Source of the DNA: Escherichia phage ECO71P1
Direction: 5' to 3' (one strand)
Sequence record: OP172789
Length of the DNA stretch: 64,000 bases
Numbering within the stretch: position 1 is the first letter of the stretch; each line of letters begins with the position of its first letter. Under the pieces are notes generated by a model. That model had not been told where the DNA came from and searched no databases. It saw nothing but the letters and a program-made list of their open reading frames with translations. Positions 1 to 64,000 of the stretch are shown here, piece by piece. The position numbers and the translations under genes are program-made.

Positions 1-110
1 TCGTCGAGTAGCTCTACCAGTGCCTTTGCATCGTCGAGTGTTAACACCACTGGCCGCGACCCATTAACGGCTTGTCGAAGCTTCCGCGCGGCAACGGCCA
101 ACTTAGTCAT
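1..110 (-). CDS. hypothetical protein, 5' part only (gene continues beyond the left edge of the window)
   Basis: ATG at 108-110 on minus strand with upstream AAGGG; open frame runs to window edge. Confidence 0.3.
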   Translation of the reverse strand, partial: MTKLAVAARKLRQAVNGSRPVVLTLDDAKALVELLD

Positions 111-121
111 CGGACCCTTGT

Positions 122-514
122 TCACGGCAACTCCTTATTCATTGGCGTAATGGAAAGCACCTTCACTTCAGTGATGTCACGGTTATATTCGCGCTTGATT
201 TGTAGAATCTGGGATTGGATGCGCGCGATAAAGTGCCACGTTATGCCTTCCTTAACGTTAATCCAGGCCGCAAGCTGCATCGAGTCAATGTCACTTCTCA
301 ATGTCATCGGTCTGTAAACAGCACTTGGTGCACCACTAGCACCGTAAGCCAGTTGCGCGTCATAAGCTGAATACTTGAATGACACCAGGAACATTCTTTC
401 TTCAAGTTGACTCTCGCTATTAGGATTCTTATCACAATTAGCCATATGCTGCACGAACTCTTCATGCGGAAGATGCATCACATCGTGGCAATACGGACAA
501 CGTTTCATTCTCAT
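122..514 (-). CDS. hypothetical early protein with Cys/His cluster (CPYCH...H..C), possible zinc-binding
   Basis: ORF track 130 aa; start overlaps stop of upstream gene (ATGA). Confidence 0.45.
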   Translation of the reverse strand: MRMKRCPYCHDVMHLPHEEFVQHMANCDKNPNSESQLEERMFLVSFKYSAYDAQLAYGASGAPSAVYRPMTLRSDIDSMQLAAWINVKEGITWHFIARIQSQILQIKREYNRDITEVKVLSITPMNKELP

Positions 515-747
515 TTTGCATACTCCATAGCATATTGCTGCAGCTTAAACGCAGCCTTTTGTAATTGTTTGTGGCGTTCAAATAACGTCTCACGCTTTTC
601 AGCATGGCAATCGGCGCGAAGCATTGTTATGGCAACGCTTGACATAGCATTCAATAAAAACTGAAAACGAGACACCATGCGCAGCTCATTGCGCTTGTTG
701 AAAGACAGCTTACCCAGCGCGGCATTCATAATTGCACCTCGACACAC
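511..747 (-). CDS. hypothetical protein
   Basis: 78 aa ORF in tight minus-strand array; 4-nt overlap with neighbour. Confidence 0.4.
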   Translation of the reverse strand: MCRGAIMNAALGKLSFNKRNELRMVSRFQFLLNAMSSVAITMLRADCHAEKRETLFERHKQLQKAAFKLQQYAMEYAK

Positions 748-1043
748 GATTCACTAGCCTTGAATCCCCAGCCTTCCAGACCGACTTCGCCGCAGCAGCG
801 CACCTTTGCCCAACCAGTCATGAGCCATTGGCGATACTTTTCGAAGTATGTTGGCTTTTCTGAATAACAATGAACAAGGCCGTCGTCATCAATGGCCACG
901 TAACGCGTCCAAGGCGCAACGGGTACAACTACGTCGGGGTGCGACTCTGGCCAAGGCTTGATGTGTACAGCTGTGTTCAAGTCTACGTTTAACACGCTGC
1001 CTAACCGCTCGTCTTGTTCCTGGTCAATGCCTAAGTAAATCAT
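726..1043 (-). CDS. hypothetical protein
   Basis: 105 aa ORF, co-oriented with neighbours. Confidence 0.4.
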   Translation of the reverse strand: MIYLGIDQEQDERLGSVLNVDLNTAVHIKPWPESHPDVVVPVAPWTRYVAIDDDGLVHCYSEKPTYFEKYRQWLMTGWAKVRCCGEVGLEGWGFKASESCVEVQL

Positions 1044-1127
1044 AATTCACCTCGCTTGTTAGTCTTGATGAACAGAGTATAAGTATTGATAAAAGAAAAG
1101 GCAAGCATTTAGCTCACCTTTTGATAT

Positions 1128-1460
1128 TCATTTTACATAGTGGAGTAGGTCAATCTCTATCTCGTGCCTTGTCCTTGTTATCTTTGTATCGCCCGTCCGG
1201 TGGGTGACTTGAGAGAAGAAAGAGTCTTTGTGAGCACATCTTTCAAACATCACGCTGGCAAATCTGCAGCCGCATATTGCATCAAGTTTTGCTCCGTTAG
1301 ACAAAAGGTTGAATGTCAATACAGTGTTATCCATCCTTGCATTTTGCTTGATGCAGGACTTTAAGAAGGCGTAAGAATCGGCAAATGATTTGTGCCTTTT
1401 ACAAATATCTTTAACCTTTTCACGTTCATACGCGGCGAGTATCTGATCACGGGTCATCAC
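1128..1460 (-). CDS. hypothetical protein
   Basis: 110 aa ORF. Confidence 0.45.
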   Translation of the reverse strand: MMTRDQILAAYEREKVKDICKRHKSFADSYAFLKSCIKQNARMDNTVLTFNLLSNGAKLDAICGCRFASVMFERCAHKDSFFSQVTHRTGDTKITRTRHEIEIDLLHYVK

Positions 1461-1696
1461 TGCACCTCTGTTATTCCGGTTATACGAACGATGACTGTGT
1501 CATCCAAATTAAACTGCTGCCGCGCAACGCGCTTGATGTCGTCCTTAAGGTCCGCAATCAACTCCCTTGTTAACACTGTACGCTCTGAGACGCCATATTG
1601 CACGTCAAAGGTATACTCGCCATAAAACACCGCGCCATTGGGAAGTTGCACGACATAGAATGCCATATACATGGCGTTGATATAATCTTCCATTAT
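1457..1696 (-). CDS. hypothetical protein (start trimmed to internal Met MEDYINAM)
   Basis: Longest ORF 1457-1807 overlaps next gene by 115 nt; internal ATG gives 4-nt ATGA overlap. Confidence 0.35.
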   Translation of the reverse strand: MMEDYINAMYMAFYVVQLPNGAVFYGEYTFDVQYGVSERTVLTRELIADLKDDIKRVARQQFNLDDTVIVRITGITEVQ

Positions 1697-2040
1697 ACAT
1701 TCTCCACGGGTCGACGAATGAGTTTGCGTAATCCTTCGGGCCAGACCTTCTTGATGACGGCCTTTGCTGGGCTGGATGAAAGCTTCTTCAGCTTCAATAG
1801 GACACAACCTTCATCATCGTTCGGTTGCACCTGGATAACGACTCGCGCTTGTCGGTCAATGACCATGACATCCCCAACGCGAATGTCTTTCACCAACACG
1901 CCCATCTCCTTCGTGCCGGATACGCCAATCACGTGGTCGCAACGGACTCGCGACGGTAGCAACGTGCCGCCTTCAGCCATCTCACGCACACGCTTCTTAA
2001 TCTCTGCGCCATACAGCGTTTCATCTTTAACATGAGCCAT
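1693..2040 (-). CDS. hypothetical protein (start trimmed to MAHVKDE)
   Basis: Internal ATG preceded by AAGG; avoids overlap with upstream gene. Confidence 0.4.
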   Translation of the reverse strand: MAHVKDETLYGAEIKKRVREMAEGGTLLPSRVRCDHVIGVSGTKEMGVLVKDIRVGDVMVIDRQARVVIQVQPNDDEGCVLLKLKKLSSSPAKAVIKKVWPEGLRKLIRRPVENV

Positions 2041-2521
2041 GTTCAAGTACCTTATAGAATTTAGTGGTGAATCGCTCGTCGCCATAGTAGCGATAATTTC
2101 CGCCACCTGTGTGATCAAACCTTACCCATTGAATTAAAGTCTGGTCAGCGTCATGCGACACGTGAATCACTCGGCCATTAACAGGAATTGCACCCTCTTC
2201 CGCGTCCTTGCTTATGATTGAGTCGCCGTTCTTTATGTCAAATATGTCAATTGGCTTAAGGCGCGGCTTGTTATCAGCATAAGTTTTAATAGGTAAGGCA
2301 ATGCAGCGAGAATTTGAATGATACACAGGTCTTGTTGCACCCTTGACGTTGCGCTTCAGCAATTCATCAATGGCATAGTCAACATCATCACTTTCAAACT
2401 CCTTCATGATGAAGTCTCTTACCCTTACACGAAGGTTGACATCTGCTTCTGCACGTCTCAATGCGTGTAAAATTTCTTTAGCTTCTTCTTTGTTTAACAT
2501 TAAAGGGCGATGAATGATCAT
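2027..2521 (-). CDS. hypothetical protein
   Basis: 164 aa ORF. Confidence 0.45.
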   Translation of the reverse strand: MIIHRPLMLNKEEAKEILHALRRAEADVNLRVRVRDFIMKEFESDDVDYAIDELLKRNVKGATRPVYHSNSRCIALPIKTYADNKPRLKPIDIFDIKNGDSIISKDAEEGAIPVNGRVIHVSHDADQTLIQWVRFDHTGGGNYRYYGDERFTTKFYKVLEHGSC

Positions 2522-2675
2522 AATTAACCTCTGATTTGTGACACAAAACGTTTATAATGTTCTTTGGCTAAGACGCGTGCACGCTCTTTCGTATGGCCAC
2601 TGGCTTCGAGTACGCGACGAAGCTGCTTGATTGCGTCCGCTTTACTAATCTTGTTATCGCTAAATTGATATTTAT

Positions 2676-2897
2676 TCATGCTTCACAAGCCGCCTTAATT
2701 TGACGTGGAGTAACGATGACCACTTCACCAACCAGTGACTTGTCGTCTTCTTTTACCGTGTCGATTCGAACGCGGTAATGATTGCGACCGCGCGAATCAG
2801 TAAGGTATTGATCCAGCTCAAGGATGGTGCCTGCGCGCATATTCTGTCCTGACATCCAACGGATGCGGTCCCCAGCCTTAAGAGTTTTCTTTCTCAT
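2676..2897 (-). CDS. hypothetical small protein (start trimmed to MRKKTLKAGD)
   Basis: Longest ORF would overlap the next gene extensively; internal start fits gene packing. Confidence 0.35.
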   Translation of the reverse strand: MRKKTLKAGDRIRWMSGQNMRAGTILELDQYLTDSRGRNHYRVRIDTVKEDDKSLVGEVVIVTPRQIKAACEA

Positions 2898-2904
2898 CTT
2901 CAAC

Positions 2905-3183
2905 TCACTTATAGTATTTAAACATAGCCGCGCAAAAGTCTTGCATGGCATTCTTAATCTGCTTCTTGAACAACGGGTCATGCATCGTTTCAACATTCGT
3001 CTTAATCCGAACGTGACCGATAACATCAAACGCAGTCGCTGGCATCGGCTCATAGATTTCATGATCGTTCAAGATTATATCTAGTTTTGACTCAGAAATC
3101 ACGGGATAATTCTTTCCAGCAGTAAACTGGTCATCAATCGATGACGTGCACTTGACAAAGAACACTTTGTATGTAGTAATCAT
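2905..3183 (-). CDS. hypothetical protein
   Basis: 92 aa ORF. Confidence 0.4.
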   Translation of the reverse strand: MITTYKVFFVKCTSSIDDQFTAGKNYPVISESKLDIILNDHEIYEPMPATAFDVIGHVRIKTNVETMHDPLFKKQIKNAMQDFCAAMFKYYK

Positions 3184-3389
3184 AGTGAGTCCTTCGGGCC
3201 GCAGTAGCGCCCGTCCAGGTAGCGGTCATATTGGATTAAGGCGAACGTTTTCAACGAAAGGTTACGGCGCTTAAACAGGTGACCCGTTGATGGATTCTGC
3301 TCGTGCGCCGTTGGATAAAGGCGTGACAGGTAGTGGATGAGGACTTGTAAAGCTCTACGTTGCTTTGTTATTCTCCCTTGTGTATTCAT
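3180..3389 (-). CDS. hypothetical protein
   Basis: 69 aa ORF, ATGA overlap with downstream gene. Confidence 0.3.
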   Translation of the reverse strand: MNTQGRITKQRRALQVLIHYLSRLYPTAHEQNPSTGHLFKRRNLSLKTFALIQYDRYLDGRYCGPKDSL

Positions 3390-3618
3390 GGCTGAATCTA
3401 CCCTCTGTCAATATCCGGTCGTGGATGACTATACCAGTGCAGCGCAGTCGGTTGGCATTGCTTCGCGCCTTTGCTGCTTGATGAGGATTGAACAAGCCAA
3501 ACAAACTAGCCTTAAAAGCAAACTGGTAATATTTGATTAAGGTACTAAGTGCTAACTCAATCCTGTCTAAATTAATCATAATATCACCTCGTCAGAAAAG
3601 CAAATATTTTGATGATAA

Positions 3619-4266
3619 TTATCCTGTGGCCTGCATATTGCGTACATACTTCTGCTCTAATGAATAGATGAAGTCGGCGACCGTCAATCCTTTGGTGTGC
3701 CACTCATACATTGTGTAGCCTGTATTCAGGAAATAGCCGCGCACCTTGTCCATTGCTTCAGATTCCTCCATGGAAGCCATCAGCGCGGCGACGTTATCAT
3801 AAGAAGGCACAAATCCCTTCTTGCGTAGCGCATTGCGCAAATCTTTAGTTCTGAATCCAATCTTGCACAGGTCATCACGGCCCGTTGAAGATGCAACCTT
3901 CGGCAGCGCAAGGAACTCTTTGAGGAACATTGAGATGTTCAAGTCGCCTGCGTCATCAAGCTTCTGGAGTCGGTTGCGACCGCGACCCTTGAATTCACTC
4001 GCACGAGGGTGAGCACCAAAGCAGTGCGCCCCTTCCAGTTTTGGGTCGATGATCATCAAATCTTTGCCTACGCGCAATTCAACATAGTAAAGGTATGTCT
4101 CATCGATAAGCTTCGTGCGCTTACAGTTGATGGAGTCCTTATCGTAACCAAAACCACGCAACACGGTTGAAATCATCCGGTTCATTTCTTCTCCGTGAAC
4201 GTCACTCTCTTTGTTCAGTTCACCAAGATGTTGAAAGAATTTAGCGATGTTGATTGCTTTATTCAT
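3619..4266 (-). CDS. hypothetical protein
   Basis: 215 aa ORF immediately upstream of the helicase gene, stop/start adjacent. Confidence 0.5.
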   Translation of the reverse strand: MNKAINIAKFFQHLGELNKESDVHGEEMNRMISTVLRGFGYDKDSINCKRTKLIDETYLYYVELRVGKDLMIIDPKLEGAHCFGAHPRASEFKGRGRNRLQKLDDAGDLNISMFLKEFLALPKVASSTGRDDLCKIGFRTKDLRNALRKKGFVPSYDNVAALMASMEESEAMDKVRGYFLNTGYTMYEWHTKGLTVADFIYSLEQKYVRNMQATG

Positions 4267-5936
4267 CAGAATTCATCCTTATCTCTTCCTAAAGAACGTT
4301 TGCGTTCAATAACCTTCTTCAAGAATTCAATATCTTCAGGGTCAGATTCATCGCGGATAAGATACGCCAAAATAGTCATCAGGTCAGAAATGTATTCCCC
4401 TGCTTCATTCTTAATCAGCGGCGTAAAGTAACCACGCTGGTTGCGATAGGTTGCAGGCTCAAATCCAAGCTTCGACATGTGCGGCGCAAGGGTACGTGAG
4501 AAAGGCGACTTGCCGCACTTAGCTCTGAAGCCCATAGCGATTGCACCACTAGTGATGTGCCAGCGTCCGCTGTGATGTCGGTCATAAGGCGCGGTGATGA
4601 CGACTTCAACAAGGTCGTTGTCGACCATCTCGTCACGGATAACGCCGCGAGCACGTTCCATTTCGTTCTTGCTGAACTCAGTAAGCATGCGAGACGTTTC
4701 ACCAACAAAAGCGTTGTAACCTGCTTCGCCGTGCTTCTCCATCCACGCAGCACACTCAGCCATCAACTGCCAAACATCTTCTTTCAAAGTGGAAAGGTCA
4801 GCTTGGAAGTCTTTCGACCAGTTCGGTTGCCCGTCCTTGTCTGCGAGTTGGCCAACAAAGATAGGATACACACGACGGTTGCCCGTATCGTCACGCTGCA
4901 TGCCTGCGTATTCGTTGCCGTCCATGATAGCAATCCACTGGCGCGGTTTAACCTGCGTATCTTCAAATTTGAAGTCCAGGTCATCTTCCGTCTTAGTCAG
5001 GAATGCTTTCATGTTTTCGATGTCGGCCTTTTTAAAGCCTGTCATCTCGCCAACGTTCGCGATAATTGAGCGACCCGTAATAGCTCGCAAGAACGGGTTG
5101 AAGTTCTGCGCGGCCAAGTTCAACGGAATCGGTGTTGCGTGGCGGTCGTTCATAATAGCTTCGCAAAGCAGCTTACTGAAATAACTCTTCCCTGCGTTCT
5201 GGCCGCCGATGAGCGCAATGGAGATTGGCGCTTGACAGCCAGGGTTGGTCAGGCGGTTATAGAGCGATAGCCAAAAATACACACCGATTTGTCGGTTTAA
5301 CTCTGTATCGAACGGTCGGAATAGCTCGATAAGGTATTTCTCAATGCGCGCAGTACCGTCCCATTCAGGCAGCTTCTTGTAGAAGAAGTCCATCAGGTCG
5401 TCGCGCTGATAACGCATGGCCCATTCCTTATAGGATTGAGCGACCTGACGTGAGTTTGGGTTGGACAGGCCTGCTGCGTCGACAGCGGCAACTATCTCTG
5501 TGACTTCCAACGTCCGGTCGGTGAATGTTTCTCCGCGATGGTCGACTAAGCGTCCACGAAAAGTATCTTTGTGAGGGAATGGGACAATGCCGCTTCCCTT
5601 ATCAAACAACGCGTCGAAAACCGCATAACGGTTCATGTCACTCGTCCGGTCCGCCTGAAGAACAAAATCATCTTTCGTCGGTTTGTAGTGAGGGAACTTG
5701 ATTACCTGAAGTGAGGCGAGCAAACGTGCTCTTTCAACCAAGTCTTCTTCACCGTAGCACTCCATGCGCTCTGCATCTTTCTCAACAGCCTTATGCTGGA
5801 GGCTGATTTTAGCTCTGGTGCCTTGCTGCTCTGCCGCTTGCATCTCTTCTGAAACACCAGCGTCTTGAATTTCGTCAAAGGTTGCACCAAATTCATCACC
5901 TGTATCCTCTGGAAGATTGTCATGTTCAATTGACAT
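4266..5936 (-). CDS. P-loop NTPase, putative replicative helicase (D5 / primase-C-terminal-like)
   Basis: Walker A-like IALIGGQNAGKSYFSKLL in 556 aa protein; strong AGGAGG RBS before ATG at 5936. Confidence 0.55.
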   Translation of the reverse strand: MSIEHDNLPEDTGDEFGATFDEIQDAGVSEEMQAAEQQGTRAKISLQHKAVEKDAERMECYGEEDLVERARLLASLQVIKFPHYKPTKDDFVLQADRTSDMNRYAVFDALFDKGSGIVPFPHKDTFRGRLVDHRGETFTDRTLEVTEIVAAVDAAGLSNPNSRQVAQSYKEWAMRYQRDDLMDFFYKKLPEWDGTARIEKYLIELFRPFDTELNRQIGVYFWLSLYNRLTNPGCQAPISIALIGGQNAGKSYFSKLLCEAIMNDRHATPIPLNLAAQNFNPFLRAITGRSIIANVGEMTGFKKADIENMKAFLTKTEDDLDFKFEDTQVKPRQWIAIMDGNEYAGMQRDDTGNRRVYPIFVGQLADKDGQPNWSKDFQADLSTLKEDVWQLMAECAAWMEKHGEAGYNAFVGETSRMLTEFSKNEMERARGVIRDEMVDNDLVEVVITAPYDRHHSGRWHITSGAIAMGFRAKCGKSPFSRTLAPHMSKLGFEPATYRNQRGYFTPLIKNEAGEYISDLMTILAYLIRDESDPEDIEFLKKVIERKRSLGRDKDEF

Positions 5937-6002
5937 TTAATCCTCCTGATACGGCTTTGTTATATTGTTGCATGGATATATCCTTTCAGGGTGCGGTAAA
6001 TA

Positions 6003-6022
6003 AACGCCAGAAATCTGGCGTT
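6003..6022 (-). terminator. putative rho-independent terminator for the minus-strand unit
   Basis: Hairpin AACGCCAGAAATCTGGCGTT; T-rich run follows on minus strand. Confidence 0.4.
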
Positions 6023-6072
6023 GTATATTAATATAGTAAAACTCAGTTTAAAGCAATATAACTGGTGAACTA

Positions 6073-6363
6073 TCAGCAAGGAAATTGGTCAGCGTATGCC
6101 TTTCTCAATTTGTTTACTGACTGAACAGAATGAAGGTATTGGCAATCGGTGAAGATGCGGCGCAAACAATCCATAGAAGACAGGTCATCGTTAGTAACCA
6201 CCAGAATCTCTTCCGAAGGGCAACCAGCTTCTTTGGCAATCTCATTAAGATTTGAGCCATTAATTTCTTCAACACGTTTCACCTCATCGATACCGTAAAC
6301 ATCAACGGCAACTTCGATGTCGTCATCGCTGATATTCTCACCATAAAGAATTACAATATTCAT
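6073..6363 (-). CDS. hypothetical acidic protein
   Basis: 96 aa ORF. Confidence 0.45.
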   Translation of the reverse strand: MNIVILYGENISDDDIEVAVDVYGIDEVKRVEEINGSNLNEIAKEAGCPSEEILVVTNDDLSSMDCLRRIFTDCQYLHSVQSVNKLRKAYADQFPC

Positions 6364-6464
6364 TTACTCACCCCTGCCAAATAATATGCCATATCCAATA
6401 CATATAATAGCCCCAGGATGATAACAAGGGAAATGATTAATGTGTATTTCTTTACGGCTTTCAT
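6360..6464 (-). CDS. small hydrophobic protein (about 34 aa, one predicted TM helix)
   Basis: Hand translation MKAVKKYTLIISLVIILGLLYVLDMAYYLAGVSK; stop overlaps next start (ATGA); below ORF-track size cut-off. Confidence 0.3.
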   Translation of the reverse strand: MKAVKKYTLIISLVIILGLLYVLDMAYYLAGVSK

Positions 6465-6482
6465 ATGTATCTATACCTAAAT

Positions 6483-6746
6483 TTACTGTTGAGGATCACC
6501 GATGGAGCCTGTCGCATCCCATTCAACGCGTGCTGAACGGTCTGCTGGTGGACAACCTTCTCCGGCGTAAAGCTCCACCACGCCTTCGTGAGAGCAGCAC
6601 TGGCACTCTACAAGGTCGCCGTCCTCCCAGGCACCTTCCTCTGCATTGCGATGCTGCCGCACCTTGATCACATCGCTTGCACAGTTAGGACAAGTCGAAA
6701 GACTGCTTGTGACGTTCCAAACAAACTCGTTGCGGAAAGCACCCAT
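6483..6746 (-). CDS. hypothetical protein with zinc-ribbon-like Cys pairs (CPNC...CQCC)
   Basis: Start trimmed to MGAFRNEF to abut upstream gene. Confidence 0.4.
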   Translation of the reverse strand: MGAFRNEFVWNVTSSLSTCPNCASDVIKVRQHRNAEEGAWEDGDLVECQCCSHEGVVELYAGEGCPPADRSARVEWDATGSIGDPQQ

Positions 6747-6747
6747 G

Positions 6748-7038
6748 CTACACCTCTTGATCTCGCTGTTGTTGAATCGCGGCTGCAGCTTCTTCAAAAT
6801 TCACTGGCTCAACGGTAAACGTTGCACTGACAGTGAAGTTGTTAATCGTCAGCAAAGTATTGAAACGCTCTGCATTCAGATTCATCGCCACGTGAGTCGA
6901 AACATTAAGGATTGCGCCAACAACTTCTTCAACCGCATAGCCTTTAAACAGAGGAAGAATTTCATTGACAAGCTTCAGCTCGTTCTCCACGCGAAGTTTT
7001 TGCGCTTCTTCAGTGGTCATCATTTTTGGTTCGTTCAT
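6748..7038 (-). CDS. hypothetical protein
   Basis: 96 aa ORF. Confidence 0.45.
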   Translation of the reverse strand: MNEPKMMTTEEAQKLRVENELKLVNEILPLFKGYAVEEVVGAILNVSTHVAMNLNAERFNTLLTINNFTVSATFTVEPVNFEEAAAAIQQQRDQEV

Positions 7039-7040
7039 TT

Positions 7041-7187
7041 TTATTCCTTAACAAATTCAGAGTAGTGTTTGGCCGCAGCCGATTGGTGGTGAGCCATAAC
7101 ACCTTCAAGGGTGGGAAGCTCTACGTGCTTAGGTTCTGACGAATTTAACAGACCTTCAAGCTCGATGTTCAATTCTTCGCTTTGCAT
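7041..7187 (-). CDS. small hypothetical protein (48 aa)
   Basis: Hand translation MQSEELNIELEGLL...; GAGGTG RBS before ATG; below ORF-track cut-off. Confidence 0.35.
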   Translation of the reverse strand: MQSEELNIELEGLLNSSEPKHVELPTLEGVMAHHQSAAAKHYSEFVKE

Positions 7188-7245
7188 AAATCACCTCTGC
7201 TTCAGTTCATAAAATGATTATAGTTGCTAGAAAAATAAAAGCAAA

Positions 7246-8328
7246 CTATTTTATGCCACCTGCGCGACGATTTATCATATCAAGTTGATTCTCAATATAA
7301 GGCATTACTACTGCTTCGACAAAAGCGGTCCATCCTTTCTTGCCTTCCCCTTTCCGGTGACAGTCGTGAGCGCAACCGAAAACGAATTCATGTTCAGCGC
7401 CAGGGATTGGGCCGCGAAAATAAGCGCCGTATGGGTCGCCGTTGGTGTGCTCTTCACCCCAAGGACAGATGATGCGGCATTTACCTGACATGTTTTCAAC
7501 CACATCGCCATCGGACCCTTCGCCCATCTTATTGCGCGCAAGGATTTGCTGGGCTATCTTATACCAAACAGCGTCATATTTGTATTCGTCAACGTCGATT
7601 TGAATTTCACGCTTTTGCGGCATAACGACGTGGAAACCGAAGGCTTGGCAAATCTCTTCGATTGTGTAGCGCAAAGAATAGTCTGCATGAACAAGTCGGC
7701 AGCGGAACGGGTCGCCGTTCTCATCGACATATTTATAGGGGCCGTCGTGAGTCACACGCTTATTGTTGATGCACCCAGGAACACGACCCACGCGTGTCAC
7801 ATCTTTAATCGTATTGTCGCCGCCCTTCTTGAGTACCATGTTTACGAAAGACCCAAGGAATGCTTTGAACTGAATAAGATGGTCAATCGGTTCTTTAAAG
7901 AAGTACCACAGCTGATGGTTGTTCGGTGAAGTCTCAACAATGACGGTGGGCTTCAGGCGCTCGAAAAAGAATTCCAAATCTAAATCGCCCTTTGACCCTT
8001 TACCGTGTCCGATGTCGTCGACCATCATCGCCATGCCATGACCGAAAGCCGATTCCGTGCGCCAGTATCGCATCTCGCCTGTCTTTGGGTTGGGAGACTT
8101 ACGCATTGAACTTATGCAGGCGTAACCGTTCTGATGTTGCATCAGCGGCTTGCCAAGCTTCCAAGGCTTAGGCCAGAAGCTGCTGTTAATCTTTTTGCCG
8201 CGCTCGTCGGTCTGCACCGTTGCTTCAGGCGCAAACACTGTCATGACGCGTTCATCTTCTGGAATGCCTCTTTGGAGTTCCGTCAAAAACTCTTCGATTA
8301 TTTTTGCTTCTTCTCTTAAACTAGCCAT
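7246..8328 (-). CDS. putative primase-like replication protein (AEP/prim-pol-like DxD motif plus C-terminal Cys/His cluster)
   Basis: MMVDDIGHG acidic motif, C-terminal CPWGEEH...GCAHDCH; GAAGGAAAG RBS; sits beside helicase gene. Confidence 0.4.
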   Translation of the reverse strand: MASLREEAKIIEEFLTELQRGIPEDERVMTVFAPEATVQTDERGKKINSSFWPKPWKLGKPLMQHQNGYACISSMRKSPNPKTGEMRYWRTESAFGHGMAMMVDDIGHGKGSKGDLDLEFFFERLKPTVIVETSPNNHQLWYFFKEPIDHLIQFKAFLGSFVNMVLKKGGDNTIKDVTRVGRVPGCINNKRVTHDGPYKYVDENGDPFRCRLVHADYSLRYTIEEICQAFGFHVVMPQKREIQIDVDEYKYDAVWYKIAQQILARNKMGEGSDGDVVENMSGKCRIICPWGEEHTNGDPYGAYFRGPIPGAEHEFVFGCAHDCHRKGEGKKGWTAFVEAVVMPYIENQLDMINRRAGGIK

Positions 8329-8488
8329 CTTTCTTTCCTTCGGTGATCAATACCTGCAGTATAATATTGAGTGATACAAAGTCAACAATATTTACCATTT
8401 AGTTCACAATTTCGATTTACTTTGCTTTATACTATATCTGCAATTATACTATCAGAAAATATTTCCGCACTAACAAAGGTCGCCTGAA
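8329..8488. promoter_or_regulatory. divergent intergenic region with three TGC-N-TATA(A/C)TAT boxes, candidate host-RNAP promoters
   Basis: Switch point between minus-strand and plus-strand gene blocks; repeated -10-like hexamers. Confidence 0.3.
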
Positions 8489-8815
8489 ATGAACGAAAAA
8501 GATACGAAGCAACGAGAACGTGCAACACACGTCGGCATCGTTGAGTCCTTCCTTAATACAAGACTGAATTCAAGTCTTACAATTATGCGATTCCTGGGTC
8601 AACCAGACAGAATCAAATTCATCTTTGCCGCAAATCCGGTATCGCTTTACATCCCTGTTGAATCCATGGCGTACCTGGTGCGCGACGAGCAAGGGTGGAA
8701 GATACCAAACACGACTGTTTTCTTCAGTCACGTTGACGGTGAGATGTTTGAACGAAAAGAAGATTGCCATTTTATTCCAGTATATCTGGACCTTGAAAGC
8801 GTAGTGGAGTTATAA
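8489..8815 (+). CDS. hypothetical protein
   Basis: 108 aa ORF, first gene of plus-strand block. Confidence 0.45.
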   Translation: MNEKDTKQRERATHVGIVESFLNTRLNSSLTIMRFLGQPDRIKFIFAANPVSLYIPVESMAYLVRDEQGWKIPNTTVFFSHVDGEMFERKEDCHFIPVYLDLESVVEL

Positions 8816-9999
8816 TGAACATTCCAGAATTTAATAATGAGCCAGTGATTCAGTTCAACGCGCAACAGATTGATGCCATCGAAAAGGCCGTTGCATGGTA
8901 CAAGCGATTGCAGGACGGTAAAACGACGAAGCGCGTGTTTTTCATCGCTGGCTATGCAGGAACAGGTAAAACCTCTATTGCGCGTGAGATTGTGCGCCGT
9001 TGTGTCGGTGAGTACGGTGCCATTTATATTGCGCCGACCGGAAAGGCAGCCAGCCGATTGAAGCAGAAAGGGTGTCGTGGCGCGAAGACACTTCACCAGT
9101 TCATCTATAACGTGCGCGGCGTAAATGACGACAATGAGCCAATATTTTCGAGAAAGTCAAAGCTGGACGAAAAGCCGCATCTTGTAGTCCTTGATGAAGC
9201 TTCAATGGTTGGCGAGTGGGATACAGAGCGCCTTCTTGATCACCGCATCCCTGTGCTGGCATTAGGCGACATTGGACAAGTCCCTCCGGTAAAAGCCGCC
9301 GCCTACTTTACTGAAGATGCCGTTGACGTACTGTTAACCGAAATCATGCGGCAAGGGAAAGAGTCCAACATAATCCGCGCTTCCTTCTTCGTGCGACAGG
9401 GCAACCGACTTCCTCCGCGTGAATACGATGACGTCAAGGTGTTGGCTGAATCGCCGCGCGTTACCGCACTGAAGAAATTCATGGGCGAAGATGATCAGAT
9501 TATTTGTTCATATAACAGCACCAAAGATAAATGGAATTCATTATTGCGGCAAGTGAGCGGACGTATAACGCCAATGCCAGGAATCGGTGAGAAAGTTATT
9601 TGCACATTCAACCAACACGGTCCAGGATTCTGTAATGGCGAGCAAGGGATTGTTATTAGTTATGAGCCAGTACCGGACTTTGAAAGGGATGAAGATGAGT
9701 CCAATGAAATAATGTATGTAAATTTGCGCTCGCTTACCGATGGCAAAGATATAAAGGTCAAGATAAATCCTCTTTCCTTCTCTACTGATCAGGAAGTGCG
9801 CAAAGAGGCTCAACGCGCTGTTGGAGGAATGGACTATGGCTATGTCATAACGGTGCACAAATCGCAAGGCAGCGAGTGGGATAATGTGTGCGTTCTGGAA
9901 GAAATCTTGCGCGGCGTTCCGTATGCCAAGATGATGTACACAGCCATCACCCGTGCTAAGAAGAATCTGACTGTGTACCGTGATTTGAAAGCGCGTTAA
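8815..9999 (+). CDS. Dda/RecD-like superfamily 1 DNA helicase
   Basis: Walker A GYAGTGKTS, Walker B VLDEASMV, C-terminal YVITVHKSQGSEWD motif. Confidence 0.75.
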   Translation: MNIPEFNNEPVIQFNAQQIDAIEKAVAWYKRLQDGKTTKRVFFIAGYAGTGKTSIAREIVRRCVGEYGAIYIAPTGKAASRLKQKGCRGAKTLHQFIYNVRGVNDDNEPIFSRKSKLDEKPHLVVLDEASMVGEWDTERLLDHRIPVLALGDIGQVPPVKAAAYFTEDAVDVLLTEIMRQGKESNIIRASFFVRQGNRLPPREYDDVKVLAESPRVTALKKFMGEDDQIICSYNSTKDKWNSLLRQVSGRITPMPGIGEKVICTFNQHGPGFCNGEQGIVISYEPVPDFERDEDESNEIMYVNLRSLTDGKDIKVKINPLSFSTDQEVRKEAQRAVGGMDYGYVITVHKSQGSEWDNVCVLEEILRGVPYAKMMYTAITRAKKNLTVYRDLKAR

Positions 10000-10152
10000 T
10001 GTTGACGTAAATTTACGAAAAATAAAACTGAAAATCAGTTTAATTAAAGTGGCATTGCCGCCAGAGTTTTTAGTTGCTACTGGCGGCGACTGAAGGCATA
10101 ATTAAGTTATCCCAAACGGGGAATATAAAATAAACTAATTTATTTAAGGACT

Positions 10153-10998
10153 GTGAATATGGCCGAAGCAATCAAAGTATTATCTAAAGAAGAAAAACAA
10201 GCAGCTGCAGCAGAACGTCGTCGCGTGGCTGAAGAAAAACGCCTGGCTAAAAAGAAAGAAGCCGAAGAAAAACGCCAGAAGCGTGAGCAGGAAAAACAAG
10301 CCAAGCGTGAAGAAGCTGCACTGAAACGCAAGCAGGCCGCTGATGAGAAAGCACAGAAACGTGCTGAAGAAGCAGCGAAGAAAGCCAAAGAGCGTGCAGA
10401 AAAAGCTGCTGCTAAGAAAGCAGAGCGTGAAGCCGCTAAAGCAGCAAAAGAAATCGAAAAGGCAAAGGCTAAAGAAGAAGCCAAGCGCCTGAAAGCTGAA
10501 CAAGCTGCTGCTAAGAAAGCAGAGCGTGATCAAGCCCGTGCTGCAGCGAAGGCCGAAAAAGAGAAGGCCAAAGAAGAAGCTAAAGCGAAACGCAAGGCAG
10601 AGCGTGAAGCTGCTAAGATTGCGGCTAAAGAAGCTGCAGAAAAGCAGAAAGAACAGCGTAAGAAAGAAGCTGAAGAACGTCGCAAAGCCATCGCAGAACG
10701 TAAGGCTGCTAAAAAGGCAAACGGTCAGCGTCGTGCAAAAGCAACCCACTTCATCTACACTGGCAATGGCCTGAGCCAGCCGCAAGAGCATTCCACCCGT
10801 GGACGCGTTCTGGCGGCGATCAAAGAAGGCGAAGTTGGCGTGGCGCAGTCTATCGATGAGCTGGGCGAAAAAGTTAAAGATCAACTGTTTGGCGCTTCCG
10901 TTCGCTCCTACCTGAGCAAGCTGGAAGAGATGGGCCACATCGAGTTTGTCGATGTTGAATCCAACGAAGATGCCGAAGACGGTGATCAAGCGGAATAA
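10153..10998 (+). CDS. Lys/Ala/Glu-rich charged repeat protein with C-terminal globular domain
   Basis: About 180 aa of KAE low-complexity repeats (AAKKAERE-type), then about 90 aa non-repetitive tail; AAGGA RBS. Confidence 0.6.
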   Translation: MNMAEAIKVLSKEEKQAAAAERRRVAEEKRLAKKKEAEEKRQKREQEKQAKREEAALKRKQAADEKAQKRAEEAAKKAKERAEKAAAKKAEREAAKAAKEIEKAKAKEEAKRLKAEQAAAKKAERDQARAAAKAEKEKAKEEAKAKRKAEREAAKIAAKEAAEKQKEQRKKEAEERRKAIAERKAAKKANGQRRAKATHFIYTGNGLSQPQEHSTRGRVLAAIKEGEVGVAQSIDELGEKVKDQLFGASVRSYLSKLEEMGHIEFVDVESNEDAEDGDQAE

Positions 10999-11025
10999 CC
11001 TTAGGACGGTTATGCAGCGGTAATT

Positions 11026-11052
11026 GACCCACACTTGTTGTGGGTCTTTTTT
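11026..11052 (+). terminator. rho-independent terminator
   Basis: GACCCACACTTGTTGTGGGTC hairpin followed by TTTTTT. Confidence 0.65.
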
Positions 11053-11130
11053 CATCTGTACTAAATAAAATGACTTGTTGCTGTAAAATAATTTAGCTAT
11101 TATACTTATCATATCACCCACAAAGGACAA

Positions 11131-12126
11131 ATGAACATGAAACAACCTGTAATGATTATCGGCGGCGGACTGGCAGGACTTATCACCGCTTGTCACTTCC
11201 CGAACTCTGTTGTGTACGAAGCAGGGGAACGAGCGCAACAGCACAAGGCGCTGCTACGCTTTCGCAGCGAAGAAGTAAGCCGTATTACCGGAATCCCTTT
11301 TAAGGCTGTGACAGTTGACAAGGCTGTGTATTTTCGCGGCCACTACTACCACGACCATTGCCCAATCAACCTTGCCAATATGTATTCCATGAAGGTCACC
11401 AATCAATTTGGCAGCCGTTCAATCATGAAGCTTAAGACTGCAACGCGTTATATTGCGCCTGATGACTTTTATGATCAGCTTGTCGACAAACTGGGTGACC
11501 GAATATTCTTTAATACTCCGGTTGATACTCTTTGCGGCTATAGCGAGACGCCAATCATCAACACGTCGCCGCTGCCAGTCATGATGAAGCTGGCTGGGAT
11601 TGATCAAAAGCTTGATTTCTCATTTGATAAAGCAAACATTCGTGTTTACCGCTTTAAGATTAAACGTAAGTGTGATTTGTATCAGACAATTTACTTCCCT
11701 GACTACTCCGTCAGAACTTACCGCGCATCAATTACTGGTGACACGCTTATCATTGAAACAATTCCTTTGGTCAGCGTGAGTGAAGCTGCAGTTGAAGCCG
11801 CTGGCGGCATCACTCGTTACCGTGACATGAAGCTGCGCGCAGAAGTCGACGAAGTGTTGACAGCCTTTGGCCTCTCATGGAGCGACATCGCTCTTGAAGA
11901 AGTTGAAAAGGTCGACCAGAAATATGGCAAGATTGTCGACATTCCGAAAGACTTGCGACACGCCCTACTCCTGCAGCTGACTATGGATTTGAACGTGTTC
12001 AGTGTCGGTCGATTTGCTACCTGGCGCAACATTTTGCTTGATGACGTTGCCCATGACCTTGTTGAAGTTGAAAAACTCATCAAAGCAAATAACTATCAAA
12101 AATTTGCTTATATTGCTAATAAATAA
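11131..12126 (+). CDS. FAD/NAD(P)-binding Rossmann-fold protein, function unknown
   Basis: N-terminal VMIIGGGLAGL dinucleotide-binding motif. Confidence 0.5.
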   Translation: MNMKQPVMIIGGGLAGLITACHFPNSVVYEAGERAQQHKALLRFRSEEVSRITGIPFKAVTVDKAVYFRGHYYHDHCPINLANMYSMKVTNQFGSRSIMKLKTATRYIAPDDFYDQLVDKLGDRIFFNTPVDTLCGYSETPIINTSPLPVMMKLAGIDQKLDFSFDKANIRVYRFKIKRKCDLYQTIYFPDYSVRTYRASITGDTLIIETIPLVSVSEAAVEAAGGITRYRDMKLRAEVDEVLTAFGLSWSDIALEEVEKVDQKYGKIVDIPKDLRHALLLQLTMDLNVFSVGRFATWRNILLDDVAHDLVEVEKLIKANNYQKFAYIANK

Positions 12127-12191
12127 TTTGCTTTCTGCTTCAATGGGCGTATACTTTAATCATTGAAGCAGAACTCATAGAGGAAACGAAA

Positions 12192-12638
12192 ATGAAACGA
12201 ATCACTGGAATCGCGCTTGCCGCTACTGCTATTCTCGGCACCATGTATATGGAAGCAACTGAAGCTGCCATCCGCACTTCCGATTCAGTCGCTGTTTACG
12301 ATTGCGAAGCGATGGACGGTAAGACCGCAGCAACGACTGGTGCGAAGATTACCACTTACATCGGTGTGAATGAGCAAGAAGGTCTGAATATTCAGATTCA
12401 GGGATTCACAGGGAAAGGTGCCAACCGTACTCCGTGGATGCAACGTTTCACTTTCGTCCAGCCTCGTTCAACTGGCGGCTTTATCAATCTGATTGGTGAA
12501 AACCGTTCTGGTGCAGAAATCTTTACATCAATGAGTTCTAATAATGAACCAAAGAAAAGTTTTCAGTTGCTTTATAACGCACAATTCGTTTATCATTGCA
12601 CCTTCTCTGGTGATCAGCAACTAGTGAATTACCGTTAA
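12192..12638 (+). CDS. secreted protein (signal peptide), function unknown
   Basis: MKRITGIALAATAILG hydrophobic leader; GAGGA RBS. Confidence 0.5.
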   Translation: MKRITGIALAATAILGTMYMEATEAAIRTSDSVAVYDCEAMDGKTAATTGAKITTYIGVNEQEGLNIQIQGFTGKGANRTPWMQRFTFVQPRSTGGFINLIGENRSGAEIFTSMSSNNEPKKSFQLLYNAQFVYHCTFSGDQQLVNYR

Positions 12639-12651
12639 TAGGACAATTAAA

Positions 12652-13425
12652 ATGAAAGTTGAATTAATTCGATACACCCAAGATGCACTTGACCTTTTGC
12701 TGGAAACAAAGAACACGCGCATGACTGGTAAGCCTGTCTCTGAGATGACGGAATCAGAGAAGCAAGAGCATTGGCGCTACATGCTTGATACAATCAAGTC
12801 ACCTTTTGACTTTGTGGACTATATCTTTGACATAACCGTTGTTTCAAAGAATATGACTCATCAGATGGTCCGAACACGCGCAGGCGCATATCAAGAACGC
12901 ACCAGTCGCGCTCAGGAATCTTCTGCATTTGATGCGATTCGCCCTAAAGCATTTGAGCACCCTGACGGCTCCACAAGCGAGCTTGGCGAGAAGTGGGATG
13001 ATGCGATGGCGACTATTGATGCCATATATCAAGAGCTTCGCGCGGCTGGCGCAGAGATTCAGGATGCGCGTGCCGTGTTGCCTTCTAATATGCAAACGCA
13101 TATCATGGCAAAGTTCAACTTGCGCACGCTGCAGCAGATGGCGTCAAACCGCTTGTGCACGCGCACTCAAGGCGAGTATCAAGAAGTATTCCGCGCAATG
13201 GTTGCGGAAGTCCTCAAGGTGCACCCGTGGGCTAATCCTTTGCTGCAGCCGCAATGCATCGGTATGGGTAAGTGTGCGTTTCCTCGTCACGGTAAAGCCC
13301 ATTGCCCTTGGTATCGTGATTGGATGGATACCACTGCACAGCAGGAAGAGTTGCGCATTCAGTTTTGGGATGCCGCGCCAATCACCAACAATCCAGTTGC
13401 TAAAGATGGAGTATCAAAAGGATGA
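12652..13425 (+). CDS. ThyX-like (flavin-dependent thymidylate synthase family) protein with variant signature
   Basis: HQMVRTRAGAYQERTSR resembles ThyX RHR-X7-S region but with RTR in place of RHR. Confidence 0.45.
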   Translation: MKVELIRYTQDALDLLLETKNTRMTGKPVSEMTESEKQEHWRYMLDTIKSPFDFVDYIFDITVVSKNMTHQMVRTRAGAYQERTSRAQESSAFDAIRPKAFEHPDGSTSELGEKWDDAMATIDAIYQELRAAGAEIQDARAVLPSNMQTHIMAKFNLRTLQQMASNRLCTRTQGEYQEVFRAMVAEVLKVHPWANPLLQPQCIGMGKCAFPRHGKAHCPWYRDWMDTTAQQEELRIQFWDAAPITNNPVAKDGVSKG

Positions 13426-14294
13426 GTTTTAAAAATAACCAAATCTTGAACGTATTCGACCTTGACGGAACTCTGTTTGATGACCGTTGGCGCTTAGACC
13501 GCATCAAGATTGCAGGTCCGTTGTCAGACTATGATGACTATCACAGCGGTATTGGTTATGATCAGTTCTATCCTCACATTGCAGCAGCAGTAGAGTCAGC
13601 ATCTCTTCGCGGTGAGGCGGTTGAATATTGGACTGCAAGGCCAGAAAAATACAGACAAGTGACTTTTGAACGTCTGGACAATGTTTTTCCTTTTGATGAA
13701 TTTACAATCAAGATGAGAGACTCTGGCGACAAACGTCCATCAACTATTATGAAATCTGAATGGCTATCGCACGCTTTGCGGCACGGCGATTATCGAATCA
13801 TCAATATATTCGACGACCGACAAGACGTACTCGCGCGGATGCAAGATGAAGCCTTGTATTATAATTCCGTTGCTCAAAATAAAATCGCTTTTACGTTTAA
13901 TCTTTGCAAGGCAGGTGAAGTGGTGCAACAATTAGCAATTGATCCAAGCGCAACGGGGCAAGAAGAGACTAAGGCTGTGGAAATTGAACAATCTCCGGCA
14001 ACCGCCGCCGATATTCTTGATGCGATGGCAGCAACCTTCCGTGAGCGCAACGCTGTCTATGGCGATAACGCTGTGATGGTAGGCCAGGTTATGCAGGTGC
14101 TTTTCCCTAATGGCGTAACGTTGAAAACGCCGGAAGACTACCACATGTGGCATCTGTTCGAGCTTAAGATTGTCAAGCTTACACGCTTTGCAATCAGCGG
14201 CCTGAAGCACGAAGACTCTATACACGACGATGGTGTTTACAGCGCCATGTGTGAACGTCTTGTCAACACCCATAATATTAATTTCAATAAATAG
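13422..14294 (+). CDS. HAD-superfamily phosphatase domain protein with extra C-terminal domain
   Basis: N-terminal VFDLDGTLFDD (DxDGT) motif; 290 aa. Confidence 0.5.
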   Translation: MSFKNNQILNVFDLDGTLFDDRWRLDRIKIAGPLSDYDDYHSGIGYDQFYPHIAAAVESASLRGEAVEYWTARPEKYRQVTFERLDNVFPFDEFTIKMRDSGDKRPSTIMKSEWLSHALRHGDYRIINIFDDRQDVLARMQDEALYYNSVAQNKIAFTFNLCKAGEVVQQLAIDPSATGQEETKAVEIEQSPATAADILDAMAATFRERNAVYGDNAVMVGQVMQVLFPNGVTLKTPEDYHMWHLFELKIVKLTRFAISGLKHEDSIHDDGVYSAMCERLVNTHNINFNK

Positions 14295-14359
14295 TTTACT
14301 TGTGCGTTTCGATGAGTTATATTTATCTCATCGAAACGAAGTCCAAAAAGGATAAATAA

Positions 14360-15043
14360 ATGAAAAAAGTAATTGTTGTAACTGGCTGCAATTCCGGTCT
14401 TGGTAAATCCATTTTTGACACCCTTGGCGCTTACGGTCACGAAGTTGTCGGTATTGATTTGGACAACGGTTATGACATCCGTAACGCGAAACAGATGAAA
14501 GAGCTTCTCTCTCAATACGACGTAGAGGGCTTGATCAACTGCGCTGGCGTCAACTCCAACAACTGGTTTGAAGACGTTAACTACGAAGAGTTTAATCGCG
14601 TTATGCACACCAACGCCTTCTCTTTCGTTAACACGACTCAGGCCGCGCTGAAAAGTCTTATTGACAACAAAGGTTTTGTGATCAACATCGTTTCCAACGC
14701 TGCGCATATTCCTATGACGTCCAGCTTGTGTTATAATGCTTCCAAGGCCGCTGCGCTTATGATTAGCAAGCAGATGGCTCACGAGCTTACGCCTAAATAC
14801 GGGATCACGGTCTTCTCTATTAGTCCTAACAAGTTGCGTGGCACTGGTATGTCTAAACAGATTGAAGATGCTGTTTGCGCGACTCGCGGCTGGACTCCTG
14901 AGTATGCTGCTGAATACCAGAAAAAGGCGTTGATGAATGGATTGGAGACTGAGCCGCAAGTAATTGCTGACTTCATTCGCCATATCTTAATTACGGGCGC
15001 ATGGCGCTTTATGTCTGGTACTGATATTCCATTTGGGAAATAA
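14360..15043 (+). CDS. short-chain dehydrogenase/reductase (SDR) family oxidoreductase
   Basis: VTGCNSGLGKS cofactor motif and YNASKAA catalytic YxxxK. Confidence 0.65.
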   Translation: MKKVIVVTGCNSGLGKSIFDTLGAYGHEVVGIDLDNGYDIRNAKQMKELLSQYDVEGLINCAGVNSNNWFEDVNYEEFNRVMHTNAFSFVNTTQAALKSLIDNKGFVINIVSNAAHIPMTSSLCYNASKAAALMISKQMAHELTPKYGITVFSISPNKLRGTGMSKQIEDAVCATRGWTPEYAAEYQKKALMNGLETEPQVIADFIRHILITGAWRFMSGTDIPFGK

Positions 15044-15046
15044 ATC

Positions 15047-15262
15047 ATGAACAAAGCCTGGGTAGCGGTAATCGGTTTAGTGCTTCTTGTTGTATTAGGA
15101 TACACAATCAAATTTGAAGTTCCAAATCCTGTTGAGCCTGACAAAAAGATTGTCGTTGAAGTCCCAGGCGCTAAAGGTGAATTACCAAAACCTAAATTTG
15201 AAGTTGTCACACCCGCTCCTGAAAAGCAACAGGACGAAGACAACACAGTAATTAATCAATAA
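15047..15262 (+). CDS. small membrane-anchored protein
   Basis: N-terminal VAVIGLVLLVVLGY hydrophobic segment; 71 aa. Confidence 0.4.
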   Translation: MNKAWVAVIGLVLLVVLGYTIKFEVPNPVEPDKKIVVEVPGAKGELPKPKFEVVTPAPEKQQDEDNTVINQ

Positions 15263-15282
15263 TATTTAATTAAGGAAACAAA

Positions 15283-15834
15283 ATGCCACACTTTAAAATT
15301 GAACAAATCGCCCTGTCAATTCCAGATGCTCAGCGTGCACAGGATTTTCTGGCTAAAATCGGCCTGACAGAATGGTTCCATGATCATGTTGTTGCTACTG
15401 GTCGCGTATTTGAAAATGACGAGTTTAAAGGTCGTCGCGACGATTGCACCAACGAAGCTGACTTGCGATTCAACTATCAGGCTGGCAACGGCACCGATGG
15501 CGGCGCTGGTAAGCCTCTTGAGCTTGAAATCCTTGACTACACAATGGGTTGCAACTGGATCAACGAAAACATCGACATGCTTGATGCGCACGATAATCAG
15601 GTCAGCCATCTTGGCATGCATGTGACTGCCGCTGAACTTGCTGAATGGCGTAAGTTCTTTAAAGAAGAAGGCATTCAGGTTGCGCAGGAAGTCGTAACTG
15701 ACTCTCACACCAACCCAAATATTGCTGGTCAGCGTCGTTACAACTATGTGATCTTTGATACGCGTGAAATCATCGGTGTCGACCTTAAGTTCATTGTGCG
15801 GTTGAATCAAGACGGTACTCCGTACACTGCATAA
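15283..15834 (+). CDS. hypothetical protein, possibly glyoxalase/VOC-like fold
   Basis: 183 aa; weak resemblance only; AAGGAAA RBS. Confidence 0.35.
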   Translation: MPHFKIEQIALSIPDAQRAQDFLAKIGLTEWFHDHVVATGRVFENDEFKGRRDDCTNEADLRFNYQAGNGTDGGAGKPLELEILDYTMGCNWINENIDMLDAHDNQVSHLGMHVTAAELAEWRKFFKEEGIQVAQEVVTDSHTNPNIAGQRRYNYVIFDTREIIGVDLKFIVRLNQDGTPYTA

Positions 15835-15849
15835 CGAATCGTGAATCTG

Positions 15850-15875
15850 TGGCCGTCCTAATGGGCGGCCTTTTT
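15850..15875 (+). terminator. rho-independent terminator
   Basis: GGCCGTCCTAATGGGCGGCC hairpin followed by TTTTT. Confidence 0.65.
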
Positions 15876-15888
15876 GTAGGAGGCCAAT

Positions 15889-16431
15889 GTGTTATTTCTT
15901 CCTTATGACTTCGAAACAACCGGATTAACCGTGCACCCGAAAGCGCCGCTTGGGATGCAGCCGCGCCCTATTGAATTTGCAGGCCTGTTGACGGACGGCA
16001 AAGAGATTCTTGAAACGTTCGAGTTCATAATCAACCCTGAAATCGTGATTGAAGAAATCATCACAAAGATTACCGGATTAACAAATGAAGACCTTGAGTG
16101 CAATCCGCCATTCATCAATTTTGTTCCGCAGCTAAAAGAAATCTTCAAGAAGACTGATGCCACTATCGCGCACAACCATGCGTTCGATAAGAACATTCTT
16201 GATTATGCACTACAGCGCGAAGGACTTACACTTGATGATGTTAATTTCCCAGAAATAAACATCTGTACAGTTGAGCAAACCTTGCCTATTTTTGGCCGAA
16301 GAGTTAAGCTTCAAGAGCTGTATGAATTATATTTCGGAAAATATGAACAGAAGCACCGTGCATTAGACGACGTAATATTACTGCACAAAGTCTGCCAACA
16401 AATTGGCGTATATGACATCTGGAGTAAATAA
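15889..16431 (+). CDS. DnaQ-like 3'-5' proofreading exonuclease
   Basis: Exo motifs DFETTG, HNHAFD, HRALDD; GTG start after AGGAGG. Confidence 0.8.
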   Translation: MLFLPYDFETTGLTVHPKAPLGMQPRPIEFAGLLTDGKEILETFEFIINPEIVIEEIITKITGLTNEDLECNPPFINFVPQLKEIFKKTDATIAHNHAFDKNILDYALQREGLTLDDVNFPEINICTVEQTLPIFGRRVKLQELYELYFGKYEQKHRALDDVILLHKVCQQIGVYDIWSK

Positions 16432-19328
16432 TGTTTCCACAATTGAGAGTTCGCAGCGGTTACACGTTCAAAGAAGTATATGGACGGCATCCTGAAATTA
16501 TAGCACGGCTCAAAGAGTTGGGCTGCGAAGTCGCGGCATTAGTTGATAACAATACATGGGGTCACGTTCGCTGGGAAAAGGAATGTCAGAAGAATGATAT
16601 CAAGCCTATGTTCGGCATGGAAATTCCAATCATCGACCCTGATGCGGACCCGAAAAAGGGATTCAAACCGAAGGCTTGGATATTGGCGCTTGACCTGAAA
16701 TCTTTTTACAACGCTACGACACTTGCAACACAGCGCGGCGGACTGACCCGTGCAGAGTTCGGGGCGCTGGATGGCGTCGTTAAATTCTGTGGCGGGGCTG
16801 TGGAGTTGCTGCGACCAGAGGACTACGATTATATAGACGTCAACCCATCATCGTTCCTTTTGGCCAAGCGCCAGGTATTGGCTCACCGCAACAACGGAAG
16901 GCCGCTGGTTTTAACCGGATACAACCACATGCCTTCACCTGAGCACGTTGACTTTGCTTATGCTTGGGAAGTGCGCGACACGGTCAAGCCGCACTGCATC
17001 GTTGACGCGGAAGACTTGTGCAAACAGCTTAAAGGAATCCTGACCGAAGATGAGTTGAATCAAGCAACGGCCAATGCGGTTGATATTGCAAACGGAATCG
17101 TTGGGCTTGGCCTGAAGCTGCGCAAGGCACCGATTATCCACCTTGCTGGTGACATGGTAAAGCTTGCTCGTGAGGGTATGGAGTACCGCCTTAAGGCAGG
17201 TCACATCAAAGAATGGACTCAGGAATACGAGGACCGATTCAACGAAGAGATTCACCAGATTCAGCTGAAAGACTTTGACTCATACTTTCTGGTGGTAGCG
17301 GACCTTGTACGATTCGCAAAAACAAAAATGCTTGTCGGACCCGCTCGCGGCTCATCGGCTGGTTCACTGGTTTGTTATTGCCTCGGCATCACGGAAGTTG
17401 ACCCAATCCCGTATAAGCTGCTGTTCGCCCGATTCATCGACGTAAGCCGCGCCGACCTTCCTGATATTGATATTGACTTTGAGGATACCAAACGCTATAT
17501 GGTGTTTGATTACCTTAAAGAAAAATACGGCGAAATGAACGTTGCAAAGCTTGGCAACATCAACACTCTTAAGGCCAACTCAGTAATGGCTCAGGTTGGT
17601 AAGAAATTCAACATTGGATATCACGAAACGGCCAACATTAAAAACGCATTGCTTGAATACTCATCTGGTGACGCCCGTTATGGTCACGGCCTGGAGGATA
17701 CCTTTGCAACAACTACCACGGGTCAAGAGTTTGTGGCGAAATATCCTGACGCCGCGCGTTGCATGGGTGACCTTGAGATTCACCCGTCCCACACAGGTGT
17801 TCACGCAGCGGGAATCATCGTGTGTAATGATCCAATCTCTGATTACTGTACTGTAACGGCGGAAGGGATTGCGCAAATTGATAAGCCTGACAGCGAATAC
17901 CTTAACCTTTTGAAGCTTGATGCATTGGGTCTTCGCACCCTCGGAATCATTTCTGATACTGGCGTGATAGACGCTGAAACGCTGTACGGAATCAAGCTTG
18001 ATGATCAAAGCGTCCTTGACATCCTTAACGAAAACAAGATGTCAGGAATATTCCAGTTTGAAGGCGACGCTGTACGCTCAGTAACCAACTTTGTGCACGT
18101 TGATAACTTTAACAAAATCGATAACCTGACAGCACTTGGCAGACCTGGCCCGTTGTCATCCGGTATGGCCCAGAAATACATCGAACGCGCGGCAGGACGT
18201 GCGCCGATTGAGTACGACGTGCCGCAGCTTGAGCCGTACTTAAAAGAGACTTACGGCGTGTTTCTTTACCAAGAGCAAATCATGGCCGTGGTTAAAGAGA
18301 TTGGTTCATTCGACTGGGCGAAAACATCAGCTGTACGTAAGGCAATGTCAGGTCGTAAGGGTGAAGAATACTTTAACAAGCTTGGCGAAGACTTCGTTGC
18401 AGGCGCAATAAATAACGGCGTACCGGAAGCGGATGCAAGAAAGCTTTGGCAGGCGATGGCGACGTTCGGGTCATGGGGCTTTAACAAGTCACACTCCGTG
18501 TCATACGCGGTCGTGACTTACTGGACCTTGTGGCTTAAACGACACTACCCGCTGGAATTTGCCGCTGCTTGCTTACGCGCTGCTAAGGACGAAGACCAGA
18601 CGATTGCGATATTACGTGAACTTGCAAAGGAAGGCGTGGATTATGTGCCAATCGACCCTGATCACTCTTCAATGAACTGGACCATCGCTAACGGAAAGCT
18701 AATCGGCGGCATCATGAACGCTAAAGGGTACGGAATGGTAAAAGCGATGAAGTACATCGAAGCACGTGAAGCCGGAACCTTAACGCAAAAACAAAAGGAC
18801 GCATTGGCCAATGCTGAAGTCAAATACGGCGACCTTACAGAGATGCACACCAAGTTCGGTTGGGCGTATAATGACCCCTATCTGATTGGCGTTACTTCCG
18901 GTGCTTCAATACGCCAGATGAAGGAAGTCGGTGATGACGAGCGTGCAATAGTGATCGGCAAGCTGACCAAGAAAGTGCTGGCTGACGAGAACGAAGCAAC
19001 ACGCATCCGTAAACGTCTTGAGCGCGGCATTTATACAAAGCACGGCAAACTTAAAAAGGGTCTTCAAGCTGATGGTCGCTACGCAGAGTTTGACCAGTAT
19101 GGAAACAAGCTTGAGACTCAGTTCATTGACCTTATGTGCAAGGACGATTCGACCGACTCGCCAATGCGCTTCAGGATTCGCCCAGAGAAGTTCCAGAAAT
19201 ACGGTAAATACATTGCAGAGAACGTCGGGAACGGCGCATTCTTCCTGATGAAAGGCCGCAAGCTTGAAGGTATTGACATGTTTATCGTCGACGTGATCAA
19301 ACAGGTGTATCCAGATGGCAACAAATAA
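16431..19328 (+). CDS. DnaE-type (Pol III alpha / family C) DNA polymerase catalytic subunit
   Basis: PARGSSAGSLVCYCLGITEVDP...PDIDIDF and GFNKSHSVSYAVVTYWTLWLK match hallmark DnaE segments. Confidence 0.85.
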   Translation: MFPQLRVRSGYTFKEVYGRHPEIIARLKELGCEVAALVDNNTWGHVRWEKECQKNDIKPMFGMEIPIIDPDADPKKGFKPKAWILALDLKSFYNATTLATQRGGLTRAEFGALDGVVKFCGGAVELLRPEDYDYIDVNPSSFLLAKRQVLAHRNNGRPLVLTGYNHMPSPEHVDFAYAWEVRDTVKPHCIVDAEDLCKQLKGILTEDELNQATANAVDIANGIVGLGLKLRKAPIIHLAGDMVKLAREGMEYRLKAGHIKEWTQEYEDRFNEEIHQIQLKDFDSYFLVVADLVRFAKTKMLVGPARGSSAGSLVCYCLGITEVDPIPYKLLFARFIDVSRADLPDIDIDFEDTKRYMVFDYLKEKYGEMNVAKLGNINTLKANSVMAQVGKKFNIGYHETANIKNALLEYSSGDARYGHGLEDTFATTTTGQEFVAKYPDAARCMGDLEIHPSHTGVHAAGIIVCNDPISDYCTVTAEGIAQIDKPDSEYLNLLKLDALGLRTLGIISDTGVIDAETLYGIKLDDQSVLDILNENKMSGIFQFEGDAVRSVTNFVHVDNFNKIDNLTALGRPGPLSSGMAQKYIERAAGRAPIEYDVPQLEPYLKETYGVFLYQEQIMAVVKEIGSFDWAKTSAVRKAMSGRKGEEYFNKLGEDFVAGAINNGVPEADARKLWQAMATFGSWGFNKSHSVSYAVVTYWTLWLKRHYPLEFAAACLRAAKDEDQTIAILRELAKEGVDYVPIDPDHSSMNWTIANGKLIGGIMNAKGYGMVKAMKYIEAREAGTLTQKQKDALANAEVKYGDLTEMHTKFGWAYNDPYLIGVTSGASIRQMKEVGDDERAIVIGKLTKKVLADENEATRIRKRLERGIYTKHGKLKKGLQADGRYAEFDQYGNKLETQFIDLMCKDDSTDSPMRFRIRPEKFQKYGKYIAENVGNGAFFLMKGRKLEGIDMFIVDVIKQVYPDGNK

Positions 19329-19737
19329 CCGTGAACAGAAATACATATTCGTGCCTTTGAAGAAGCATTCAGAATCAATATTGAAGCTTCAACGAATCGA
19401 ATCGATGACTGGTGATGGCGTGCCGGACGTAATCGGCACCAACCGGAAAGGTCGCGGCTTTTGGCTTGAAATGAAGTTCTTTGAATCGTGGCCTGCAAGG
19501 GCCAACACTGCACCTTTCAGAAATGCATTTGAGAAAGGTCAGTGCAGCTTTCTTTCTTCGTGGAATGATTGGAAATACCCATCATTTGTTTTGCTTAAAG
19601 TCGATTCTGAGAAGATGTTTTATTTAGTCCACCCTTCGATTGAATTAAAGCGTTATAATATTGCAGACGTTCAACGTGAGATAATCGTGAAGGGAACTAT
19701 TCATCACATCATCAAGTATTTAGAGGAATTGTCATGA
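19315..19737 (+). CDS. VRR-NUC family (PD-(D/E)xK) nuclease
   Basis: GVPDV...EMK motif; directly upstream of SNF2 ATPase. Confidence 0.5.
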   Translation: MATNNREQKYIFVPLKKHSESILKLQRIESMTGDGVPDVIGTNRKGRGFWLEMKFFESWPARANTAPFRNAFEKGQCSFLSSWNDWKYPSFVLLKVDSEKMFYLVHPSIELKRYNIADVQREIIVKGTIHHIIKYLEELS

Positions 19738-21257
19738 AAACACAAGGGATGCGCCACCAGCTTCTGGCGCTTGATAAAGCAGGCCGCAGAAAATACTTTG
19801 CCTATTTCATGGAACAGGGTCTTGGTAAAACTTGGACCGCTTTGGCAGAGTTTGAAAAGCACTTCGCCGCTGGCGCGTTCGATGCCATGGTCGTCATCGC
19901 TCCAAACGGTGTCCACTCAAACTGGATTCGTCGTGAAGCACCAGAACACCTTTCCATCAAGTGGATTGGGCACTACTGGCGCGGCAATGACAAGATGAAG
20001 ACTAAAAAGGGCAAGGCGCTTTGGGAGAAGATGTTTGCTGATCACTACCCTGAAGGCGAAGTGCCTGCGCGCATCTTCTCATTCAACATTGATACCGTCA
20101 ACACACCAGTCGGTTATCAACACATAGAGTCGGTCTTGAAGAAATACCGCTGCCTGATGATCATCGACGAATCAACGCGCATCAAGAATAACACAGCCAA
20201 ACGCTCCATCAAGGTTGTGGAATTGGGACGGCTGGCAAAGGCCCGTCGAATCCTTTCCGGTACGCCGTTGCCGCGCTCGCCTGCGGATATTTACATGCAA
20301 TACCACTTCCTTGAAGCAGGATTGCTCGGCACCAAATCATTCCGTGCCTTTAACTCTGAATTCACGGTGCTACTTGAAGCGCACGACCCAGAGATGCAAG
20401 CCATCCTCAAGAAAATCGGCGGCAATGGCTATGGGATTCCGCAAGTGCCGCGCAAAGACCAGTTTGGCCGACCGATGTACAAGAACCTTGACAAGCTTAT
20501 CCGGCTGATGGAACCGCACTATTTTCGTGCAACAAAAGCAGAATACTTGCCTGACCTTCCAGAGAAGGTGTATAAGTTTATCGACTTCGAGTTGTCGCCT
20601 AAACAACGCGATGTTTACGATGAACTCAAGAATGAGTACAACTATTTGATGGAATACAAGGGCGAAGAAGAAAACGTCAAGTTTGAGATGATCGCATCGC
20701 GCACCAAGATGAAGCAGGTTACATCCGGCTTTGTCAAGGTGTATGATGAGATGGTCTACATGGAAGACAACCCACGCTTCACGGCCTTTAAGGATTATGT
20801 GGAAGGGGTGTTGGAAGACGACCCAGAGCGCAAATTCATCGTTTGGGCCATCTTTAAGGAAGAGATGAACCAGATTAAGGAATGGCTTGAGTCTGAAGGC
20901 GTGGTCACTGGTGTATACAACGGTGAAACATCAAAAGAGCAGCGCGAGTTCTTGATTGATGACTTCCAGAAAAACACAGTCGCGAATGGTGGAACACAGG
21001 TATTGGTTTGCCACGCTGCAGCGGCAGGCATCGGCATCACACTTACCGCCGCTGACTTGGCAATCTATTATTCTTGCAACTATGACAATGAGTTGCGCAA
21101 GCAATCCGAAGACCGAAATCACCGCATCGGCACCAAATCAAGCGTGTTGTATGTTGATTTTATTGGTGTTGATACCATCGACGAAGAAATTCAGCGTTCA
21201 CTCAGTATGAAGTCAATGCTTGCTGATCACATCCTCGACGGCAAAAAGATGAATTAA
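19734..21257 (+). CDS. SNF2-family helicase-like ATPase
   Basis: GLGKT Walker A, IIDEST DExx box, C-terminal helicase-like region. Confidence 0.8.
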   Translation: MKTQGMRHQLLALDKAGRRKYFAYFMEQGLGKTWTALAEFEKHFAAGAFDAMVVIAPNGVHSNWIRREAPEHLSIKWIGHYWRGNDKMKTKKGKALWEKMFADHYPEGEVPARIFSFNIDTVNTPVGYQHIESVLKKYRCLMIIDESTRIKNNTAKRSIKVVELGRLAKARRILSGTPLPRSPADIYMQYHFLEAGLLGTKSFRAFNSEFTVLLEAHDPEMQAILKKIGGNGYGIPQVPRKDQFGRPMYKNLDKLIRLMEPHYFRATKAEYLPDLPEKVYKFIDFELSPKQRDVYDELKNEYNYLMEYKGEEENVKFEMIASRTKMKQVTSGFVKVYDEMVYMEDNPRFTAFKDYVEGVLEDDPERKFIVWAIFKEEMNQIKEWLESEGVVTGVYNGETSKEQREFLIDDFQKNTVANGGTQVLVCHAAAAGIGITLTAADLAIYYSCNYDNELRKQSEDRNHRIGTKSSVLYVDFIGVDTIDEEIQRSLSMKSMLADHILDGKKMN

Positions 21258-21331
21258 TATCAAAAATAATTTGACTTGTCAGGTAAGATGAGTCATAATT
21301 ATTTCATCGAAACGAAACAGAGGAATACAAA

Positions 21332-21595
21332 ATGGTACGCATCCTTGAACGTTACAAAAATGAAGCTACTGGCGCAATCGCGTTCAAACGTCTTTTGGTC
21401 AAAGAAATTGACGGCATGTTCCGCGTTGTAAAAGAGTTTGATTATGGAAACGGTGCTGGGGTGAATACCGTCATTATGCCTGGCATCAAGGCATATAAAA
21501 CTTTGAAAGGCGCTGAGAAGGCTTTGGCGGCTTGGAAACCTGAACGTTATCAAATGACCCGTGTTGAAGGGCTAATGCAAGAAGGTAAAATATGA
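21332..21595 (+). CDS. hypothetical protein
   Basis: 87 aa ORF with GAGGAA RBS. Confidence 0.45.
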   Translation: MVRILERYKNEATGAIAFKRLLVKEIDGMFRVVKEFDYGNGAGVNTVIMPGIKAYKTLKGAEKALAAWKPERYQMTRVEGLMQEGKI

Positions 21596-22149
21596 GCAAT
21601 ATTAATTGGGAAGATGATTTGCCGCAGGTCGCTCCTGAGAGCATCCAAGAGCGCCTTGCGCGCTTAGTATCGGAATTGGCAGAACGCCAAGAAGCTTTGA
21701 CAGAGCTTGAAGATGAAGCTGATATGCAAAAGCAGCGCATCAGTGAAATCAAAACTGTTTTGCTTCCTGGCGTTATGGATGAGCTTGGCGTGTCCGAAAT
21801 CAAGCTTGAAGACAAGACCAAGATCAAGGTCGAGTCAAAAGTTAATGCTTCAATTAAGAAAGAAAATGAATTGAAGGTATTCGATTGGCTTGTCAACAAC
21901 GGTTACGGCGGCTTGATCAAGTCCAGCGTCACGGCTGAGTTCGGTCGCGAAGAAATCGAACAAGCGCAAGAGATTGTTGCCGCGCTGCGTGAAGACGGTG
22001 TTGAAGCCACGTTGAAACAAGGTGTTCATTCTGCTACACTGAAGTCATTTGTAAAAGAACAGCTGGAAGCGGGTAATCCAGTTAGTGAAGATATTAGCGT
22101 TTTTGAGTATAAAGAAGCTAAAATAACCTTGCCTAAAAGCAAAAAGTAA
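21592..22149 (+). CDS. hypothetical acidic protein, possibly recombination-associated
   Basis: 185 aa, coiled-coil-like N-terminus; position next to SSB-like gene. Confidence 0.4.
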   Translation: MSNINWEDDLPQVAPESIQERLARLVSELAERQEALTELEDEADMQKQRISEIKTVLLPGVMDELGVSEIKLEDKTKIKVESKVNASIKKENELKVFDWLVNNGYGGLIKSSVTAEFGREEIEQAQEIVAALREDGVEATLKQGVHSATLKSFVKEQLEAGNPVSEDISVFEYKEAKITLPKSKK

Positions 22150-22208
22150 TTTAACCTTTATCTTGAAATCAGGTTGCCACGAAACTTGATACTATAGGAA
22201 AACATCAA

Positions 22209-23069
22209 ATGTCTAAGAAAGAAACTACCGAAGTTGCAGTGAAAAACACCCAGATGTCCGCTATGGCTGATTTTGTCGATATGACCGATTTTGGCGCTGG
22301 TTTTGAAGGTGCCGATGCCGACGCTTATGCCATTCCTTTTATCGTCGTACTGCAAAAGATGTCTCCGATGGTCGACGAAGATGATCCAAAACACGTTCCT
22401 GGCGCAAAAGCTGGCATGTTGTACAACACCGTTACTGGTGAGTTGTATGACGGCAAGAAAGGCGTGCAGATCATCCCTTGCGCATTCAAACGCACCTTCA
22501 TCCTTTGGGGCGGTCGCGAGTCCGACGATAAAGGCTTTAAAGGTGAATTCACCAAAGAGCACGTTGATGCAGAAGTCGCGGCAGGCCGCGCTGTTGAAAT
22601 CAACGGTAAGGTATTCGTGCCAGACGAAAACGGCAAAGTGCACGAGAAGAAATCACCTTACTACGCAGATACACGTAACCACTTTGTGATCCTGTTAAAC
22701 GAAGAGACTGGTGAATTTGGTAGCGCAATGCTGTCTCTGACTTCTTCCATGATCAAGCCGTCTCGCATGCTGATGACCGCTCTGCAGCAGAAGAAAGTTC
22801 AGACTCCGCAGGGCCTGAAAACTCCGCCGACCTTCATGAACATCGTTCGCATGGGTACTGCGTCTCAGTCCAAAGATGGCAACACCTGGTCAGTTCTGAA
22901 GTTTGAGCTGGAAGGTCTGGTGCAGGATAAAGGTCTGTATGAAGTCGCCAAAGCATTCCACAACGACGTAGTTGGCGGCAACGTTAACATCGACCGCAGC
23001 AAGCAGGAAGAAGCAAGCGGTGCCGCTGGTCCTGTCAATGAAACTCCGACCGACGCAGAAGAGTTTTAA
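22209..23069 (+). CDS. putative single-stranded DNA-binding protein (acidic C-terminal tail ending in Phe)
   Basis: C-terminus ...TDAEEF resembles the acidic tails of T7 gp2.5 and bacterial SSB; inference only. Confidence 0.3.
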   Translation: MSKKETTEVAVKNTQMSAMADFVDMTDFGAGFEGADADAYAIPFIVVLQKMSPMVDEDDPKHVPGAKAGMLYNTVTGELYDGKKGVQIIPCAFKRTFILWGGRESDDKGFKGEFTKEHVDAEVAAGRAVEINGKVFVPDENGKVHEKKSPYYADTRNHFVILLNEETGEFGSAMLSLTSSMIKPSRMLMTALQQKKVQTPQGLKTPPTFMNIVRMGTASQSKDGNTWSVLKFELEGLVQDKGLYEVAKAFHNDVVGGNVNIDRSKQEEASGAAGPVNETPTDAEEF

Positions 23070-23087
23070 TCGACAATCAAATCAACA

Positions 23088-23112
23088 AGGCTGCCGATTG
23101 GCGGCCTTTTAT
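23088..23112 (+). terminator. putative terminator
   Basis: AAGGCTGCC-loop-GGCGGCCTT imperfect hairpin followed by TTTATTT. Confidence 0.4.
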
Positions 23113-23126
23113 TTATCTGGTGCATC

Positions 23127-23645
23127 ATGATAGAAAGAATTGTACCGTTACTGAAGATTCTTGCCCTTGTTGGCGCGTTCGCCGCTGGGTCATACGTTGA
23201 AGACCTTAAGCAAACCAACGCATCACTGGCCAAGGATAATCAATATCTTACATCGCTTAATGAGCGTAAGGACAAGATAAATGTACTCGAAGAGCAAATT
23301 GCATCTTTACAGGTTGAATCGGCATCGGCATATGAGAAGGGTCGCCAGGAAGCGCAACTGGTTGCTGATGACACTATTGCTCGTTACAAGTCTGGGAATA
23401 TCAAGCTGCGCGAGCAACTCAGCTGCTCCCGTGAATTACTCAGGAGTGTGCCCGACTCTGCGACCACTGGACGCCTCTCTATCCCAGAAGGAAACTGTGG
23501 ACTATCAGAAGAGGATGTCAGATTTCTTGTTCAGTTCGCCGCAGAAACAAACCGATTAAAAGAGAAGGTTAATAGCTTGATTGATACTTATAATCAGGCT
23601 AAAATTAAAATCGACCAATTCAACGCATCAAAGGAAAATAAATGA
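23127..23645 (+). CDS. putative i-spanin (Rz-like): N-terminal TM anchor plus coiled coil
   Basis: IVPLLKILALVGAFAAGSYV TM then heptad-like region; contains an embedded +1 frame lipoprotein ORF. Confidence 0.4.
   Translation: MIERIVPLLKILALVGAFAAGSYVEDLKQTNASLAKDNQYLTSLNERKDKINVLEEQIASLQVESASAYEKGRQEAQLVADDTIARYKSGNIKLREQLSCSRELLRSVPDSATTGRLSIPEGNCGLSEEDVRFLVQFAAETNRLKEKVNSLIDTYNQAKIKIDQFNASKENK
23332..23559 (+). CDS. putative o-spanin (Rz1-like) lipoprotein embedded in the i-spanin gene
   Basis: Embedded ORF with LLLVTSLGISSC lipobox-like signal; start codon uncertain. Confidence 0.35.
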   Translation: MRRVARKRNWLLMTLLLVTSLGISSCASNSAAPVNYSGVCPTLRPLDASLSQKETVDYQKRMSDFLFSSPQKQTD

Positions 23646-24235
23646 ACCAGATTTATGCAAACATTCGCCAGTGGGCTTCTGACCGTAACATCATCAAAGG
23701 TTGCGACCTTAAGGACCAATACCCGAAGCTTATTAGCGAGTTTGGGGAGTTGACCGACCACGTGGATCAACTCCATGACCTTGTGTTCTTTGACCCTGAA
23801 ATCGGATATACAGAGCAGGCCATCTGTGATTTACAAGCCGCAATCAAGGACGACATCGGCGATTGCCTTGTTGTGTTAACTATCCTTGCCGCGCAAAATG
23901 GTGCAAAAATCGAAGACATCAACGGCGGCGGTTGCGCCGACAAAGGTGCCCACCCTCACTCGTTTATCCTTCGCTTGGCAAAGACTCTCGGACGGCTTGG
24001 TGATGCCATTGCTAAAAATCAGAGTATGGATATTGATGTCACCATCATGGCCGCAGTCGATTACCTTTCCGGCGTAGCACATGATTATGGACTTCGACTG
24101 TCTGATTGCGCTCAGGCCGCCTATGAAGACATCAAGGACCGTAAAGGCGTGATGTACAACGGAACGTTCATCAAATCGACTGATCAGGCTTACGCCTATG
24201 CGCTGGAACAAGTGATGAATAAGGAGTTTGAGTGA
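23642..24235 (+). CDS. MazG-like nucleoside triphosphate pyrophosphohydrolase (all-alpha NTP-PPase)
   Basis: ISEFGELTDHV and DDIGDCLVVLTILA resemble MazG EExGEL / DxL motifs. Confidence 0.45.
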   Translation: MNQIYANIRQWASDRNIIKGCDLKDQYPKLISEFGELTDHVDQLHDLVFFDPEIGYTEQAICDLQAAIKDDIGDCLVVLTILAAQNGAKIEDINGGGCADKGAHPHSFILRLAKTLGRLGDAIAKNQSMDIDVTIMAAVDYLSGVAHDYGLRLSDCAQAAYEDIKDRKGVMYNGTFIKSTDQAYAYALEQVMNKEFE

Positions 24236-25209
24236 TGGCAGGAGAAATCAAAGCACTAAAACCGATGAAAGGTTGCCAGCGTAAACAAATCATTGAGCGC
24301 GGCGAAGACGTGCCGCTGCCTTGCGGGTTGTCATTCAAGGTCGATGGCATACGCGCGATGGCGTATGACAACTTGCCAATGGGTACGTCCGGCATGGCGT
24401 TGCGAAACGTTCAGATTAAAAAAGAGTTCCTCTTTTTGGGTGAATTGATTCACGGCCTTGATGGAGAGCTTATTGACGGCAATCCGAATGATAAGAACGT
24501 CATGCAGCAAGCCTATACCGCATGCATGAATACCGATGCTATAACAAACTTCACATGGTGGGTGTTTGATGACTTTAGCGACCCTGATTTGCCTTTCTCG
24601 GCACGTTATGAGCAATACAATCGACGCGTTGCTGAGGTCAATCAATACCTCATTGACCATGGCCGACGTCCATTCCTTCGCGCTCTCGAATATCGCAACA
24701 TCGAAAATATGGAACAGTACGCGGCAATGCAAATCGAAGCAGACCAGCTTGGCTATGAAGGCTTGTATGGCAAGTCTTGGACGGGCAAATACAAGCATGG
24801 CCGCGCGACGCCAAAGTCACGTGATGTGTGGAAGGACAAGCCGTGGACCGATGAAGAAGGACTGATCATAGACTTCGTTGAGATGATGGAGAACAACAAC
24901 GAAGCGTTCATTGATGAGTTGGGTCGCACTAAGCGTTCAAAAGAGGCTGAAGGCTTAGTCGCAAAAGGATACCTTGGCTCATTCGTAGTTGTCAATCCAA
25001 AGTATGTGGATGAGAAAGGTGAAATGATTCCTTTCCGCGTCTCCGCTGGTTCAATGCCTATGGCAGAGAGAAAAATGCTTTGGGAGAATCGCGAGAATTA
25101 TCGCAACAAATATCTGACATATAAATTCTTTAACTTTGGCATCGTTGACGTGCCGCGCTCTGCCTTGTATAAGTGCTTCCGTGATATTACCGATATGGAG
25201 TATTTTTAA
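24235..25209 (+). CDS. ATP-dependent DNA ligase
   Basis: Adenylation motif I FKVDGIRA (KxDGxR); size similar to small phage ligases. Confidence 0.6.
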   Translation: MAGEIKALKPMKGCQRKQIIERGEDVPLPCGLSFKVDGIRAMAYDNLPMGTSGMALRNVQIKKEFLFLGELIHGLDGELIDGNPNDKNVMQQAYTACMNTDAITNFTWWVFDDFSDPDLPFSARYEQYNRRVAEVNQYLIDHGRRPFLRALEYRNIENMEQYAAMQIEADQLGYEGLYGKSWTGKYKHGRATPKSRDVWKDKPWTDEEGLIIDFVEMMENNNEAFIDELGRTKRSKEAEGLVAKGYLGSFVVVNPKYVDEKGEMIPFRVSAGSMPMAERKMLWENRENYRNKYLTYKFFNFGIVDVPRSALYKCFRDITDMEYF

Positions 25210-25282
25210 CACACTGGATAAATAATTGGTGCGTATAATCTATCGCGCCGTTTTCTAGAATTTAATATACAGTGTATACATA

Positions 25283-25305
25283 AAGCCGGAAATTTCCGGC
25301 TTTTC
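25283..25305 (+). terminator. rho-independent terminator
   Basis: AGCCGGAAATTTCCGGCT hairpin followed by TTTTCTTTT. Confidence 0.65.
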
Positions 25306-25384
25306 TTTTATTTACTTTCGGCGTATTTACTTTCAAAACCTTGAGCCTATACTATTAATATTCATAATCAAAAGGTGAATTATA

Positions 25385-25927
25385 ATGAAAGCGAACAAAT
25401 TAAAGATTGTTTTGATCATCATCATGGCTATGCTGACAGTTATATTCTTCACCAAGACTGCATCGGCTGAAAATATGTTTGCGCCGCCGAATGGAAGTGC
25501 AAAAGTTTTGACAAGATATTTCAACAATGGGCAATCCTTTGAGTTCTGCTGGAGCAAATACGACGTAATAAAAGAAAGATTTGACAAAGAAAAGATGTGC
25601 GTAATGAATGATCGCGGTCGACAAGTCGTGTCGTTTGTGTTCGGAATGTCAATGGCAAAAGTTGATGCCCCTGAAATCGTTGTCAGGTATAATACATTGG
25701 ACAGCGGCCTTGTCGACAAGACATACCCTGTTGCAGTAGACAGCAGGACAGGCGGCGCACTAATACTCACTCCAGAAGATAAATCAGATGTCGTTAACAT
25801 GCTCATCAACAGCAAAGACGTAATCGTGTTTTATCACATTGAAGGCGTATCAGACTACCAAATGGCCTACTATCCACTGCCCTTGAGAGATGCTTCAGGT
25901 AATGTTAAGACACAGGAAGTGCGTTGA
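25385..25927 (+). CDS. secreted or periplasmic protein (signal peptide)
   Basis: KIVLIIIMAMLTVIFFTKTASA leader; 180 aa. Confidence 0.5.
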   Translation: MKANKLKIVLIIIMAMLTVIFFTKTASAENMFAPPNGSAKVLTRYFNNGQSFEFCWSKYDVIKERFDKEKMCVMNDRGRQVVSFVFGMSMAKVDAPEIVVRYNTLDSGLVDKTYPVAVDSRTGGALILTPEDKSDVVNMLINSKDVIVFYHIEGVSDYQMAYYPLPLRDASGNVKTQEVR

Positions 25928-25941
25928 CATGGGTGGTAGTT

Positions 25942-26154
25942 ATGCAGAAAGATTTGGAAGAAAACAAAAGGCTGAAAAAGGCTTTGACGTCTCAAATCTT
26001 ATCCCTGTTGGTAAAGCTTATTGGGGAGTCAATTAGCAGCAAGGTGGCACGGGCCGCGATTGTAGGCGTGATTGGCATGGCGGGGTATTACTTCGACTTG
26101 CCAGACATTGATACAAGTTCCGCTCCGCCCGTCCAAGTTGAAGCCGTAAAATAA
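25942..26154 (+). CDS. small single-TM membrane protein, holin candidate
   Basis: AAIVGVIGMAGYYF TM; start moved to ATG after GGGTGG (track used TTG at 25924). Confidence 0.3.
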   Translation: MQKDLEENKRLKKALTSQILSLLVKLIGESISSKVARAAIVGVIGMAGYYFDLPDIDTSSAPPVQVEAVK

Positions 26155-26157
26155 ACA

Positions 26158-26179
26158 AAGGCCCATATGGGCCTTTTTC
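26158..26179. terminator. bidirectional terminator between converging units
   Basis: AAAGGCCCATATGGGCCTTTTT perfect palindromic hairpin flanked by A and T runs. Confidence 0.7.
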
Positions 26180-26824
26180 TTACATAACTGCTAATGCATC
26201 CTTGTAACGCTTTCTTCGCAACTCACCGTGGTTTGCTGCGTTCGGCGCGGCCCCGTTAATCCGCTTAACGGTTGAATCAAAATTACCTGCGTCAGCAAGA
26301 GGAATACATCCGCTATTCTTGAAGAACCATGCCGCGCTGTCTGCAATATATTTTGGTTCAGTCAGAATATCAGGGTTGTTCAATGCGTCATAGCCTGATT
26401 GGCGTGTATATTCCGCATAGTTTGCCTTGCCAGTCAGCTGAATGGCACCACGGCCACGGTACTTCCAACCGTCGCCAGATGCTACCGAACCGTTGCCCAT
26501 GCGGTTTGCATATGTATTATTGGCGATTTCCATAGGTTTACGTGCAATCGACAGGGCCAATGAGTTCGGGGCGCTTCCAGAACGACCGTTGACGCTGTAA
26601 CGACTAGGCCATGTATTGGCAAGACCTTGAGCAGAGTAGTTGAGATTTTCCACAAATGTTTTCAAGCTGCCTGTCTCCACTCCTACGTTTGCAAGGAATG
26701 CCGCGATGGCATTCTTGCTTTTGATTCCGTAGTGCTCACACGCCTGCTTGAAAGGGTCCACCCATTTCTCTGCGACATCCATGCTGCATCCGGTCCCTTT
26801 AGATATTACGTTTGCGTTAATCAT
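26180..26824 (-). CDS. endolysin, glycoside hydrolase family 19 (chitinase-like lysozyme)
   Basis: FLANVGVETG...GDGWKYRGRGAIQLTGKANY matches GH19 catalytic core. Confidence 0.75.
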   Translation of the reverse strand: MINANVISKGTGCSMDVAEKWVDPFKQACEHYGIKSKNAIAAFLANVGVETGSLKTFVENLNYSAQGLANTWPSRYSVNGRSGSAPNSLALSIARKPMEIANNTYANRMGNGSVASGDGWKYRGRGAIQLTGKANYAEYTRQSGYDALNNPDILTEPKYIADSAAWFFKNSGCIPLADAGNFDSTVKRINGAAPNAANHGELRRKRYKDALAVM

Positions 26825-26832
26825 AAATCACC

Positions 26833-28620
26833 TTATGCGCTTCTGTACCAGCCATTCAAAACAACGTATCGCGGCAAAGTCGCAACAGCCGTTGGCACCG
26901 ACTGCCCTGCGTTGCCAGTGTTACCGACCACATCGTGAGTGTGAGCGGGAAGGGTATAACTGTGGCTGTGATTGCCAGCGTAATTTATATTCAACCCATG
27001 GGTGTGTGATCCAGAAGATTGAATATTATGTACGTGATTGCCATTAGTTGAAGTGTTGTATTTGTAGTTATCCCAGTCGCCGCCTTTGCGACTTCCGAAG
27101 TTGTTGTGTGTCCCATCATAAACGCCGTACCGCGCATCACTAATATTGGATTCACCCCAGCTGCTGTCATGGTGGTGGTTGCCTGCCGTGCTCATTCCGT
27201 GCACGTGAGCGCCGTTTTGGCTGGTATCGCCTGTGTGGTTGTGGTTGCCTGCGTCTCCAGTGGTATTGGACCATGGACCGCTTTGTCGCGTGGTAATGTT
27301 CACGCTGTGATTGTGGAGAGGAAGCATAGCGGCGGTAAGAGTAACAGAGTCCGCGCCACCAGTGGCAAGACCGTTTCGTGCCGTGCCGGACGTGCGAATA
27401 ACCATGTTATCAGGCAGCCGTGTCCAAACCTGACCGTAAGCACCCAGCTTGGTATTTGGGTTGGTCCCGTTTGTCAAGAATCGAGTCTCACCTACTTCGA
27501 ATACATCACCCATAGTGATCAACTTCGCAGCCAAAGCATCGAGTTGGCGCTTTGTAACAAAATGTTGCGGCTCAGTAGCGTCAACGCCGATTTGCGCCGC
27601 GCCAAACGCCTGAAGGAGACGCCAAACAGTGCCGTCATAAATGATGGTGAATGGCAACAAGCCTACGATAGCGCCAGCTGGTAACTCGCCGCCGTCGAAT
27701 CCAAGAACGGCAACTTTGTTTACACCAATGGTCACGGTGACAGGTCCGGTAGTAGTCAAGTCATTGACGATTGTCAAACGACTACCCGCAGAAGGTGGCC
27801 ATGAATACCCTGCTGGAACGGTAAGGATTATATCTTGCGCTCCTTTACCAGATGCAAGGTTTGGAGTTCCGATTTGCACGTCTTGAACAGTGGCATTTTG
27901 AATCCAAGCACTCCAAGCACCAGAAGTGTAAGAGCGAGTAAACAAATAGCCATTCATTGATGTATATTGCTGCAGCGCAAACGTTTGTGCATCGACCTGC
28001 CAAGCGCAAACCTGAAGGCGACCTGCAACCTTCGTCGCGCCAACCGCATTCGGGATGTTAGAACACAGAGCGGCGACGGCATCGGACTGGATGACGATAG
28101 TTGTGGAAGTCGTAATATTATCGAAGTCCACAAAGCTTGAAATCAATCCGCGAACGAAGTACGGGTTTTGCGCATCGCCGCCAGCAGGCATTGGAATGTA
28201 TTTTCGCGCTTCGCTGGGCAGTGTTAATTCCTGCCAAGATTCCGTTTCTCCGTTGGCTGGCACGGCACTTGTGTTGCCGTCGACCACGCTTTGAAAAATG
28301 CGCCACTCAGGCGCTGAAGGCGTTCCAGAGTTGCTGACAACAATGGCGTTTTTCGGGTATCCATCCGGCTTCAAGTCAGAAGAGAAATATTGTTGAGCGC
28401 CATGATCTTGAATAAACATAAGGTTGTCTGTAATCAAATTCAGCAACCAGTTCATTGATTCGCGCTCAACAGCTTTCGCGGCGACGTTTCCGGCCTCCAG
28501 AGCAAGCGCATAGTCAGGAGTGTAGCCGCGCTGGAAGTTCACATAACCGCTTGGGCTTGCATCCGGCACCACGGATACATCACCGCTTTGCGCGAAAGGT
28601 CTGTTAATAAGTGTTGGCAT
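26833..28620 (-). CDS. tail fibre protein, T4 gp12-like, with His-rich HxH repeats in the C-terminal region
   Basis: VVPDAS N-terminal motif and GSRKGGDWDN plus HNH/HVH/HHH/HTH/HSH repeats; start trimmed to MPTLIN after GAGGAA. Confidence 0.6.
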   Translation of the reverse strand: MPTLINRPFAQSGDVSVVPDASPSGYVNFQRGYTPDYALALEAGNVAAKAVERESMNWLLNLITDNLMFIQDHGAQQYFSSDLKPDGYPKNAIVVSNSGTPSAPEWRIFQSVVDGNTSAVPANGETESWQELTLPSEARKYIPMPAGGDAQNPYFVRGLISSFVDFDNITTSTTIVIQSDAVAALCSNIPNAVGATKVAGRLQVCAWQVDAQTFALQQYTSMNGYLFTRSYTSGAWSAWIQNATVQDVQIGTPNLASGKGAQDIILTVPAGYSWPPSAGSRLTIVNDLTTTGPVTVTIGVNKVAVLGFDGGELPAGAIVGLLPFTIIYDGTVWRLLQAFGAAQIGVDATEPQHFVTKRQLDALAAKLITMGDVFEVGETRFLTNGTNPNTKLGAYGQVWTRLPDNMVIRTSGTARNGLATGGADSVTLTAAMLPLHNHSVNITTRQSGPWSNTTGDAGNHNHTGDTSQNGAHVHGMSTAGNHHHDSSWGESNISDARYGVYDGTHNNFGSRKGGDWDNYKYNTSTNGNHVHNIQSSGSHTHGLNINYAGNHSHSYTLPAHTHDVVGNTGNAGQSVPTAVATLPRYVVLNGWYRSA

Positions 28621-28630
28621 TGCCGTTCCT

Positions 28631-31369
28631 CTACACGATGTATTTAATTTTTGATAAAAGGGTTGATGCCCAATCACCAGTTAAGTCAGTTATATTCATG
28701 CTTGAAACATAACCACCAGCAGCACTTCTTGGAAAGTTTACTGTCGCTACAACATCCCCATTCGAAGCTATCAATTGAACTCCAGTAGCCAGTGACCCTG
28801 GGTTTTTGATGTATATAGAAGTTGCAGTTTTCTTTGCAAAATCTTCGCTTGTTGAAATAGCAAGCGCATTCATCGTATCACCAGACACAAGCATCAAGCT
28901 TAAAATGTCAAGTTCAAGAGTTGTGCCAACTTCGGTCGGCAAGTCTTTCCCTGATATCAAGCCAATACTGATTCCACCTGTCGACCCGTCCCAAGTCGCT
29001 CCTTCAACAATCTCAGCGGCAAGGTCAATTTCGATACGCTGCAAATCGCCTACGCCTATGTTGTAGAATTTAGGAATATAGCCGCCCATCCCATCCGGTA
29101 CAGTCACAAAAAGTTTTTGACCGTTAACCGTGTTGTTTTTGACTATTGCGATAAACGACAAAGGGCCAGTCAGGGTGCCAGTGTATTTAGTGGCCAGTAC
29201 GGCGCGTGCATAACCGGATGCTGGCACAGTCCCTATTGTAGCGGAAAGCTTGAATGATGGGAACTGGTTGGGAACACCGCTGATTGGCGTTGCCGTTACC
29301 GTGTTAGCTCCGTCCTTGACGATATTGCCAAAAGATGTGCCGTCATTGGGCTGTGTGTATCGCCAGTAGTTTGTGATTGCGGCACGTGGGATTTCACGAC
29401 CAAAGTCATCTCTTGATGCTTTTGAGATTGAATAATCGTTGACAAGTGCGCCGTCGATGACTTGGTTTACACCTTTCAAAGATTCAAGCTGTCTTATGAC
29501 ACCGTTAAAGTTGTTCAACGGCCACTCGTTAATGCCGCCAACTCTGATTATCCCGTCAGTGTTAATCCATGCAACACCTTCCGTTTCAAATCCGATTCTG
29601 GTGTCTGTGATGTCGCTTACTGTCAAGTCAATATCTGAAAGGTCTGCTTCTTCCTGGTAAAGTTGCCAACGTATCCCAGCGTTTGCTGGCAAGAATCCTT
29701 CACTCCTGTCGCCAACTAGCGTCTTAAAGTTATCAGACAAGTTGTTGGCAAAATAAGGCCCGATGACATATTCCATGTAATAGGCAGCGGTCGGCGGCGG
29801 CGGTACTCCGTCCAATCGGCTAACGTTCCATGAGCGTCTGATGCCGTCTGTTTCTGCGATCAGAGTGGCGTTGCCTGGGTACGGATAGCCGCCGATTGAA
29901 CCAGAGTACGCAAGCGATGAGCCAGGCTGCATGAATGACTCGCCTACCACGCCATCTCTTGTTGTCAACGGCCCGTTCGCGCAAGAGATGTTGTTGAGCG
30001 TTCCTGCCGTAACAGACAAGATTGCCGTTCCATCTGCAGGAGGATTTTGAGTCCCATAGAAATAAGGCTCAGGCCCATTAGGATTCTGAACAGGGTCGCA
30101 AACGCAAATGGAGTATCCAAAAAGAAGTGCATCAGACCCTTCAGGCAATTCGCGAGTCTGGGTTGATCCAGCGGCAGTTGCTTTCAACTCAATTGAAAAG
30201 CTTGTTTTCACCCCAGCTGTCGCGTTTGCAGTTTGCTCTACAATCCAGATTCTGTACCAATCGCCGCCGATGGCCTTGATGCCACCACGGCTTGATTCCC
30301 TTCTCACACCGTCGAACTTTCCTGTGATGAAATAACTCAAAGAAGGGTCAAGGTTGAATTGACCAGTAACTGGGTCGAAAAGCTTGCCATTACTCGATGC
30401 ATCACTGTTCTCTGTTACGGAAACAGAAGCCACGTTTTCAGAAAGCACTTTTATGTAGAAGCTATAGCAAACGTTGACACCAGCCTGAGAAGGAAGCGCA
30501 ATAGATTGGGCGCTTGGATTATTGGCCAAAGAATACACAGGCTCGCCGCTGGAAGCGGTCTTGATGACCCGTACTGCGTTGGCGAAATTCTCTATGGCCT
30601 CTCCTGGGTAATCACCGCACAGTTGGCCGTAATAGTCAGGGCCGCCATATTGTCGTGTATCACCGCCGACAATGCCAGCGTCGGAACCATTGCCCCATGA
30701 ATACCAGTCTGGGTGTGCCATTCGCGAAACGGTCCCTGCCACCCCACTTATGGTAAGTCCTGCGTTGTTGCCGTGACTCAAAAGAACTTGTTTATAATCG
30801 TGCTGAATCTCAGTTGACCCCTGCCAGTCGTACAGAAGGAATGAACCGTTTGTTGATTCAGAAGAAGACACTGCGCCTTGAGTATTGTCTGTCACGTATG
30901 CGTAGCGCGATGAAGAGTAATCCCAATCTTCTCCACGGTTAAAAATCCACTTAAGCATACGGTTGATGCTTTCTATGCGGCCATCGCTTGTGAGCGTCAA
31001 ATAACGAAGCTTAAGAAGGATTCGCGCTTCTTCAATGTTTTTCACAACCTTTCCGCCAGCACCAAAGAAGTTGCCGCCGATGTTGTCCGGCCCTTCGAAG
31101 TTGTCGCGTGTGGGTCCAAATGCCCAGTTGTGCTCATAGTTGCTTAAGTCAACAAAATCCCTTGGTATGCATAGGATGTCACACCAAATATAGATGCCCA
31201 TTGCATCGCAAGTATCAATGTTGAATATGTTTTTGTACCAGTCAATCCAAAACTGATCTTGATATCGCTCATACCAGTCACTTTTCTTTTGAACCAAAGA
31301 TGTGATGTTTGGCGCGTTGTTCTGCATCCACTTAAGGTTTTGCAACAGGTTTGTGTCAAACTTTTGCAT
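28631..31369 (-). CDS. large tail fibre or baseplate wedge structural protein
   Basis: 912 aa Gly/Ser/Thr/Asn-rich protein between baseplate genes and fibre; GAGGAA RBS. Confidence 0.5.
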   Translation of the reverse strand: MQKFDTNLLQNLKWMQNNAPNITSLVQKKSDWYERYQDQFWIDWYKNIFNIDTCDAMGIYIWCDILCIPRDFVDLSNYEHNWAFGPTRDNFEGPDNIGGNFFGAGGKVVKNIEEARILLKLRYLTLTSDGRIESINRMLKWIFNRGEDWDYSSSRYAYVTDNTQGAVSSSESTNGSFLLYDWQGSTEIQHDYKQVLLSHGNNAGLTISGVAGTVSRMAHPDWYSWGNGSDAGIVGGDTRQYGGPDYYGQLCGDYPGEAIENFANAVRVIKTASSGEPVYSLANNPSAQSIALPSQAGVNVCYSFYIKVLSENVASVSVTENSDASSNGKLFDPVTGQFNLDPSLSYFITGKFDGVRRESSRGGIKAIGGDWYRIWIVEQTANATAGVKTSFSIELKATAAGSTQTRELPEGSDALLFGYSICVCDPVQNPNGPEPYFYGTQNPPADGTAILSVTAGTLNNISCANGPLTTRDGVVGESFMQPGSSLAYSGSIGGYPYPGNATLIAETDGIRRSWNVSRLDGVPPPPTAAYYMEYVIGPYFANNLSDNFKTLVGDRSEGFLPANAGIRWQLYQEEADLSDIDLTVSDITDTRIGFETEGVAWINTDGIIRVGGINEWPLNNFNGVIRQLESLKGVNQVIDGALVNDYSISKASRDDFGREIPRAAITNYWRYTQPNDGTSFGNIVKDGANTVTATPISGVPNQFPSFKLSATIGTVPASGYARAVLATKYTGTLTGPLSFIAIVKNNTVNGQKLFVTVPDGMGGYIPKFYNIGVGDLQRIEIDLAAEIVEGATWDGSTGGISIGLISGKDLPTEVGTTLELDILSLMLVSGDTMNALAISTSEDFAKKTATSIYIKNPGSLATGVQLIASNGDVVATVNFPRSAAGGYVSSMNITDLTGDWASTLLSKIKYIV

Positions 31370-31375
31370 AGTTCC

Positions 31376-32647
31376 TCACACAAATTTAACGTTGATGAAG
31401 CCGCGCATGGTATTGGCCTTATCCCAAGGATTTGCAATCCACTCGCTGCCATAATCGGAAGGATAAGTTGGCGCTGCCTGTCCGCTTTTAACTGCTGCAA
31501 TTTTGCAATCTTTGATATAAAGTCCTGGATATTCGCATGATACTGCTGAAGCAATTTCAAAAGAAGATTGAGATTGACCTACTGCATACCCCTGCTCACC
31601 GTTGAAATTGCCATTGCCGTAATTCAGTACAGCGGCAATAATAGACTCTGCATCAGCGGTCGCCGTTCCTCTTGAAACGGTTATGTCAACATACAAATCA
31701 TATATCACTGCAGTGTTAAATTTGACGAAATAAGACAGTTGTGATTCTGAATCAACCACTTCGATTCCATCAGGCGAGTTTACCGGATTGCCTTGATTAG
31801 TAGCGCCAAAGTCCCAAGGTTGACCGCCCATCTTCGCCTTGAATATCGTCTCCGCAAACACTTGCTTGTCAAATGTTCCGCTTGCGCATACCCAAACACC
31901 GTTAGGCGTTGAGAAGGTGATGCCGCGCACCGTTCCAGGGACTCCCGTGTCATTCTCCACGACCATCACAGACTCTACACCGTCGACCGACATGGCGCGA
32001 GCGCGTATGGCACCAAGCGATGCGATGCCCTGCTGGTAAAGACGCTTAACGCGAGCGGCCTTTAATGCTCCGTCGCCCATGTATTGTGTTCCTGGCACGG
32101 TTGTCGTTGCCGACGTTGAATAAGTTCTTGACCATCCGATGACGTCATAACCTTGCACCACTGTGAACTCTTCATCAGGTGCAACAGTGAATGATCCATA
32201 GTCTTTTGACGCAAGAGTCATGTTGCTTGTCTTGCCAGTCGAAGTGATTTGAACGTCTTCCAGCACATACCAGTATGTGCCATTTGAATCAGTAAGAAGA
32301 CTTCCAGCAGGAATTTCCAACAGCGGCGTTCCCTCTGCAGTCACACCTTTCAGCATCGTGCTTACGTTCTTTGTTCGCTCGATACCAAGAAGCGCCGCGA
32401 TTGCATCAAGATATACTCCATATGAGTAGTTAGGGTTGATGAGGCTTCCCAATTCGGCATTGTTCTTCATCACTGAAGTTCTTGCCAACGTCTCTGTTGC
32501 GATTAGCGTGCCTTGCGGCGTCGAAGCATCAACATCAAGCCCGACCCCTAAAGACTCAATCCATTCACCTTGAACATCAGCCAATAAATCTGCCGTGTCA
32601 ATGGTGATCACACCAGTGCTTACTATGTAAGAATATTGTGCACTCAT
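31376..32647 (-). CDS. baseplate wedge protein (baseplate J-like)
   Basis: 423 aa; position and size in baseplate module. Confidence 0.4.
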   Translation of the reverse strand: MSAQYSYIVSTGVITIDTADLLADVQGEWIESLGVGLDVDASTPQGTLIATETLARTSVMKNNAELGSLINPNYSYGVYLDAIAALLGIERTKNVSTMLKGVTAEGTPLLEIPAGSLLTDSNGTYWYVLEDVQITSTGKTSNMTLASKDYGSFTVAPDEEFTVVQGYDVIGWSRTYSTSATTTVPGTQYMGDGALKAARVKRLYQQGIASLGAIRARAMSVDGVESVMVVENDTGVPGTVRGITFSTPNGVWVCASGTFDKQVFAETIFKAKMGGQPWDFGATNQGNPVNSPDGIEVVDSESQLSYFVKFNTAVIYDLYVDITVSRGTATADAESIIAAVLNYGNGNFNGEQGYAVGQSQSSFEIASAVSCEYPGLYIKDCKIAAVKSGQAAPTYPSDYGSEWIANPWDKANTMRGFINVKFV

Positions 32648-33396
32648 TCTATCATATTCCCAGTTCTGTTTCCAGGCCCGTTACCGATATGCCCGTGAGT
32701 GGATACATCAATGCCGCCGACCGTTGTGCCAGTCGGAAGCGTTGCCGTCGTTCCTTCTTTGCCTTCTATCCCGCCATTGAATGTTGCCTTTCCATTTACT
32801 ATCAATTGTTGATCGATAGTGGTTATCGGGGTCTTGACGTTTACTCCAGCAGATGCAGTAATGTTTATTGAGTCATCACTTAGTGCAATTCTCACAGCGC
32901 CGCTGAGGGACTGGATTACCATTGACCCTGCATCCTCTCCGCTTATGGTGTATTTTCGGAATACATCCGGTATGAACAGCCCATCAGCGAAAGTTTTTAC
33001 ACGGCCATTGGTAGGCGCTGTCGGCTTCAATTCTTCAAGGAATGTCGACAACTCGCGGTCGCCAGCGAATATCCAGCCCAAGTCGCCTTCCTTCAAAGGG
33101 AAGTTGATCACGAATCCGCCGCCGCCGATTGCCAATACCGGAATTGACACCAAAGGTTGACGCTCCACTGGCTTATCATCAAGACTTACGAAATGAATAA
33201 CAGGTTTTATGACTGCTAAATTTTTCTTGCGGTCATAAGATATTACTTGCGCAGGAATCATGCCATCAGTGGTATACTTGCCACGGTCCAGCATTCCCTG
33301 AAGCGCGGCAAACATACTTGATTTGTCAGTTTGGTTGGGGCTTGTAAGTTGGGTTAACTTTTCTGCCATCATAGACTCCTTATATCTGATCAACAA
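32644..33396 (-). CDS. baseplate central spike or assembly protein (gpV-like)
   Basis: 250 aa with Gly-rich beta-like segment; synteny. Confidence 0.35.
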   Translation of the reverse strand: MLIRYKESMMAEKLTQLTSPNQTDKSSMFAALQGMLDRGKYTTDGMIPAQVISYDRKKNLAVIKPVIHFVSLDDKPVERQPLVSIPVLAIGGGGFVINFPLKEGDLGWIFAGDRELSTFLEELKPTAPTNGRVKTFADGLFIPDVFRKYTISGEDAGSMVIQSLSGAVRIALSDDSINITASAGVNVKTPITTIDQQLIVNGKATFNGGIEGKEGTTATLPTGTTVGGIDVSTHGHIGNGPGNRTGNMIE

Positions 33397-33429
33397 ATTA
33401 TAATCTATAAGGAGTCTATAAGCAATATT

Positions 33430-33951
33430 TTAGCGATTTGACTTTGATTCTTTAATGGCAGCTTCGTTTGAGTAGGCTTCATTAAGTGATTTTGCTATTA
33501 AACCATCAAACATAGCAAATGCATCACGCAGTGAATAGTATTCTTCCAACTCCTTTAAAGATGCAAGGCCGTTATTTATTAGACTTGCAACCATTGGCTC
33601 AAGATAATTAGGCTCTACTGTCGGTGCATCCGCCAAGAATCTATTTGGAATTTTGGTGCTTTTCCAATCGCTAAGGAATCCAAAGTTGTGCTTTTTAACG
33701 GCTTCCATTAACACTTTCAACACAAGATTAGGCGGCAAGTGATTAGGAATACTTTTCACTTCTTCACTAATTACTTTTTCAGAATTAAGCCTTACTTTGG
33801 ACCCGTCGTATTTTATTACATAACATTCACTCAATAATTCAAGTGGGGTTAATATACTTATGTCATCGACCATTTCAAATGCATCTATTGCGCTGAATTG
33901 ATGAATTTCATAAGTTACGCCAAACAAGTCGATTATTTTATTCTTTCTCAT
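33430..33951 (-). CDS. hypothetical tail/baseplate protein
   Basis: 173 aa ORF in baseplate module. Confidence 0.4.
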   Translation of the reverse strand: MRKNKIIDLFGVTYEIHQFSAIDAFEMVDDISILTPLELLSECYVIKYDGSKVRLNSEKVISEEVKSIPNHLPPNLVLKVLMEAVKKHNFGFLSDWKSTKIPNRFLADAPTVEPNYLEPMVASLINNGLASLKELEEYYSLRDAFAMFDGLIAKSLNEAYSNEAAIKESKSNR

Positions 33952-33953
33952 AT

Positions 33954-34826
33954 TTATGCCGATGGTGCAACGCCGCCCGTCACCGTAAATATGTCATCAC
34001 GACTCGCTAAATCATATTCAAGTTGCATGATGACAAATGTGGTGTCGTTCAAGCTTGGGTTTAAGACTGATTTGAATTTAACACCTTGTGCAAGCTTCAA
34101 ATCTGCGTTATACATACAAGTGAAGTCTGCACCCCACTCGTTCCACATCGGTATTCCGACAAATTCCTCAATGACCGTAATCTGGTCTGGATTTAGAATT
34201 TTGTCTTTATCCTTAACAATTAACGTATCGTCATCAATGTATGCCGCGATGGAGTTGCGTTGATAGTTCTGGATCTCAAGCAGCAGCGCAGCAGCAACAT
34301 ATGTCGTTCTTCCTGGGTTTACAAGGCGCTGATTGTTAATCGACGTGTCGCAAATAACAGTATCAATGTCCATTTGCTTTGCAGACCATTCCACAAACTC
34401 TTTGAAAGTCGGGTTGGATGGCGCGGCTTGAGTTATGAACTTCGTTCTGTTTATTTGGTTTGTATAACACGTGATTCTGATGACGATATTCGGCGGCGGC
34501 GCTGTTATCTCCACCGTAGTCACCTGTCCCTTGTATACCAAGTTGCTGCTGATTACGCTCCCCTCTCTGTATCCAGCTTCAATAGTCACGTTAACGTAGT
34601 TCGCCGCCAACTGACCTTGGTCACGCAGACGTTTGTTGAATGCCGTGAAGTTGGAAAGCAGATACTCTCTCAAGTACCCTGTCAATCCTGCGACTTCAAT
34701 CGTGGCCTTATTCTGAACGGAAAGTGCTGCCTTTTTGATTCGGCATCTGAGCATCAATCCTTCATCAAGAACTTGGCTTGTGCCATCCGGCATAGATAAG
34801 GTGACCTTAAGGATTCTCTTTTTCAA
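33954..34826 (-). CDS. baseplate hub / tail-associated protein
   Basis: 290 aa, immediately downstream of tape measure gene. Confidence 0.4.
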   Translation of the reverse strand: MKKRILKVTLSMPDGTSQVLDEGLMLRCRIKKAALSVQNKATIEVAGLTGYLREYLLSNFTAFNKRLRDQGQLAANYVNVTIEAGYREGSVISSNLVYKGQVTTVEITAPPPNIVIRITCYTNQINRTKFITQAAPSNPTFKEFVEWSAKQMDIDTVICDTSINNQRLVNPGRTTYVAAALLLEIQNYQRNSIAAYIDDDTLIVKDKDKILNPDQITVIEEFVGIPMWNEWGADFTCMYNADLKLAQGVKFKSVLNPSLNDTTFVIMQLEYDLASRDDIFTVTGGVAPSA

Positions 34827-34830
34827 ATTA

Positions 34831-37011
34831 TCACCACTTCAAAGGTGTAGCAGTAAGGTTGTTTATGTCGTTGATATCATCTTGTTCAAGCACACGCTTA
34901 GTCTCAATCGCCGTGCTTCTTGGGTCTTGAGCGCCGTTGACGTTGATGACAACGTTTTTCTGACCCATAGTAATATCACGCCCACCAGGTCGACTATTCG
35001 CGGAAAGGTCGCCGCCGTATTTCTGGAATGCTTCAAGCTGGAATGCCGCAAGACGAGCATTCTTCATGGCTTCGGCCTGAATGTTCGGCCTTACACCTGG
35101 AGTTGAAGCCAGCTGCATGTTTTTAATATAATCCCTTTGCGTTCCAAGTTTAAGGTAAGTTTGAGCAAAGTCAATATCACCTTTGTTGACTTGTCCTTGC
35201 ATCAGCTGCTCAACTGGCACGTTGAGGTATCCTGCAATAGCTTCTTGCAGCTGTCTATATTGCACCGTTTGGCGGGATTGGCCCTGTACTGGAGCGTAGC
35301 TGCCTTTTGGCGCTTCTACTCCGCTACCGCTAAGCACTGGAGTAACTGGTGCACCTTGCGGCGCTCCCGTGGCGTATTCTCCATTCGCCTGTCGTTCGAG
35401 AGCGGCCATCACCTTGCCAGGGTATGCACGGGTGTTCTTTCCCCATCCGCTGCGGTCATATCCGCCGTGATACATAGTCAGTGCAAGATTCCAATCGCCA
35501 TTGGCAGCAGTTAAATATTCCTTGAGAAGTTGAGCGCCGCCCATAATGTTTTGTCTTGGGTCATTACCGTCTGTGATACCAAGTCCCTTGAAGTTGGAAG
35601 GCATTATTTGCATCAGTCCGGTCGCGCCTGCTCCGCTTACGGCATTAGGGTTGAATCCAGATTCGACTTCTGTGACGGCCTTCATCATCGCAACAGGGAT
35701 TCCATAACGCTTGGAGGCTTCCTCATAGATTGAGTCATATGCAGTCGGATTTCCTGACCCCAAGTTGTTGCCTACGGTCGCACCAGTGCTTAGTGCTGGC
35801 GTGCCAGGCATTGCGGATTGGCCTGCGCTTCGTCCTATCTCACCAGCCCATGCAGCCCACGCTTGTCGCTCATCAATAACACCAGCAAAGGTTGAAACGG
35901 CGCTTGAAAACAGGTTTATATCGCGAGTGAAAAGTGCTTGCGCAGAACGTTGTTCAGCCGCGTTTTGCTCCTGATTCCTCTGGCGTTTCACATCGCCGTC
36001 AGCCATCTGGGTGATCCATCTATCAACGGCACGCTCGTGGCGCTCGTTGACAGCCGCCTGTTTATCAAACGGGTGCTTCAAGTCAGCAATGAAATTGTCG
36101 ACAAATTCGGACCATCCATCAGACATTCTTTGGAACATCATCTGGAATCCTTCGACTGTATCGGCGGTTTTGCTGACAAGCGTCGAGAATGCAGGCATCA
36201 CGTTCTCACCGATTACCAGTTCAATGCGTCGCCAGTCTTCTTGAATTTGGCCCATGCTGTTTCGTATCGTTTCAAGAGCGGCCTGCTGTCTTTGCAGCTT
36301 CGCGGTTTCTTCGTCGCTTATACGGGTGCTTTCTTTGACTGATTGATTTCGCTCACGAAGCGCACGGACTTCATCGGCGGTAAAACCTGCCAGAGCACCA
36401 ATAGCACGAGCGGTTTGCTCATTCACACTTCTCAGCTTTGTGCCAATTTCATCAAGAAGCTGGTTTGTGTCTTTGATGCCGCCGTTACTGTTGAAAGGAC
36501 TAGTGCCCATCTTGTTCAGCAACAAGTTGTCCTTGTTCATCACATCTGGGTTGGTGTATGCGTTGAATGCGAGATTAGAAGCTTTGCTGATCAAATCCCT
36601 TGACCCCTGCGCACCAAGAATGCCACCTGAACTTTCATTCAATTGTCGCTGTAATTGCTCCACGCCAATTGGTGAAAGACCTGCTTCAAATCCCAGCTTC
36701 CTTTGCGCTTCATATTCTTTTCGAACATCAACAATGGATTTGACGACGACGGCCAATCCTGCGACAACAGGAACGAGCGCGGCAAAGCGGTAAGTAAGCC
36801 GCGCAAGGATTCCGTCAATGGACCCCAGTTCAGCTGTGAGAGGCTTCAGCTCACCAAACACATCTTTGAATGCTCCGGTGAAGTCCTTACCAGCGGCCTT
36901 TGCCTTTTTGTTTGTCTGATCAACCTTATCTTGCAATTGCTCAAGACGATTGATGGACTCTTTCAAGTCCACCGTATATTGAAGAACAAATTTTTCTAAT
37001 GAGTCAGACAC
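34831..37011 (-). CDS. tail tape measure protein with lytic transglycosylase (SLT) domain
   Basis: 726 aa, coiled-coil-rich, SGAGATGLMQIMPSNF motif; GTG start after AAGGGG. Confidence 0.7.
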   Translation of the reverse strand: MSDSLEKFVLQYTVDLKESINRLEQLQDKVDQTNKKAKAAGKDFTGAFKDVFGELKPLTAELGSIDGILARLTYRFAALVPVVAGLAVVVKSIVDVRKEYEAQRKLGFEAGLSPIGVEQLQRQLNESSGGILGAQGSRDLISKASNLAFNAYTNPDVMNKDNLLLNKMGTSPFNSNGGIKDTNQLLDEIGTKLRSVNEQTARAIGALAGFTADEVRALRERNQSVKESTRISDEETAKLQRQQAALETIRNSMGQIQEDWRRIELVIGENVMPAFSTLVSKTADTVEGFQMMFQRMSDGWSEFVDNFIADLKHPFDKQAAVNERHERAVDRWITQMADGDVKRQRNQEQNAAEQRSAQALFTRDINLFSSAVSTFAGVIDERQAWAAWAGEIGRSAGQSAMPGTPALSTGATVGNNLGSGNPTAYDSIYEEASKRYGIPVAMMKAVTEVESGFNPNAVSGAGATGLMQIMPSNFKGLGITDGNDPRQNIMGGAQLLKEYLTAANGDWNLALTMYHGGYDRSGWGKNTRAYPGKVMAALERQANGEYATGAPQGAPVTPVLSGSGVEAPKGSYAPVQGQSRQTVQYRQLQEAIAGYLNVPVEQLMQGQVNKGDIDFAQTYLKLGTQRDYIKNMQLASTPGVRPNIQAEAMKNARLAAFQLEAFQKYGGDLSANSRPGGRDITMGQKNVVINVNGAQDPRSTAIETKRVLEQDDINDINNLTATPLKW

Positions 37012-37014
37012 AGT

Positions 37015-37431
37015 TTACCCCTTGTTTGGAGTCTCGCCGCTGAGGAATGGCGCGATTAATCGCATCGATTCGCCAATAAATGCTGCAGCCATTTCGCCGC
37101 CAGCTTGTTCCCAGTATCCTTCACGTTCAGCGTGAGTCTCTGGGTTTATTCCGTTTTCCATCAACACTGCTTCGAAAACCAATTTTAAGTTTTCCCAGTC
37201 GCCAAGATGGTTGTCAATAAGTGCGCCAGTGCTCAGAGGAATTTCTTGCCCGACATCAAGTTCAACCTTCGCAAAGCTTAATACTTCCATTGTGTATTCT
37301 GAACGAAAGGCAGGGTCTTTTGACATCGCAAATTCGATGAATCGGCGCTGTATGTTCCAACCTTCCATCGCAGTCATTTTGCTGATTTTAATTTCTACTT
37401 TACGACCAGTTTGTTTATTGGTGATCTTCAT
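37015..37431 (-). CDS. putative tail assembly chaperone
   Basis: 138 aa acidic protein immediately upstream of tape measure. Confidence 0.35.
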   Translation of the reverse strand: MKITNKQTGRKVEIKISKMTAMEGWNIQRRFIEFAMSKDPAFRSEYTMEVLSFAKVELDVGQEIPLSTGALIDNHLGDWENLKLVFEAVLMENGINPETHAEREGYWEQAGGEMAAAFIGESMRLIAPFLSGETPNKG

Positions 37432-37432
37432 T

Positions 37433-37993
37433 TTATATTCCTACTGTTGATTTTATTTTATTATATAACGAACTCACAGTTGTAGTCAAACTGACTGGCT
37501 CTTTAATAGCCACGCCATTTGACGATTCATCTGCGGACTGTTTAGGGTCAAAGCTTCCCTGAATACTAAATGACGTCTGTTCAAATGTTATTACAATTGA
37601 GACTCCATTCAGGTTTTCTTCTGACTGAGTTATTTCGACATCAGACATCGACATTTTGCTTGCAATTATGCTTCGAGAAGTTATTGAAAATGTAACTTCA
37701 TCATTGTCGAATGTATTAATTATGTTTTCAATAGTCGATTGGTCGTTGCAAATTACGTTTAGCGCCATGTGCGCTGGCATTATTACTTTTGCCGCCTGTA
37801 GATTGCTTACTGAGGATGTGCTTGATACTTCCACCACCTGCATCGCCGTTCCAGCAAGTGGAAATTGAGTAGTTTCTGCTGGTGATGTTATTTCTGCAGA
37901 TACTGGAGAAAGCTTTGTCCATACAGGAATCCCTGTTGACTCATTCGTTATGGTCAGAGATTGACCAGAGAGCAGAATCGAAACAAAGTCCAT
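37433..37993 (-). CDS. hypothetical tail protein
   Basis: 186 aa ORF in tail module. Confidence 0.4.
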   Translation of the reverse strand: MDFVSILLSGQSLTITNESTGIPVWTKLSPVSAEITSPAETTQFPLAGTAMQVVEVSSTSSVSNLQAAKVIMPAHMALNVICNDQSTIENIINTFDNDEVTFSITSRSIIASKMSMSDVEITQSEENLNGVSIVITFEQTSFSIQGSFDPKQSADESSNGVAIKEPVSLTTTVSSLYNKIKSTVGI

Positions 37994-38526
37994 CAGAACA
38001 TCCCCTTGATGCCATTCATCACCTTTGTTGCAACGCCAGTGACGCTGGCAGTAGTCTCTTTTATATAAGCGATGCCGCGCTCAATGACAGTGGAGTCGGC
38101 TGCTTGCGCTGTTTGAATAGACACATCCTGCTGTGTTAATATCTCATGGAAGACCAGTTGTATGGGTTGTGAGGTTATATTGTCAGCATCTTGGCTGAAA
38201 TTGTTATTTTGCAGCACCATACGTTCAAAGATTAGCCCACGAGAATTTATTGTGTATATCGTGGACCTGTTCTGCAACATCTTTGCGATTGCGTCGGACG
38301 CGCTTTTTGTCTGTGCTATTACAGTCACAGTCAATATTCTAGGCATTTTGACTCTGCCATCGACGATATAGCTTCCGTCTTCCCTTTGGTTTTTGAATAT
38401 CTTTGCTTGGAGTCTTATTTTTACGTTAACAATAGCCCAACCAAGCGTTGACACTTCCCCAAGGTTGAAGCTTCTTATTTTGAAGCTTCTGTTTGAAAGA
38501 CTATATGACAATAAATCGATAGCCAT
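37993..38526 (-). CDS. hypothetical tail protein
   Basis: 177 aa ORF. Confidence 0.4.
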   Translation of the reverse strand: MAIDLLSYSLSNRSFKIRSFNLGEVSTLGWAIVNVKIRLQAKIFKNQREDGSYIVDGRVKMPRILTVTVIAQTKSASDAIAKMLQNRSTIYTINSRGLIFERMVLQNNNFSQDADNITSQPIQLVFHEILTQQDVSIQTAQAADSTVIERGIAYIKETTASVTGVATKVMNGIKGMF

Positions 38527-39023
38527 TAAATTGACCCCAATATGCTCTGCACCACGCCTTTTGCAATTTGCGATGTGCTCTGTGCGCCGCCGTAGCTGGC
38601 AAACACGAATGTGTATCTGTTTGTCTTGCGACGACCTGATTGCTCAATGGAGTCGCCAAGCGGACCGCTGATGATGGTCCCGTTCGAAAATGCTACTCTG
38701 CCGCCGTCAGGATATGTAATAAGCATTGATGTGACATCCTGGATAGGAAGCCACTTGAATCCGCCTTTACGAGCGGAAAGCAAAAGCTTTAGGTTTATGT
38801 CGTCTTCAGTGTTTGGGATCACTGCAATGGATACGCGAACGACGGCGGCCTTGTCATAAATACAAATGCCGCCGTCGTAAGTAAGTTGATAGCCTACTGA
38901 TTCAACTTCCTCAATAATTAGCGAATCCTGGTCATCAGACAAAGAACTGATATTCAGCCCAACAGGAAAAGATTGGAGAGCGACAATTCTAATGCTTGTG
39001 CCAAATCCACTAATATTGACCAT
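38526..39023 (-). CDS. tail tube-family protein, paralogue A
   Basis: MVNISGFGTSIRIVALQSFP... paralogous to the 39974-40441 product. Confidence 0.45.
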   Translation of the reverse strand: MVNISGFGTSIRIVALQSFPVGLNISSLSDDQDSLIIEEVESVGYQLTYDGGICIYDKAAVVRVSIAVIPNTEDDINLKLLLSARKGGFKWLPIQDVTSMLITYPDGGRVAFSNGTIISGPLGDSIEQSGRRKTNRYTFVFASYGGAQSTSQIAKGVVQSILGSI

Positions 39024-39025
39024 GT

Positions 39026-39292
39026 TTACTCCGCAGATGCAGATTTAACTGCTGCAAGAATTTCATCCTTATAAGAAAGACCTTTGATGTCAATCTCATG
39101 TTCCTTTGCATAAGCCTTCAATGCAGAGACGCTCATTGAATCAAAATCAACTTTCGATTCTACTGCCCTCTCTTCAACCTGTTCTTTCTTCTCCGCAACA
39201 GGGTTTGAAGTCTTTTTGAATAATTCCGATGCGTCTTCAAATTTTTCGCCAAATTTCATGACGCCATTAGCAAAATGAATTACTTGTGCCAT
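39026..39292 (-). CDS. hypothetical protein
   Basis: 88 aa ORF. Confidence 0.4.
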   Translation of the reverse strand: MAQVIHFANGVMKFGEKFEDASELFKKTSNPVAEKKEQVEERAVESKVDFDSMSVSALKAYAKEHEIDIKGLSYKDEILAAVKSASAE

Positions 39293-39648
39293 TATTGATT
39301 ACTCACCTTTATACGTTCGCCATAAATAGTCACCACTTCAGCGGTGAATCCAAGAATACCGTTTTGGATGGTGACAGTCAATGAGTCGATTCCGGCAACG
39401 TCTGCTTTCTTCAGAATAGCATCTGCAATCGACTTTCTCGCACCGTCTTCATCAACGGGCGATTTGAAAACAGTGCCTAAATAATCGACTCCGTTTTCAA
39501 CATCGTACAAGTCTTCACCAAGTCGCATTTGATGCGCTGCCTTGATAACTTGTACCATGGCCTTTTCTCCTGACAGAATATTCAAATTTCTTCCATCAGG
39601 CAGAAACAGGTCGTTGTTATCATTAACTTCAATCGTTAGAGTTGTCAA
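39292..39648 (-). CDS. hypothetical tail protein
   Basis: 118 aa ORF. Confidence 0.4.
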   Translation of the reverse strand: MTTLTIEVNDNNDLFLPDGRNLNILSGEKAMVQVIKAAHQMRLGEDLYDVENGVDYLGTVFKSPVDEDGARKSIADAILKKADVAGIDSLTVTIQNGILGFTAEVVTIYGERIKVSNQ

Positions 39649-39974
39649 ATTGCAAACTCCGCTTCAGCAGTTTTCTGGAATTCAGCCAACTCAGATTCTG
39701 ACATGTAATATAAATTACAGCCACCAGAGTTAAAATTCTCATAATCGGGTGCGCTGTCAAAAATAAAATTGCCGTACCCAATCATGAGATATTTATAAGG
39801 CACCATTGGTATACCACCAAAACAGCGCACCCCTTGAATCAACAATTCGCCATTGCGGTAAACATCTGCGCACATGTGCTCAATTGCGGCGAATATGTGC
39901 AGCTGCCAATAAGCCCCGTCAACGTTAAAGCTGATATTCTGGTTAGGTACGCTGTCAAGTGGTATTTGATACAT
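39645..39974 (-). CDS. hypothetical protein
   Basis: 109 aa ORF. Confidence 0.4.
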   Translation of the reverse strand: MYQIPLDSVPNQNISFNVDGAYWQLHIFAAIEHMCADVYRNGELLIQGVRCFGGIPMVPYKYLMIGYGNFIFDSAPDYENFNSGGCNLYYMSESELAEFQKTAEAEFAI

Positions 39975-40441
39975 TATAAAATCTCTTGGTTGCTCACGCC
40001 AGTTTTGACTACGTTCTCAAACTTAAAGCGATATTGACGTGTTTTTACACGACCCTGAGACTGGATGCCAGGAATTACTGAACCAGTCGTCAAAGTGCCC
40101 TTGTTCAGTGTAATGACCATGCCAGAAGGGTAGGTCAGAATAAGGGTGATCACGTCTTTCGCAGAGTTCTTGCGCTTGCCTACACGGTTAGCCGCAGCCA
40201 GAACATCTAAGTTCACATCGCTTTCAGAAGTAGGGATGATGTTGACGCCTACTTCAAGAGGGTTGGCACGGTTCCAGACTACCAGGTCACCGTTCAATCC
40301 CATTGCCGCTTCAGAGATTTGAAGATCAGGCGCGTCAATCGGATCAGCATCATCTGCGAAATCAGAAAGAGTTACACCATTTGGAAAAGTGCTTGATGCC
40401 ACTAAACGAATCGAAGCGCCAAAACCGGAAACGTTAATCAT
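39974..40441 (-). CDS. tail tube protein, paralogue B (likely the main tube, adjacent to sheath)
   Basis: MINVSGFGASIRLVASSTFP...; directly downstream of sheath gene. Confidence 0.45.
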   Translation of the reverse strand: MINVSGFGASIRLVASSTFPNGVTLSDFADDADPIDAPDLQISEAAMGLNGDLVVWNRANPLEVGVNIIPTSESDVNLDVLAAANRVGKRKNSAKDVITLILTYPSGMVITLNKGTLTTGSVIPGIQSQGRVKTRQYRFKFENVVKTGVSNQEIL

Positions 40442-40488
40442 TACAGATTCCTCTCAGAGAGATGGCCGCCAGTTACGGCGGCAATTAT

Positions 40489-42027
40489 TTAGATAAGAAC
40501 GTCACGACCTTCAACGCGACGCACAGCATCATCTTTAGAGTAGATTAGCGTGTATGTTGCATAGTATTCGGTGCGCCCATCGGAAGTGGTTTCAGTATCA
40601 AAATCTACAGTCAGCCAGTAACCGATAGTTTCAACCTGCCGCCAAGCGGTGTTGTCACCGGAAGTTTGCGTGATGTATTGTTTCTGAATCTCAGTCAGCG
40701 CCTTGCCAACAGAGATGGTGCCGTTAACCTTCGCATTGTCAACAGCAACTTGAATCATGGCTTGTACAGTCGCTTTACCTTCTTCGTTTGCAGGCACGCG
40801 ACCAAGATTCAAGAACATGCTGAACAGCTGAGAAGTGATAGCAGATTTAAGCCACATCTCGTTGGCATAAGTGTTCATGTCAACTGCTGCGGTAGACCCG
40901 CCCATCAATACGCCGCGCTGGAAGAATGCCAAGGTTTGTCCGGCCTGCTGAGTAGCACCGATGTAGTTCGCACGGTTTTGATCAGCAGTATCTGCGCGAG
41001 AGTCAGTTGAAACAGTCACGTTGCGAGTATCAAACTGATAATACATGTAGTTTTGAGTCGCATTCACAGTATTATAGTTTGTTGCCGCGAGGATTTCAGC
41101 AGGTGCTTGGTCGATGTAATCGTTTGCAAGGTTAGTTGCGCGAATCATCATGCCAACGCCTGAGTACCCTTTCAGAGCGGTGTAGTATGACCCGATATTA
41201 GCGAACGAAGTCGAGAATAAATACATGTACATATTATTCTGCGAATGAGTCCACGCTGCCACAGCGGTAATTTCTTCCAGAGTTCGGTCAGCCCCAGCAA
41301 AAAGGAATGAGCCAAAGTTGTTGGAGATTTCCACAGATGCCGCGATGGCTTCTACCGGACTTGAAACGCCCTGGCCTGCAACGGTTACGGTGCCAGTGGT
41401 GGTCCAACCCAATGCCTGAGACGGGTCGGTCGGTTGGCCTGTGACGTTGATAGACAGATTGCCTGCACCAGCGGTCGACGGCGCTGCTTCCAGCGTGAAC
41501 TGCTGAGTATTAGCGTTCCAATACACTTCTGCATCAGCAAGTGCAGGCACCGACGTGCCACCTTCTGCTGCAAATTTAGTATTGATTGCCGTTTCCAGAA
41601 GTTCAGCCACATTTGCCAGGCTTGTTGCCGCTGAAAGGTTAATTGCGTCAGTCAGGTAGTCTGTGCCATCATAAGTGATGCTTAAGATAGCGCCAGTGAA
41701 TGCTTGAAACGTAGCAAGCACTTTAGGCTCAGTATCACCGATGACCATTGCTGGAATCGCAGTTGAAACAATACGCGAGAAGCTGATTGAATCAGGCGAG
41801 TTAATTTGCTTGCTGATGAATCCAAAATATAATGCTGCGCGCTTATATTCTTCGGAAGAATAACCGAAATATGATCCAACAGCATCAGCCGTTGAAAATT
41901 CTGCTACAATGCCTGGCGGCAGAACTGTATTAGAAGTCATGACGCGAAGCGACAGTTTGCGAACTGCAACAGCCGCGCCTGCTCCGACCCCTGATACAAT
42001 TTTAATATAACGAGATTGACTGATCAC
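40489..42027 (-). CDS. tail sheath protein
   Basis: 512 aa, position before the tube gene, size typical of contractile sheath. Confidence 0.5.
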   Translation of the reverse strand: MISQSRYIKIVSGVGAGAAVAVRKLSLRVMTSNTVLPPGIVAEFSTADAVGSYFGYSSEEYKRAALYFGFISKQINSPDSISFSRIVSTAIPAMVIGDTEPKVLATFQAFTGAILSITYDGTDYLTDAINLSAATSLANVAELLETAINTKFAAEGGTSVPALADAEVYWNANTQQFTLEAAPSTAGAGNLSINVTGQPTDPSQALGWTTTGTVTVAGQGVSSPVEAIAASVEISNNFGSFLFAGADRTLEEITAVAAWTHSQNNMYMYLFSTSFANIGSYYTALKGYSGVGMMIRATNLANDYIDQAPAEILAATNYNTVNATQNYMYYQFDTRNVTVSTDSRADTADQNRANYIGATQQAGQTLAFFQRGVLMGGSTAAVDMNTYANEMWLKSAITSQLFSMFLNLGRVPANEEGKATVQAMIQVAVDNAKVNGTISVGKALTEIQKQYITQTSGDNTAWRQVETIGYWLTVDFDTETTSDGRTEYYATYTLIYSKDDAVRRVEGRDVLI

Positions 42028-42039
42028 GTCGGTGTCCTC

Positions 42040-42525
42040 TTATTTAATGACTTGGCTGCTGACAGATTGCCACATGAGGCTAGTGTGAATCAAAGGCTTG
42101 TCGAATCCCTTCACACGTACAGTATATCTGGCGTTTGGTTGCCACGGTCCGTTTTTAATTGATTCGACAATCTTTGCTTCCATCGCAAGCCCAATTTGAC
42201 CCAATGCCTGTCTAGCGTCTATTTTACCGGAAAAAATCTTTTTAGCAATTTTATTCTCTATTTCACTGCGCTCACTAACGAATAATTCATAGGCATATCT
42301 CATGAATGGTCTGGGTGGCACTTCTACCCTGACTGGGCCTTGTCCAAAGTTCAAAACGGCTATGTGACCAAACTCGTTAAGCCGCGCGACTTCTGACACC
42401 AGCATGCCTTCTCCACCAGTTTCTGAAGGGTATCTGGTAGAATCAAACCATCCTGCCTCAACAGTAAGACCCTTCATAGATTGAAGTGCCTTAATCTGTT
42501 TTTCTATCATTTTTGATTTTGTCAT
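42040..42525 (-). CDS. head-tail joining / tail completion protein
   Basis: Start trimmed to MTKSKMIEK; synteny between head and tail modules. Confidence 0.35.
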   Translation of the reverse strand: MTKSKMIEKQIKALQSMKGLTVEAGWFDSTRYPSETGGEGMLVSEVARLNEFGHIAVLNFGQGPVRVEVPPRPFMRYAYELFVSERSEIENKIAKKIFSGKIDARQALGQIGLAMEAKIVESIKNGPWQPNARYTVRVKGFDKPLIHTSLMWQSVSSQVIK

Positions 42526-42526
42526 A

Positions 42527-43102
42527 TTACACCGGAACGTCACCCAAATCATTATTAACAGCTCTTGCCACTGCAGGAGTATCAATTGAAATTGCGTTTC
42601 TGTGAAGTATTACTAAATCAAAAGAAGGGAATGATTCGAATTGTGACATGTCATCATAAAACTTTTCATTATTATTCATGTCGATTCGATATACTGATGC
42701 CTGATGCTTTTTGAACCAATCTCTCAGATTAGCTTTATGAGTTATGAATCTTGCCAAATAAGTCAATACGTCATTAGCAGTAGGCTTTTCTGGGTCGCCA
42801 GGGACTTCTGGAAATAAGCCACTAATTTGAAAACGTGTTGCGTATATCTGATCTTCAATGTCTTTAAATTTGCCGTTTACAAATTGAGACTCATCATTGA
42901 CAAATTCACTTTTCCTCATGGACCATCCAAAAGGAACTGAGAATAAAAGGTTAAACCAAATTTGATCACCAGTCGGAATGCCCTGTTGAGTCGGTTGATA
43001 CTTTTTCTGGACCGGAACAGCAGAAAGGTCTGCACGACTATACGCCGCCAGACCTTCTTCAATTCGCGTTGCCAGCATGTCAATCAGGTCGACATCTGTC
43101 AT
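42527..43102 (-). CDS. hypothetical head-tail connector protein
   Basis: About 191 aa; GAGGTG RBS before internal ATG. Confidence 0.35.
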   Translation of the reverse strand: MTDVDLIDMLATRIEEGLAAYSRADLSAVPVQKKYQPTQQGIPTGDQIWFNLLFSVPFGWSMRKSEFVNDESQFVNGKFKDIEDQIYATRFQISGLFPEVPGDPEKPTANDVLTYLARFITHKANLRDWFKKHQASVYRIDMNNNEKFYDDMSQFESFPSFDLVILHRNAISIDTPAVARAVNNDLGDVPV

Positions 43103-43109
43103 ATACACC

Positions 43110-43496
43110 TCAAGTAGACACTGGAAAGCTTTGTTTTACTTCCACGGCAAGGCAAGACGTCCAACCATCTTGGTCAAACCATGTCGTTTCATCTTCCATT
43201 TTATACGTTTTCCCACCAAACACAAAATAGTCGCCGGAAGCGTCGCGGTCAAGGTCAACAATGTCTTTGTCTACCCAGATTTTGACATAGTTCTTTTGAA
43301 GCTCTAATCCAAGCTCGACGTATTGATTTCGAAGAACAGCCTGCACCGAAGCAAGTAGCGTGATTGGTTCTTCATAAGTGGTAACGTAGTTGCGCATTTT
43401 ATCAAGAGTGCGCCCCTTGTACATGTAATATTGAATCGGTTGGCGACCGATGACCTTTGTCGCAACTCGATATAAGTTTACGCCAGGAATCCTCAC
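43110..43496 (-). CDS. hypothetical head-tail protein
   Basis: 128 aa ORF. Confidence 0.4.
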   Translation of the reverse strand: MRIPGVNLYRVATKVIGRQPIQYYMYKGRTLDKMRNYVTTYEEPITLLASVQAVLRNQYVELGLELQKNYVKIWVDKDIVDLDRDASGDYFVFGGKTYKMEDETTWFDQDGWTSCLAVEVKQSFPVST

Positions 43497-43957
43497 CAGA
43501 ATACCCCACCAATTTTACGAAATCCTTCGCGCTCTGGAAGCCCACCGAATGACAAGCCGCCAACGGCCAGTGCTTGAAGAAGCGCCCACAGCGCCATGCC
43601 ATAAGGAGTGCTTGACAGCCAGTATTCCCAACCATCACTCGCAGGCGGCGCTACCTTATTCACAGTGATGTCACCGATTGTTGCACCAGTTACGAAGCCG
43701 CCTTGTTCAACTCCGTCACCAGAAGACACAGACACCTGTTGGTCTGCGGCTATGCATAAAAGATGAGCCGTCATATATTCCAATGCCAGCTCCAATTTAC
43801 TGCCATTCAAAACACGACAAGGACTGTCTTGTGATTCAATAAATTCACATGCCATGTCATAGAATACTTGAAGCGTTGTGTCAGGGAATTTTACCTGATC
43901 GGCAAACTGTGGAAATTTTATTCTGAACTTTTCGTAATCTAATGACATGGCATTCAC
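43493..43957 (-). CDS. hypothetical head completion protein
   Basis: 154 aa ORF. Confidence 0.4.
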   Translation of the reverse strand: MNAMSLDYEKFRIKFPQFADQVKFPDTTLQVFYDMACEFIESQDSPCRVLNGSKLELALEYMTAHLLCIAADQQVSVSSGDGVEQGGFVTGATIGDITVNKVAPPASDGWEYWLSSTPYGMALWALLQALAVGGLSFGGLPEREGFRKIGGVFW

Positions 43958-43962
43958 CTTAT

Positions 43963-44427
43963 TTAAACGCGGAACAAATCATCTTCTTGTTCGCCGCTCA
44001 ATTTAACCTTGATGCGCTTGTCAGCCGTCTCACGCGTCATAGGTGCGAACGGGTCATCTGACATGCCGCGCACCTCTTTAGCGACAGCTTTGTGATTGCC
44101 AACAATGTCGTGGTTTACGACTTTAACCAGACCTTTTTCAAGGTGTTGCTTGAATACGTGATGATCTTTTAAATGTTCAAAATCAGCATCGCTTACAACG
44201 GTGACGATTCCTTCAGGAGTCCACAAAGGTGCACCATCAGCGCCTTTTGCCATTTCACCAAAGCCGGAAGTTGCAGAAGTAAGACCCGCGCCGCCCTTAA
44301 TCAGAATCTGTTTGCGAATATTTGGAAGAGCGCCTGAACCAGCTTTTGCGTTCGGGTTTTCTTTCACTTCCGTATAGAAAGTGTAGTTGACTGACATAGA
44401 CATAGTTGAAACGATGTATTTTGGCAT
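43963..44427 (-). CDS. hypothetical structural protein
   Basis: 154 aa; AGGA RBS. Confidence 0.4.
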   Translation of the reverse strand: MPKYIVSTMSMSVNYTFYTEVKENPNAKAGSGALPNIRKQILIKGGAGLTSATSGFGEMAKGADGAPLWTPEGIVTVVSDADFEHLKDHHVFKQHLEKGLVKVVNHDIVGNHKAVAKEVRGMSDDPFAPMTRETADKRIKVKLSGEQEDDLFRV

Positions 44428-44487
44428 TTTGTAGTCCTATTTATATAAGCCTCAGATAAGCCCCTACAGCCCTTGAGGTCTATTGAT

Positions 44488-44517
44488 ATGGGGCGAAGCC
44501 TTTCGACCACGCCCCAT
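44488..44517 (-). terminator. stem-loop immediately downstream of the putative capsid gene
   Basis: ATGGGGCG ... CGCCCCAT 8-bp stem with long loop. Confidence 0.3.
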
Positions 44518-44542
44518 GTGTTTTACTGTGTAATCACAGCAA

Positions 44543-45682
44543 TTAGATACCAGTCATACGGACGACTGCGAAAGGACGCTTAAGCAGAACGCCTGCTGTT
44601 GCGTTTGCGTAGTCTTCAACGTAGCTCTTAGCACGTTTCTCAACGCCCAGAGTCATGAACTTAGTCTGAACCAGCTGGCTGAATACGGAACCATCATCGC
44701 TTGAGCCATCAATTGAGGAATCGATGTGATCAGCGTACAGATATGCCACGTTCAGGAAAGTCGGGTCACTGCCAAGTGCGCCGTTGAGTTCCGGTGCAGA
44801 TTTGATCTTCATCTTCGGATAAGTCTGGGTGATCCAGTCACGTACAGAAATACCGAAGTCGGTGGTGTTTGACAGCCAATCAATAGAGTTGGTCGGCAGC
44901 GCCAGAGTCATATCAACCTTCTCTGGATCAATCTGGTCCTGAGAGTTGACACGGATTTGACGAACCATCAAACGGATGTCTGCAGTCACCTGTTGGAAGG
45001 TCGCAGTAGCCCAGCCGGAAGTGGTGTTTGAAGTCATTGCCGCTGGCAGGTTTGGATCATTCAGGAAGCCGAACGTGCGGTTGTTCCCGTTATACCAACC
45101 ATAGAAGCCGATTGCGTTACGCATGATTTCCAGAGATACAGCAGCCTGCTGGCGCTTGGTCTCTGCAGAGTTCAGACGCATCGCAGACGCGCGGCCTTCT
45201 TCCAGCATGCCGACTGCCATGCCCATTTCACCGCGAACGATGGAACGGCGTTCAAAGTTCACGTTCCAGCTTGCCAGAGGAATAGAGGTGAAATCACCAT
45301 ATTCAACTGCGGTGCCAGCTGGTTCAACGATGCCCTGAACGATTTCTGCATCTTCCCACTGACCAACGGTGTCAATACCAACCAGCTCGTCAATTTTACG
45401 GGCAGCGGTCATGATTTTGACGAAGCCAGGCAGCCACTGTTGCAGGAACTGCAGCGGGGTCGGGATTGATGGCGTGGTCTGCGGCGCAGTAAATGCGGCG
45501 TCACCTACGCGGAAAGCGCCTGCACGGTTTAAGTGCTCAATCTGATCACGCACAATCGCGGAATCAAACACAATACCGATACGCGCAAGCTGGGAAACAG
45601 CCGCGTCGGTCACGGATTGCATATCAAAAGGGCGCACCTTGCTCGCTGGGAGGCGAGAGTGTGTTTGGCTAATGCGAGTCAT
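44543..45682 (-). CDS. putative major capsid protein
   Basis: 379 aa; position after scaffold gene; downstream hairpin. Confidence 0.45.
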
Positions 45683-45696
45683 TATTCACCTGCCTA

Positions 45697-46314
45697 TTAA
45701 CGAGTCAATTGTACAATGGTATAAGTGGAAGACTGGACGCTTGGGCCGGAAAGGGCAATAGTCGTCGGGTCAATCACAATACCGCCTGGGATGGCAACCA
45801 TGCCAGTTGGCAATGAGCCAGTATAGGCGATAATTGCACCAATAGGCAAGTTGTTCGGGTTGTTACCGCTGGAAATGCCTTTAGGTACATAAGCAAGCAG
45901 GTCGCCATAGTTAAGCGTCTGCGGACTGGTGCTTGGGTTGAATACTTCAACTACGAGGCCCGTGCACATATCATAGAACTCGCCTTCGCTATATTGAGGC
46001 AGAACCATGCTGGCACCCAAAGGACCAGTAGAGTTGCCATACAGCGCGTAACGCTTGCTATTGCCGAGGATGCCGTAGTAGTTAGTGCCGCCCAGCTCAA
46101 CTTCAAAGTCCTGCGCGCCCAAAGTTTTGGTTTGACCAGTACCCATTAAGGATACGTCAGTCTTAAAACCGAACACACGGCTGATGGCGTTTACGTTTGC
46201 GCCTTCGTTAGCGTTGGCAATTCGGCCTGGCTTCCCACGCTGTGGGCCGTCGCGAACGATGTCGCCAGGAAAGCCAGTTGTATATTGACGGCCTACACTA
46301 GTTTGGAAAGTCAT
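45697..46314 (-). CDS. hypothetical head protein (decoration or accessory)
   Basis: Start trimmed to MTFQTSVG to abut scaffold gene. Confidence 0.35.
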   Translation of the reverse strand: MTFQTSVGRQYTTGFPGDIVRDGPQRGKPGRIANANEGANVNAISRVFGFKTDVSLMGTGQTKTLGAQDFEVELGGTNYYGILGNSKRYALYGNSTGPLGASMVLPQYSEGEFYDMCTGLVVEVFNPSTSPQTLNYGDLLAYVPKGISSGNNPNNLPIGAIIAYTGSLPTGMVAIPGGIVIDPTTIALSGPSVQSSTYTIVQLTR

Positions 46315-46316
46315 GT

Positions 46317-47735
46317 TTATTCCCCTTTCAACCAAGCTTCAAATGCTTCGTCAGTTGCTGCAGAATCCGCAGCGGCCTTTTGTTTTGCGACTACACGCTG
46401 TTTTTGACCGTGTTCAACGCCGCGCAGATAATTATCCACCACGTCAAACTCAGCACCATCAACGCACTTCAAGCCTAACTTTTTAGCGCCATATTTCGCT
46501 ACGGACTTGGAGTCCATAGTTGCATGATCAAAGGCACCAACAACTTTAGACAGGCGCTGGTAGAGGCTATTCTTACGAGCAGAATCAGCGTAGAAAGCAG
46601 CAACTGCTGAATCAGATGCCATTGAGTGTTCCCCTTTTGCTGGACCTGGCGACGCTTTCGCCGCTTTTGTCGGTTTGTCATCTTTTTCGACCGAAGCCCC
46701 CTTTACGTTGCTGTTTTGCAGGCCGCTAACCACATCTTCAGCTTTGTCGCAAGGTGATACATCTTCAGCCTTGACTTCAACTTCTTCGTCTTTGACTTCG
46801 GCTTCAACTTCTTCTTCATCACCTACCGCGCCACCTTTAAGTTTTGCAATAAGTGCTTCGATTTGGCTGATCAGTTGCGGAAGCTCGCCGCCAGCGTGAG
46901 ATTCAGTTTCAACTTCAAACTTCTCTTCACCTTCTGGAGTCTCTTCAGCTTCTGCTTTAACTTCTGGATCAACCATCACTTCTTCACGTTCTTCGGTTGA
47001 ATCCTTCTCTTCTGCTTTCACTTCAACTTCGTCCTGATGAGCAGCTTCGGTGCTCTCTTCATTCAGAAATTGTTCGAGCGCAGGGATCAGTGATTTCAGC
47101 TGTTCAACAGCATTATCACGCGCTTTACCTTTTAACGGTTTTGGCATGTCTAAATCCTCGTTGGATGGTGTTACAGTCGTCAAACAAAGATGGTCAAAGC
47201 AACGACCATCCAGCACCCGTGCACCTGGTACTCGACCAACGTCCACGAGAGCAATGTGGTTGCCGCGAAGAGTTGTCTGTACCACTTCATACGGCTGCCC
47301 GTCAAACTCTCCAGACTGTATGATGAATTCACAGTCATAGCCCAAAGACAAGTCAACCTTTCCAGAATCGATGGCCTTCTTCAGACGACGGCTAAAAACT
47401 TTAAGGTCGCCGCGCATCCATGGCTTGTCATAATAAACATTGCCAGTTAGAACGCCATCAACGCCATACTCTTCGGGTGCTGTGTTATCCTCATCACCTT
47501 CGAATCCAGAAAGCATTTCGTGATTGTCGATGAAAGGGATATTTTTGAATGAATCTATCGCTTCGGGGTCTTTCACCGCTGACTCTGGGCGATAAACTTT
47601 TACGATGCGATTCGGATCACCATCAAGTCCAACCTGACCTGCAGAATAATCAAAAATGCCAAATGACGAAATGGGACAACCCACAATCGTCAAGAATCCA
47701 TTTTTGTCAATTTCGCGTGCCGTTTGCATTCGCAT
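46317..47735 (-). CDS. prohead scaffold/protease-like protein with long acidic Glu-rich linker
   Basis: 472 aa, central EEVEAEVKDEEVEVKAED-type acidic region; GAGGGTGG RBS. Confidence 0.45.
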   Translation of the reverse strand: MRMQTAREIDKNGFLTIVGCPISSFGIFDYSAGQVGLDGDPNRIVKVYRPESAVKDPEAIDSFKNIPFIDNHEMLSGFEGDEDNTAPEEYGVDGVLTGNVYYDKPWMRGDLKVFSRRLKKAIDSGKVDLSLGYDCEFIIQSGEFDGQPYEVVQTTLRGNHIALVDVGRVPGARVLDGRCFDHLCLTTVTPSNEDLDMPKPLKGKARDNAVEQLKSLIPALEQFLNEESTEAAHQDEVEVKAEEKDSTEEREEVMVDPEVKAEAEETPEGEEKFEVETESHAGGELPQLISQIEALIAKLKGGAVGDEEEVEAEVKDEEVEVKAEDVSPCDKAEDVVSGLQNSNVKGASVEKDDKPTKAAKASPGPAKGEHSMASDSAVAAFYADSARKNSLYQRLSKVVGAFDHATMDSKSVAKYGAKKLGLKCVDGAEFDVVDNYLRGVEHGQKQRVVAKQKAAADSAATDEAFEAWLKGE

Positions 47736-47845
47736 CCACCCTCAAATAAGTATTGTGTATTATATCTAATGAAAAAAACTTAGGCAAACAATAATTATGG
47801 TTTGAATATGTATAACAACCGATATAGCCGCGCCTTAATTAGTGT

Positions 47846-48107
47846 GATACGGATGATACGGATAAAATGAGGCGTATTTTTATCCGTATCGGTGTATAAG
47901 CCGCGCTATCACTGGTGTGCTACGGATGATACGGATGATACGGATACTTTTCATATATAAGAGTTTATAAAAAAATAAAATTAAATTAGATATATAATTT
48001 TAAATTAATTTATTTGAATTCCTATAAAGTATCGCGGCAACGCGTATCATCCGTATCATCCGTAAGATTCTTTTGAAAACAACTACTTACTTGATACGGA
48101 TGATACG
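47846..48107. repeat. iteron cluster: direct and inverted copies of TACGGATGATACG flanking an AT-rich core
   Basis: 47846-47863, 47921-47947 (triple), inverted copy 48043-48064, 48093-48107; AT-rich 47948-48030. Confidence 0.7.
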
Positions 48108-48151
48108 TCATTATACGCGTAAAATCCTGCGGCAATCCATTGCCAGGCGAT

Positions 48152-48289
48152 TCAGTGAATATTAAAAAGCACTCCAGCAACTAAAACGCCAATCAGCATC
48201 GAGTCGTAAACAGCCCATTTCCAAGAAAGCAAAGAGTTGCAATTAATATTTCGCACTTTAACGTAACGTGACTGAATAATCTTTTGCAT
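48152..48289 (-). CDS. small hydrophobic protein (45 aa)
   Basis: Hand translation MQKIIQSRYVKVRNINCNSLLSWKWAVYDSMLIGVLVAGVLFNIH; AAAGAGGAAG RBS. Confidence 0.3.
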   Translation of the reverse strand: MQKIIQSRYVKVRNINCNSLLSWKWAVYDSMLIGVLVAGVLFNIH

Positions 48290-48299
48290 AACTTCCTCT

Positions 48300-49220
48300 T
48301 TAGTTCAACTTAATTGCGGTGATCTGTCCGTAAACGGTAGATGTCAATTCGTCTGTGCATTGATAGTTTAGATACACGTTGCCAGGCGCGGCAAGAGTAA
48401 TTATCTTTGTTGGAATATTGCCGCCGAAACGACCTGCAGCCCGAATGCCAGCAGACATCGTGAATGCATCATCCGTAATATCTGAATTACTTGTTGACAA
48501 TTTTACTGTAATTCCGGTATTCGCTTGAACTCCTTCTGTTGCGACAGTCAACTGACTTGCTGTCACAAGCCATTTCCCTGCAGGCAGGTTTAATGTTGCC
48601 AGATTCACCAGAGTTGTCGGAGGATTGCTTACACTATTGCTTGTGTTTTGCACATTGCTTGCAGCAGCATTAAGAACTCCAGAACCATCAATTGATAGTG
48701 TCGCTCCTACTTTTACGCCACCCAAGGTTGATGCTGATGCAATCGGTAACGAGTATTGAGTAACACTAATTGTACCGTCACCTGCAACACTTATGCCACT
48801 TCCTATCTTGACGCCGCCGAGAACAGAAGCCGTTGCCGCTGGTAACGTGTATTGGTTGCCGCTGGATTTGACTACCTTAACGGCGACAGCATTCTTGGAC
48901 CCTCCAGACTCCATGCCTATAATCACCGCTTCTCCAAAAGCGATGGTGATTGTAGATGCAGTTAAACCAGTCTGCACGTCTGTTATGTCCATTTTGGGAA
49001 CTGAAAGTGTCAGATTCGGCTTGCTGGTAGAATCGCCATCATTACCGATCATAAAGAATTGGCCGACTGAATTGTATCCAGATGCCAATGGCGGACTCAA
49101 TGGAACAATCAAATTTTTATCGGATGTAAATTCTGAAACAATCGCCAAACCGTTCGCATATACAGCAGGTAATACTGGCGTTTGTCCAGATATAGGAAAC
49201 GTGCTGATTGGTATCGTCAT
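48300..49220 (-). CDS. fibre-repeat protein in the head module (LPxAxASxLGGVKxG repeats)
   Basis: QYTLPAATASVLGGVKIG and QYSLPIASASTLGGVKVG tandem motifs; GAGG RBS before internal ATG. Confidence 0.4.
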   Translation of the reverse strand: MTIPISTFPISGQTPVLPAVYANGLAIVSEFTSDKNLIVPLSPPLASGYNSVGQFFMIGNDGDSTSKPNLTLSVPKMDITDVQTGLTASTITIAFGEAVIIGMESGGSKNAVAVKVVKSSGNQYTLPAATASVLGGVKIGSGISVAGDGTISVTQYSLPIASASTLGGVKVGATLSIDGSGVLNAAASNVQNTSNSVSNPPTTLVNLATLNLPAGKWLVTASQLTVATEGVQANTGITVKLSTSNSDITDDAFTMSAGIRAAGRFGGNIPTKIITLAAPGNVYLNYQCTDELTSTVYGQITAIKLN

Positions 49221-49227
49221 AATGACC

Positions 49228-50079
49228 TCAAATGATTGGTATTTTCCTGCACTTGCAGTGTATTGCCCATCCAGGAGGACCGATGTCACCCTTTTTGAAC
49301 TTCAATTCTCCGCCAACTTCCCATAGGCGCTTGTCATCAAGTTTAAATCTCATTCCGTCGACGTGTTCATGAGAGATTCGCGGCTCCTTTCCTGCTCCTG
49401 AGTGCGCCCATTCAAATTCTTCAACTCCATTCTGGCGCATCCTTTCATCGCTTAGAACGCAATACAATTTGCTTGTCTGGTCTTTAGCGATTAAGTCGAC
49501 TCTCTTTGCAGAGAAGTGTTTTACGTTTCGCAGCGCCGCCTGAATGCCTGACGTGCCTTGCTGGGCTGGGTCGGGCGAAGTCAGCGAAAGCATTACTGCT
49601 TCGTACACTCTGTTGTGAATATCCTCGCCGACCTTAGTCACTAGAGTCGTGTTAAACGTCTCGCTTGTTCTAAGAGTGTTCTCAACGAATTTGTTATATG
49701 TGGCCTTTGGCGCTTCTATGCCTGCGGACTTAAGGCTGGCGAATGTAGCAGAAGTAGCACCCTTTTCGACCGATTTGATAAAATCAGCGGCAATCTTTGA
49801 CCCAACACGAGCAAACGCCCTTGCCCATTTCAGCTGCAGACGTTTCATAAGAGTTTGGAATGTTGAATCAGCAGAGTCTTGCGCAAAGAACTTCTGCACC
49901 TGCTTCTTTTCAAGCCACTCTGAAATTCCTGCCTGATAGTCATCAATCATCGCATAGCAAAGACCTTTCATCTCACGACGGTAGGCCATTGCAATAGCGT
50001 TTGATGGGATTATCGGACTGCCGCGCCCGATTCTATCGGGTGAGCGGCGTTCACGTTTTTTCGAAGCTTTAAAAGCCAT
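49228..50079 (-). CDS. head morphogenesis protein (Mu F / SPP1 gp7-like)
   Basis: Position directly after portal; start trimmed to MAFKASKK. Confidence 0.45.
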   Translation of the reverse strand: MAFKASKKRERRSPDRIGRGSPIIPSNAIAMAYRREMKGLCYAMIDDYQAGISEWLEKKQVQKFFAQDSADSTFQTLMKRLQLKWARAFARVGSKIAADFIKSVEKGATSATFASLKSAGIEAPKATYNKFVENTLRTSETFNTTLVTKVGEDIHNRVYEAVMLSLTSPDPAQQGTSGIQAALRNVKHFSAKRVDLIAKDQTSKLYCVLSDERMRQNGVEEFEWAHSGAGKEPRISHEHVDGMRFKLDDKRLWEVGGELKFKKGDIGPPGWAIHCKCRKIPII

Positions 50080-50080
50080 A

Positions 50081-52456
50081 TCAACCTTGCTTCGGTGAAT
50101 TAGTAGGATTATTGAGTGCTCCGTATGCTTGAGAGCAATCACCCTTCAACCACTCCTTGAATGAGTTCACATCTAATTCGTGGATTGAGTCGAATCCATT
50201 CCAACCGTTACCAAATGATGCTTGATAAGCTTCTTTCGCTTCTTCTGCTGAATCGAATCCAAGCATACACTTGTGTTCATCAAACTCGCCAGAGTAGTTA
50301 TCGTTTTGGTTCACGATAAAGACTTTCGGCGACTTCAGATTTGGACCCACAAAGCAGTCTACTTCATCACCGTCTGCACCCTTGGTGCCCTTGATGAATC
50401 CGTAGTGGTGCGGCATCTTCACGGCCCATTCACCGTCAAGGCTGTTTCCTCTACGAATGCTGTTGCGCGGATTCTCAATGCCAAGAATCATTCCGTGCAA
50501 CTTCATCTTAGGTAATGATGCTGCGTCCATTTTACCAACGTTGTGGCGTAAGTTGACGACGTGTCCTTTAACGCTTGGAAGGGTAGACGGTTGCACCGAC
50601 CGTGAATCTTTTTGAGGGTCAAAATCCACATCCTGACCTTCTTTCAGGTAGTAATCCGCAATACCCTCCAGACCTTCTTTCAACTGCGTTAGGACATCAA
50701 CCTGATGGCTTGATTCATCATCGGTGTCGTCCATGTTGATTTCGACAGGTGCTCTGTCAGGGTTTTCTGCCAACTCACCACGCGCGGCACCCTCTGGCAT
50801 AATACCTGTTTCGCTATAGAACTGGCCGCCCATCTTGACAACATCAGCTTTCGCCTGTTCAATATCGGCCTTACCTTGCAGGACTTCACCAGCAGACTTG
50901 CCAAGCAATGCCATATTCTCTGGAGACATCCCTGGGGTTTCTTCTGCTGCGTCTTCCGGCAGACGGTTGTAGCCGCTGTTTTTGTCGTCTTTGATGCGGT
51001 CGCGCTCTTCATCAGGAGAAATGACGCCAGCATCAATAAGAGTTTTGCCAGTGTTGGCTCGCTTATCATTGATTTCTGCAAGTTGAGTAGCAGTAAGTGA
51101 GCCAACTGGTTCCCATGCAACCTTAACATCGACATCCACCCCTTCTGATTTGAGAAGGATTTTGTAATGGCGGTCGAGAATTTTTGTCAGGTCATGCTGC
51201 TGGCACGTTTCCAACTCTTCGTGATAGCTGACCATCTCGAATTCACCAGTAGCGTTAAAGCCTTTCGGCGAAGTCCCAAGTAGTTTGGTTGACGGAACTT
51301 TTGCGATTGCGGCCACCAGCTGGTACTGGTTCATGATGATGCTGTCGAAGTCTGACAAGTTGATGTCGAACTGGTCCATCTCTTCTTTTTGGCCAAGCAC
51401 TTTGACTGCATAGTTATCGCGGTACTTGATCCACATCATCAGACGTTCTGCAAAAGACCGCTCATTGGCAATCGCCTTGTCAACGTCGGTCCGCAGCGTG
51501 GTTGTACGCTTGGACATCGCCAGCAATGGCGCTTCGTTAGCGGTACGTTCAGCGGCATAGATGCGTTCATAAATCTGCTGAGTCAGAGGAATGCCGCCGT
51601 AAATATAAGTTGGCTTGAGAATATCAGCTGGCTCATCATTGCGCAAGATGATGAGGTGACTGCGATGATAACGTTGTCCGCTGATCACCCAGTATTCTGG
51701 ATCATAGAAGTGCTGTGATGCAGGGTCGGCGGTGTTTTCAGACGTTAAAAATGGCATCATCCAATAAGGGTCAACCTGAATGATTCCCTTATAAGACCCC
51801 TTTGTCACACCATCAATGTTAAAAGGCTTGCTGTAATATTCTGGATCATCGCTACGCACATCAAATATGATGACGCGGATACCAAAAATATTTTTGAATC
51901 GTTCGGCTTCAACTAAGTGCTCTTTGATATTAAATTCTTTATCAATTTGCTTTAGGCGTTCGCTTGCCTGCACTGACAATTCTGACTCAGAACTGGATTT
52001 GACTTCCCAACCTTTACGGACCGCATCGCGTCCTACCATGGAACACGCCTTGTTCACCAGCCAATGCTGTGCGATGATGGCACAAGCTTGATAGCCGATG
52101 AATGACTGTGACAAATACCAGTTTTGAAGTTGAATAGGTACTGTGTATGGGTTGACCTGCCCTTCTGAACTGATGTTCTTCAAGGCATTATCCATGACTT
52201 TTTTGGATACTGTTGCGGAATCGACTGAACGGCCTTTTATGATAGCAACACCGTCGCCATTAATATCAGGCTCATATAAAGGGAAGTCATCAACCGTTTT
52301 AAAGGTCGGTCGATTGCTTTCAGTCTTTTCCCAGCGTTGACCGCTGCCGCGCCTTTCAAGGCGTTCAAACGGTGCCAATGGGTCGCCTGGCGGCATCTCC
52401 GCTGGTTCGGCTTCTGGTTGCGTCTTCTCCCAGAGTTTTATGCCAAGAATTTTCAT
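50081..52456 (-). CDS. portal protein with C-terminal extension domain
   Basis: About 790 aa, between terminase and head morphogenesis genes; AGGTGG RBS before MKILGIK. Confidence 0.55.
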   Translation of the reverse strand: MKILGIKLWEKTQPEAEPAEMPPGDPLAPFERLERRGSGQRWEKTESNRPTFKTVDDFPLYEPDINGDGVAIIKGRSVDSATVSKKVMDNALKNISSEGQVNPYTVPIQLQNWYLSQSFIGYQACAIIAQHWLVNKACSMVGRDAVRKGWEVKSSSESELSVQASERLKQIDKEFNIKEHLVEAERFKNIFGIRVIIFDVRSDDPEYYSKPFNIDGVTKGSYKGIIQVDPYWMMPFLTSENTADPASQHFYDPEYWVISGQRYHRSHLIILRNDEPADILKPTYIYGGIPLTQQIYERIYAAERTANEAPLLAMSKRTTTLRTDVDKAIANERSFAERLMMWIKYRDNYAVKVLGQKEEMDQFDINLSDFDSIIMNQYQLVAAIAKVPSTKLLGTSPKGFNATGEFEMVSYHEELETCQQHDLTKILDRHYKILLKSEGVDVDVKVAWEPVGSLTATQLAEINDKRANTGKTLIDAGVISPDEERDRIKDDKNSGYNRLPEDAAEETPGMSPENMALLGKSAGEVLQGKADIEQAKADVVKMGGQFYSETGIMPEGAARGELAENPDRAPVEINMDDTDDESSHQVDVLTQLKEGLEGIADYYLKEGQDVDFDPQKDSRSVQPSTLPSVKGHVVNLRHNVGKMDAASLPKMKLHGMILGIENPRNSIRRGNSLDGEWAVKMPHHYGFIKGTKGADGDEVDCFVGPNLKSPKVFIVNQNDNYSGEFDEHKCMLGFDSAEEAKEAYQASFGNGWNGFDSIHELDVNSFKEWLKGDCSQAYGALNNPTNSPKQG

Positions 52457-52618
52457 TGTTAACGCCACCTGACAGTGAAAGGGAATCAATCTATATTATA
52501 AATATTCATGTGTTTGTAAGCAAATGATATGTATGGTGATCATAAATAGTTCATAAAATATTTTGCTTTTGTATCATTTTGAGTTATATTTTAGTTAACC
52601 AAACGAAAGGAGATTGAA

Positions 52619-53035
52619 ATGAGCACAACAATTGTATTTGTCGTCCTGCACAACGGCGAAGTCGTTAACGTATGTGAATGTGAAGAACTGGCAAAGGCCA
52701 CTGCCGCGCGATACGAAGGTGCTACTATTGACCCGTGGATTTTAGATGCGCGAAACGTCTTGCAGGCGACTTTGGATGAGTGGCTGTTGGGTCGCAAAGT
52801 CTATCCAGTAGACAATATCGACTCCATTCAAGGTGAAACAGTATACTTTGAAGATGAATGCGTTCGCGGAATCGGCAAATTCATGGGATTGTGCCCATCT
52901 TCATCCAAAAACAAATTTTATCGTATTCAAGTTGAAGAAAACGATATGTTTGACAAAGTCACGCGCTCGATTGTTCCTGGCGGCGGCACTCCAATTTTTA
53001 TGGCAGAATCAGACATCAAGGGGATTATCAAATGA
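52619..53035 (+). CDS. hypothetical protein
   Basis: 138 aa; AAGGAGA RBS. Confidence 0.45.
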   Translation: MSTTIVFVVLHNGEVVNVCECEELAKATAARYEGATIDPWILDARNVLQATLDEWLLGRKVYPVDNIDSIQGETVYFEDECVRGIGKFMGLCPSSSKNKFYRIQVEENDMFDKVTRSIVPGGGTPIFMAESDIKGIIK

Positions 53036-53271
53036 GAACTTTAACCGAACTCGATGTTCTGAAAGATGTTGCAGCCGCGCTGGGCGTTGAAGTCTCCGAA
53101 AAGTCGACACTGGGCGCGCTGCGTCGCGATTTACTCGAAGCCGTCGACCGCAACGATTTTGACCGTAAGTGTTTGCAAAAGAAGATTCGACAGGCAGTAA
53201 GGGCGGGTAAGCGATTCCGTGCCAGGTCGTTTGCCGCGAGAAAACTCGACCTTCAGCACGGAATGCTTTAA
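53032..53271 (+). CDS. hypothetical protein
   Basis: 79 aa; ATGA overlap with upstream gene. Confidence 0.4.
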   Translation: MRTLTELDVLKDVAAALGVEVSEKSTLGALRRDLLEAVDRNDFDRKCLQKKIRQAVRAGKRFRARSFAARKLDLQHGML

Positions 53272-53274
53272 TTG

Positions 53275-54735
53275 TTAAAGGTTAGAGAAGAAGCCGGATG
53301 CTGCAACAATTGGTTTCATCAATGCCATGATTGCTGCGTCCGCTTTGTTAGGCGATTTGACTCCACGCTTTGCCATATCCTTTTTCGATTCAACTTTGAA
53401 CTTGCCAAGTACAGACGTGTCTTTGCGCGGCGCTGACATTTCAAAAAGAAACGTCTCAATTTCTTCCGCAGACCAAGCAGGAATCCCAAGTTCTGGGATG
53501 CCGTCTGTGTCGATGGAAATCAACTCATCAGTCGGGTATACGGCCTGCCCTGTTGCATACTCATATGTCTTCCTGAATCGTTCGGCAATCTCAGTCCATT
53601 TTTGCGCTTTTATGTTTGCGAAATGGTCTTTATTGAGTATTTCAACGTGTGGTAACTCAAGGAAAACGTCATCAGGATCATCAACAGCACCTTGCGCGTT
53701 GAACGCATTAAATTCGATTCTTGGGAATGTTGGATTTTCATGGATTGCATACTCATTGAGCTCATCAAATTTTGAACCAGCAAATGCACCAACACCGATT
53801 GCGTCATAGGTAATTGATGCGCCGAATGTCAATGCGTCTTTCCAAACTCCGCTTGCGGACTTAAGCAATTCATCTTCCAGACCTTCCCATGTCTTGATGC
53901 CGCGCAATACGTTGCCCGTGACAAATGCTGTGGCGTTTAAGTCGTCGCCGTCGTCCGCCACGTCAAAGCCTATACGGTTAGACCCTGACAAGCTCCATCC
54001 CAGCGTAGGGTGTTTGTGGAGGTTTAGCGCGGCCTTGACGAATGCACGGTTAATGACCGACTTGTCGCCGCCTGTCTTCGGTACTCCGCCATAAACGTGC
54101 TCTGCCTTTTTCGGGTCGCGCTCATACATGCCAGCAATAACGTCCAGCATTGTTTGCGACAAGAATGGGTTGTCTTGCCAGTTGATCTTCTTAACGATGG
54201 CATTCTTCGGCGGTCGCATGACAAAGTTCTGGTAAACGAAATCGGCCTCTTCATCAGGGTTAAATATGATCCATATTTCGGACCCTTCCTTACGAATTGT
54301 CGGCTCAATAATGTCCCACTGCTCTTCAGTCAGTGCGTGCGCTTCCTCAAGCCAAAGAACATCAACGCCTTCGGTTGATTTGATTTCGTCAACGTTGCGT
54401 GCGATACCGTAAAATAAGAATTCAGATTTTGTTCTTTTATGCTCAATGGAGTTTTTTAATAAGTTGAACTCGTCTTTAAAATCAGAAATCTCTATCTTAT
54501 CTTTTAATAGCGTATATACTGATTCAGAAATCTTGTTCTGGAATTGTCGAACGCAAAGGAATTTTAATTTAAAGTTTGCCGCCAAATAAATAGCAAAACC
54601 AGCGGCATCATGCGATTTGGAAGATGCACGACCGCCGTATATAACTTTGTATCGCGCTTTCGTCTTCCAGACTTCTCTTAAAGCAGGATTCAACTGGTAC
54701 ATGACTTTCCAATTATGTGTTAATATTTTATTCAT
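53275..54735 (-). CDS. terminase large subunit
   Basis: N-terminal Walker A VIYGGRASSKS; 486 aa with C-terminal nuclease-like acidic residues. Confidence 0.75.
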   Translation of the reverse strand: MNKILTHNWKVMYQLNPALREVWKTKARYKVIYGGRASSKSHDAAGFAIYLAANFKLKFLCVRQFQNKISESVYTLLKDKIEISDFKDEFNLLKNSIEHKRTKSEFLFYGIARNVDEIKSTEGVDVLWLEEAHALTEEQWDIIEPTIRKEGSEIWIIFNPDEEADFVYQNFVMRPPKNAIVKKINWQDNPFLSQTMLDVIAGMYERDPKKAEHVYGGVPKTGGDKSVINRAFVKAALNLHKHPTLGWSLSGSNRIGFDVADDGDDLNATAFVTGNVLRGIKTWEGLEDELLKSASGVWKDALTFGASITYDAIGVGAFAGSKFDELNEYAIHENPTFPRIEFNAFNAQGAVDDPDDVFLELPHVEILNKDHFANIKAQKWTEIAERFRKTYEYATGQAVYPTDELISIDTDGIPELGIPAWSAEEIETFLFEMSAPRKDTSVLGKFKVESKKDMAKRGVKSPNKADAAIMALMKPIVAASGFFSNL

Positions 54736-54812
54736 ATTATAGTTTGCTTGAGACAGCTATATCAAGTAAAATTATGATTCCAGCTTAGTAGTGGATAAAG
54801 GGTGATCTTTTT

Positions 54813-54840
54813 GGCCAGATTATTTCTGGCCATTTTTTTA
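54813..54840. terminator. hairpin terminator / insulator at a strand switch
   Basis: GGCCAGATTATTTCTGGCC flanked by T runs on both sides. Confidence 0.5.
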
Positions 54841-54913
54841 ATTTAAATTCACAAAAAGTTTGCCTTTCTGAAATTCTGCATTATAATCATATTAACTCAA
54901 AACCGGAGGTAAT

Positions 54914-55129
54914 ATGAAACTCATCGACCGTGCCATCAAAGCCATTGATAACCACTCCACCGCGCTTGCTTTCGTGATGGGATTTTGTTTTACTGCTGCG
55001 TTTGGCGACGTTCACACATTCAAGTCTGTCATCTTGTGCTGGTCCATTTGGTCACTTATTTCTCTGGTTTTGATTCTTCCGATGACGTGGCTTGTTCTTA
55101 CTTGTCTGGAATCTCAAGGTGAAGACTGA
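54914..55129 (+). CDS. small membrane protein (two hydrophobic segments)
   Basis: 71 aa; GGAGG RBS. Confidence 0.4.
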   Translation: MKLIDRAIKAIDNHSTALAFVMGFCFTAAFGDVHTFKSVILCWSIWSLISLVLILPMTWLVLTCLESQGED

Positions 55130-55350
55130 TGAGACTATCAATCAAAGAGCGGGCGAAGCGGCCCAAAAGGAGTGAGCCAAAGGCCAAATACGCATGCATC
55201 GGCGGACCATTCGACGGTCAAGCGATGTGGCTTTCAAAATCTAATCCATCGACGGTTGAGTTTAGCCTTCATGGAATGCGCGGCAGATACCTGCTAAATA
55301 GAGAAACAAGTGGCAGTACATTTGTGGAGTGGAAAGAAAATGGCAAATGA
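55129..55350 (+). CDS. hypothetical small basic protein
   Basis: 73 aa ORF. Confidence 0.35.
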   Translation: MRLSIKERAKRPKRSEPKAKYACIGGPFDGQAMWLSKSNPSTVEFSLHGMRGRYLLNRETSGSTFVEWKENGK

Positions 55351-55573
55351 ATTGACTTTAACAGTACCAAAAGAAGTGCTAGACAAGGCATATGCAGATT
55401 CTGTAAAAGAATTAGCTGGAGTGCTTGGAATTGAAAATGAATTCAACGTTCAGCTGCAATTCCTTAAGGATACTCTTCAAATCAAAGAGAATAGAGAAGC
55501 TGGAAGTGGTGCGCCTTTAGCTTTAGCAATCCTCTATGCGGGACTTGTTTTGCAATCTGGAGATGAACTGTGA
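55340..55573 (+). CDS. hypothetical small protein (start trimmed to MANELTL)
   Basis: Internal ATG with GGAAAG RBS. Confidence 0.35.
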   Translation: MANELTLTVPKEVLDKAYADSVKELAGVLGIENEFNVQLQFLKDTLQIKENREAGSGAPLALAILYAGLVLQSGDEL

Positions 55574-55768
55574 ATCGTTGGTGCAGTTGGAAGCTTAAAC
55601 GACTCGCCTGGGCCAATGCCGCCAATTCTGCTGGACCAATCGCTGCTGGTGTTGGGTCGATATGGGATGGTGAGGGCCGTTGGGACTCGCTGTGTGGCAC
55701 GCGCCTATTCTTTCGCGTAAAATAATATTTGCCCTTCCCGATATGGGAAGGGAATTAAAGAGGTTATC

Positions 55769-56110
55769 ATGAACAACACTTTATCACAACTGCTAATCTG
55801 GACAATCGCTGCTATCATTGGCACCGTTATTATGATGTCAAGCGCAAAGGCTGAAACGGATATTTGCGGCAGGCTTATTTCTGAGAATGGCGAGATTTAT
55901 TATGGCAACTCAAAAGGCGATTATATATCACCTGAAGTCTGCGCTCAGAAGAAAGCAGAAATGCAAAAGCAGTATCATGAAGATCAATCCATATCTCAAG
56001 CCGCGCTGATTGAATTAAGTATATCAGCCATCATCTTTCTAATCGTTTTTATGCTCATTATTAAACCAAATAATGACAGCAACCGTCATATTCCTCTCAA
56101 AAGAAATTAA
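55769..56110 (+). CDS. membrane protein (N-terminal signal/anchor and C-terminal TM)
   Basis: 113 aa; preceded by hairpin 55732-55752. Confidence 0.45.
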   Translation: MNNTLSQLLIWTIAAIIGTVIMMSSAKAETDICGRLISENGEIYYGNSKGDYISPEVCAQKKAEMQKQYHEDQSISQAALIELSISAIIFLIVFMLIIKPNNDSNRHIPLKRN

Positions 56111-56148
56111 GGTTATAATACGGTTGTCGACAAAACGAGGACCGTAAA

Positions 56149-58464
56149 ATGCCAAGGCTAATATTCAAAAACAACTTTGAGGTCGCGCTGGCTCAACCAA
56201 CGACGACTTCAGACACCACAATCACAATTCGCTCAGGGTCGGGCTTTCCGACCTTGGGCGCAAACGAGCGTGTAGTGGCGACAATCGTCGATGCTGCAAC
56301 AGGCCTCCAATTCGAAATCGTCACAGTAACAGCCGTTGTTGGAAACGTCCTGACCGTGCAGCGTGCACAAGAAGGAACTGCAGCGCGTGCGTGGTCGGCT
56401 GGTGACATGCTTTCCATTCGAACTACTGCTGCGACACTGACAAATTCTTTTCGAAACTTCGGGGAAATTCCTAGCGGAATAAATCTTAATGCTTTGACTG
56501 GCACTTGGTTTGGCATATATTATCAAACTCAAGATTCAAACGCATCAACGACTCTAAATTACCCCATTGCAGTTGGTGGATCACTTGAGGTGTTTACAAG
56601 TGGTGCAGGGCAAGAAGGTTGCATCCAAGTTTATAAAGTAAGGAACTCGGCCAGGTCTTATACCAGGACTTACAATCCACAATCAGGATGGACTAGTTGG
56701 AATTCATACAGGATGACTGATGACACCGTGCCTATTCAATTTGGCGGAACGGGGCAAACCACAATTCAGGGAATGAAAACAGCTTTTGGATTCGGAACGG
56801 TTGCTGATCAGAACATCGTTCCAACTTCAATGGGCGGCACCGGATCAGGGGATAATGCTCAGGCTTGGCTAAACATCCGTCCACAAGGATCAACACCGCT
56901 GGCTGGTGACCCAGTAAACGATTATGATGCCGCGACTAAGCGTTGGGTTGAGAACTTGGTGAATACAGGCACCGTTGGTCCAAGTATGAACGGTGTTATG
57001 AACTATGGCGTCGGTGATTTCCACTTACGGGACAGCCGTGCTTATATTCAACCTTATGAAGTCGTTTCTGACGGACAATTGTTAAATCGTGCAGACTGGC
57101 CTGAGCTTTGGGCTTATGCGCAAATGCTTACCCCTATTGCTGATGCTGACTGGCTTGCCGATGCATCCAAGCGCGGCAAATATTCTTTGGGCAACGGAAC
57201 GACAACATTCCGCGTGCCAGACCGTAACGGCGTCCAAGCAGGGTCCATTCCTGGCCTATTTGGTCGAGGTGATGGTGGAGTGTCTTCTTTTGACGGTCGC
57301 GTAAGACAAAACGCAGCGCCAAACATAACCGGTTCAGTTGGCACTTCAATATCAACGCAATATAACACGGCAGGTAACACAGGGACAGGGGCAATAGTTC
57401 CAGCACCTGTTGTTATTCCAGGCCTAAGAGTTGGTCCAGAAGGAGGTACAACAAGCCTTAACTATAGGAACGGATTGAACATTGATGCAAGCCTTTCCAA
57501 TGCTGCTTATGGTCGAGATGGCTCCGCAGAGGTTCGACCTAATGCTTTTGAAGGCGTTTGGGTGATTCGTGCATCTGGTGGATTTGTCGCGGCGAATACG
57601 CAGTGGAGTGTAATTACTGGTGACTCATCCCGTCCATCAACAGGGGTGACAACGGATGGCGGTGAAATAATTTCAAGATACAATATTGGAACGGCACAGG
57701 AAGCCCAAATGAGCTGGCGCGTTCGCGCTTTAATTGGAGGTACATATTATGCTCGCCTTAATGTGTCAAACGCCACAAAAGGCACAACTACTGTATTTGA
57801 TTTTGATGATACTGGTGCAATGGCTGCTCCTGGCCCAATTTCTGCTGGTGCTGCTGGTTCAAATTTCAAAAGCACAATAGAAGTAAATAATGTCTCTTAT
57901 CCAGGACTTTTGTTCAAGCCTACGTACACCAATGGAAACGTGATACCTGATACTGTTGTTGGAGGGAATACATTCTTTGAGTGCTCATTCATCCAGGGGC
58001 AGATATCAGGTGTTCAATTGTATCGTAGGAGGAAAGACGGAAATGCCACAGGACAAATAGCGATTTCCTTCCCGACTACTGCCGGAACGATTGCGCTTCA
58101 AGGTACATCAGGCATTGAATATAAAAAGGACGTTGTAGATGCAGATGCCAAGGAAGCGATGGATAGAATCAATTCACAGCGCCTTGTCAATTTCGTTTAT
58201 AAGGATGATGAGCAAGAGCGTGTGAGATTTGGTATAATCGCTGAAGAAGCGGAATTGATTGCGCCACAATATATCAAGCACAATCAAGAAAACATTTCTG
58301 ACATTCTTGATGAAGAAGGAAACAAGATAGGTGAAGAGACTCGTGACAGACCTTCAGTTGACACAAACCCAATCGTCATGGACTTGATGGGCTGTGTGCA
58401 GTATCTCAATAAGCAAATTGAAGATTTGAAGGCAGAGATAGCCGCGCTAAAGGCAGCAAAATAA
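56149..58464 (+). CDS. tail fibre/spike protein with C-terminal intramolecular chaperone (S74-like) domain
   Basis: C-terminal GTSGIEYKKDVVDADAKEAMDRINS...IEDLKAEIAALKAAK typical of auto-cleaving chaperone. Confidence 0.6.
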   Translation: MPRLIFKNNFEVALAQPTTTSDTTITIRSGSGFPTLGANERVVATIVDAATGLQFEIVTVTAVVGNVLTVQRAQEGTAARAWSAGDMLSIRTTAATLTNSFRNFGEIPSGINLNALTGTWFGIYYQTQDSNASTTLNYPIAVGGSLEVFTSGAGQEGCIQVYKVRNSARSYTRTYNPQSGWTSWNSYRMTDDTVPIQFGGTGQTTIQGMKTAFGFGTVADQNIVPTSMGGTGSGDNAQAWLNIRPQGSTPLAGDPVNDYDAATKRWVENLVNTGTVGPSMNGVMNYGVGDFHLRDSRAYIQPYEVVSDGQLLNRADWPELWAYAQMLTPIADADWLADASKRGKYSLGNGTTTFRVPDRNGVQAGSIPGLFGRGDGGVSSFDGRVRQNAAPNITGSVGTSISTQYNTAGNTGTGAIVPAPVVIPGLRVGPEGGTTSLNYRNGLNIDASLSNAAYGRDGSAEVRPNAFEGVWVIRASGGFVAANTQWSVITGDSSRPSTGVTTDGGEIISRYNIGTAQEAQMSWRVRALIGGTYYARLNVSNATKGTTTVFDFDDTGAMAAPGPISAGAAGSNFKSTIEVNNVSYPGLLFKPTYTNGNVIPDTVVGGNTFFECSFIQGQISGVQLYRRRKDGNATGQIAISFPTTAGTIALQGTSGIEYKKDVVDADAKEAMDRINSQRLVNFVYKDDEQERVRFGIIAEEAELIAPQYIKHNQENISDILDEEGNKIGEETRDRPSVDTNPIVMDLMGCVQYLNKQIEDLKAEIAALKAAK

Positions 58465-58471
58465 TTCACTC

Positions 58472-58499
58472 AAGGCGCTGAAAAGCGCCTTTACTTTAT
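58472..58499 (+). terminator. rho-independent terminator
   Basis: AAGGCGCTGAAAAGCGCCTT hairpin followed by T-rich tract. Confidence 0.55.
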
Positions 58500-58533
58500 G
58501 CGCTATTAAGTTATACTCATTATACGTTAACAA

Positions 58534-58755
58534 GTGAGGTGTATTATGGAAATTAAATTGTTGTCCGATTTCGTAAAAAGTATTGAAGCCAAAGGCATGA
58601 CAATCAAGGCTAAGAAAGGCGGCATTGTCTGCATTGACAAACAACAAAGCGATCAAGGCATATCACTTGATGATATCAAAACTATGCAAAAGCTTAATAA
58701 GAAAGGCGACTTGCACAAGTTCTTGAAGGATATTGGGGCGGTGGACAATGGATAA
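58534..58755 (+). CDS. hypothetical protein
   Basis: 73 aa; GAGGTG RBS. Confidence 0.4.
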   Translation: MRCIMEIKLLSDFVKSIEAKGMTIKAKKGGIVCIDKQQSDQGISLDDIKTMQKLNKKGDLHKFLKDIGAVDNG

Positions 58756-58848
58756 AGAGTCACGACGCTTTGCATTTTGGGGCACGGTATGCATTGCCGC
58801 GCTGTTTGGAATTGCTTATGCAATTGTTTACGCTGCAGCGGCATAATT

Positions 58849-59244
58849 ATGATCATCGATATTGAAAAGGCACTCAAGCGAGAATTGACGCCAGGTGCGA
58901 CTCCTGGCGAAGAAGCCTACTACCGACCGAAAGCGCAGCGCACCAATGAGATTCCGGTCGTTAAGCGGACAGTGAATAAGAACGGTCAGCGGTCGCGACT
59001 GCGCTCTATCCGGTCCGGTGAAAGGATTAAAACGATTCGCCAGTGTCTACAACGACTCGAAATCATGGGTTGTCGCGCTTATATCGACCCTGATGGAAAG
59101 GTCATGGTGAGAATTGGCAATAGTACACAACTACAAGACGGATTGCCTTGCGGAGAATCCAGACCCATAGCAAAGACCGACCGTGTGGCTACTGGCCGCG
59201 AGGTTGAGGAAAGTTGGTTGGGTGCTTTCTTATTAAAATATTGA
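58849..59244 (+). CDS. hypothetical basic protein (start trimmed to MIIDIEKAL)
   Basis: Longest ORF has implausible Cys-rich N-terminal extension. Confidence 0.35.
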   Translation: MIIDIEKALKRELTPGATPGEEAYYRPKAQRTNEIPVVKRTVNKNGQRSRLRSIRSGERIKTIRQCLQRLEIMGCRAYIDPDGKVMVRIGNSTQLQDGLPCGESRPIAKTDRVATGREVEESWLGAFLLKY

Positions 59245-59251
59245 GGTTAAT

Positions 59252-59446
59252 ATGAATAAAAATGAATCAGTAGCATTCTTACAATGGCTGGAAGGTGTGG
59301 TGGAGTATCGCGCGGCAAGCGACCGTTTCATCTTTCAAGGCAAAAGCTTCAAGCGCAAAGGACAAGCCCAGAAAGCAGCCCGTAAATACTGGAAGGAAGT
59401 TTATTCAGAGTTCTTTCAGCACATCGGCTCAGTTGGTATCGATTGA
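59252..59446 (+). CDS. hypothetical protein
   Basis: 64 aa; GAGG RBS. Confidence 0.4.
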   Translation: MNKNESVAFLQWLEGVVEYRAASDRFIFQGKSFKRKGQAQKAARKYWKEVYSEFFQHIGSVGID

Positions 59447-59483
59447 TGAATCCAATCGTTACAATTAACAAACCGATTTGAAT

Positions 59484-59505
59484 GCCGCGCTATGCGGCTT
59501 TATTA
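59484..59505 (+). terminator. putative terminator
   Basis: GCCGCGCTATGCGGC hairpin followed by TTTATTAT. Confidence 0.45.
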
Positions 59506-59543
59506 TAGTTATTGTTAATCACCCAAATATTGAAGGTAATGAT

Positions 59544-59957
59544 ATGCCAAATAAAAATGATTCTATTCACAATACATATACTAAAGGCAGCGGAATGGCC
59601 TTTGGTGGCAGCATCAAAATTGACGCTCCTGGGATTCACATCCATAATGTTGATGCAAGTTCTGATGTAAGCAGTCGTGATTTGTCCTTGGTCCTCAAGA
59701 ATCAACTCGCTTTGGAATCGCGGTTGGATAGCATCGAGAAATCTCTCGAAAGTCTGCGCGACCAGCTTTATGGGCCTTGCCCCGTTGCGGATGAGTCTAA
59801 GACTGTTAATGTCAACTACGGTCTGATTGACAATATGCTTGGTGCTACATCACGCTCTGCCGTTAAGGCGTATAACATCGAGAATCTGATTGGGCAGATT
59901 TCTGATGGATTTGGCACATCTTGTGTTGCAGGTCGTGAAAGCGATTGTGGTGAGTAG
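59544..59957 (+). CDS. hypothetical protein (start trimmed to MPNKNDS)
   Basis: GAAGG RBS before internal ATG. Confidence 0.4.
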   Translation: MPNKNDSIHNTYTKGSGMAFGGSIKIDAPGIHIHNVDASSDVSSRDLSLVLKNQLALESRLDSIEKSLESLRDQLYGPCPVADESKTVNVNYGLIDNMLGATSRSAVKAYNIENLIGQISDGFGTSCVAGRESDCGE

Positions 59958-59988
59958 ATTTGATCGTTAGTCTTGGATAGTGAATCGT

Positions 59989-60015
59989 GGGTCGCTGTTG
60001 GCGGCCCTTTCTTTT
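59989..60015 (+). terminator. rho-independent terminator closing the plus-strand late unit
   Basis: GGGTCGC-TGTTG-GCGGCCC stem (one G-U pair) followed by TTTCTTTT. Confidence 0.5.
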
Positions 60016-60605
60016 GCCTGCCGCGCAGGAGTGTACTGAAAATTTACTGTGGGTACAAAATAGTACGGTACTGTCTGGGACTTTTTCTTTGAAAAGTTAG
60101 TGGACCAAATGTGTCGTATTTTGATTAGTGTACTGCAAATTTCATCAAGTACCAAAACGCACCAAAAGACCCATGCCCTAAAAACCACACGAACGCAATA
60201 ATCAATCGCCGTTACAGTTTCCAGCGTTACAATTCGAAAGAGAATGATTCGACGCATAATAACATGAAGCATAATGATTCAAAAGCGAATGATTGCGTGT
60301 AGGATAATATCGGTGGGGATTATTCTAGATGTCGGTAATTTCGCATGCGTACTATTTTCGGGCGAAGGGTCGGCATATTTCTCGTTTTAGTTCGGAACGA
60401 AGGGAAAGTTTTGCGCCTTTATAAAACAACGACTTACGCGACCCTCCCTAACGGTCCGATATAGGTGTCTATATAAAACAACGACTTACGCGATGTTCTC
60501 CATTTAACGTAATACCTGTTATGCGAACTAAGGCGCATCTAGACGAAGATTATGCGACGACGAAGGGAAGGATAAAGGAGTTTTCTCGTAGGAGCGCATC
60601 GAGAT

Positions 60606-60637
60606 AGGGACGAAGAAAAGCCGCGACTAAGCGCGGC
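60606..60637 (-). terminator. rho-independent terminator downstream of the 60658-60948 gene
   Basis: GCCGCG-ACTAA-GCGCGGC hairpin; TTTTCTT follows on minus strand. Confidence 0.5.
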
Positions 60638-60657
60638 CTATTAGTAACGGAAGGGTA

Positions 60658-60948
60658 TTATAAGGAGGCGATTTTAAAATAAGTTACTTCGCCGCCGAGT
60701 TGCGGTACAGCGATATATTCGCCGCCGATTTCGGTAATCGTATAGACGAAGCCGTTAATCGTTACGCGGTAGGATACTACGTCCTCGTCGCGATACTTGT
60801 AAAGGTCGAGGAAGTTGATCGGTTCATAAATAGACTCGATAGTTGCGTCTACGTTAGAGAGATAAACGCTCTCTAAAGTCTCGCCAAATACGTTAGAGTT
60901 TTCGGAAGTCTCGACGCGAGCGGAACGGATAGCGGCTAAAGTAATCAT
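60658..60948 (-). CDS. small acidic protein, island paralogue 1
   Basis: 96 aa; paralogous to 61758-62042 product; AGGAG RBS; CG-rich codon usage. Confidence 0.5.
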   Translation of the reverse strand: MITLAAIRSARVETSENSNVFGETLESVYLSNVDATIESIYEPINFLDLYKYRDEDVVSYRVTINGFVYTITEIGGEYIAVPQLGGEVTYFKIASL

Positions 60949-61054
60949 AATATTCTCCTAGTTAGTCGGGAGGGTAGCGACCTATTCGCTACCTCACCCC
61001 TCTCGATATAAATAAGTATAATCTTAGTGTACGGATAAGTAAAGCACTTTTTTT
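60949..61054 (-). promoter_or_regulatory. promoter-leader cassette copy 1 (TTTACT / TATACT sigma70-like boxes, leader stem-loop, anti-SD CTCCC)
   Basis: Aligns with copies at 61537-61618 and 61654-61757. Confidence 0.5.
60973..60993 (-). ncRNA. 5' leader stem-loop (transcript GGTAGCG-AATAGGT-CGCTACC)
   Basis: Covaries with 61713-61733 stem while loop AATAGGT is conserved. Confidence 0.45.
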
Positions 61055-61063
61055 CGTTTTTTT

Positions 61064-61216
61064 CTATTTATTTAAAGCGCGTCTTCCAAGTTCGACGACC
61101 CAAGCGGCGGCATCTTCCGCCTTATTAAATTCGTATAGATGCTTCTTATCTTCGAAGACGTAAAATAAAATACGTCCGAACTTATTAGCCTTCGCGCTTA
61201 ACTCGATAGTTTTCAT
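61064..61216 (-). CDS. small hypothetical protein (50 aa)
   Basis: Hand translation MKTIELSAKANKFGRILFYVFEDKKHLYEFNKAEDAAAWVVELGRRALNK; AAGGAG RBS. Confidence 0.3.
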   Translation of the reverse strand: MKTIELSAKANKFGRILFYVFEDKKHLYEFNKAEDAAAWVVELGRRALNK

Positions 61217-61233
61217 CTTCTACTCCTTTTTCG

Positions 61234-61536
61234 TTATTTTGCGATAAAATATTTATAAGCCTTATCGCCTTCTACGTCGATATACTCGACGATAATTAAC
61301 GCTTCGCCGCGCGGCGTAACCGACTCGATAAGGGTAACGGCTTCGTCGTCGGTCTTCGCGAAGCGGATGGCGCTACGTTCGGCGTACTTTATATCGTCGA
61401 AGGATAATCCGACGAAGGCGACGGCGCGCGCTTTAATAATTCCCTTTTCGAGTTCCGCGTTAACGGCGGCGATAAGAGAGCGAACGGTTAAGCGGTCTTC
61501 GTCGTAAGTAAGAATAGAAGAAATTAAAGTAGCCAT
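61234..61536 (-). CDS. small acidic hypothetical protein
   Basis: 100 aa; AGGAG RBS; leader shares cassette with the paralogue genes. Confidence 0.45.
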   Translation of the reverse strand: MATLISSILTYDEDRLTVRSLIAAVNAELEKGIIKARAVAFVGLSFDDIKYAERSAIRFAKTDDEAVTLIESVTPRGEALIIVEYIDVEGDKAYKYFIAK

Positions 61537-61618
61537 AATAAAACTCCTAATGCTAGTAAGGGAGAACGCCTCCCGTCTCGATATAAATAAGTATACGCGA
61601 GTGTACGAAGAAGTAAAG
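61537..61618 (-). promoter_or_regulatory. promoter-leader cassette copy 2 (drives the 61234-61536 gene)
   Basis: Imperfect inverted repeat with copy 3 around a 35-bp spacer. Confidence 0.45.
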
Positions 61619-61653
61619 AAAAAAGATAAAATAATTTATCGCATTTTTATCGA

Positions 61654-61757
61654 AAAAGTGCTTTACTTTTTTCTACACTATATTATAATGTACTCATATC
61701 GGGACGGGATGAGTTAACGAATAGGTCGTTAACGCCTCTCCCAACTAGGAGTTTAAA
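61654..61757 (+). promoter_or_regulatory. promoter-leader cassette copy 3 (TTTACT-N17-TATTATAAT, leader stem-loop, anti-SD, AGGAG)
   Basis: Strong -10 at 61681-61689; hairpin 61713-61733; SD 61747-61751. Confidence 0.5.
61713..61733 (+). ncRNA. 5' leader stem-loop (GTTAACG-AATAGGT-CGTTAAC)
   Basis: Compensatory stem changes relative to the 60973-60993 hairpin. Confidence 0.45.
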
Positions 61758-62042
61758 ATGGCTATTCTTAACGTTTCTTCTATCCGTAACGCTATCGTCG
61801 AGAACTACGGCGTAAAACAAAATTTATCCGAAGTCTACGCCGCGAACGTAGACCAAACTATCGAAGCGGGTGGGGTAACGGTCGCCGAGGCTTTTAAACT
61901 TTACGCGGCGTTACCGGAATCGGACCGCGAAGCCTTCGAAGTAAACGTTAACGGATACTTCTTCGAAGCGGTCGAAATCGGTAATATTTTACTCGTTATG
62001 GGCGAAGAAGAATTTGAGACCTTCTCCCTCGTCGAAGCGTAA
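61758..62042 (+). CDS. small acidic protein, island paralogue 2
   Basis: 94 aa; shared MxxLxxxSIRxAxVExxxxxxxLxxVYxxNVDxTIE pattern with paralogue 1. Confidence 0.5.
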   Translation: MAILNVSSIRNAIVENYGVKQNLSEVYAANVDQTIEAGGVTVAEAFKLYAALPESDREAFEVNVNGYFFEAVEIGNILLVMGEEEFETFSLVEA

Positions 62043-62122
62043 GAGAGGATTTTTAGAGCGTCGTGCGCGGCGCTTTAATAAAATTCTTTCGCGCCTAGCG
62101 CCCTAACAAATAGGAGTTTATT

Positions 62123-62749
62123 ATGGTTAGCTTAAATCGCTTCTCGACTAGCGGCGACGTTATCGCAACTAAGACCGCCGACCTCGTTGCATTCTATAAT
62201 GCAAATTCCGGCTCAAAACCGATTAAGAAGTTTGCGGACCGCCGGACCGCCGAGACTCGCGTAATCGCGTTAATCGAGTCCTTAAACGCGCTCGATGAGC
62301 CGTCCAACGAATCGCCCATCCCCGACGCGAAGCCGCGCGAGGAAGTGCCCAGCGATGTAAAAACGCATAAGGCGCGTGCGGTCGTTAAAAAGGCCGAGCC
62401 GACTCAGGAAGAACTCGACGCGATGACCGACGAAGAGTATGAAGCCTTCGTTAAAAGCGGCCTAAACGATAGTGCAAATTGCGTAGTGCAAAATGGAACT
62501 CCTTCTCATCGCCGTTCGAATAGCGAAGGTATTGCAAAAAGTTGGGATAACAAGGAAGTAGCGCAAAAGCGTCTCACCCGTAACGCCGTTATGGTCGAGG
62601 GTGTAGGAGAGTTCAAATCGGTCCGCGTAGCGTTCGCCGCGCTGGGCTTACCGGATAGCAAGCACATTCGCTTCCGTATGAAGCTCAAGGAAGCTGGGCG
62701 CTTGAACTTTGAGTTCGGCAACAAGTCCTACACCTTCCAGATCATCTAA
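62123..62749 (+). CDS. hypothetical protein (contains two in-frame copies of the TAGTGCAAA repeat)
   Basis: 208 aa; AGGAG RBS; CG-rich codon usage. Confidence 0.45.
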   Translation: MVSLNRFSTSGDVIATKTADLVAFYNANSGSKPIKKFADRRTAETRVIALIESLNALDEPSNESPIPDAKPREEVPSDVKTHKARAVVKKAEPTQEELDAMTDEEYEAFVKSGLNDSANCVVQNGTPSHRRSNSEGIAKSWDNKEVAQKRLTRNAVMVEGVGEFKSVRVAFAALGLPDSKHIRFRMKLKEAGRLNFEFGNKSYTFQII

Positions 62750-62755
62750 TCGAAT

Positions 62756-62778
62756 GGCGGCCCTTCGGGGTCGCTTTT
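62756..62778 (+). terminator. rho-independent terminator with UUCG tetraloop
   Basis: GCGGCCC-TTCG-GGGTCGC followed by TTTTC. Confidence 0.55.
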
Positions 62779-62799
62779 CATAGTGCAAATTGGTGGCTT

Positions 62800-63063
62800 A
62801 TGAATACGCTTATTCTCATCGCTACGTTGTCCATCGGAAGTGGTCGCACCTTATCCCTTTATGATCATAGTGCAAATTGCGCTTACCCAACGCGAGTTGC
62901 GGCGATAGTTAATAGTGCAAATCGAATGCTATTCGAGACTTGTTGGCGGGTTGATAACGAGAAAGGGCGCATCGTCTTAGGTTATAGTGCAAATCTGCTG
63001 GTGGAGTCGTTCGACTGGACGGCGGAAGGTCGTAAATTGTTACGTAAAGTGACTAAAAGATGA
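62800..63063 (+). CDS. questionable ORF spanning three repeat copies
   Basis: 87 aa ORF whose SAN tripeptides are encoded by the repeat; may be non-coding. Confidence 0.2.
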   Translation: MNTLILIATLSIGSGRTLSLYDHSANCAYPTRVAAIVNSANRMLFETCWRVDNEKGRIVLGYSANLLVESFDWTAEGRKLLRKVTKR

Positions 63064-63124
63064 CTTATAATAATACACTTTCTAACGCGTTTATGGTTGT
63101 AACCTTCCCCGTCGTATTACCGAT

Positions 63125-63165
63125 GGCCCTAGAAGTGGAGAAAATGTGTTCTAGGGCCGTTTTAT
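63125..63165. terminator. hairpin between converging transcription units
   Basis: GGCCCTAG ... CTAGGGCC 8-bp perfect stem, followed by GTTTTA. Confidence 0.4.
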
Positions 63166-63177
63166 AGTGCAAATTGG

Positions 63178-63650
63178 CTAGTGGCGGGAGAATTGCTCAC
63201 CCTCTTTGGCAGCCTCTCCAAAATCCTTGTAGAAATCGTCCATGGAACGGCCCATTTTACTATTGCCGTTTTCATCAATCATCGTGATGCCGTAGATGAT
63301 ATTCAGTTCACGAATGGCATTAAGCTTGGCTGAAGCCGCGACTTCTGGATCACGCACAAGCTTCACTAAATTGTGGATGGAACTCTTTACGCTCCACAAT
63401 TCCTTCAATGGCATCTCTTCCATACGCTTCTTGTAGCGCATCTTGTAGTACGGATTGCGTTGCGTGCACAGGATTCGCTGGCCAGTGTAGTTATCGGTCG
63501 CAACCTCCATGCCAAATACTAGTGCAAAAGCTGCGCGCATGTCATGGCCCTGAATAACAAGGTCAATGAACTCATCGAATAATGCCTGATTATGCTCTGC
63601 AAATCGTGGGTCTTCAAAGTCTTCAGGCATTGCTACATAATCTTGACTCA
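63178..63650 (-). CDS. hypothetical protein (start set to MSQDYVAMPEDF; start codon lies inside a repeat copy)
   Basis: ORF track extends via TTG through the repeat array; ATG start favoured. Confidence 0.4.
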
Positions 63651-64000
63651 TAGTGCAAATCCCATAGTGCAAATTAATAGTGTGAATTATACAATGATTG
63701 AACATTATATTCAAGTGCAGATTGATGTTCAAATTGGCTGTAAACGTACACAAATCATAGTGCTAAATGAATATCGGACCGTGGTGCGTGGTGTACTGTT
63801 TGATACGTATAAAAGAAATCCATCCCTTTCGCCGCTTGTTATGCAAATCAATGACTTAGCCGCTGCTGGCTGGTTGAAGCGTATCATGACGTATCATCCG
63901 TATTGCCGCAAGTCTTTGTTTTTACTTATATCTTACGGATAATACGTATAAATATAAGTTTAGTATAAGTATGAGGATGTAGAAAAAATTAATTTAAATT

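Follow-up and report, generated by a model that had tools for sequence, protein, structure and literature searches.

A virus-restricted ThyX-like enzyme and its partner flavoprotein as a candidate source of C5-substituted deoxyuridylate for thymidine hypermodification in phages

The 257-aa ThyX-like ORF of Escherichia phage ECO71P1 (Wifcevirus; 12652..13425, + strand), located in the 64,000-nucleotide stretch analysed here (record OP172789, hereafter the window), specifies a flavoenzyme with the ThyX fold. The enzyme belongs to a monophyletic sub-family restricted to viruses, and its gene is accompanied by one for a second flavoprotein. It is proposed, with a confidence just short of even, that the two form a flavin-dependent pyrimidine C5-alkylating system representing the missing first step of thymidine hypermodification in Pbunavirus and, by inference, in Wifcevirus, Myosmarvirus and many uncultured DnaE-encoding phages. 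The pair is the best candidate for precursor synthesis because sister phages carry a sugar-decorated thymine.

The window shares 93-97% nucleotide identity with Wifcevirus genomes, and the ThyX-like protein matches one of phage ECO71P1 at 100% identity. The ThyX-like ORF begins with ATG, preceded by AGGA 11 nt upstream, and its product consists of a Thy1 domain (aa 5-193 by Pfam) followed by a Cys-rich C-terminal extension of ~60 aa. Pfam Thy1 (PF02511) is matched along the full profile (E=2.6e-30; 106 bits, the cutoff being 24.8), there is a second match, at 1.7e-35, to PHROG 85 'thymidylate synthase', and the AF2 model (pLDDT 94.6) superposes in Foldseek on T. maritima ThyX (1o26 and related entries) with TM 0.73-0.77. 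Family profiles, fold and alignment to characterised ThyX thus all agree with the first-pass annotation that the protein is ThyX-related, and a flavin cofactor and dUMP as substrate are expected from the residues it retains. Every database labels it a thymidylate synthase; its score against the thyX equivalog model TIGR02170 (NCBIfam) is 73.7 bits, below the cutoff of 87.9. We found no report in the searchable literature of dTMP synthesis or thyA complementation by a member of this sub-family.

Alignment to T. maritima ThyX places the variant ThyX motif HQMVRTRAGAYQERTSR at residues 70-86 (12859..12909, + strand). Its RTR codons, cga-aca-cgc at 12871-12879, specify R74-T75-R76, which align with T. 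maritima R78-H79-R80, a placement on which phmmer, profile alignment to solved ThyX and MAFFT mapping agree. RHR is carried by 23 of 23 solved ThyX-family sequences among the matches listed, and RTR is kept in 120 of 120 close homologues, down to ~52% identity, and in 79 of 80 viral loci, so the substitution read in the first pass is genuine. The likeness to RHR-X7-S proposed there holds in that the motif is alignable; the residue at X7 is Thr84 (T. maritima S88), however, and Ser85 stands at X8. The 'extended ThyX motif', with H53 and Y91 among its catalytic residues, is said to go back to Ulmer et al. in 2008. The same annotation suggested that the His-to-Thr change could mean altered chemistry, such as a different one-carbon or hydroxymethyl transfer. 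Altered chemistry, hydroxymethyl transfer included, is a serious possibility, but the His-to-Thr change is not itself its cause. According to a review of solved structures, the RHR residues hydrogen-bond the FAD phosphates and ribityl (PMC6514825), and Thr75, standing in for a His that bonds only the phosphates, could do likewise. Position 79 is moreover relaxed inside the remodelled clade (T>>H>S,N,Q) while the remaining signature is fixed. RTR as a functional switch was discarded on this ground; because position 79 varies within the sub-family, we infer that Thr75 is a lineage marker and not a catalytic switch.

The sub-family has jointly replaced H53, H59, H79, N85, Y91 and W181 (T. maritima numbering). 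The segment I48-K-S-P-F-D-F54 (12793..12813, + strand) aligns with T. maritima H53-E-T-P-F-E-H59, so that I48 replaces the folate/flavin-stacking H53 and Phe replaces H59, and A87 follows Arg86 (T. maritima R90) at the Y91 position, where A, T or V is the natural state of the sub-family. H53, H59, H79, Y91 and W181 are each kept in 76 of the 77 nearest cellular ThyX and each replaced in 80-83 of 83 partner-associated sequences, and the replacements are fixed across 40-100% identity after one long branch. Studies of ThyX call Y91 and S88 'strictly conserved' and critical for catalysis, and H53 stacks on flavin and folate and is positioned by Y91 and N85; in the T. maritima enzyme, Y91A slows carbinolamine use >100-fold and flavin oxidation ~1000-fold, and both Y91A and S88A cripple methylene transfer (PMC11940539, PMC8316439). 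The residues that bind and polarise dUMP are intact (Q75, R78, R80, R90, R147, R174 and E182), with Q71, R74, R86, R140 and R167 (the counterparts of Q75, R78, R90, R147 and R174) invariant in 73-108 aligned sequences, as are most FAD contacts (S55, E58, R78, R80, N163 and R165).

Cys169 (13156..13158, + strand), conserved in 119 of 119 sequences, lies in the core helix NRLCTRTQGEYQ two residues past R167 (T. maritima R174) and is the first of four invariant Cys. The other three form C202-x5-C208-x9-C218 in the C-terminal extension (13255..13305, + strand; alignment and AF2 model), a region modelled at pLDDT ~97, and together with C169 they make a putative Cys4 metal site in the model. As a sign of new chemistry this site was ruled out: four Cys are also found in cellular RHR enzymes, and a Cys-less sister group is likewise RTR and accompanied by the partner flavoprotein. 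These cellular 'four-Cys' ThyX, from Bathyarchaeia, Planctomycetota, Deferribacter, Thermincola and Methanomassiliicoccus, are the nearest cellular relatives (27-33% identity). They have in common with the phage enzyme the THQLVR...SQR motif context, H74, D145, R178, the Cys two residues past R174 and a C-x5-C-x6-9-C tail, but they keep the five residues counted above and lie on Mb-scale chromosomal contigs with no flavoprotein neighbour.

The phage sub-family forms a single clade with an NJ bootstrap of 99/100. There are ~2,000 homologues each for the ThyX-like protein and the flavoprotein, virtually all of them viral; four RTR-type candidates in cellular genomes (L004-L007) proved to be phage contigs in MAGs, complete with the exonuclease/DnaE module. 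Canonical stand-alone RHR ThyX occurs in many other phages.

The genes at 11131-15834 form one terminator-bracketed operon beside replication genes, all on the + strand. Its left boundary is a terminator-like hairpin immediately before the flavoprotein gene (11026..11046), where the annotation of phage Mansfield also has a terminator; a second such hairpin, after the last gene (15851..15870), forms the right boundary. Between the flavoprotein gene (11131..12126) and the ThyX-like gene lies a 148-aa ORF with a signal-peptide-like N-terminus (12192..12638). A HAD-type phosphatase gene (13422..14294) overlaps the ThyX-like stop with its start (ATGA); by sequence its product has a DLDGT motif, a PNKP phosphatase domain (aa 11-142) and a C-terminal domain of ~120 aa with no family assignment, and the gene occurs in 38 of 49 Cys-type viral loci. 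It is followed by a FabG-like short-chain dehydrogenase/reductase (SDR) in the same transcription unit (14360..15043), found in Wifcevirus and Mansfield and absent from the Pbunavirus modules examined, and by a weakly recognised VOC/glyoxalase-fold protein as the last gene of the unit (15283..15834). Next come an epsilon-like 3'-5' exonuclease (15889-16431, + strand) and a DnaE-type DNA polymerase (16431-19328, + strand), both of which follow the pair in most viral loci. A MazG-like nucleotide pyrophosphohydrolase (23642..24235, + strand), conserved in Pbunavirus, adjoins DNA ligase and may possibly supply dUMP or exclude dTTP/dUTP.

When the remaining genes of the module were scanned at permissive thresholds with Pfam, NCBIfam and PHROG, nothing was found, the HAD C-terminal domain and the 281-aa and 148-aa ORFs included. 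With E. coli ThyA as query, tblastn found no match in the window, among ~235 loci or anywhere in the genome of 14-1, and no dioxygenase, radical-SAM enzyme or ThyA-type hydroxymethylase was found in the genomes of the lineage. No 5-HMUDK, aGPT-Pplase or glycosyltransferase was recognised by annotation or Pfam/PHROG in the module genes, Mansfield and 14-1, where many ORFs have no assignment.

The partner flavoprotein (331 aa, N-terminal GxGxxG) falls in PHROG 4828 'unknown function'. It has the two-domain FAD oxidoreductase fold of UDP-galactopyranose mutase (UGM), renalase and amine oxidases, with which it has in common the GxGxxG FAD Rossmann fold and the two-domain architecture, and it is close to renalase in size. 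This fold is generic; it matches these enzymes at TM 0.55-0.65 and 10-13% identity, and UGM at TMq 0.65 and 12% identity, comparable to renalase and amine oxidases; PDB sequence matches are confined to the GxGxxG segment. No Pfam or NCBIfam model matches it even at E<=5, GLF included, and neither Pfam nor UDP-sugar-binding residues place it in the UGM sequence family; the annotators of phage Mansfield labelled the corresponding neighbour UGM by HHpred. The flavoprotein gene lies upstream of the ThyX-like gene in 79 of 80 viral loci found via ThyX. Conversely, the ThyX-like gene lies downstream in 71 of 75 loci found via the flavoprotein, three of the four exceptions being truncated, and no flavoprotein lies beside cellular RHR ThyX (0/76 loci). 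The spacing of the pair varies from 18 to 2870 nt among loci. A Rosetta-stone search among homologues found no fusion of the two genes; the long homologues contain inteins or extensions with no assignment.

Virion DNA of the Pbunavirus phages F8 and 14-1 contains sugar-type thymidine derivatives of 362 and 390 U at ~1/4 of T; the modification is motif-specific, ~75% of T is canonical, and no cytosine modification is reported (PMC12191111, 2025 preprint). The same preprint states that both phages are without known hypermodification genes, and it gives the masses and the TG motif, with structures and genes not given (PMC12191111). Both phages carry the flavoprotein/ThyX-like pair (gp60/gp059 and gp66/gp065 in 14-1/F8) and no ThyA, the ThyX-like protein being 94% and the flavoprotein 97% identical between them. 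Both masses agree with dU/hmdU adducts attached through carbon at C5; dU + pentose - H2O + 2H and dU + hexose - H2O would be isobaric with them. In known thymidine hypermodifications, a product of the thymidylate synthase family is made at the nucleotide level and then converted sequence-specifically in DNA (PMC5889632, PMC8989533). The TG-specific pattern needs a DNA-level enzyme, which scans of the module genes and of 14-1 gp71/F8 gp070 did not identify. The latter is the only strongly divergent protein between these two phages with different adducts. It was rejected as a modification enzyme: it is of the coiled-coil/Zn-ribbon type, lacks any enzyme domain and has no equivalent in the window. 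Published characterisations of Pbunavirus repeat the thymidylate synthase annotation; the JG024 DNA in these papers was cut by SacII, whose site contains no T. Joint residue loss, the sub-cutoff equivalog score, virus restriction, the flavoprotein neighbour and hypermodification in a sister genus all lie outside the first-pass annotation.

Wifcevirus resists most restriction systems. The window has 16 EcoRI, 7 EcoRV and 3 EcoKI sites; site avoidance as the explanation was ruled out for EcoRI (18 sites expected), and EcoRV and EcoKI sites are present but fewer than expected. Resistance to RM despite these sites is indirect evidence for a non-canonical thymidine derivative in Wifcevirus DNA. McrA was likewise dismissed as the K-12 factor restricting Wifcevirus, the ΔRM host being already without it.

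We propose that the uracil nucleotide stacks on the reduced flavin and that the ThyX-like enzyme forms a C5-carbon bond, no longer running the canonical folate/carbinolamine-to-methyl route alone. Together with the flavoprotein, it would supply a C5-substituted deoxyuridylate for the hypermodified thymidine of the lineage; the product most simply expected would be 5-hydroxymethyl-dUMP, with attachment of a sugar carbon instead of the methylene as an isobaric alternative. We put at about even the chance that the pair joins a carbon to C5 of dUMP and in this way supplies the hypermodification, 5-hmdUMP being one example of the product. The C5-alkylating system might possibly take one of two forms. 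It could be the first ThyX-family dUMP hydroxymethylase, making 5-hmdUMP, or it could link an aldose through its C1 to dUMP at C5, the sugar replacing the folate methylene; the second would combine a UGM-type flavin N5-sugar iminium with a ThyX-type C5 attack on the flavin-bound electrophile. Several points stand against C5 alkylation. A dTMP source is still needed for the three quarters of T that are canonical, and the annotation is most simply read as a phage dTMP synthase. A hydroxymethylase working by the same route would also be handicapped, because Y91 and S88 assist methylene transfer itself and not only the final reduction. The partner fold is generic and the two genes are not fused, and the conserved gene order could come in part from common descent of DnaE-encoding phages.

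The main rival, which we take to be a substantial possibility while not favouring it, is an otherwise ordinary thymidylate synthase in two components: the ThyX-like protein would make dTMP from dUMP, and flavin reduction or NAD(P)H oxidation would fall to the flavoprotein. The NADPH- and folate-side residues (H53, H79, Y91 and others) would then be free to drift, and the hypermodification would be made from T in DNA by other genes. The intact dUMP-binding and activating residues, with most of the FAD contacts, suit this reading, as do the uniform database annotation, the position in a replication/nucleotide module with exonuclease, DnaE, ligase and MazG, and the fact that the genome encodes no other thymidylate synthase. 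The partner is no closer to UGM than to NAD(P)H-binding renalase, and a motif-specific modification that leaves most Pbunavirus T canonical implies a DNA-level step. On the other hand, this reading has to accommodate A, T or V as natural residues at a position where Y91A, like S88A, cripples methylene transfer in T. maritima, and the absence of the folate-stacking H53. The two-component design has never been seen in cells despite abundant cellular ThyX, and the stand-alone RHR enzyme serves many other phages well. Nor does it explain the origin of the C5 adduct in genomes that encode no dioxygenase, radical-SAM enzyme or ThyA-type hydroxymethylase.

We consider it improbable that the protein is an ordinary stand-alone ThyX whose changes are neutral drift and whose flavoprotein is merely syntenic, perhaps a UDP-galactopyranose mutase whose targets are host glycans. 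Such a reading can draw on the ability of Thr to hydrogen-bond FAD phosphates like His, the tolerance of position 79 for T, H, S, N and Q, the HHpred call of the Mansfield neighbour and the fact that phage gene order is often inherited and not selected. It does not fit six near-invariant residues that changed together on one long branch and were then fixed, nor a near-universal two-way pairing that outlasts the turnover of neighbours (the HAD gene is present in 38 of 80 viral loci) and of spacing, nor a flavoprotein outside all Pfam families and so distant from UGMs (10-13% identity). Least probable of all, and very unlikely in our estimate, is a ThyX fold devoted to another substrate or reaction, be it C5 methylation of dCMP or UMP as in PolB, dTMP oxidation or conversion of 5-hmdU to thymidine. 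The fold already hosts the UMP methylase PolB, which is among the structural matches, the active-site loop is rewritten, and the 5-hmdU-to-thymidine step of hypermodifying phages is described as unexplained (PMC5889632). Against this, R90 and R174, which recognise uracil, are kept, as are the contacts to phosphate and deoxyribose, favouring dUMP, and the experimental data concern thymidine derivatives, cytosine modification not being reported.

Pbunaviruses rank with the phages used most often to treat P. aeruginosa, and their DNA hypermodification has only recently been found; the analysis names a concrete, conserved two-gene candidate for it. If C5 alkylation is correct, it would be a new reaction for the ThyX family, an antibiotic target family, the signature I53/F59/x79/non-Y91/G181 plus PHROG 4828 would predict hypermodified phage genomes, and it would become clear why these phages resist RM and END-type defences or are sensitive to them. 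Should the pair make nothing but dTMP, it would be the first FDTS built from two components, working without the 'strictly conserved' Y91 and H53.

Compared with canonical ThyX/FDTS (T. maritima TM0449, M. tuberculosis Rv2754c), the phage protein has the same fold (TM ~0.75), full Thy1 coverage and the residues Q75, R78, R80, Y84, R90, R147, N163, R165, R174, Q180 and E182 in common; it differs in H79->T, H53->I, H59->F, N85->Q/A, Y91->A, W181->G and T for S88, in having a separate flavoprotein partner nearly always, and in being restricted to viruses. The proposed functional analogue is the ThyA-family dUMP hydroxymethyltransferase of SPO1, PhiW-14, SP10, ViI and M6, in which a C5-substituted dUMP seeds hypermodification and T replacement is partial and sequence-specific, as reported for Pbunavirus. 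Its fold and mechanism are unrelated (a Cys nucleophile and no flavin), and the ThyA search found no homologue in Wifcevirus or Pbunavirus. A new product, 5-hydroxy-dCMP, was predicted from one-residue signatures in phage homologues of ThyA, and RB69 gp48 and DLP3 gp80 are 5-hydroxy-dCMP synthases whose product is then glycosylated (PMC13326640); unlike the ThyX-like protein they have the ThyA fold, act on cytosine and add oxygen where the other would add carbon. The polyoxin-pathway enzyme PolB (PDB 4p5a/4p5b), a UMP/dUMP C5-methylase, exemplifies recruitment of the ThyX fold beyond housekeeping dTMP synthesis, but its reaction is still a methylation and it needs no partner. What alters its specificity is located in the substrate-recognition loops and not at the positions replaced in the phage enzyme.

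The ThyX-like open reading frame (12652-13425, + strand) encodes a protein of 257 amino acids with 100% identity to a protein of Escherichia phage ECO71P1; the window is a Wifcevirus genome, its DNA being 93-97% identical to that of phages WFH, FEC19, ECML-117, kaset and Mansfield. The protein matches Pfam Thy1 over its full length (106 bits vs a cutoff of 24.8) and PHROG 85 'thymidylate synthase' (1.7e-35), and its very confident AlphaFold2 model (pLDDT 94.6, 73 homologues as input) superposes on Thermotoga maritima ThyX with a TM of 0.73-0.77. Sequence, profile and MAFFT alignments agree in placing R74-T75-R76, within residues 70-86 (HQMVRTRAGAYQERTSR), opposite R78-H79-R80 of the T. maritima enzyme. 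The first-pass annotation, which took the protein for a ThyX relative with RTR at the RHR site, is thus confirmed by three types of alignment, the Thy1 match and the fold. RHR is present in all solved ThyX, and with the NCBI curated thyX equivalog model the protein scores 73.7 bits, under the cutoff of 87.9. It has the fold and substrate site of ThyX, yet departs from the defining motif residues, and should therefore be kept apart from the ordinary ThyX enzymes.

RTR occurs in 120/120 of the closest homologues, at identities as low as ~52%, in 68-72 kb phage contigs that include Wifcevirus, Myosmarvirus, Pbunavirus and Erwinia, Pantoea and Burkholderia phages. Searching 1.84 billion representative proteins exhaustively yielded 1862 relatives; of the best 108 that could be aligned, 62 have T at position 79 (T. 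maritima numbering), 28 have H, 7 S, 6 N and 2 Q. Mapping to this numbering separates two discrete states: a canonical one, H53-H59-H79-Y91-W181, and a remodelled one, I53-F59-x79-(A/T/V)91-G181 with N85 replaced by A/Q and S88 by S/T/A, in which small polar residues are tolerated at position 79. In the solved structures, as reviewed in PMC6514825, hydrogen bonds link the RHR side chains to the FAD phosphates and ribityl. Thr at position 79 can form such bonds as His does and the position is relaxed; thus RTR is a marker of the remodelled sub-family and not its switch. The altered signature noted earlier stands, being clade-wide, whereas the idea that the His-to-Thr change itself redirects the chemistry does not, since position 79 varies within the sub-family.

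The lost residues other than H79 matter more than RTR. Tyr91 and Ser88 are described as strictly conserved and as the acid catalysts that help the hydroxyl of the flavin-carbinolamine to leave, and His53, which Y91 and N85 keep in position, stacks on both the folate pterin and the reduced flavin; Y91A slows carbinolamine consumption >100-fold, and mutation of Y91 slows flavin oxidation ~1000-fold (PMC11940539; PMC8316439). Methylene transfer itself is also aided by Y91 and S88. All dUMP-contacting or activating residues (Q75, R78, R80, R90, R147, R174 and E182) are invariant in the aligned sequences, as are most FAD contacts (S55, E58, N163 and R165).

The ThyX-like protein belongs to a virus-only clade with an intact dUMP site and rewritten folate- and flavin-side residues. 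Prokaryotes were scanned at one genome per species with a pattern that stops just before position 79, so that H and T were sampled without bias; 76 of the 80 best loci carry canonical RHR on chromosomal contigs of Bathyarchaeia, Planctomycetota, Deferribacter, Thermincola and Methanomassiliicoccus. The other four (L004-L007), non-canonical or partner-bearing, were rejected as cellular remodelled ThyX: each has a phage replication module, and they are phage contigs binned into MAGs. RTR is found in 79/80 of the best IMG/VR loci, and in a neighbour-joining tree of 63 dereplicated sequences all remodelled enzymes form one clade on a long stem (99/100 bootstrap). Among distant homologues, P0166 has a true intein (PF14890) right at the ThyX-motif region, and P0160 a ~170-aa insertion at the matching place.

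Four cysteines are invariant, C169 (13156-13158), two residues after the R174 equivalent, and C202, C208 and C218 in the C-terminal extension (13255-13305); their pattern suggests a putative Cys4 metal site (Zn or Fe-S), found in none of the solved ThyX sequences shown. We considered the cysteines as a second novelty and rejected this. The signature is common to the phage clade and a large cellular RHR branch (L008-L083; Bathyarchaeia, Planctomycetota, Deferribacter and others), and an RTR sister group lacks the cysteines; the signature is therefore not evidence of new chemistry and is ancestral, probably metal-binding.

Upstream lies a 331-aa protein (11131-12126, + strand) with an N-terminal GxGxxG, assigned to PHROG 4828 'unknown function' and without a match in Pfam, NCBIfam or PDB sequences. 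Its predicted model (pLDDT 84.9) resembles the two-domain FAD oxidoreductases (UDP-galactopyranose mutases, renalase and amine oxidases; TM 0.55-0.65, 10-13% identity). This flavoprotein is an obligate neighbour of the ThyX-like protein: it is upstream, typically directly adjacent, in 79/80 viral loci found through the ThyX-like protein, which is in turn downstream in 71/75 loci found through the flavoprotein (three of the four exceptions stop within ~800 nt), and it neighbours none of the 76 cellular RHR loci. The intergenic distance runs from 18 to 2870 nt, with small ORFs inserted in Wifcevirus and Pbunavirus, and in L004 the two genes overlap; no fusions were found among the homologues searched. 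The pairing outlasts turnover of other neighbours, a HAD phosphatase being present in only 38/80 viral loci. The pair is almost always followed in viral loci by an epsilon-like exonuclease and a DnaE (Pol III alpha)-type polymerase (15889-19328 here), an order that defines a large, mostly uncultured phage group using a bacterial-type replicase.

The two strongest + strand terminator-like hairpins of the window (11026-11046 and 15851-15870) enclose a single unit, and phage Mansfield has annotated terminators at matching places. The unit encodes, in order, the flavoprotein, a 148-aa ORF (12192-12638) with a signal-peptide-like N-terminus and no match in Pfam, PHROGs or NCBIfam, the ThyX-like protein, the HAD phosphatase, a FabG-like SDR (14360-15043) and a weak VOC/glyoxalase-fold protein (15283-15834). 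The helical C-terminal domain of the HAD protein (~120 aa, 13917-14291) matches no family. Pbunavirus gp58/gp057 share this conserved domain and have an acidic low-complexity linker whose length differs between F8 and 14-1. None of the Pbunavirus modules examined has the SDR or the VOC gene. Between a RecD-like helicase and the flavoprotein, a 281-aa protein of PHROG 4765 (unknown function; 10153-10998) is kept in Pbunavirus (gp67/gp066, 52% identity over 110 aa). In L004, a small class-I SAM-methyltransferase-like protein (7178-7675) directly follows the HAD gene; it has no homologue in the window and shares motifs by eye, e.g. DLDHK.FFTEETW.TLF, with 14-1 gp13 (L241 6707-7207), which lies elsewhere in that genome.

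C5-modified thymidine has been measured in a lineage carrying the pair. Virion DNA of F8 and 14-1, of the sister genus Pbunavirus, was 'previously thought to be unmodified' and resists enzymes with TG in the recognition site; thymidine derivatives of 362 and 390 U replace about a quarter of T. The authors emphasise that genes from which hypermodification is usually predicted are missing in Pbunaviruses; they put forward none for the biosynthesis and make no reference to ThyX (PMC12191111, a 2025 preprint). These masses correspond to 5-hmdU + tetritol - H2O and to 5-hmdU + pentose - H2O, and are isobaric with dU + pentose - H2O + 2H and dU + hexose - H2O. Both phages carry the module (ThyX-like proteins 94% and flavoproteins 97% identical), and no ThyA-family gene occurs in the complete 14-1 genome, in the window or in any of the ~235 fetched loci. 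The coiled-coil/Zn-ribbon-type proteins 14-1 gp71 (L239 17997-19301) and F8 gp070 (L240 17894-19090), without an enzyme domain and absent from Wifcevirus, are only 57% identical within surroundings of 92-100%. Wifceviruses resist most restriction systems, and the window nevertheless has 16 EcoRI, 7 EcoRV and 3 EcoKI sites; relative to expectation from single-base frequencies alone, GATC (109 vs 247), CCWGG (75 vs 182), SacII (0 vs 9.7) and EcoRV (7 vs 18) are under-represented, and HindIII (51 vs 18) and CAGCAG (65 vs 26) over-represented.

We consider it an even chance that the ThyX-like protein and the flavoprotein make a C5-substituted dUMP that seeds thymidine hypermodification, for which 5-hmdUMP would be a conservative guess. 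In this scheme the HAD phosphatase and a MazG-like pyrophosphatase might control nucleotide pools, and the SDR and VOC-fold proteins, specific to Wifcevirus, could be tailoring enzymes; the TG-specific pattern would further require an enzyme acting at the DNA level. Two losses weigh against the reading, since a hydroxymethylase that follows the canonical route would also be hampered by the change of Y91 and S88. The main rival is a dTMP synthase of two components, in which the partner would take care of flavin reduction; the intact dUMP site suits it too, it leaves the C5 adducts without a source, and we regard it as a tentative second reading. Neutral drift beside an unrelated neighbour would allow for the variability of position 79 and sits poorly with the concerted residue changes and the persistent pairing; we regard it as unlikely. 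A different substrate or reaction could go with the rewritten active-site loop and is highly improbable given the invariant dUMP contacts.

The literature searched holds no link between a ThyX-family protein and phage hydroxymethylation or hypermodification, and describes neither the remodelled signature nor the partner. In all characterised thymidine-hypermodifying phages, a thymidylate-synthase-family enzyme puts the C5 carbon on dUMP, and sequence-specific conversion follows in DNA (PMC5889632; PMC8989533); partial, motif-specific replacement is therefore compatible with a nucleotide-level first step. Among phage ThyA homologues, a one-residue signature signals a switch of product to 5-hydroxy-dCMP, with glycosylation as the following step (PMC13326640).

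Follow-up and report, generated by a model that had tools for sequence, protein, structure and literature searches.

A DEDDh exonuclease gene adjoining a DnaE-type polymerase gene in a Wifcevirus phage: probable core of a two-subunit, Pol III-like replicase

Family C DNA polymerases are a minority among phages. A survey of 415 dsDNA viruses with a polymerase recorded 255 enzymes of family B, 132 of family A and 28 of family C (PMC3201878), and the count made here found family C polymerases in 1374 of 50,697 phage records. The closest described systems are the gene pairs of Wifcevirus and its sister genus Pbunavirus. GenBank records such as that of phage Mansfield name the pair "DNA polymerase III epsilon/alpha", and a 2025 paper gives the Pbunavirus orthologs the central role in replication and recognises in them homologs of the alpha and epsilon subunits of Pol III (PMC12390725). 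For this phage group, the identity of the pair is thus already annotated and published; a search of the accessible literature turned up no biochemical work on any phage polymerase of the DnaE type. In bacteria, loss of the metal ligands of the PHP domain accompanies a separate epsilon-like proofreader (PMC3666897; PMC12926913), and a protein of this kind must be a close homolog of a validated DnaQ, or yield a confident co-fold, before it is called epsilon (PMC12926913).

Here, a pair of this kind is analysed in a 64,000-nucleotide stretch of Escherichia phage ECO71P1 (OP172789; the window), a Wifcevirus with ~97% identity to phage vB_EcoM_WFH. A preliminary description of the window had suggested that the pair defines the replisome type of its phage group and hints at lineage. 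The first point is correct and repeats existing annotation and literature, while the second holds for Wifcevirus, Pbunavirus and related myophages of ~60-74 kb. Its remark that most such phages carry other polymerase families fits both counts given above. The products of the two genes very likely constitute the catalytic core of a phage-encoded replicase, a Pol III-like enzyme of two subunits.

Gene pair and upstream signals

The two genes and two sequence features upstream of the exonuclease gene lie on the same strand:

15851..15875, + strand: intrinsic-terminator-like hairpin, GGCCGTCC-TAAT-GGGCGGCC with a T-run
15878..15883, + strand: Shine-Dalgarno AGGAGG, 5 nt upstream of the exonuclease GTG start
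15889..16431, + strand: exonuclease ORF, 180 aa, GTG start; DEDDh 3'-5' exonuclease, predicted proofreading subunit
16431..19328, + strand: polymerase ORF, 965 aa, ATG start; DnaE-type family C DNA polymerase

The two ORFs, which had been presented as separate adjacent genes for a DnaQ-like exonuclease and a DnaE-type polymerase, were recovered at exactly these coordinates, and Pfam and phrog matches of both proteins, with phmmer matches of the polymerase, exclude chance reading frames. The polymerase is also shorter than host DnaE, as had been claimed (965 aa vs 1160 aa in E. coli K-12). The annotation of phage Mansfield has an identical exonuclease start, with a ribosome binding site at the matching place. 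One base is common to the exonuclease TAA stop and the dnaE ATG start (TAATG), and this overlap suggests translational coupling, by which the two proteins would be made together.

The hairpin, with eight pairs of which seven are G-C, separates a glyoxalase-like gene from the exonuclease gene and is context outside the enzyme. Its reading as a terminator rests on its position and on the homologous site in Mansfield (L001 11963-11989), which is annotated as one, since the count of terminator-like sites in the region was not above shuffle expectation.

Domain organisation of the polymerase

Four regions can be placed along the polymerase gene:

16431..17105, + strand: degenerate PHP-like domain (~residues 1-225), boundary from alignment offsets to E. 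coli
17157..17930, + strand: palm/thumb (Pfam 'NTPase', residues 243-500), PF07733 at 3.1e-63
17985..18830, + strand: fingers (Pfam residues 519-663) into the helix-hairpin-helix (HhH) region, PF17657 at 1e-37
18933..19310, + strand: C-terminal OB fold (~residues 835-960); its basic loop at ~855-896 is of low confidence

Mapping against DnaE therefore finds the palm with its Asp triad, the fingers, a PHP-like domain and the OB fold all present. The protein matches Pfam DNA_pol3_alpha (PF07733), DNA_pol3_finger (PF17657) and phrog_405 (2.4e-270), and phmmer against solved DnaE structures gives 2.8e-85 for Taq and 6.4e-85 for E. coli. In the Pol-beta-like palm, residues D345, D347 and D497 align to E. 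coli D401, D403 and D555, and the triad is invariant in 71/71 and 70/70 relatives. With PF07733 and the triad in place, the protein is not the palm-less PHP-domain enzyme that the preliminary description had raised as its alternative, and DNA synthesis would be expected to proceed through these three aspartates. Further along, the HhH motif GGIMNAKGYG (residues 759-768) aligns to E. coli alpha 834-843 (GIGAIKGVG), with G759, G760, I761, N763, A764, G766 and G768 invariant within the clade; the BLASTP alignment to E. coli reaches residue 798/872. Core identity to the host enzyme is only 33%, which marks the gene as an old phage gene rather than a recent host capture.

Two kinds of unusual gene structure among the homologs have other explanations. 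In phage Ro157lw, dnaE looks naturally split ahead of the OB domain, but an exact tandem duplication of 127 bp accounts for the frameshift; the duplication was probably introduced in assembly or else is very recent. The long homologs P0096 and P0115, considered as exonuclease-polymerase fusions, instead have HNH inteins inserted into the FNK|SHS motif.

The PHP domain is established from fold. In sequence, the Pfam match is marginal (8.3e-6, 26.7 bits vs a cutoff of 26.4), whereas Foldseek places the region on the E. coli alpha PHP chimera 4gx9 at E 1.4e-8. A sequence-profile proof was attempted and set aside: a 21-sequence N-terminal profile searched against the PDB reached E. coli alpha PHP at a non-significant E of 0.15-0.8, alongside equally weak, spurious RNA polymerase beta matches. 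The nine metal-ligand positions read R6, R8, E15, N40, E64, K81, G122, H166 and P168 in the window; in relatives, 0-3 of the nine canonical ligands remain and the HxH motif is always missing. Judged from these residues, the domain has lost the metal ligands for nuclease activity and probably serves only as a structural or docking part. It is uninterrupted, with the DnaE topology and no exonuclease insertion.

At the other end, the C-terminal region left unassigned in a 2011 survey of viral replicases is an OB fold, like that of cellular DnaE; its loop in the window exceeds the clade consensus in length by ~30 aa. The polymerase ends right after this fold and has no tau-binding C-terminal domain; relatives' polymerases span 921-1035 aa. 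A clamp-motif regex that recovers QADMF (920) and QVELEF (1154) of E. coli alpha found no conserved canonical motif among 70 phage polymerases, the matches in 13 of them being scattered and non-homologous, which leaves room for a non-canonical motif. One conserved polymerase segment, AEVxFxDLxEAHTKWG, was rejected as a clamp motif, having neither the Q nor the hydrophobic pattern. The curated Bas99 genome holds no clamp or clamp loader genes.

Family models place the protein within family C at large. Its score against the superfamily model TIGR00594 (475.1) exceeds the cutoff of 434.35, and it falls below the cutoffs of all cellular DnaE equivalog models (best 495 with PRK05673, vs 1002) and of the error-prone DnaE2 model PRK05672 (331 vs 939). 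It is therefore a family member and not a cellular DnaE1 equivalog. These missed cutoffs, and the lack of the elements by which cellular DnaE1 joins a holoenzyme (tau-binding domain, canonical clamp motifs), would suit an accessory or repair polymerase, DnaE2-like and error-prone, in a phage whose genome is replicated by the host Pol III holoenzyme. Such a role is highly improbable, however. The DnaE1 model scores higher than the DnaE2 model (495 vs 331 bits), the structure is closest to DnaE1, and no imuA/imuB-type partners are annotated in the genomes examined. The protein is also the sole DNA polymerase of its genome, located within a module of primase, helicases and ligase, and the curated Bas99 genome likewise has a single DNA polymerase. 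Pairing with a proofreader is, moreover, the opposite of an error-prone design.

The exonuclease and the proposed replicase

The exonuclease, of the DnaQ/PolC-exo kind, matches Pfam RNase_T (PF00929; 9.6e-22, residues 6-165) and phrog_192, 'DNA polymerase exonuclease subunit' (2.3e-37). Catalysis is assigned to D7 and E9 of Exo I, D100 of Exo II, and H156 and D161 of Exo III; all five are invariant in 75/75 exonuclease sequences. Identity to E. coli DnaQ is 24% (E 9e-6), with D100 aligned to D103 and H156/D161 to H162/D167. The best family scores are to the generic 'DEDD exonuclease domain' and to PolC/DinG-type exonuclease models; for instance, TIGR01405 is matched at 6e-18 and the T. maritima PolC exonuclease domain (2p1j) at 4.2e-6. 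Every NCBIfam DnaQ model, by comparison, scores it below cutoff (TIGR00573, 37 vs 71.5; TIGR01406, 43.8 vs 222.7).

The protein is a bare catalytic domain, with 180 aa vs the 243 aa of E. coli epsilon and 19 residues after D161. The C-terminal segment by which epsilon binds the PHP domain of alpha and the clamp-binding motif that precedes it are absent, so a complex with the polymerase cannot be argued by analogy to E. coli. The sequence QIGVY (171-175) resembles QL[SD]LF and lies where epsilon has QTSMAF, but was rejected as a canonical clamp motif, its Q not being conserved among 74 relatives; the G-[VIL]-[YF] core alone persists, in the near clade. The earlier label 'epsilon-like' is thus apt only for the catalytic domain; the protein scores nearer to PolC-type exonuclease domains and has no alpha-binding tail.

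Linkage of the two genes is nearly universal. All 75 testable related IMG/VR loci have the exonuclease gene upstream of dnaE on the same strand, across polymerase identities of 34-69%. The genes overlap or abut in 38 of these loci and lie within 60 nt in 7 more; in Pbunavirus PSA25 the overlap is 4 nt. Tight coupling is not universal, given gaps of at least 61 nt in the other 30 loci and a small ORF between the genes in AV128. Among phage records, a full-length exonuclease is found in 360 and a full-length polymerase in 375, in the same taxa.

Some of these features would also fit a free-standing nuclease, active in end-processing during recombination or repair, in host DNA breakdown or in counter-defence, and adjacent to dnaE through co-expression of a DNA-metabolism module. 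The missing alpha-binding tail, the missed DnaQ cutoffs, the best scores to generic DEDD and PolC/DinG-type models, the wider gaps and the interposed ORF all point in this direction, and stand-alone DnaQ homologs are numerous enough that validation before calling one epsilon has been advised (PMC12926913). Nevertheless, this explanation is unlikely. The upstream, same-strand position persists in every locus, down to 34% polymerase identity, and the two genes occur nearly one to one. The PHP nuclease site is also dead in every member, so the replicase is left without proofreading unless the exonuclease supplies it.

The invariant upstream position, with catalytic residues kept, instead supports a two-subunit core of polymerase and proofreader. 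Under this proposal, the 965-aa polymerase would replicate the phage genome, the 180-aa exonuclease would form a complex with it and supply proofreading in trans, and the PHP domain may offer structure or a docking surface. As partners, the core would have the phage's RepB-type primase, VapE-like (D5/PICI-type) helicase and ATP-dependent ligase, as well as its Dda-like and SNF2 helicases. A Pam3-gp34-like protein was considered as a possible SSB; phmmer against the PDB found nothing for it.

A more tentative extension, possible though rather doubtful, is that a minimal family C replicase, self-contained and independent of both tau and the beta clamp, operates in the clade. Docking of the tail-less exonuclease on the degenerate PHP domain would then differ from that of epsilon with its C-terminal peptide, and processivity would be intrinsic or come from an unrecognised phage factor. 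The Wifcevirus infection cycle is cited as very short, 3-5 min, in a preprint (bioRxiv 10.1101/2024.09.12.612763); if the extension were true, a tau- and clamp-free minimal replicase could contribute to this speed.

Comparison with known family C systems

The pairs of other Wifcevirus and Pbunavirus phages (Mansfield gp64/gp65, Banzai 058/059, PSA25) are orthologs of the pair in the window. DNA identity within Wifcevirus is 94-97%, and the Pbunavirus proteins are ~56-58% identical. The gene order ThyX, phosphatase, exonuclease, DnaE, small ORF and SNF2 helicase is common to these phages, as is the manner of exonuclease/dnaE overlap, and the pairs show no material difference from that of the window. 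Pbunavirus polymerases are longer (~1035 aa), with a ~65-aa insertion, predicted to be a coiled-coil, before the OB domain.

More distant are the DnaE-like proteins of actinobacteriophages and Bacillus phages. These have the family C palm and fingers in common with the polymerase of the window, at 30-38% identity over ~52-72% of the query, but their N- and C-terminal regions fail to align and they belong to a different sub-lineage. A tblastn search with the exonuclease returned no actinophage records at E<=1e-5.

PolC of Firmicutes is likewise a family C enzyme, and the phage exonuclease scores best against its type of exonuclease domain. The architectures differ, however: PolC has the exonuclease inserted in PHP and an N-terminal OB domain, whereas the phage encodes its exonuclease separately and its polymerase has the OB fold at the C-terminus. 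The fold match of the full-length polymerase to PolC (1e-27) is far weaker than that to DnaE1 (6e-51), and PolC models score it at 44.6 against a cutoff of 873.

The E. coli Pol III core is similar in its DnaE1-type polymerase, its lost PHP ligands and its separate DEDDh proofreader, and the domain order (PHP, palm/thumb, fingers with HhH, OB) is the same. Compared with E. coli, the phage lacks theta along with the tau-binding domain and the QADMF and QVELEF clamp motifs. Its PHP domain is more degenerate than that of E. coli alpha (at most three canonical ligands vs four), and its exonuclease is without the clamp motif and the ~55-aa alpha-binding segment of epsilon. In summary, the phage enzymes resemble a stripped-down bacterial replicase, free of tau, clamp and theta contacts and paired with a tail-less proofreader, and they would provide a small model for finding out which Pol III components fast, accurate synthesis requires.

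Exonuclease and polymerase genes

The preliminary description had reported a DnaQ-like exonuclease and a DnaE-type polymerase as separate, adjacent genes, and both ORFs were found exactly where it had placed them. They and their flanking signals are as follows:

15889-16431, + strand: exonuclease (exo) ORF, 180 aa, GTG start
16431-19328, + strand: polymerase (dnaE) ORF, 965 aa, ATG start
15851-15875: terminator-like hairpin just upstream of exo; a terminator is annotated in phage Mansfield
5 nt 5' of the exo GTG start: Shine-Dalgarno sequence AGGAGG

The genes meet in a TAATG, the dnaE ATG beginning on the last base of the exo TAA stop. In phages Bas99 (PQ850618.1, 38291-38767) and Ro157lw, exo is annotated from a later start (158 aa) that drops the Exo I D-x-E catalytic motif, which the GTG start with its AGGAGG retains; the GTG is the correct start. 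Phage AV128 (OR352958.1, 845-997) carries a 158-bp insertion exactly at the exo/dnaE junction, equivalent to window position 16431. Within the insertion lies an ORF of 50 codons whose N-terminus is hydrophobic (MWILLILAIGGTT...), and in this single phage it disrupts the overlap of the two genes.

The exonuclease matches Pfam RNase_T (9.6e-22) and phrog_192, 'DNA polymerase exonuclease subunit' (2.3e-37). Its catalytic residues (D7, E9, D100, H156 and D161) are invariant in 75 of 75 sequences, and D103, H162 and D167 of E. coli epsilon, together with the Exo I D-x-E motif, align with them. The protein is nearer to PolC-type exonuclease domains (2p1j, 4.2e-6; TIGR01405, 6e-18) than to proteobacterial DnaQ (TIGR01406, 2.3e-11), and falls below all curated DnaQ cutoffs. 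E. coli epsilon (243 aa) has a C-terminal part with a clamp motif and an alpha-binding segment, whereas the 180-aa phage protein has neither and is a bare catalytic domain.

Linkage was assessed in 80 IMG/VR loci whose polymerases are 34-69% identical to the window polymerase. Of these, 75 had sufficient upstream sequence, and every one of them has an exo homolog upstream of dnaE and on its strand. The gap from exo stop to dnaE start is at most 10 nt (overlapping or abutting) in 38 loci, 11-60 nt in 7, 61-600 nt in 27 and more than 600 nt in 3. In Pbunavirus PSA25, the exo/dnaE overlap is 4 nt, and the surrounding genes follow the order seen in the window. Across 50,697 phage records, a full-length polymerase of the window type occurs in 375 and a full-length exo in 360, in the same taxa.

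Domain map of the polymerase

The polymerase matches DNA_pol3_alpha (residues 243-500, 3.1e-63), DNA_pol3_finger (519-663, 1e-37) and phrog_405 (2.4e-270); judged by these scores, the family matches of both proteins lie far beyond chance. In sequence searches, residues 210-798 match solved DnaE structures at about 1e-85, and residues 194-798 are 33% identical to residues 244-872 of host E. coli DnaE. The protein passes the NCBIfam family C superfamily model TIGR00594 (475 against a cutoff of 434) and falls below every NCBIfam equivalog cutoff for cellular DnaE, the best being a DnaE1 model (495 against 1002); the error-prone DnaE2 model scores 331 against 939.

An AlphaFold2 model from 71 homologs has high confidence (pLDDT 87.9, pTM 0.81). 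It superposes on the DnaE1 structure from M. tuberculosis (E 6.4e-51, TM 0.74) and on those from Taq and E. coli, with a much weaker structural match to PolC (1e-27). Aspartates D345, D347 and D497 align with catalytic D401, D403 and D555 of E. coli, and none of the three varies across 71 close and 70 broader relatives. The proposed bacterial-type Pol III alpha core is borne out by family matches, DnaE1 fold and aligned catalytic aspartates. The domain mapping against bacterial DnaE that had been suggested placed the PHP fold, a palm with these aspartates, the fingers and a C-terminal OB fold.

The PHP domain, formed by about 225 N-terminal residues, is barely visible by sequence (Pfam PHP, 26.7 bits against a cutoff of 26.4; N-terminal profile against PDB, E 0.15-0.8) and matches E. 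coli alpha's PHP domain by fold (Foldseek, 1.4e-8). At the nine metal-ligand positions, with consensus H H D/H H E H C/H D/N H, E. coli alpha has R10 H12 D19 F44 D69 H83 G134 D201 R203 (Barros et al., PMC3666897), and the window polymerase has R6 R8 E15 N40 E64 K81 G122 H166 P168. Each of 70 full-length relatives keeps only 0-3 of the nine canonical ligands, and in every one the HxH motif reads R/K-x-R/K. Since a PHP motif with any deviation is considered inactive (PMC12926913), the PHP nuclease is predicted to be dead. In bacterial variant PHP domains, arginine in place of a ligand is the commonest change, and ligand loss accompanies a separate epsilon (PMC3666897). Together, the linkage and the predicted dead PHP site support a polymerase-proofreader pair, its physical complex being putative. 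The observation is confirmed and its Pol III alpha/epsilon interpretation supported.

A 2011 survey of viral replicases found that conservation among phage family C polymerases runs from PHP domain to fingers, and gave the region past the fingers no assignment (PMC3201878). In the window polymerase, the C-terminus is an OB fold. The polymerase is shorter than host DnaE, as had been noted; the difference is 195 residues and arises because its PHP domain is shorter and a tau-binding domain is missing. In E. coli alpha, this domain spans about residues 1073-1160 and has no counterpart in the phage protein. Save for intein carriers, relatives are at most 1035 aa.

Several insertions were also observed. 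The basic OB loop (window 18993-19118, dnaE residues ~855-896), modelled with low confidence, is about 30 aa longer in Wifcevirus (RLERGIYTKHGKLKKGLQADGRYAEFDQYGNKLE) than the clade consensus, RGGKxxKGQ. In Pbunavirus-type polymerases (such as that of L016, an IMG/VR contig), the HhH region and the OB fold are separated by a charged, coiled-coil-like insertion of about 65 aa (…KELEKLLKADLKELKAELKELKAQYKEL…); it aligns to residues ~785-795 of the window polymerase, where E. coli alpha has its internal clamp motif. Metagenomic relatives P0096 and P0115 (1215 and 1232 aa) each carry an intein (about 250 aa, with an HNH-type endonuclease) that interrupts the fingers domain at its conserved FNK|SHS motif. 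In Ro157lw (MH051335.1, ~3085-3354), an exact 127-bp tandem duplication within dnaE (residues 748-795, equivalent to window 18672-18815) shifts the frame, and dnaE is annotated as two CDSs; the duplication probably arose either in assembly, as an artefact, or very recently.

The surrounding replication module

Other replication genes in the module include:

4266-5936, - strand: VapE-like ATPase (PF05272, 1.6e-28)
7246-8328, - strand: RepB-type primase (PF16793, 1.6e-36)
8815-9999: Dda/RecD-like helicase
19734-21257: SNF2 helicase
24232-25209: ATP-dependent ligase

ThyX and a PNK-type phosphatase are also encoded. The VapE-like ATPase and RepB-type primase are likely the helicase and primase of the replisome; the Pbunavirus counterpart of the former has been described as a PICI-type self-loading helicase (PMC12390725), and no DnaB or DnaG homologs were seen. 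The annotation of one complete curated genome lists no further DNA polymerase, no clamp and no clamp loader, and neither exo nor polymerase has a conserved canonical clamp-binding motif.

A 286-aa protein (22209-23069, + strand; Pfam Pam3_Gp34, 4e-86; phrog_2402, of unknown function) has an acidic C-terminal tail whose last residue is Phe (...NETPTDAEEF). T7 gp2.5 and E. coli SSB have similar C-termini, which bind their partners in the replisome, and by analogy the phage protein is a candidate SSB or annealing protein; a phmmer search of PDB returned no match for it. A 140-aa ORF (19315-19737, + strand), annotated in a shorter version in Mansfield, shares 14 nt with the end of dnaE and 4 nt with the start of the SNF2 helicase gene. 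Its PHROG label is 'DNA helicase' (phrog_2165, 3e-35), and a Pfam search gave no match; a PD-(D/E)xK / VRR-NUC-like motif (PDVIG...FWLEMKF) suggests that the protein is a nuclease acting with the SNF2 helicase. Metabolic-looking genes also lie within the module (+ strand): 11131-12126, whose Mansfield homolog is annotated as UDP-galactopyranose mutase; 14360-15043, an SDR/FabG-like reductase (Pfam adh_short, 1e-31); and 15283-15834, a weak glyoxalase-like protein.

Distribution and relation to known systems

Family C polymerases are a minority among phages, as the preliminary description had implied, yet well known: they were found in 28 of 808 dsDNA virus genomes in 2011 (PMC3201878) and in 1374 of 50,697 phage records (2.7%) here. 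The literature searched gave no instance of a phage DnaE-type enzyme characterised biochemically. The expected hint at lineage also held, the exo/DnaE pair being a hallmark of Wifcevirus, Pbunavirus and related ~60-74 kb myophages of Serratia, Pantoea, Xanthomonas, Burkholderia and other hosts.

Across the region, identity to Wifcevirus phages that infect E. coli and Shigella is 94-97%; among these phages are vB_EcoM_WFH, ECML-117, FEC19 and Mansfield. The Mansfield record labels the pair 'DNA polymerase III epsilon' and 'DNA polymerase III alpha', and that of BASEL phage Bas99 'DNA polymerase exonuclease subunit' and 'DNA polymerase'. Wifcevirus is a distant relative of Pbunavirus (bioRxiv 10.1101/2024.09.12.612763), and in Pbunavirus Banzai (2025) a polymerase and 3'-5' proofreading exonuclease homologous to Pol III alpha and epsilon were assigned the central role in replication (PMC12390725). 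The Pol III alpha/epsilon reading therefore already stands in databases and literature, and the pair is a known feature. The present analysis adds a domain map at residue level, the assignment of the C-terminus as an OB fold, the clade-wide loss of PHP ligands and the 75/75 linkage statistic.

Follow-up and report, generated by a model that had tools for sequence, protein, structure and literature searches.

Stand-alone VRR-Nuc proteins act in vitro as dimeric Holliday-junction resolvases, and in one of them, stNUC, K47 and Q57 form an active-site pair in which the glutamine is hydrogen-bonded to the lysine (PMC4103454). RecU, a protein of Bacillota and their phages (PMC3424549), uses D88, E101 and K103 in catalysis (PMC5314769) and carries an N-terminal region and a stalk, both of them indispensable to its activity and diagnostic of the family (PMC5314769, PMC3424549). 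These two and archaeal Hjc, all of them dimeric junction resolvases (PMC4103454, PMC5314769), are the close structural or sequence neighbors of the nuclease considered below. Pairs of a motor and a nuclease, of the type of RuvAB and its partners, are used to restart replication and to achieve resolution ahead of packaging or segregation (PMC8583203; PMC7824862). A pairing of VRR-NUC with SNF2 genes is known from prophages of Gram-positive bacteria and alpha-proteobacteria (PMC4152171; PMC4260502), and a branch-remodelling role has been suggested for the SNF2 protein of jumbo phages (PMC7824862).

The window analysed here, 64,000 nucleotides in length, comes from an E. coli myophage, a Wifcevirus, whose relatives include the Pseudomonas PB1-like phages. 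Within it, a nuclease gene and an SNF2 gene lie between the polymerase and the ligase of a replication block, whose features are as follows.

15851-15870, plus strand: terminator-like GC-rich hairpin with T-run (8 pairs, 7 GC), just 5' of the exonuclease gene; a pattern match only
15889-16431, plus strand: DnaQ/epsilon-like 3'-5' proofreading exonuclease, first gene of the block (Pfam RNase_T, 9.6e-22; phrog_192 'DNA polymerase exonuclease subunit', 2.3e-37)
16431-19328, plus strand: DnaE-type (Pol III alpha-like) DNA polymerase (DNA_pol3_alpha, 3.1e-63; finger domain, 1e-37; phrog_405, 2.4e-270)
19315-19737, plus strand: stand-alone PD-(D/E)xK nuclease of 140 aa, VRR-NUC-like and RecU-like, with a Holliday-junction-resolvase fold
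19734-21257, plus strand: minimal SNF2-family ATPase of 507 aa, a dsDNA translocase core lacking accessory domains (Pfam, phrog_62)
21332-21595, plus strand: conserved small ORF of 87 aa (phrog_27467, 1.3e-53), in the slot held by a Pam3_gp32-family gene in one relative (L015)
21592-22149, plus strand: DUF7307/Pam3 gp33-like protein (PF23984, 2.6e-37), syntenic with the nuclease-SNF2 pair
22209-23069, plus strand: Pam3 gp34-like protein (PF23977, 4.2e-86), likewise syntenic with the pair
23087-23108, plus strand: terminator-like hairpin (9 pairs, 6 GC), the first strong one 3' of the SNF2 gene
24232-25209, plus strand: ATP-dependent DNA ligase, downstream member of the conserved replication block (phrog_114, 2.4e-41; synteny)

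The list of open reading frames gives three consecutive ones on the plus strand, at 16431-19328 (965 aa), 19315-19737 (140 aa, with a product that includes GDGVPDVIGTNRKGRGFWLEMKFF) and 19734-21257 (507 aa); all three are genuine genes. The nuclease gene does overlap the end of the polymerase gene, as the original prediction held: its ATG at 19315 lies 14 nt inside that gene, whose TAA stop occupies 19326-19328. The SNF2 gene follows directly, again as predicted, the nuclease stop and SNF2 start sharing the four nucleotides ATGA (19734-19737), and a GAGGA ribosome-binding site precedes this overlap. The two are separate open reading frames in different reading frames, however, and so they are not fused, contrary to what had been claimed; nor was a nuclease-SNF2 fusion found among the best 150 of the 306 cluster representatives of the nuclease family. 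The hairpin at 15851-15870 is likely the 5' boundary of the transcription unit, and the hairpin scan found no strong terminator between 15870 and 21257 (in the promoter and terminator scan, the counts of sites in the region were not above the shuffled expectation). Most likely, polymerase, nuclease and SNF2 protein are expressed from one transcription unit, and the four-nucleotide overlap probably couples translation of the nuclease to that of the SNF2 protein. The annotation of the near-identical Bas98 genome lists no further resolvase or recombinase.

The product of 140 aa is a nuclease of the PD-(D/E)xK superfamily. It has homologs in 370 phage records and 306 cluster representatives, and its catalytic residues are encoded as follows.

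19333-19335, plus strand: codon for E7
19426-19428, plus strand: codon for D38
19468-19470, plus strand: codon for E52
19474-19476, plus strand: codon for K54
19540-19542, plus strand: codon for Q76

In an alignment of 148 relatives, with identities down to about 20%, the last four of these residues are invariant (148/148), and E7 is present in 141. The original prediction was to be given up if catalytic residues were absent on alignment; they are present, and their near-invariance across relatives so diverged implies selection for catalysis. The AF2 model (pLDDT 94.7) has the canonical alpha-beta-beta-beta-alpha-beta core of the superfamily (helix 1 at residues 5-18, strand 1 at 24-27, strand 2 at 39-42, strand 3 at 48-56, helix 2 at 76-85, strand 4 at 90-96), with an acidic residue starting strand 2 and the (D/E)xK motif in strand 3. 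Beyond the core there is a C-terminal extension of about 40 residues (beta-alpha-beta-alpha, b5-a3-b6-a4). The family has marks of its own: an insertion with the pattern WP-x-R-x-x-T (residues 59-65) and an extra near-invariant glutamate after strand 1, E29, separated from D38 by a strand 1-strand 2 loop of 9 residues in 131 of the 148 relatives.

Was it right to call this protein a VRR-NUC nuclease? In part. Set against the VRR-NUC family (Pfam PF08774; stNUC 4QBO, saNUC 4QBN, psNUC 4QBL), the nuclease family is matched by hhalign at 96.0% probability (E 3.8e-9), with E7/D38/E52/K54/Q76 paired residue for residue with E4/D32/E45/K47/Q57, and the VRR-NUC catalytic signature (Glu in helix 1, (G)xPD, ExK, Lys-pairing Gln) is there. 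A true VRR-NUC protein matches the PHROG of the nuclease at 2e-7. From strand 1 to strand 2, the conserved basic residue stands 11 residues from the catalytic Asp, as in VRR-NUC, while the distance is 28 in phage RecU. The gene also occupies the typical VRR-NUC slot in phages, within a replication module and directly 5' of, and overlapping, an SNF2 gene of phrog_62 (440-520 aa). The Pfam assignment, on the other hand, did not stand: the protein matches no Pfam family, and VRR_NUC not even at E<=10, and weak VRR_NUC matches appear in only 5 of the 148 relatives (best E 0.0027). The compact VRR-NUC domain has about 90-100 aa (about 91 aa in the proteins compared) and its Gln about 10 residues after the Lys, whereas the nuclease has 140 aa, a C-terminal extension, the additional E29, and a 12-residue insertion between ExK and Gln, owing to which the spacing from Lys to Gln is 22 rather than 10 (mode 22 in the family, and between 18 and 24 in every one of the 148 relatives except a single one). 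It is coupled, moreover, to a DnaE-type polymerase, whereas documented VRR-NUC examples have PolA. Membership in Pfam VRR_NUC was rejected, on the missing match to its model, the insertion and the extension; VRR-NUC is nonetheless defensible, by sequence, as the nearest family.

The link to RecU (structures 1ZP7, 1Y1O, 2FCO and 5FDK) is as close as that to VRR-NUC. The nuclease family matches phage RecU by hhalign at 93.3% probability (E 2.8e-7), and the VRR-NUC and RecU profiles do not match each other. In the family profile, D38/E52/K54/Q76 align with D88/E101/K103/Q120 of RecU. Structure searches with the nuclease placed RecU and Hjc first, above VRR-NUC. Nuclease and RecU share a long spacer from ExK to Gln, with the motif T-x-(x)-P-L-x-x-F-x-x-x-Q, and have similar strands after helix 2. 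RecU, however, belongs to Bacillota and their phages and the nuclease to phages of Gram-negative hosts; the nuclease lacks the N-terminal region (residues 1-33) and stalk (56-89) of RecU; and the stretch before the catalytic Asp has a median length of 34 residues in the nuclease family, compared with 87 in B. subtilis RecU. Membership in RecU was rejected for the absence of stalk and N-terminal region and for scores below the thresholds of the models (Pfam PF03838, E 0.14, 12.5 bits against a cut-off of 25; NCBIfam NF002581, E 0.035, 13.9 bits against 154). Membership in archaeal Hjc/Hje (Pfam PF01870) was rejected as well: there was no significant sequence match to Hjc (a weak Pfam match in only 1 of the 148 relatives), and the nuclease has the invariant Q76, whereas Hjc has no Lys-pairing Gln (PMC4103454). 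Judged by sequence, the nuclease most likely represents a distinct PD-(D/E)xK family between VRR-NUC and RecU. From fold and catalytic residues, it would be expected to dimerise and to be specific for junctions.

The identity of the 507-aa protein is more straightforward. It matches both SNF2-rel_dom (5.9e-22, 78.5 bits against a cut-off of 24.9) and Helicase_C (3.7e-11, 43.7 bits against 23.5), that is, PF00176 and PF00271, and belongs to phrog_62 (4e-107). Its best match in the PDB is SsoRad54 (1z63, E 4e-21), with the motifs aligned.

19818-19832, plus strand: SNF2 motif I, GLGKT
20166-20171, plus strand: SNF2 motif II, DE
21102-21131, plus strand: SNF2 motif VI, QSEDRNHRIG

The sequences GLGKT, DEST, SGTP and QSEDRNHRIG align to 1z63 and are invariant in 7 diverged orthologs, and motifs Q, I, II, III and VI are intact. 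The ATPase motifs are intact, then, and from them a DNA-dependent ATPase that translocates on dsDNA is predicted. Branch migration is associated with eukaryotic enzymes of the Rad54/SMARCAL1 type. By analogy with these and with jumbo phages (PMC7824862), we assume that the minimal phage SNF2 may do the same.

The arrangement of the two genes is not peculiar to this phage. The four-nucleotide overlap is kept in Wifcevirus, Pbunavirus, Carpasinavirus and Bcepfunavirus, and Tabernariusvirus has an overlap of one nucleotide; an SNF2 gene is found near the nuclease in three further architectures (L003, L009, L016). Synteny of the pair is conserved across genera and phage types, and the Pam3 gp34-like gene recurs even beside distant relatives of the nuclease. 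True VRR-NUC genes, one of them encoding a protein 97% identical to stNUC (4QBO), are found in this very slot, 5' of a phrog_62 SNF2 gene, which makes the pairing a known and recurrent phage module. A nuclease followed by an SNF2 ATPase is typical of phage replication modules (PMC4152171; PMC4260502), and to that extent the original prediction of a typical pairing holds.

What might such a pair do? The reading we favor, at somewhat better than an even chance, is that the nuclease is a dimeric, Mg2+-dependent, structure-specific resolvase of Holliday junctions and other branched DNA, co-expressed with the DnaE polymerase and with a minimal SNF2 protein that moves the branches. Replication and recombination of the phage would give rise to branched DNA, such as reversed forks, D-loops and four-way junctions. 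Translocating along the duplex, the SNF2 protein would shift or remodel the point of branching; the dimeric nuclease would then resolve the branch through paired nicks, and the downstream ligase would seal the nicks to yield linear concatemers fit for packaging. On this model, nuclease and SNF2 protein would be coupled physically or functionally, and the pair may have a role in recombination-dependent replication. RuvAB with RuvC or RecU, and UvsW with endonuclease VII in T4, offer a functional analogy only, that of a branch motor and a junction-cutting nuclease. The families are unrelated (the SNF2 protein is an SF2 dsDNA translocase, not an AAA+ hexamer like RuvB and not UvsW), and cooperation at this locus is putative. 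A stronger version, which we offer tentatively and consider doubtful, would make the two proteins a dedicated phage resolvasome, an SNF2-driven analog of RuvAB-RuvC in which the SNF2 protein causes branch migration or regression of stalled forks and the nuclease then takes them over. Such a module would be ancient and widespread, with the nuclease swapped (classic VRR-NUC or the insertion-bearing variant) and the SNF2 family kept.

Perhaps the two proteins are instead independent. The nuclease could be a general debranching enzyme (compare T7 endonuclease I and T4 endonuclease VII) that cleans concatemers before packaging, and the SNF2 protein could have an unrelated task, for example stripping RNA polymerase and host DNA-binding proteins ahead of a fast replisome in the manner of RapA, a role raised for another group of phage Snf2 proteins (PMC7824862). 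Adjacency would then reflect shared timing of expression. Several observations are in keeping with this. In an Achromobacter phage, 3.8 kb lie between the two genes. Among 10 distantly related nucleases from metagenomes, 7 have no SNF2 gene within the examined flanks of 6-10 kb, so the nuclease does not need one; these 7 sit in modules of PolA, primase, UvrD and SSB, and in such loci the nuclease gene usually closes the replication operon. Across genera, identity is 29-39% for the nuclease and 44-51% for SNF2; the nuclease thus evolves much faster, a difference not expected of a tight obligate complex. Yet the stop/start overlap is kept in at least five myophage genera, and the same phrog_62 SNF2 is paired with true VRR-NUC in unrelated prophages (PMC4152171; PMC4260502). 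Pairing so often repeated is hard to accept as the outcome of timing alone, and we regard independence as rather unlikely.

It is improbable that the pair is a weapon, a translocase-nuclease like a type I or type III restriction enzyme or ZorD, turned against the DNA of the host or a competing phage or against host defence, with no role on the phage's own replication intermediates. The combination of an SNF2 or helicase motor with a PD-(D/E)xK nuclease is the layout of many restriction and defence enzymes, the SNF2 protein resembles SNF2 modules of defence systems in PADLOC (ZorD, 8.5e-28; DpdE, 1e-24), and the VRR-NUC gene of Phi1207.3 is annotated as a putative restriction-modification enzyme (PMC4260502). 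However, the PADLOC matches extend over no more than the generic SNF2 core, and there is none for the nuclease; no methyltransferase or specificity partner adjoins the pair in the window; the pair appears to be co-transcribed with polymerase, proofreading exonuclease and ligase, in a block conserved across genera; and, among characterised proteins, those most closely related to the nuclease are junction resolvases rather than restriction enzymes (PMC4103454). Highly improbable is a catalytically dead nuclease serving as a DNA-binding subunit or adaptor that brings SNF2 or polymerase to branched DNA. The superfamily does include inactive PD-(D/E)xK homologs (PMC3424549), and databases annotate the protein as 'helicase' or 'primase' by association, but against this stands the near-invariance of metal-binding and catalytic residues in the 148 relatives.

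A pair of resolvase and motor in a phage replication module is already known and expected biology; what is added is a divergent form of the nuclease and a correction of its annotation. In more than 300 public genomes, those of therapeutically used Pseudomonas PB1-like phages and of E. coli Wifcevirus phages, the gene is labelled 'DNA helicase', 'DNA primase' or 'hypothetical protein', an error that has been propagated, and it is the only candidate in those genomes for a junction-resolving nuclease. The family to which it belongs is a tight one in sequence, missed by Pfam models, that bridges VRR-NUC and RecU. Since phrog_62 SNF2 keeps the overlapping arrangement with two forms of nuclease, the function of the phage SNF2 becomes directly testable. 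If the two proteins do form a resolvasome, the phrog_62 SNF2 proteins, very common in phages, would acquire their first defined function, and the module might be one factor in the replication of Wifcevirus, which is reported to be unusually fast (PMC11990801).

The window is 94-98% identical in nucleotide sequence to the E. coli and Shigella Wifcevirus myophages WFH, FEC19, ECML-117, and Bas98. The polymerase, small nuclease, and SNF2 genes, and the hairpins around them, lie as follows.

Features of the polymerase-nuclease-SNF2 block (genes from the ORF listing, hairpins from the terminator scan)
15851-15870: strong terminator-like hairpin, just before the exonuclease gene
16431-19328, + strand: DnaE-type polymerase, 965 aa (DNA_pol3_alpha, 3e-63)
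19315-19737, + strand: small nuclease, 140 aa, containing GDGVPDVIGTNRKGRGFWLEMKFF
19734-21257, + strand: SNF2 ATPase, 507 aa
21272-21295: weak terminator candidate, the only one after SNF2
23087-23108 and 25282-25303, + strand: next strong terminator-like hairpins

An epsilon-like proofreading exonuclease gene precedes that of the DnaE-type polymerase. The polymerase is short, with a weak and partial PHP-domain match (residues 5-91, E = 8e-6) and no Pfam match to a C-terminal OB or clamp-binding region. By inspection of the sequence, the small-nuclease ORF starts 14 nt ahead of the polymerase stop codon, and its own stop shares the tetranucleotide ATGA with the start of the SNF2 gene, which has GAGGA as an upstream ribosome-binding site. 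The genes are thus consecutive on the + strand, the nuclease gene overlapping the end of the polymerase gene and followed by the SNF2 gene, as in the original prediction. The description of the pair as "fused" does not hold: nuclease and SNF2 are encoded by two distinct genes, each in its own reading frame, and none of the best 150 family members listed by an exhaustive HMMER search of cluster representatives is a fusion of the two. A programmed frameshift joining polymerase and nuclease was also considered and dropped, since the overlap varies by genus (14, 8, or 4 nt, or a 1-nt gap), implying no conserved slippery site. The hairpin positions fit a single operon that would have the exonuclease gene first and SNF2 last, the scan being supporting evidence only, as it counts no more sites than expected from shuffled sequence.

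The 507-aa protein is a genuine SNF2-family ATPase, as had been claimed, by its matches to SNF2-rel_dom (5.9e-22), Helicase_C (3.7e-11), and the SNF2 family phrog_62 (4e-107). Its closest solved relative is the Rad54-like SNF2 core of Sulfolobus (1z63), to whose motifs I, II, III, and VI its GLGKT, DEST, SGTP, and QSEDRNHRIG align; all four are unchanged in seven orthologs, with identity down to about 26%. The protein is a bare motor, free of accessory domains. PADLOC matches, which raised a defence-system identity, reflected only generic likeness to the SNF2 core.

For the small nuclease, Pfam gives no VRR_NUC match even at E <= 10, only RecU (E = 0.14). An NCBIfam scan gives RecU (E = 0.035), PHROGs assigns the protein to phrog_2165 (described as 'DNA helicase'), and a single-sequence PDB search returned only a spurious lectin-repeat match. 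A word-indexed homolog search reached only six close relatives, and an exhaustive HMMER search was needed for the wider family, which comprises 306 cluster representatives, nearly all stand-alone proteins of 130-150 aa. D38, E52, K54, and Q76 are invariant across an alignment of 148 relatives, so the nuclease claim survives the test of missing catalytic residues. Near-invariant in the same alignment are E7 (141/148), E29 (145/148), P60, R62, and T65, and the signature of the family is E...RIE(N)...PD...ExK...WPxRxxT...Q. For short proteins, a blank in the precomputed Pfam column of a large protein collection counts for little as negative evidence, since it is also seen for many that bear the NCBI name 'VRR-NUC domain-containing'. 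The placement of the family outside Pfam therefore rests instead on a direct Pfam scan of relatives.

AlphaFold models made from 6 sequences (pLDDT 80) and from 148 (pLDDT 94.7, pTM 0.89) both contain a canonical PD-(D/E)xK core of alpha1, beta1, beta2, beta3, a long loop, alpha2, and beta4, followed by a beta-alpha-beta-alpha extension; E7 lies in alpha1, D38 starts beta2, E52-x-K54 is in beta3, and Q76 stands at the N-terminus of alpha2. Foldseek ranks RecU and Hjc above VRR-NUC, and in a search of viral models the named matches are RecU, with VRR-NUC ranked below. For comparison of profiles, reference alignments were built of true VRR-NUC proteins, seeded with the sequence of the stand-alone VRR-Nuc protein stNUC (4QBO), and of phage RecU proteins.

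Pairwise hhalign comparisons of the three families
Small-nuclease family with VRR-NUC: 96.0%, E = 3.8e-9, residues 4-93
Small-nuclease family with RecU: 93.3%, E = 2.8e-7, residues 32-107
VRR-NUC with RecU: 0.2%, E = 0.27, no meaningful match

The likeness to VRR-NUC lies in the N-terminal catalytic half, where E7, D38, E52, K54, and Q76 align on VRR-NUC E4, D32, E45, K47, and Q57. Counted from the conserved beta1 basic residue, the catalytic Asp comes 11 residues on in both, against 28 in phage RecU. Unlike VRR-NUC, the family carries a single 12-residue insertion after ExK; its ExK-to-Gln spacer and C-terminal half resemble RecU. It lacks, however, the stalk and N-terminal region that are essential to RecU and define it (PMC5314769, PMC3424549); in 131 of the 148 relatives the beta1-beta2 loop has 9 residues. 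The family's phrog_2165 is also matched (2.3e-7) by a true VRR-NUC protein that shares 97% identity with the fragment of stNUC (4QBO). Since the family matches both VRR-NUC and RecU, which miss each other, it bridges two resolvase families, and we read it as a distinct VRR-NUC-like, RecU-like PD-(D/E)xK family, a member of no Pfam family. The proposed VRR-NUC identity stands as a likeness, by the hhalign match and the aligned catalytic residues, but not as membership, given the missing Pfam match and the link to RecU.

Homologs of the small nuclease occur in 370 phage records, 293 of them Pseudomonas PB1-like phages. The order epsilon-exonuclease, DnaE, nuclease, SNF2, Pam3 gp33-like, Pam3 gp34-like, MazG, ligase is kept in Wifcevirus, Pbunavirus, Carpasinavirus, Bcepfunavirus, and Tabernariusvirus (no ligase gene was detected in the BCSR52 locus), and nuclease and SNF2 genes overlap by 4 nt in four of the five genera and by 1 nt in the fifth. 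In an Achromobacter siphophage devoid of DnaE, an SNF2 homolog is still present, 3.8 kb upstream. True VRR-NUC genes occupy exactly the same slot, overlapping by 4-20 nt an SNF2 gene of 440-468 aa in PolA/primase modules. Liberibacter prophages have PolA, VRR-NUC, SNF2, and ligase in that order (PMC4152171), and in Streptococcus prophage Phi1207.3 orf24 (VRR-NUC) precedes orf25 (SNF2) (PMC4260502). The SNF2 partners of these true VRR-NUC genes all belong to phrog_62, and the window's own SNF2 aligns along its whole length with one of them (24% identity, E = 5e-23). The pairing is evidently a recurrent phage module, as originally predicted.

Around ten distant relatives on metagenomic phage contigs, the 6-10 kb flanks inspected contain an SNF2 gene in only three cases (L009, L015, and L016). 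Of the remaining seven, six belong to replication modules that combine a family A DNA polymerase variously with AEP primase, UvrD helicase, and SSB, and in which the nuclease is usually the operon's last gene; the seventh (L014) has a sigma-factor gene and a gene for a Mu-like portal as neighbours. On five contigs (L007, L008, L010, L017, and L018) the nuclease gene, typically last in a replication operon, adjoins convergently transcribed downstream genes, most without a Pfam match. In L018, a faint LAGLIDADG_3 match splits the DNA_pol_A domain of a 938-aa family A polymerase (2039-4855), suggesting an intein or homing-endonuclease insertion.

Three genes annotated without function follow SNF2 in the window: an ORF in the Pam3 gp32 slot (21332-21595), a DUF7307/Pam3 gp33-like gene (21592-22149), and a Pam3 gp34-like gene (22209-23069). 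Such genes recur beside SNF2 and/or the nuclease in unrelated metagenomic contigs (L009, L011, L015, and L017), also on those that have a separate SSB, and their products may assist replication or recombination; PDB sequence searches with the gp33-like and gp34-like proteins gave nothing usable. Between the gp34-like gene and MazG, inside the replication block, lies an Rz-like i-spanin gene (23127-23645) with an embedded o-spanin gene (23281-23559). The endolysin gene (26180-26824) is about 2.5 kb away on the opposite strand, an unusual split of lysis genes. The block of nucleotide-metabolism and replication genes also includes one for a FabG-like short-chain reductase (14360-15043), which is conserved in Bas98 and Xanthomonas phage XcP1.

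RecU, Hjc, and stand-alone VRR-Nuc proteins alike resolve Holliday junctions as dimers (PMC4103454, PMC5314769), so the function proposed for the small nuclease is the same whichever of them is its nearest neighbour. Branches, including four-way junctions, would arise in phage replication and recombination; the nuclease, as a Mg2+-dependent, structure-specific dimer, would cut four-way junctions and related branches; the SNF2 translocase, probably co-translated with it, would move or remodel branch points; and nicks would be sealed by the ligase encoded downstream. We lean, if only slightly, towards this scheme as a whole. The genes, fold, catalytic residues, ATPase motifs, and synteny behind it are observed, and the dimer, its choice of substrate, branch migration by SNF2, and cooperation of the two proteins are inferred. 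No other resolvase or recombinase is annotated in the near-identical Bas98 genome, which leaves the small nuclease as the only candidate debranching enzyme.

Perhaps nuclease and SNF2 instead have independent functions, a possibility that we consider rather unlikely. Between genera, the nuclease (29-39% identity) diverges faster than SNF2 (44-51%), and this, together with the SNF2-less relatives, counts against an obligate partnership. Or perhaps the pair is a restriction-like translocase-nuclease weapon or an anti-defence device, which seems improbable. That the small protein is an inactive adaptor is more improbable still, as its catalytic residues are invariant.

More than 300 GenBank phage records, and PHROG 2165, call the small nuclease a 'DNA helicase', 'putative DNA helicase', or 'DNA primase'; the labels occur across PB1-like and Wifcevirus genomes, where 'hypothetical protein' is also used (public sources; PMC9583000). 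The helicase and primase labels appear to be annotation by association, then copied from record to record. The VRR-NUC/SNF2 module is already known from phage replication regions, and this phage group is well covered by sequencing. The advance is modest: the variant family to which the nuclease belongs, marked by an insertion and a C-terminal extension, is well defined and goes unrecognised by Pfam models, and the SNF2 family phrog_62 pairs with either form of nuclease.

Follow-up and report, generated by a model that had tools for sequence, protein, structure and literature searches.

A predicted two-component spanin of the embedded Rz/Rz1 type among the replication genes of a Wifcevirus-type Escherichia coli phage

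Of the systems described so far, the closest to the one analysed here is that of phage ECML-117. Kongari et al. (2018, PMC6139136) catalogued it as a two-component spanin of the embedded kind, placed it among the i-spanin and o-spanin singletons, and give coordinates 45375-45894 for the i-spanin and 45461-45689 for the o-spanin in the supplement. The same survey lists Yersinia phage PY54 among the embedded spanins, reports that cysteines for intermolecular disulfides are near-universal in spanins, places the T4 spanin genes PseT.3/PseT.2 at a distance from those for the holin (t) and the endolysin (e) (legend of its Fig. 8), and attributes to the PB1-like phages a spanin that is unimolecular and has an AWAC lipobox. 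Wifcevirus, the genus to which ECML-117 belongs, is considered a distant relative of Pbunavirus (BASEL preprint). In GenBank, an i-spanin and an o-spanin are already annotated at the equivalent locus of Mansfield (CPT_Mansfield_057/058) and of the BASEL phages Bas98-101, and several related records carry the label 'i-spanin / o-spanin' or 'Rz-like spanin'; the genome announcement of Mansfield contains no discussion of lysis genes.

Here we analysed a stretch of 64,000 nucleotides from Escherichia phage ECO71P1 (OP172789), hereafter called the window, which belongs to a Wifcevirus-type E. coli myophage whose DNA is 95-98% identical to that of ECML-117, Mansfield and WFH. A 1-kb stretch around the spanin locus is matched over its full length, at 95-98% identity, by 28 phage records, all of them Wifcevirus myophages of E. 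coli or Shigella and among them ECML-117, Mansfield, WFH, WFC, FEC19, vB_Eco4M-7 and Bas98-101. ECML-117, Mansfield and Bas98-101 have the same genes as the window, with i-spanins 96-99% identical; embedded architecture, neighbouring genes and the terminator upstream also agree, and these phages differ from it by a few substitutions only, for example Q28/A53 in their i-spanins where the window has K28/V53, and MHSK at the N-terminus of the o-spanin where the window has MYSK. The i-spanin sequence of ECML-117 in the supplement of Kongari et al. (2018) is exactly that of Mansfield and differs from that of the window in 2 residues. The embedded spanin pair of the window is hence an ordinary one that is already known, being annotated and catalogued in close relatives. 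We consider it very probable that the 172-aa protein and the frame embedded in its gene (Table 1) constitute a two-component spanin of the lambda Rz/Rz1 type, its function being predicted. The initial annotation had reached the same reading, and it is supported by our analysis in that every sequence-level feature of such a pair is present and is conserved in relatives.

Table 1. Features of the spanin locus, of its surroundings and of the equivalent slot in two other phages (positions refer to the window unless a contig is named)
Feature	Position	Strand	Evidence or description
Terminator-like GC-rich hairpin, 9 bp stem, 4-nt loop, then T-run	23087..23108	+	Terminator scan
i-spanin (Rz-like), 172 aa	23127..23645	+	PHROG 1327 'Rz-like spanin', E=8.2e-27
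Candidate Shine-Dalgarno (AAGGA) for the o-spanin, inside i-spanin codons K48-D49	23268..23272	+	Kept in five divergent lineages
o-spanin (Rz1-like) ORF, 92 aa, fully embedded, +1 frame	23281..23559	+	ORF list, PS51257 match
Predicted mature o-spanin, Cys43 to Asp92, 50 aa	23407..23556	+	Lipobox, conserved motifs
MazG-like pyrophosphatase	23642..24235	+	PHROG 1992, 2e-63
ATP-dependent DNA ligase, last gene of the spanin-MazG-ligase group	24232..25209	+	PHROG 114, 2.4e-41
GH19 endolysin, 214 aa	26180..26824	-	Pfam PF00182, 32.6 bits (cut-off 25.5); PHROG 181, 8e-70
PHROG 1544 slot protein, ~201 aa	L014 6789-7394 (goonie); L015 6940-7545 (Hera)		Gly-rich N-terminus, two hydrophobic segments

In the case of the i-spanin, the hydropathy scan gave its highest 17-residue window at residues 5-21 (IVPLLKILALVGAFAAG, KD 2.14) and no second hydrophobic segment in the protein, pointing to a single N-terminal transmembrane domain at about residues 5-23. 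The AlphaFold2 model of this protein, which was built on six sequences and has a mean pLDDT of 80, comprises a helix at residues 5-106, a 21-residue linker at 107-127 and a second helix at 128-171, with pLDDT values of 83-93 over residue blocks 31-100 of the first helix; the GenBank note on gp69 of vB_Eco4M-7 reads 'coiled-coil domain found'. The periplasmic domain is thus predicted by the model to be mostly helical, with two segments joined by a linker, as in known spanins, and a transmembrane domain followed by a modelled helix-linker-helix is the layout expected of an i-spanin. The PHROG 1327 match, the hydropathy profile and the modelled helix starting at residue 5 agree in upholding the Rz-like protein with an N-terminal membrane segment that the initial annotation had described. 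Cys100 and Cys124 of the i-spanin occupy invariant columns across the aligned relatives, as does Cys57 of the o-spanin, and periplasmic cysteines able to form the disulfides usual in spanins are therefore predicted in both subunits.

Scanning both proteins against the Rz/Rz1 models yielded no Pfam match at E<=1 and no NCBIfam match, so that by sequence the i-spanin falls outside PF03245, the Pfam family of lambda Rz, and its assignment to the spanins at this level rests on the PHROGs and on tblastn. Two distant i-spanin homologues came from the latter search, one in PY54, a phage of Yersinia (E=5e-13), and the other in the Burkholderia phage Mica (E=4e-6), with 29-31% identity over ~150 aa.

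The spanin pair opens a spanin-MazG-ligase group that belongs to the rightward replication block, and lies, in agreement with the location first proposed for it, between the PolIII/helicase/Pam3_Gp34 genes on one side and those for MazG and DNA ligase on the other. The upstream hairpin, which closes the unit of the Pam3_Gp34-like gene, leaves 18 nt to the ATG of the i-spanin; it folds as RNA into a centroid hairpin (MFE -16.3 kcal/mol, z=-1.8), is given as a terminator in the records of Mansfield and WFC, and shows one loop substitution only in close relatives. The i-spanin stop and the MazG start overlap in an ATGA at 23642-23645, with the same 4-nt overlap in the four divergent relatives (contigs L003-L006, see below), which suggests translational coupling, and MazG in turn abuts the ligase gene, after which the terminator scan located a second terminator-like hairpin (25282-25303). 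Because the pair lies behind a terminator-like hairpin and is coupled to MazG and ligase, it is most likely transcribed with the replication genes and not with the endolysin, the timing of spanin expression being deduced here from gene layout. No sigma-70-like promoter was detected in the 18-nt gap between the hairpin and the i-spanin start, the nearest matches on the plus strand lying far upstream or inside genes, and transcription of the group is hence presumed to depend on read-through of the hairpin or on an unrecognised (phage) promoter. Spanin complexes are inert until the peptidoglycan is degraded and early expression is compatible with this property; transcription together with replication genes could be tolerated, since spanins do no harm as long as the wall is there.

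The endolysin is devoid of an N-terminal hydrophobic (SAR) segment and is encoded ~2.5 kb beyond the spanin stop on the opposite strand, where it follows the tail fibre gene as the last gene of a leftward minus-strand tail-fibre operon that ends at a terminator-like hairpin (26157-26176). The separation of the pair from the GH19 endolysin, previously proposed from the sequence, is thus borne out. The classical cassette, in which the spanin genes adjoin those of holin and endolysin in the same orientation, was not found at this locus, and the dispersed layout is conserved in relatives. The annotation of Bas100, the single Wifcevirus record that we listed feature by feature, names neither a holin nor any spanin other than this pair, and the hydropathy scan of the window for a holin returned several small membrane ORFs that have no family assignment. 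Two proteins encoded on the plus strand between the ligase and the convergent endolysin could represent a holin or a lysis regulator: one of 76 aa (25924-26154; PHROG 5165) with weakly hydrophobic segments, whose homologues adjoin the endolysin at the same place in Pbunavirus and Myosmarvirus, and one of 180 aa (25385-25927) with an N-terminal signal-like segment (…TKTASA followed by EN). Three small ORFs elsewhere on the plus strand (54914-55129, 55769-56110 and 15047-15262), with at least one strongly hydrophobic segment and no PHROG match, are possible holin candidates. In two of the divergent Logan contigs (L003 9065-9520 and L004 9078-9530) the endolysin position is occupied by a 150-151-aa protein, with no Pfam match recorded, and not by the 214-aa GH19 protein, which suggests that the endolysin was swapped in these phages while the spanin locus stayed.

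With neither a holin nor an endolysin as neighbour, the pair draws no support for the spanin reading from genetic linkage, and this circumstance, together with the lack of Pfam and NCBIfam Rz matches, is what could be expected if the pair had an envelope role unrelated to lysis, for example in superinfection exclusion or in the membrane anchoring of replication; such a role would also explain the position among replication genes and the translational coupling with MazG and ligase. We regard it as very unlikely, given that PHROG 1327 is a spanin family, that the homologues in PY54 and Mica fill the spanin position of canonical lysis cassettes, that all the architectural hallmarks of two-component spanins are found in the pair, that the fully listed record of Bas100 contains no other annotated spanin, and that T4 offers a known case of dispersed spanin genes (Kongari et al. 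2018, PMC6139136).

The second component of the predicted spanin is encoded by an ORF that starts 154 nt after the i-spanin start (1 mod 3), which places it in the +1 frame. Its product begins with a basic n-region and a hydrophobic core, and the segment LLVTSLGISSC fits the PROSITE lipobox pattern PS51257 with the cysteine as residue 43 (nt 23407-23409), the strict lipobox being ISSC and the residue at +2 being Ala. In view of the established Lol-avoidance rule, the absence of Asp at +2 would direct the lipoprotein to the outer membrane. The predicted mature protein contains 4 Pro in its 50 residues, a second cysteine (Cys57) within GVCPTL, and a conserved C-terminal motif, ETVDYQ..MS.FLF; matches of the ORF to two spanin PHROGs are weak (0.003-0.008). 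The lipoprotein-like frame with LGISSC, wholly inside the i-spanin gene, is therefore as the initial annotation had reported it, and its coordinates and description of the spanin genes proved accurate when ORFs, hydropathy and lipobox were checked.

The sources disagree on where the o-spanin starts. Kongari et al. (2018, PMC6139136) give a 75-aa form that begins at the equivalent of 23332, and the GenBank records give a 92-aa protein that begins at the equivalent of 23281. The ATG at 23281 stands 8 nt behind the AAGGA, and the whole arrangement of AAGGA, spacer and ATG is kept across the five divergent lineages, where the Arg codon next to AAGGA varies (CGT, CGA or AGA) and the frame-0 residue over the ATG is N, Y, H or D, always in the form xAT-G. 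Conservation of the ATG at 23332 is uninformative, since this codon overlaps AYE, an invariant stretch of the i-spanin, and lacks a Shine-Dalgarno sequence. Conservation of AAGGA and ATG over varying frame-0 residues thus favours, at the sequence level, the start at 23281 and the 92-aa form over the 75-aa form, which falls short of proof; this start would give the o-spanin an unusually long signal peptide of 42 residues.

The protein search identified one near-identical cluster and four divergent i-spanin homologues with 53-65% identity (L003-L006). In these divergent contigs the gene order is PolIII alpha, helicases, DUF7307, Pam3_Gp34, i-spanin, MazG-like and ligase, followed by two small genes and then by the reverse-strand endolysin, the tail fibre and the wedge gene. 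The corresponding interval of the +1 frame is open in 4/4 of them, with a lipobox reading LAISGC, LAISSC or LATSSC, with the second cysteine inside an invariant GVCPTL, and with the C-terminal motif ET(V/A)DYQ..MS.(F/I)LF. The ORF is intact in six close relatives too, and Pantoea phage Nafs113 also keeps it together with the lipobox Cys, the second Cys and the C-terminal motif. Loss of the lipobox cysteine in relatives had been named beforehand as the observation that would speak against an embedded o-spanin, and this cysteine is conserved in all relatives. In comparisons of i-spanin codons that specify the same residue, the two codons were identical in 71% of the pairs inside the overlap vs 47% outside (Fisher p=3e-15, the pairs not being phylogenetically independent), and this reduction of synonymous change is the signature that a second coding frame leaves in aligned sequences. 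Both frames are thus under selection in the relatives. Of 20,000 synonymous permutations of the codons of the i-spanin gene, 5.8% produced an ORF of 92 aa or more in an alternative frame and 1.2% an alternative-frame ORF with a lipobox; the test is only moderately discriminating because the protein sequence fixes most bases, and we take it as suggestive but weak, the decisive support for the second frame in these sequences coming from conservation in relatives.

That only the 172-aa protein is real, the +1 ORF being an untranslated by-product of codon choice and the outer membrane being disrupted by the product of some other gene, is hardly credible, for in spite of the permutations that still yield such ORFs and of the weak PHROG matches of the embedded frame, not one of the 11 relatives examined has this frame interrupted, even where i-spanin identity falls to 53%, and it is open in the Pantoea phage as well; neither its two cysteines (that of the lipobox and the second one) nor its C-terminal motif varies, the suppression of synonymous variation is peculiar to the overlap, and the Shine-Dalgarno sequence and ATG are conserved over varying frame-0 residues.

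The embedded +1 ORF of Nafs113 (OK570186), which lies in the i-spanin homologue at L007 5734-6234 and reads MKKPWLIIALVISGCANNSPVIGTCPKMPP...ADYQTLMSNFLF, is homologous to the o-spanin of the window. The record of that phage assigns the name 'putative o-spanin' to a separate upstream lipoprotein, ORF67 (L007 5467-5733), which is probably a mis-assignment.

Taking the embedded spanin as the best explanation for the locus, its action can be envisaged as follows. The i-spanin would be anchored in the inner membrane by its N-terminal transmembrane domain and would extend its mostly helical, two-segment domain into the periplasm, as hydropathy and the structural model suggest. The motifs in the +1 frame indicate that the o-spanin would be made from this frame, probably from the ATG at 23281 behind the conserved AAGGA, that signal peptidase II would cut it between LGISS and C with lipidation of Cys43, and that, its residue +2 being Ala, it would be carried to the outer membrane by the Lol system. 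On the model of lambda and T4, the two proteins would bind each other through their C-termini to give a periplasm-spanning complex, which disulfides through C100/C124 of the i-spanin and C57 of the o-spanin would probably stabilise. The complex would remain inactive as long as the peptidoglycan is intact; after release of the GH19 endolysin by the holin and degradation of the wall, the complexes would fuse the inner and outer membranes and complete lysis. Experimental data bearing on this come from gp69 of vB_Eco4M-7, annotated as 'Lysis system i-spanin' and 97.6% identical to the i-spanin of the window, a HiBiT-tagged version of which gave 0 plaques vs 332 for the untagged control (PMC11074155). 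This result is consistent with an essential gene and is confounded in that a C-terminal tag would also disturb the overlapping MazG start.

The spanin pair completes the lysis gene set of a phage from the genus Wifcevirus, a group used against E. coli O157, and the gene layout confirms that the lysis genes of these phages are dispersed and not gathered in a cassette. The pair has little importance beyond correct annotation. What our analysis adds is the evidence on the o-spanin start, the divergent members, including that of Pantoea phage Nafs113, that the ECML-117 'singleton' spanin family has now acquired, and the presence of a different membrane protein in the equivalent slot of Pbunavirus and Myosmarvirus, a difference which is to be taken as a lead and not as a finding.

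This slot lies between Pam3_Gp34 and MazG. In Pbunavirus goonie and Myosmarvirus Hera the synteny is kept, but the slot holds an unrelated membrane protein of ~201 aa belonging to PHROG 1544 (Table 1), a family named holin in 1/367 matching records and hypothetical in almost all; no homologue of this protein was found in the window. The Pbunavirus unimolecular spanin would have the same presumed job as the pair of the window, disruption of the outer membrane, and occurs in a sister group with a syntenic replication/endolysin region; an AWAC-type unimolecular spanin is absent from the syntenic 12.7-kb Pbunavirus region. The genome announcement of Myosmarvirus phage MTx reports that no spanin or holin was found. 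A doubtful but conceivable interpretation is that the PB1-like supergroup has, between Pam3_Gp34 and MazG, a conserved slot for envelope or lysis genes whose contents can be exchanged, and that co-expression and translational coupling with replication genes would pre-load the lysis machinery early. If so, such early pre-loading of the envelope could contribute to a short latent period, and a very short one has been reported for these phages, whose development is complete in about 10 min.

Among the more distant systems, PY54 and Mica, whose genomes are temperate or those of siphophages, have the i-spanin homologue directly after holin and endolysin in canonical cassettes, whereas the pair of the window lies among replication genes. 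The Mica record annotates an o-spanin embedded in the i-spanin and cites PF03245, whereas that of PY54 annotates only the Rz-like gene. T4 provides a precedent for dispersed lysis genes such as those of the window, but its spanin has the 'separated' architecture, with two non-overlapping genes, while that of the window is embedded. The lambda Rz/Rz1 pair resembles the one in the window in having an i-spanin of similar size with an N-terminal transmembrane domain and two helical periplasmic segments joined by a linker, an o-spanin lipoprotein wholly embedded in the +1 frame, and periplasmic cysteines in both subunits. It differs in that no Pfam-level similarity was detected between lambda Rz and the i-spanin of the window, in that lambda Rz1 is more proline-rich than the o-spanin of the window, whose signal n-region is longer and more basic, and in that the lambda pair forms the end of the S-R-Rz/Rz1 late lysis cassette, whereas the pair of the window has its place among the genes of replication.
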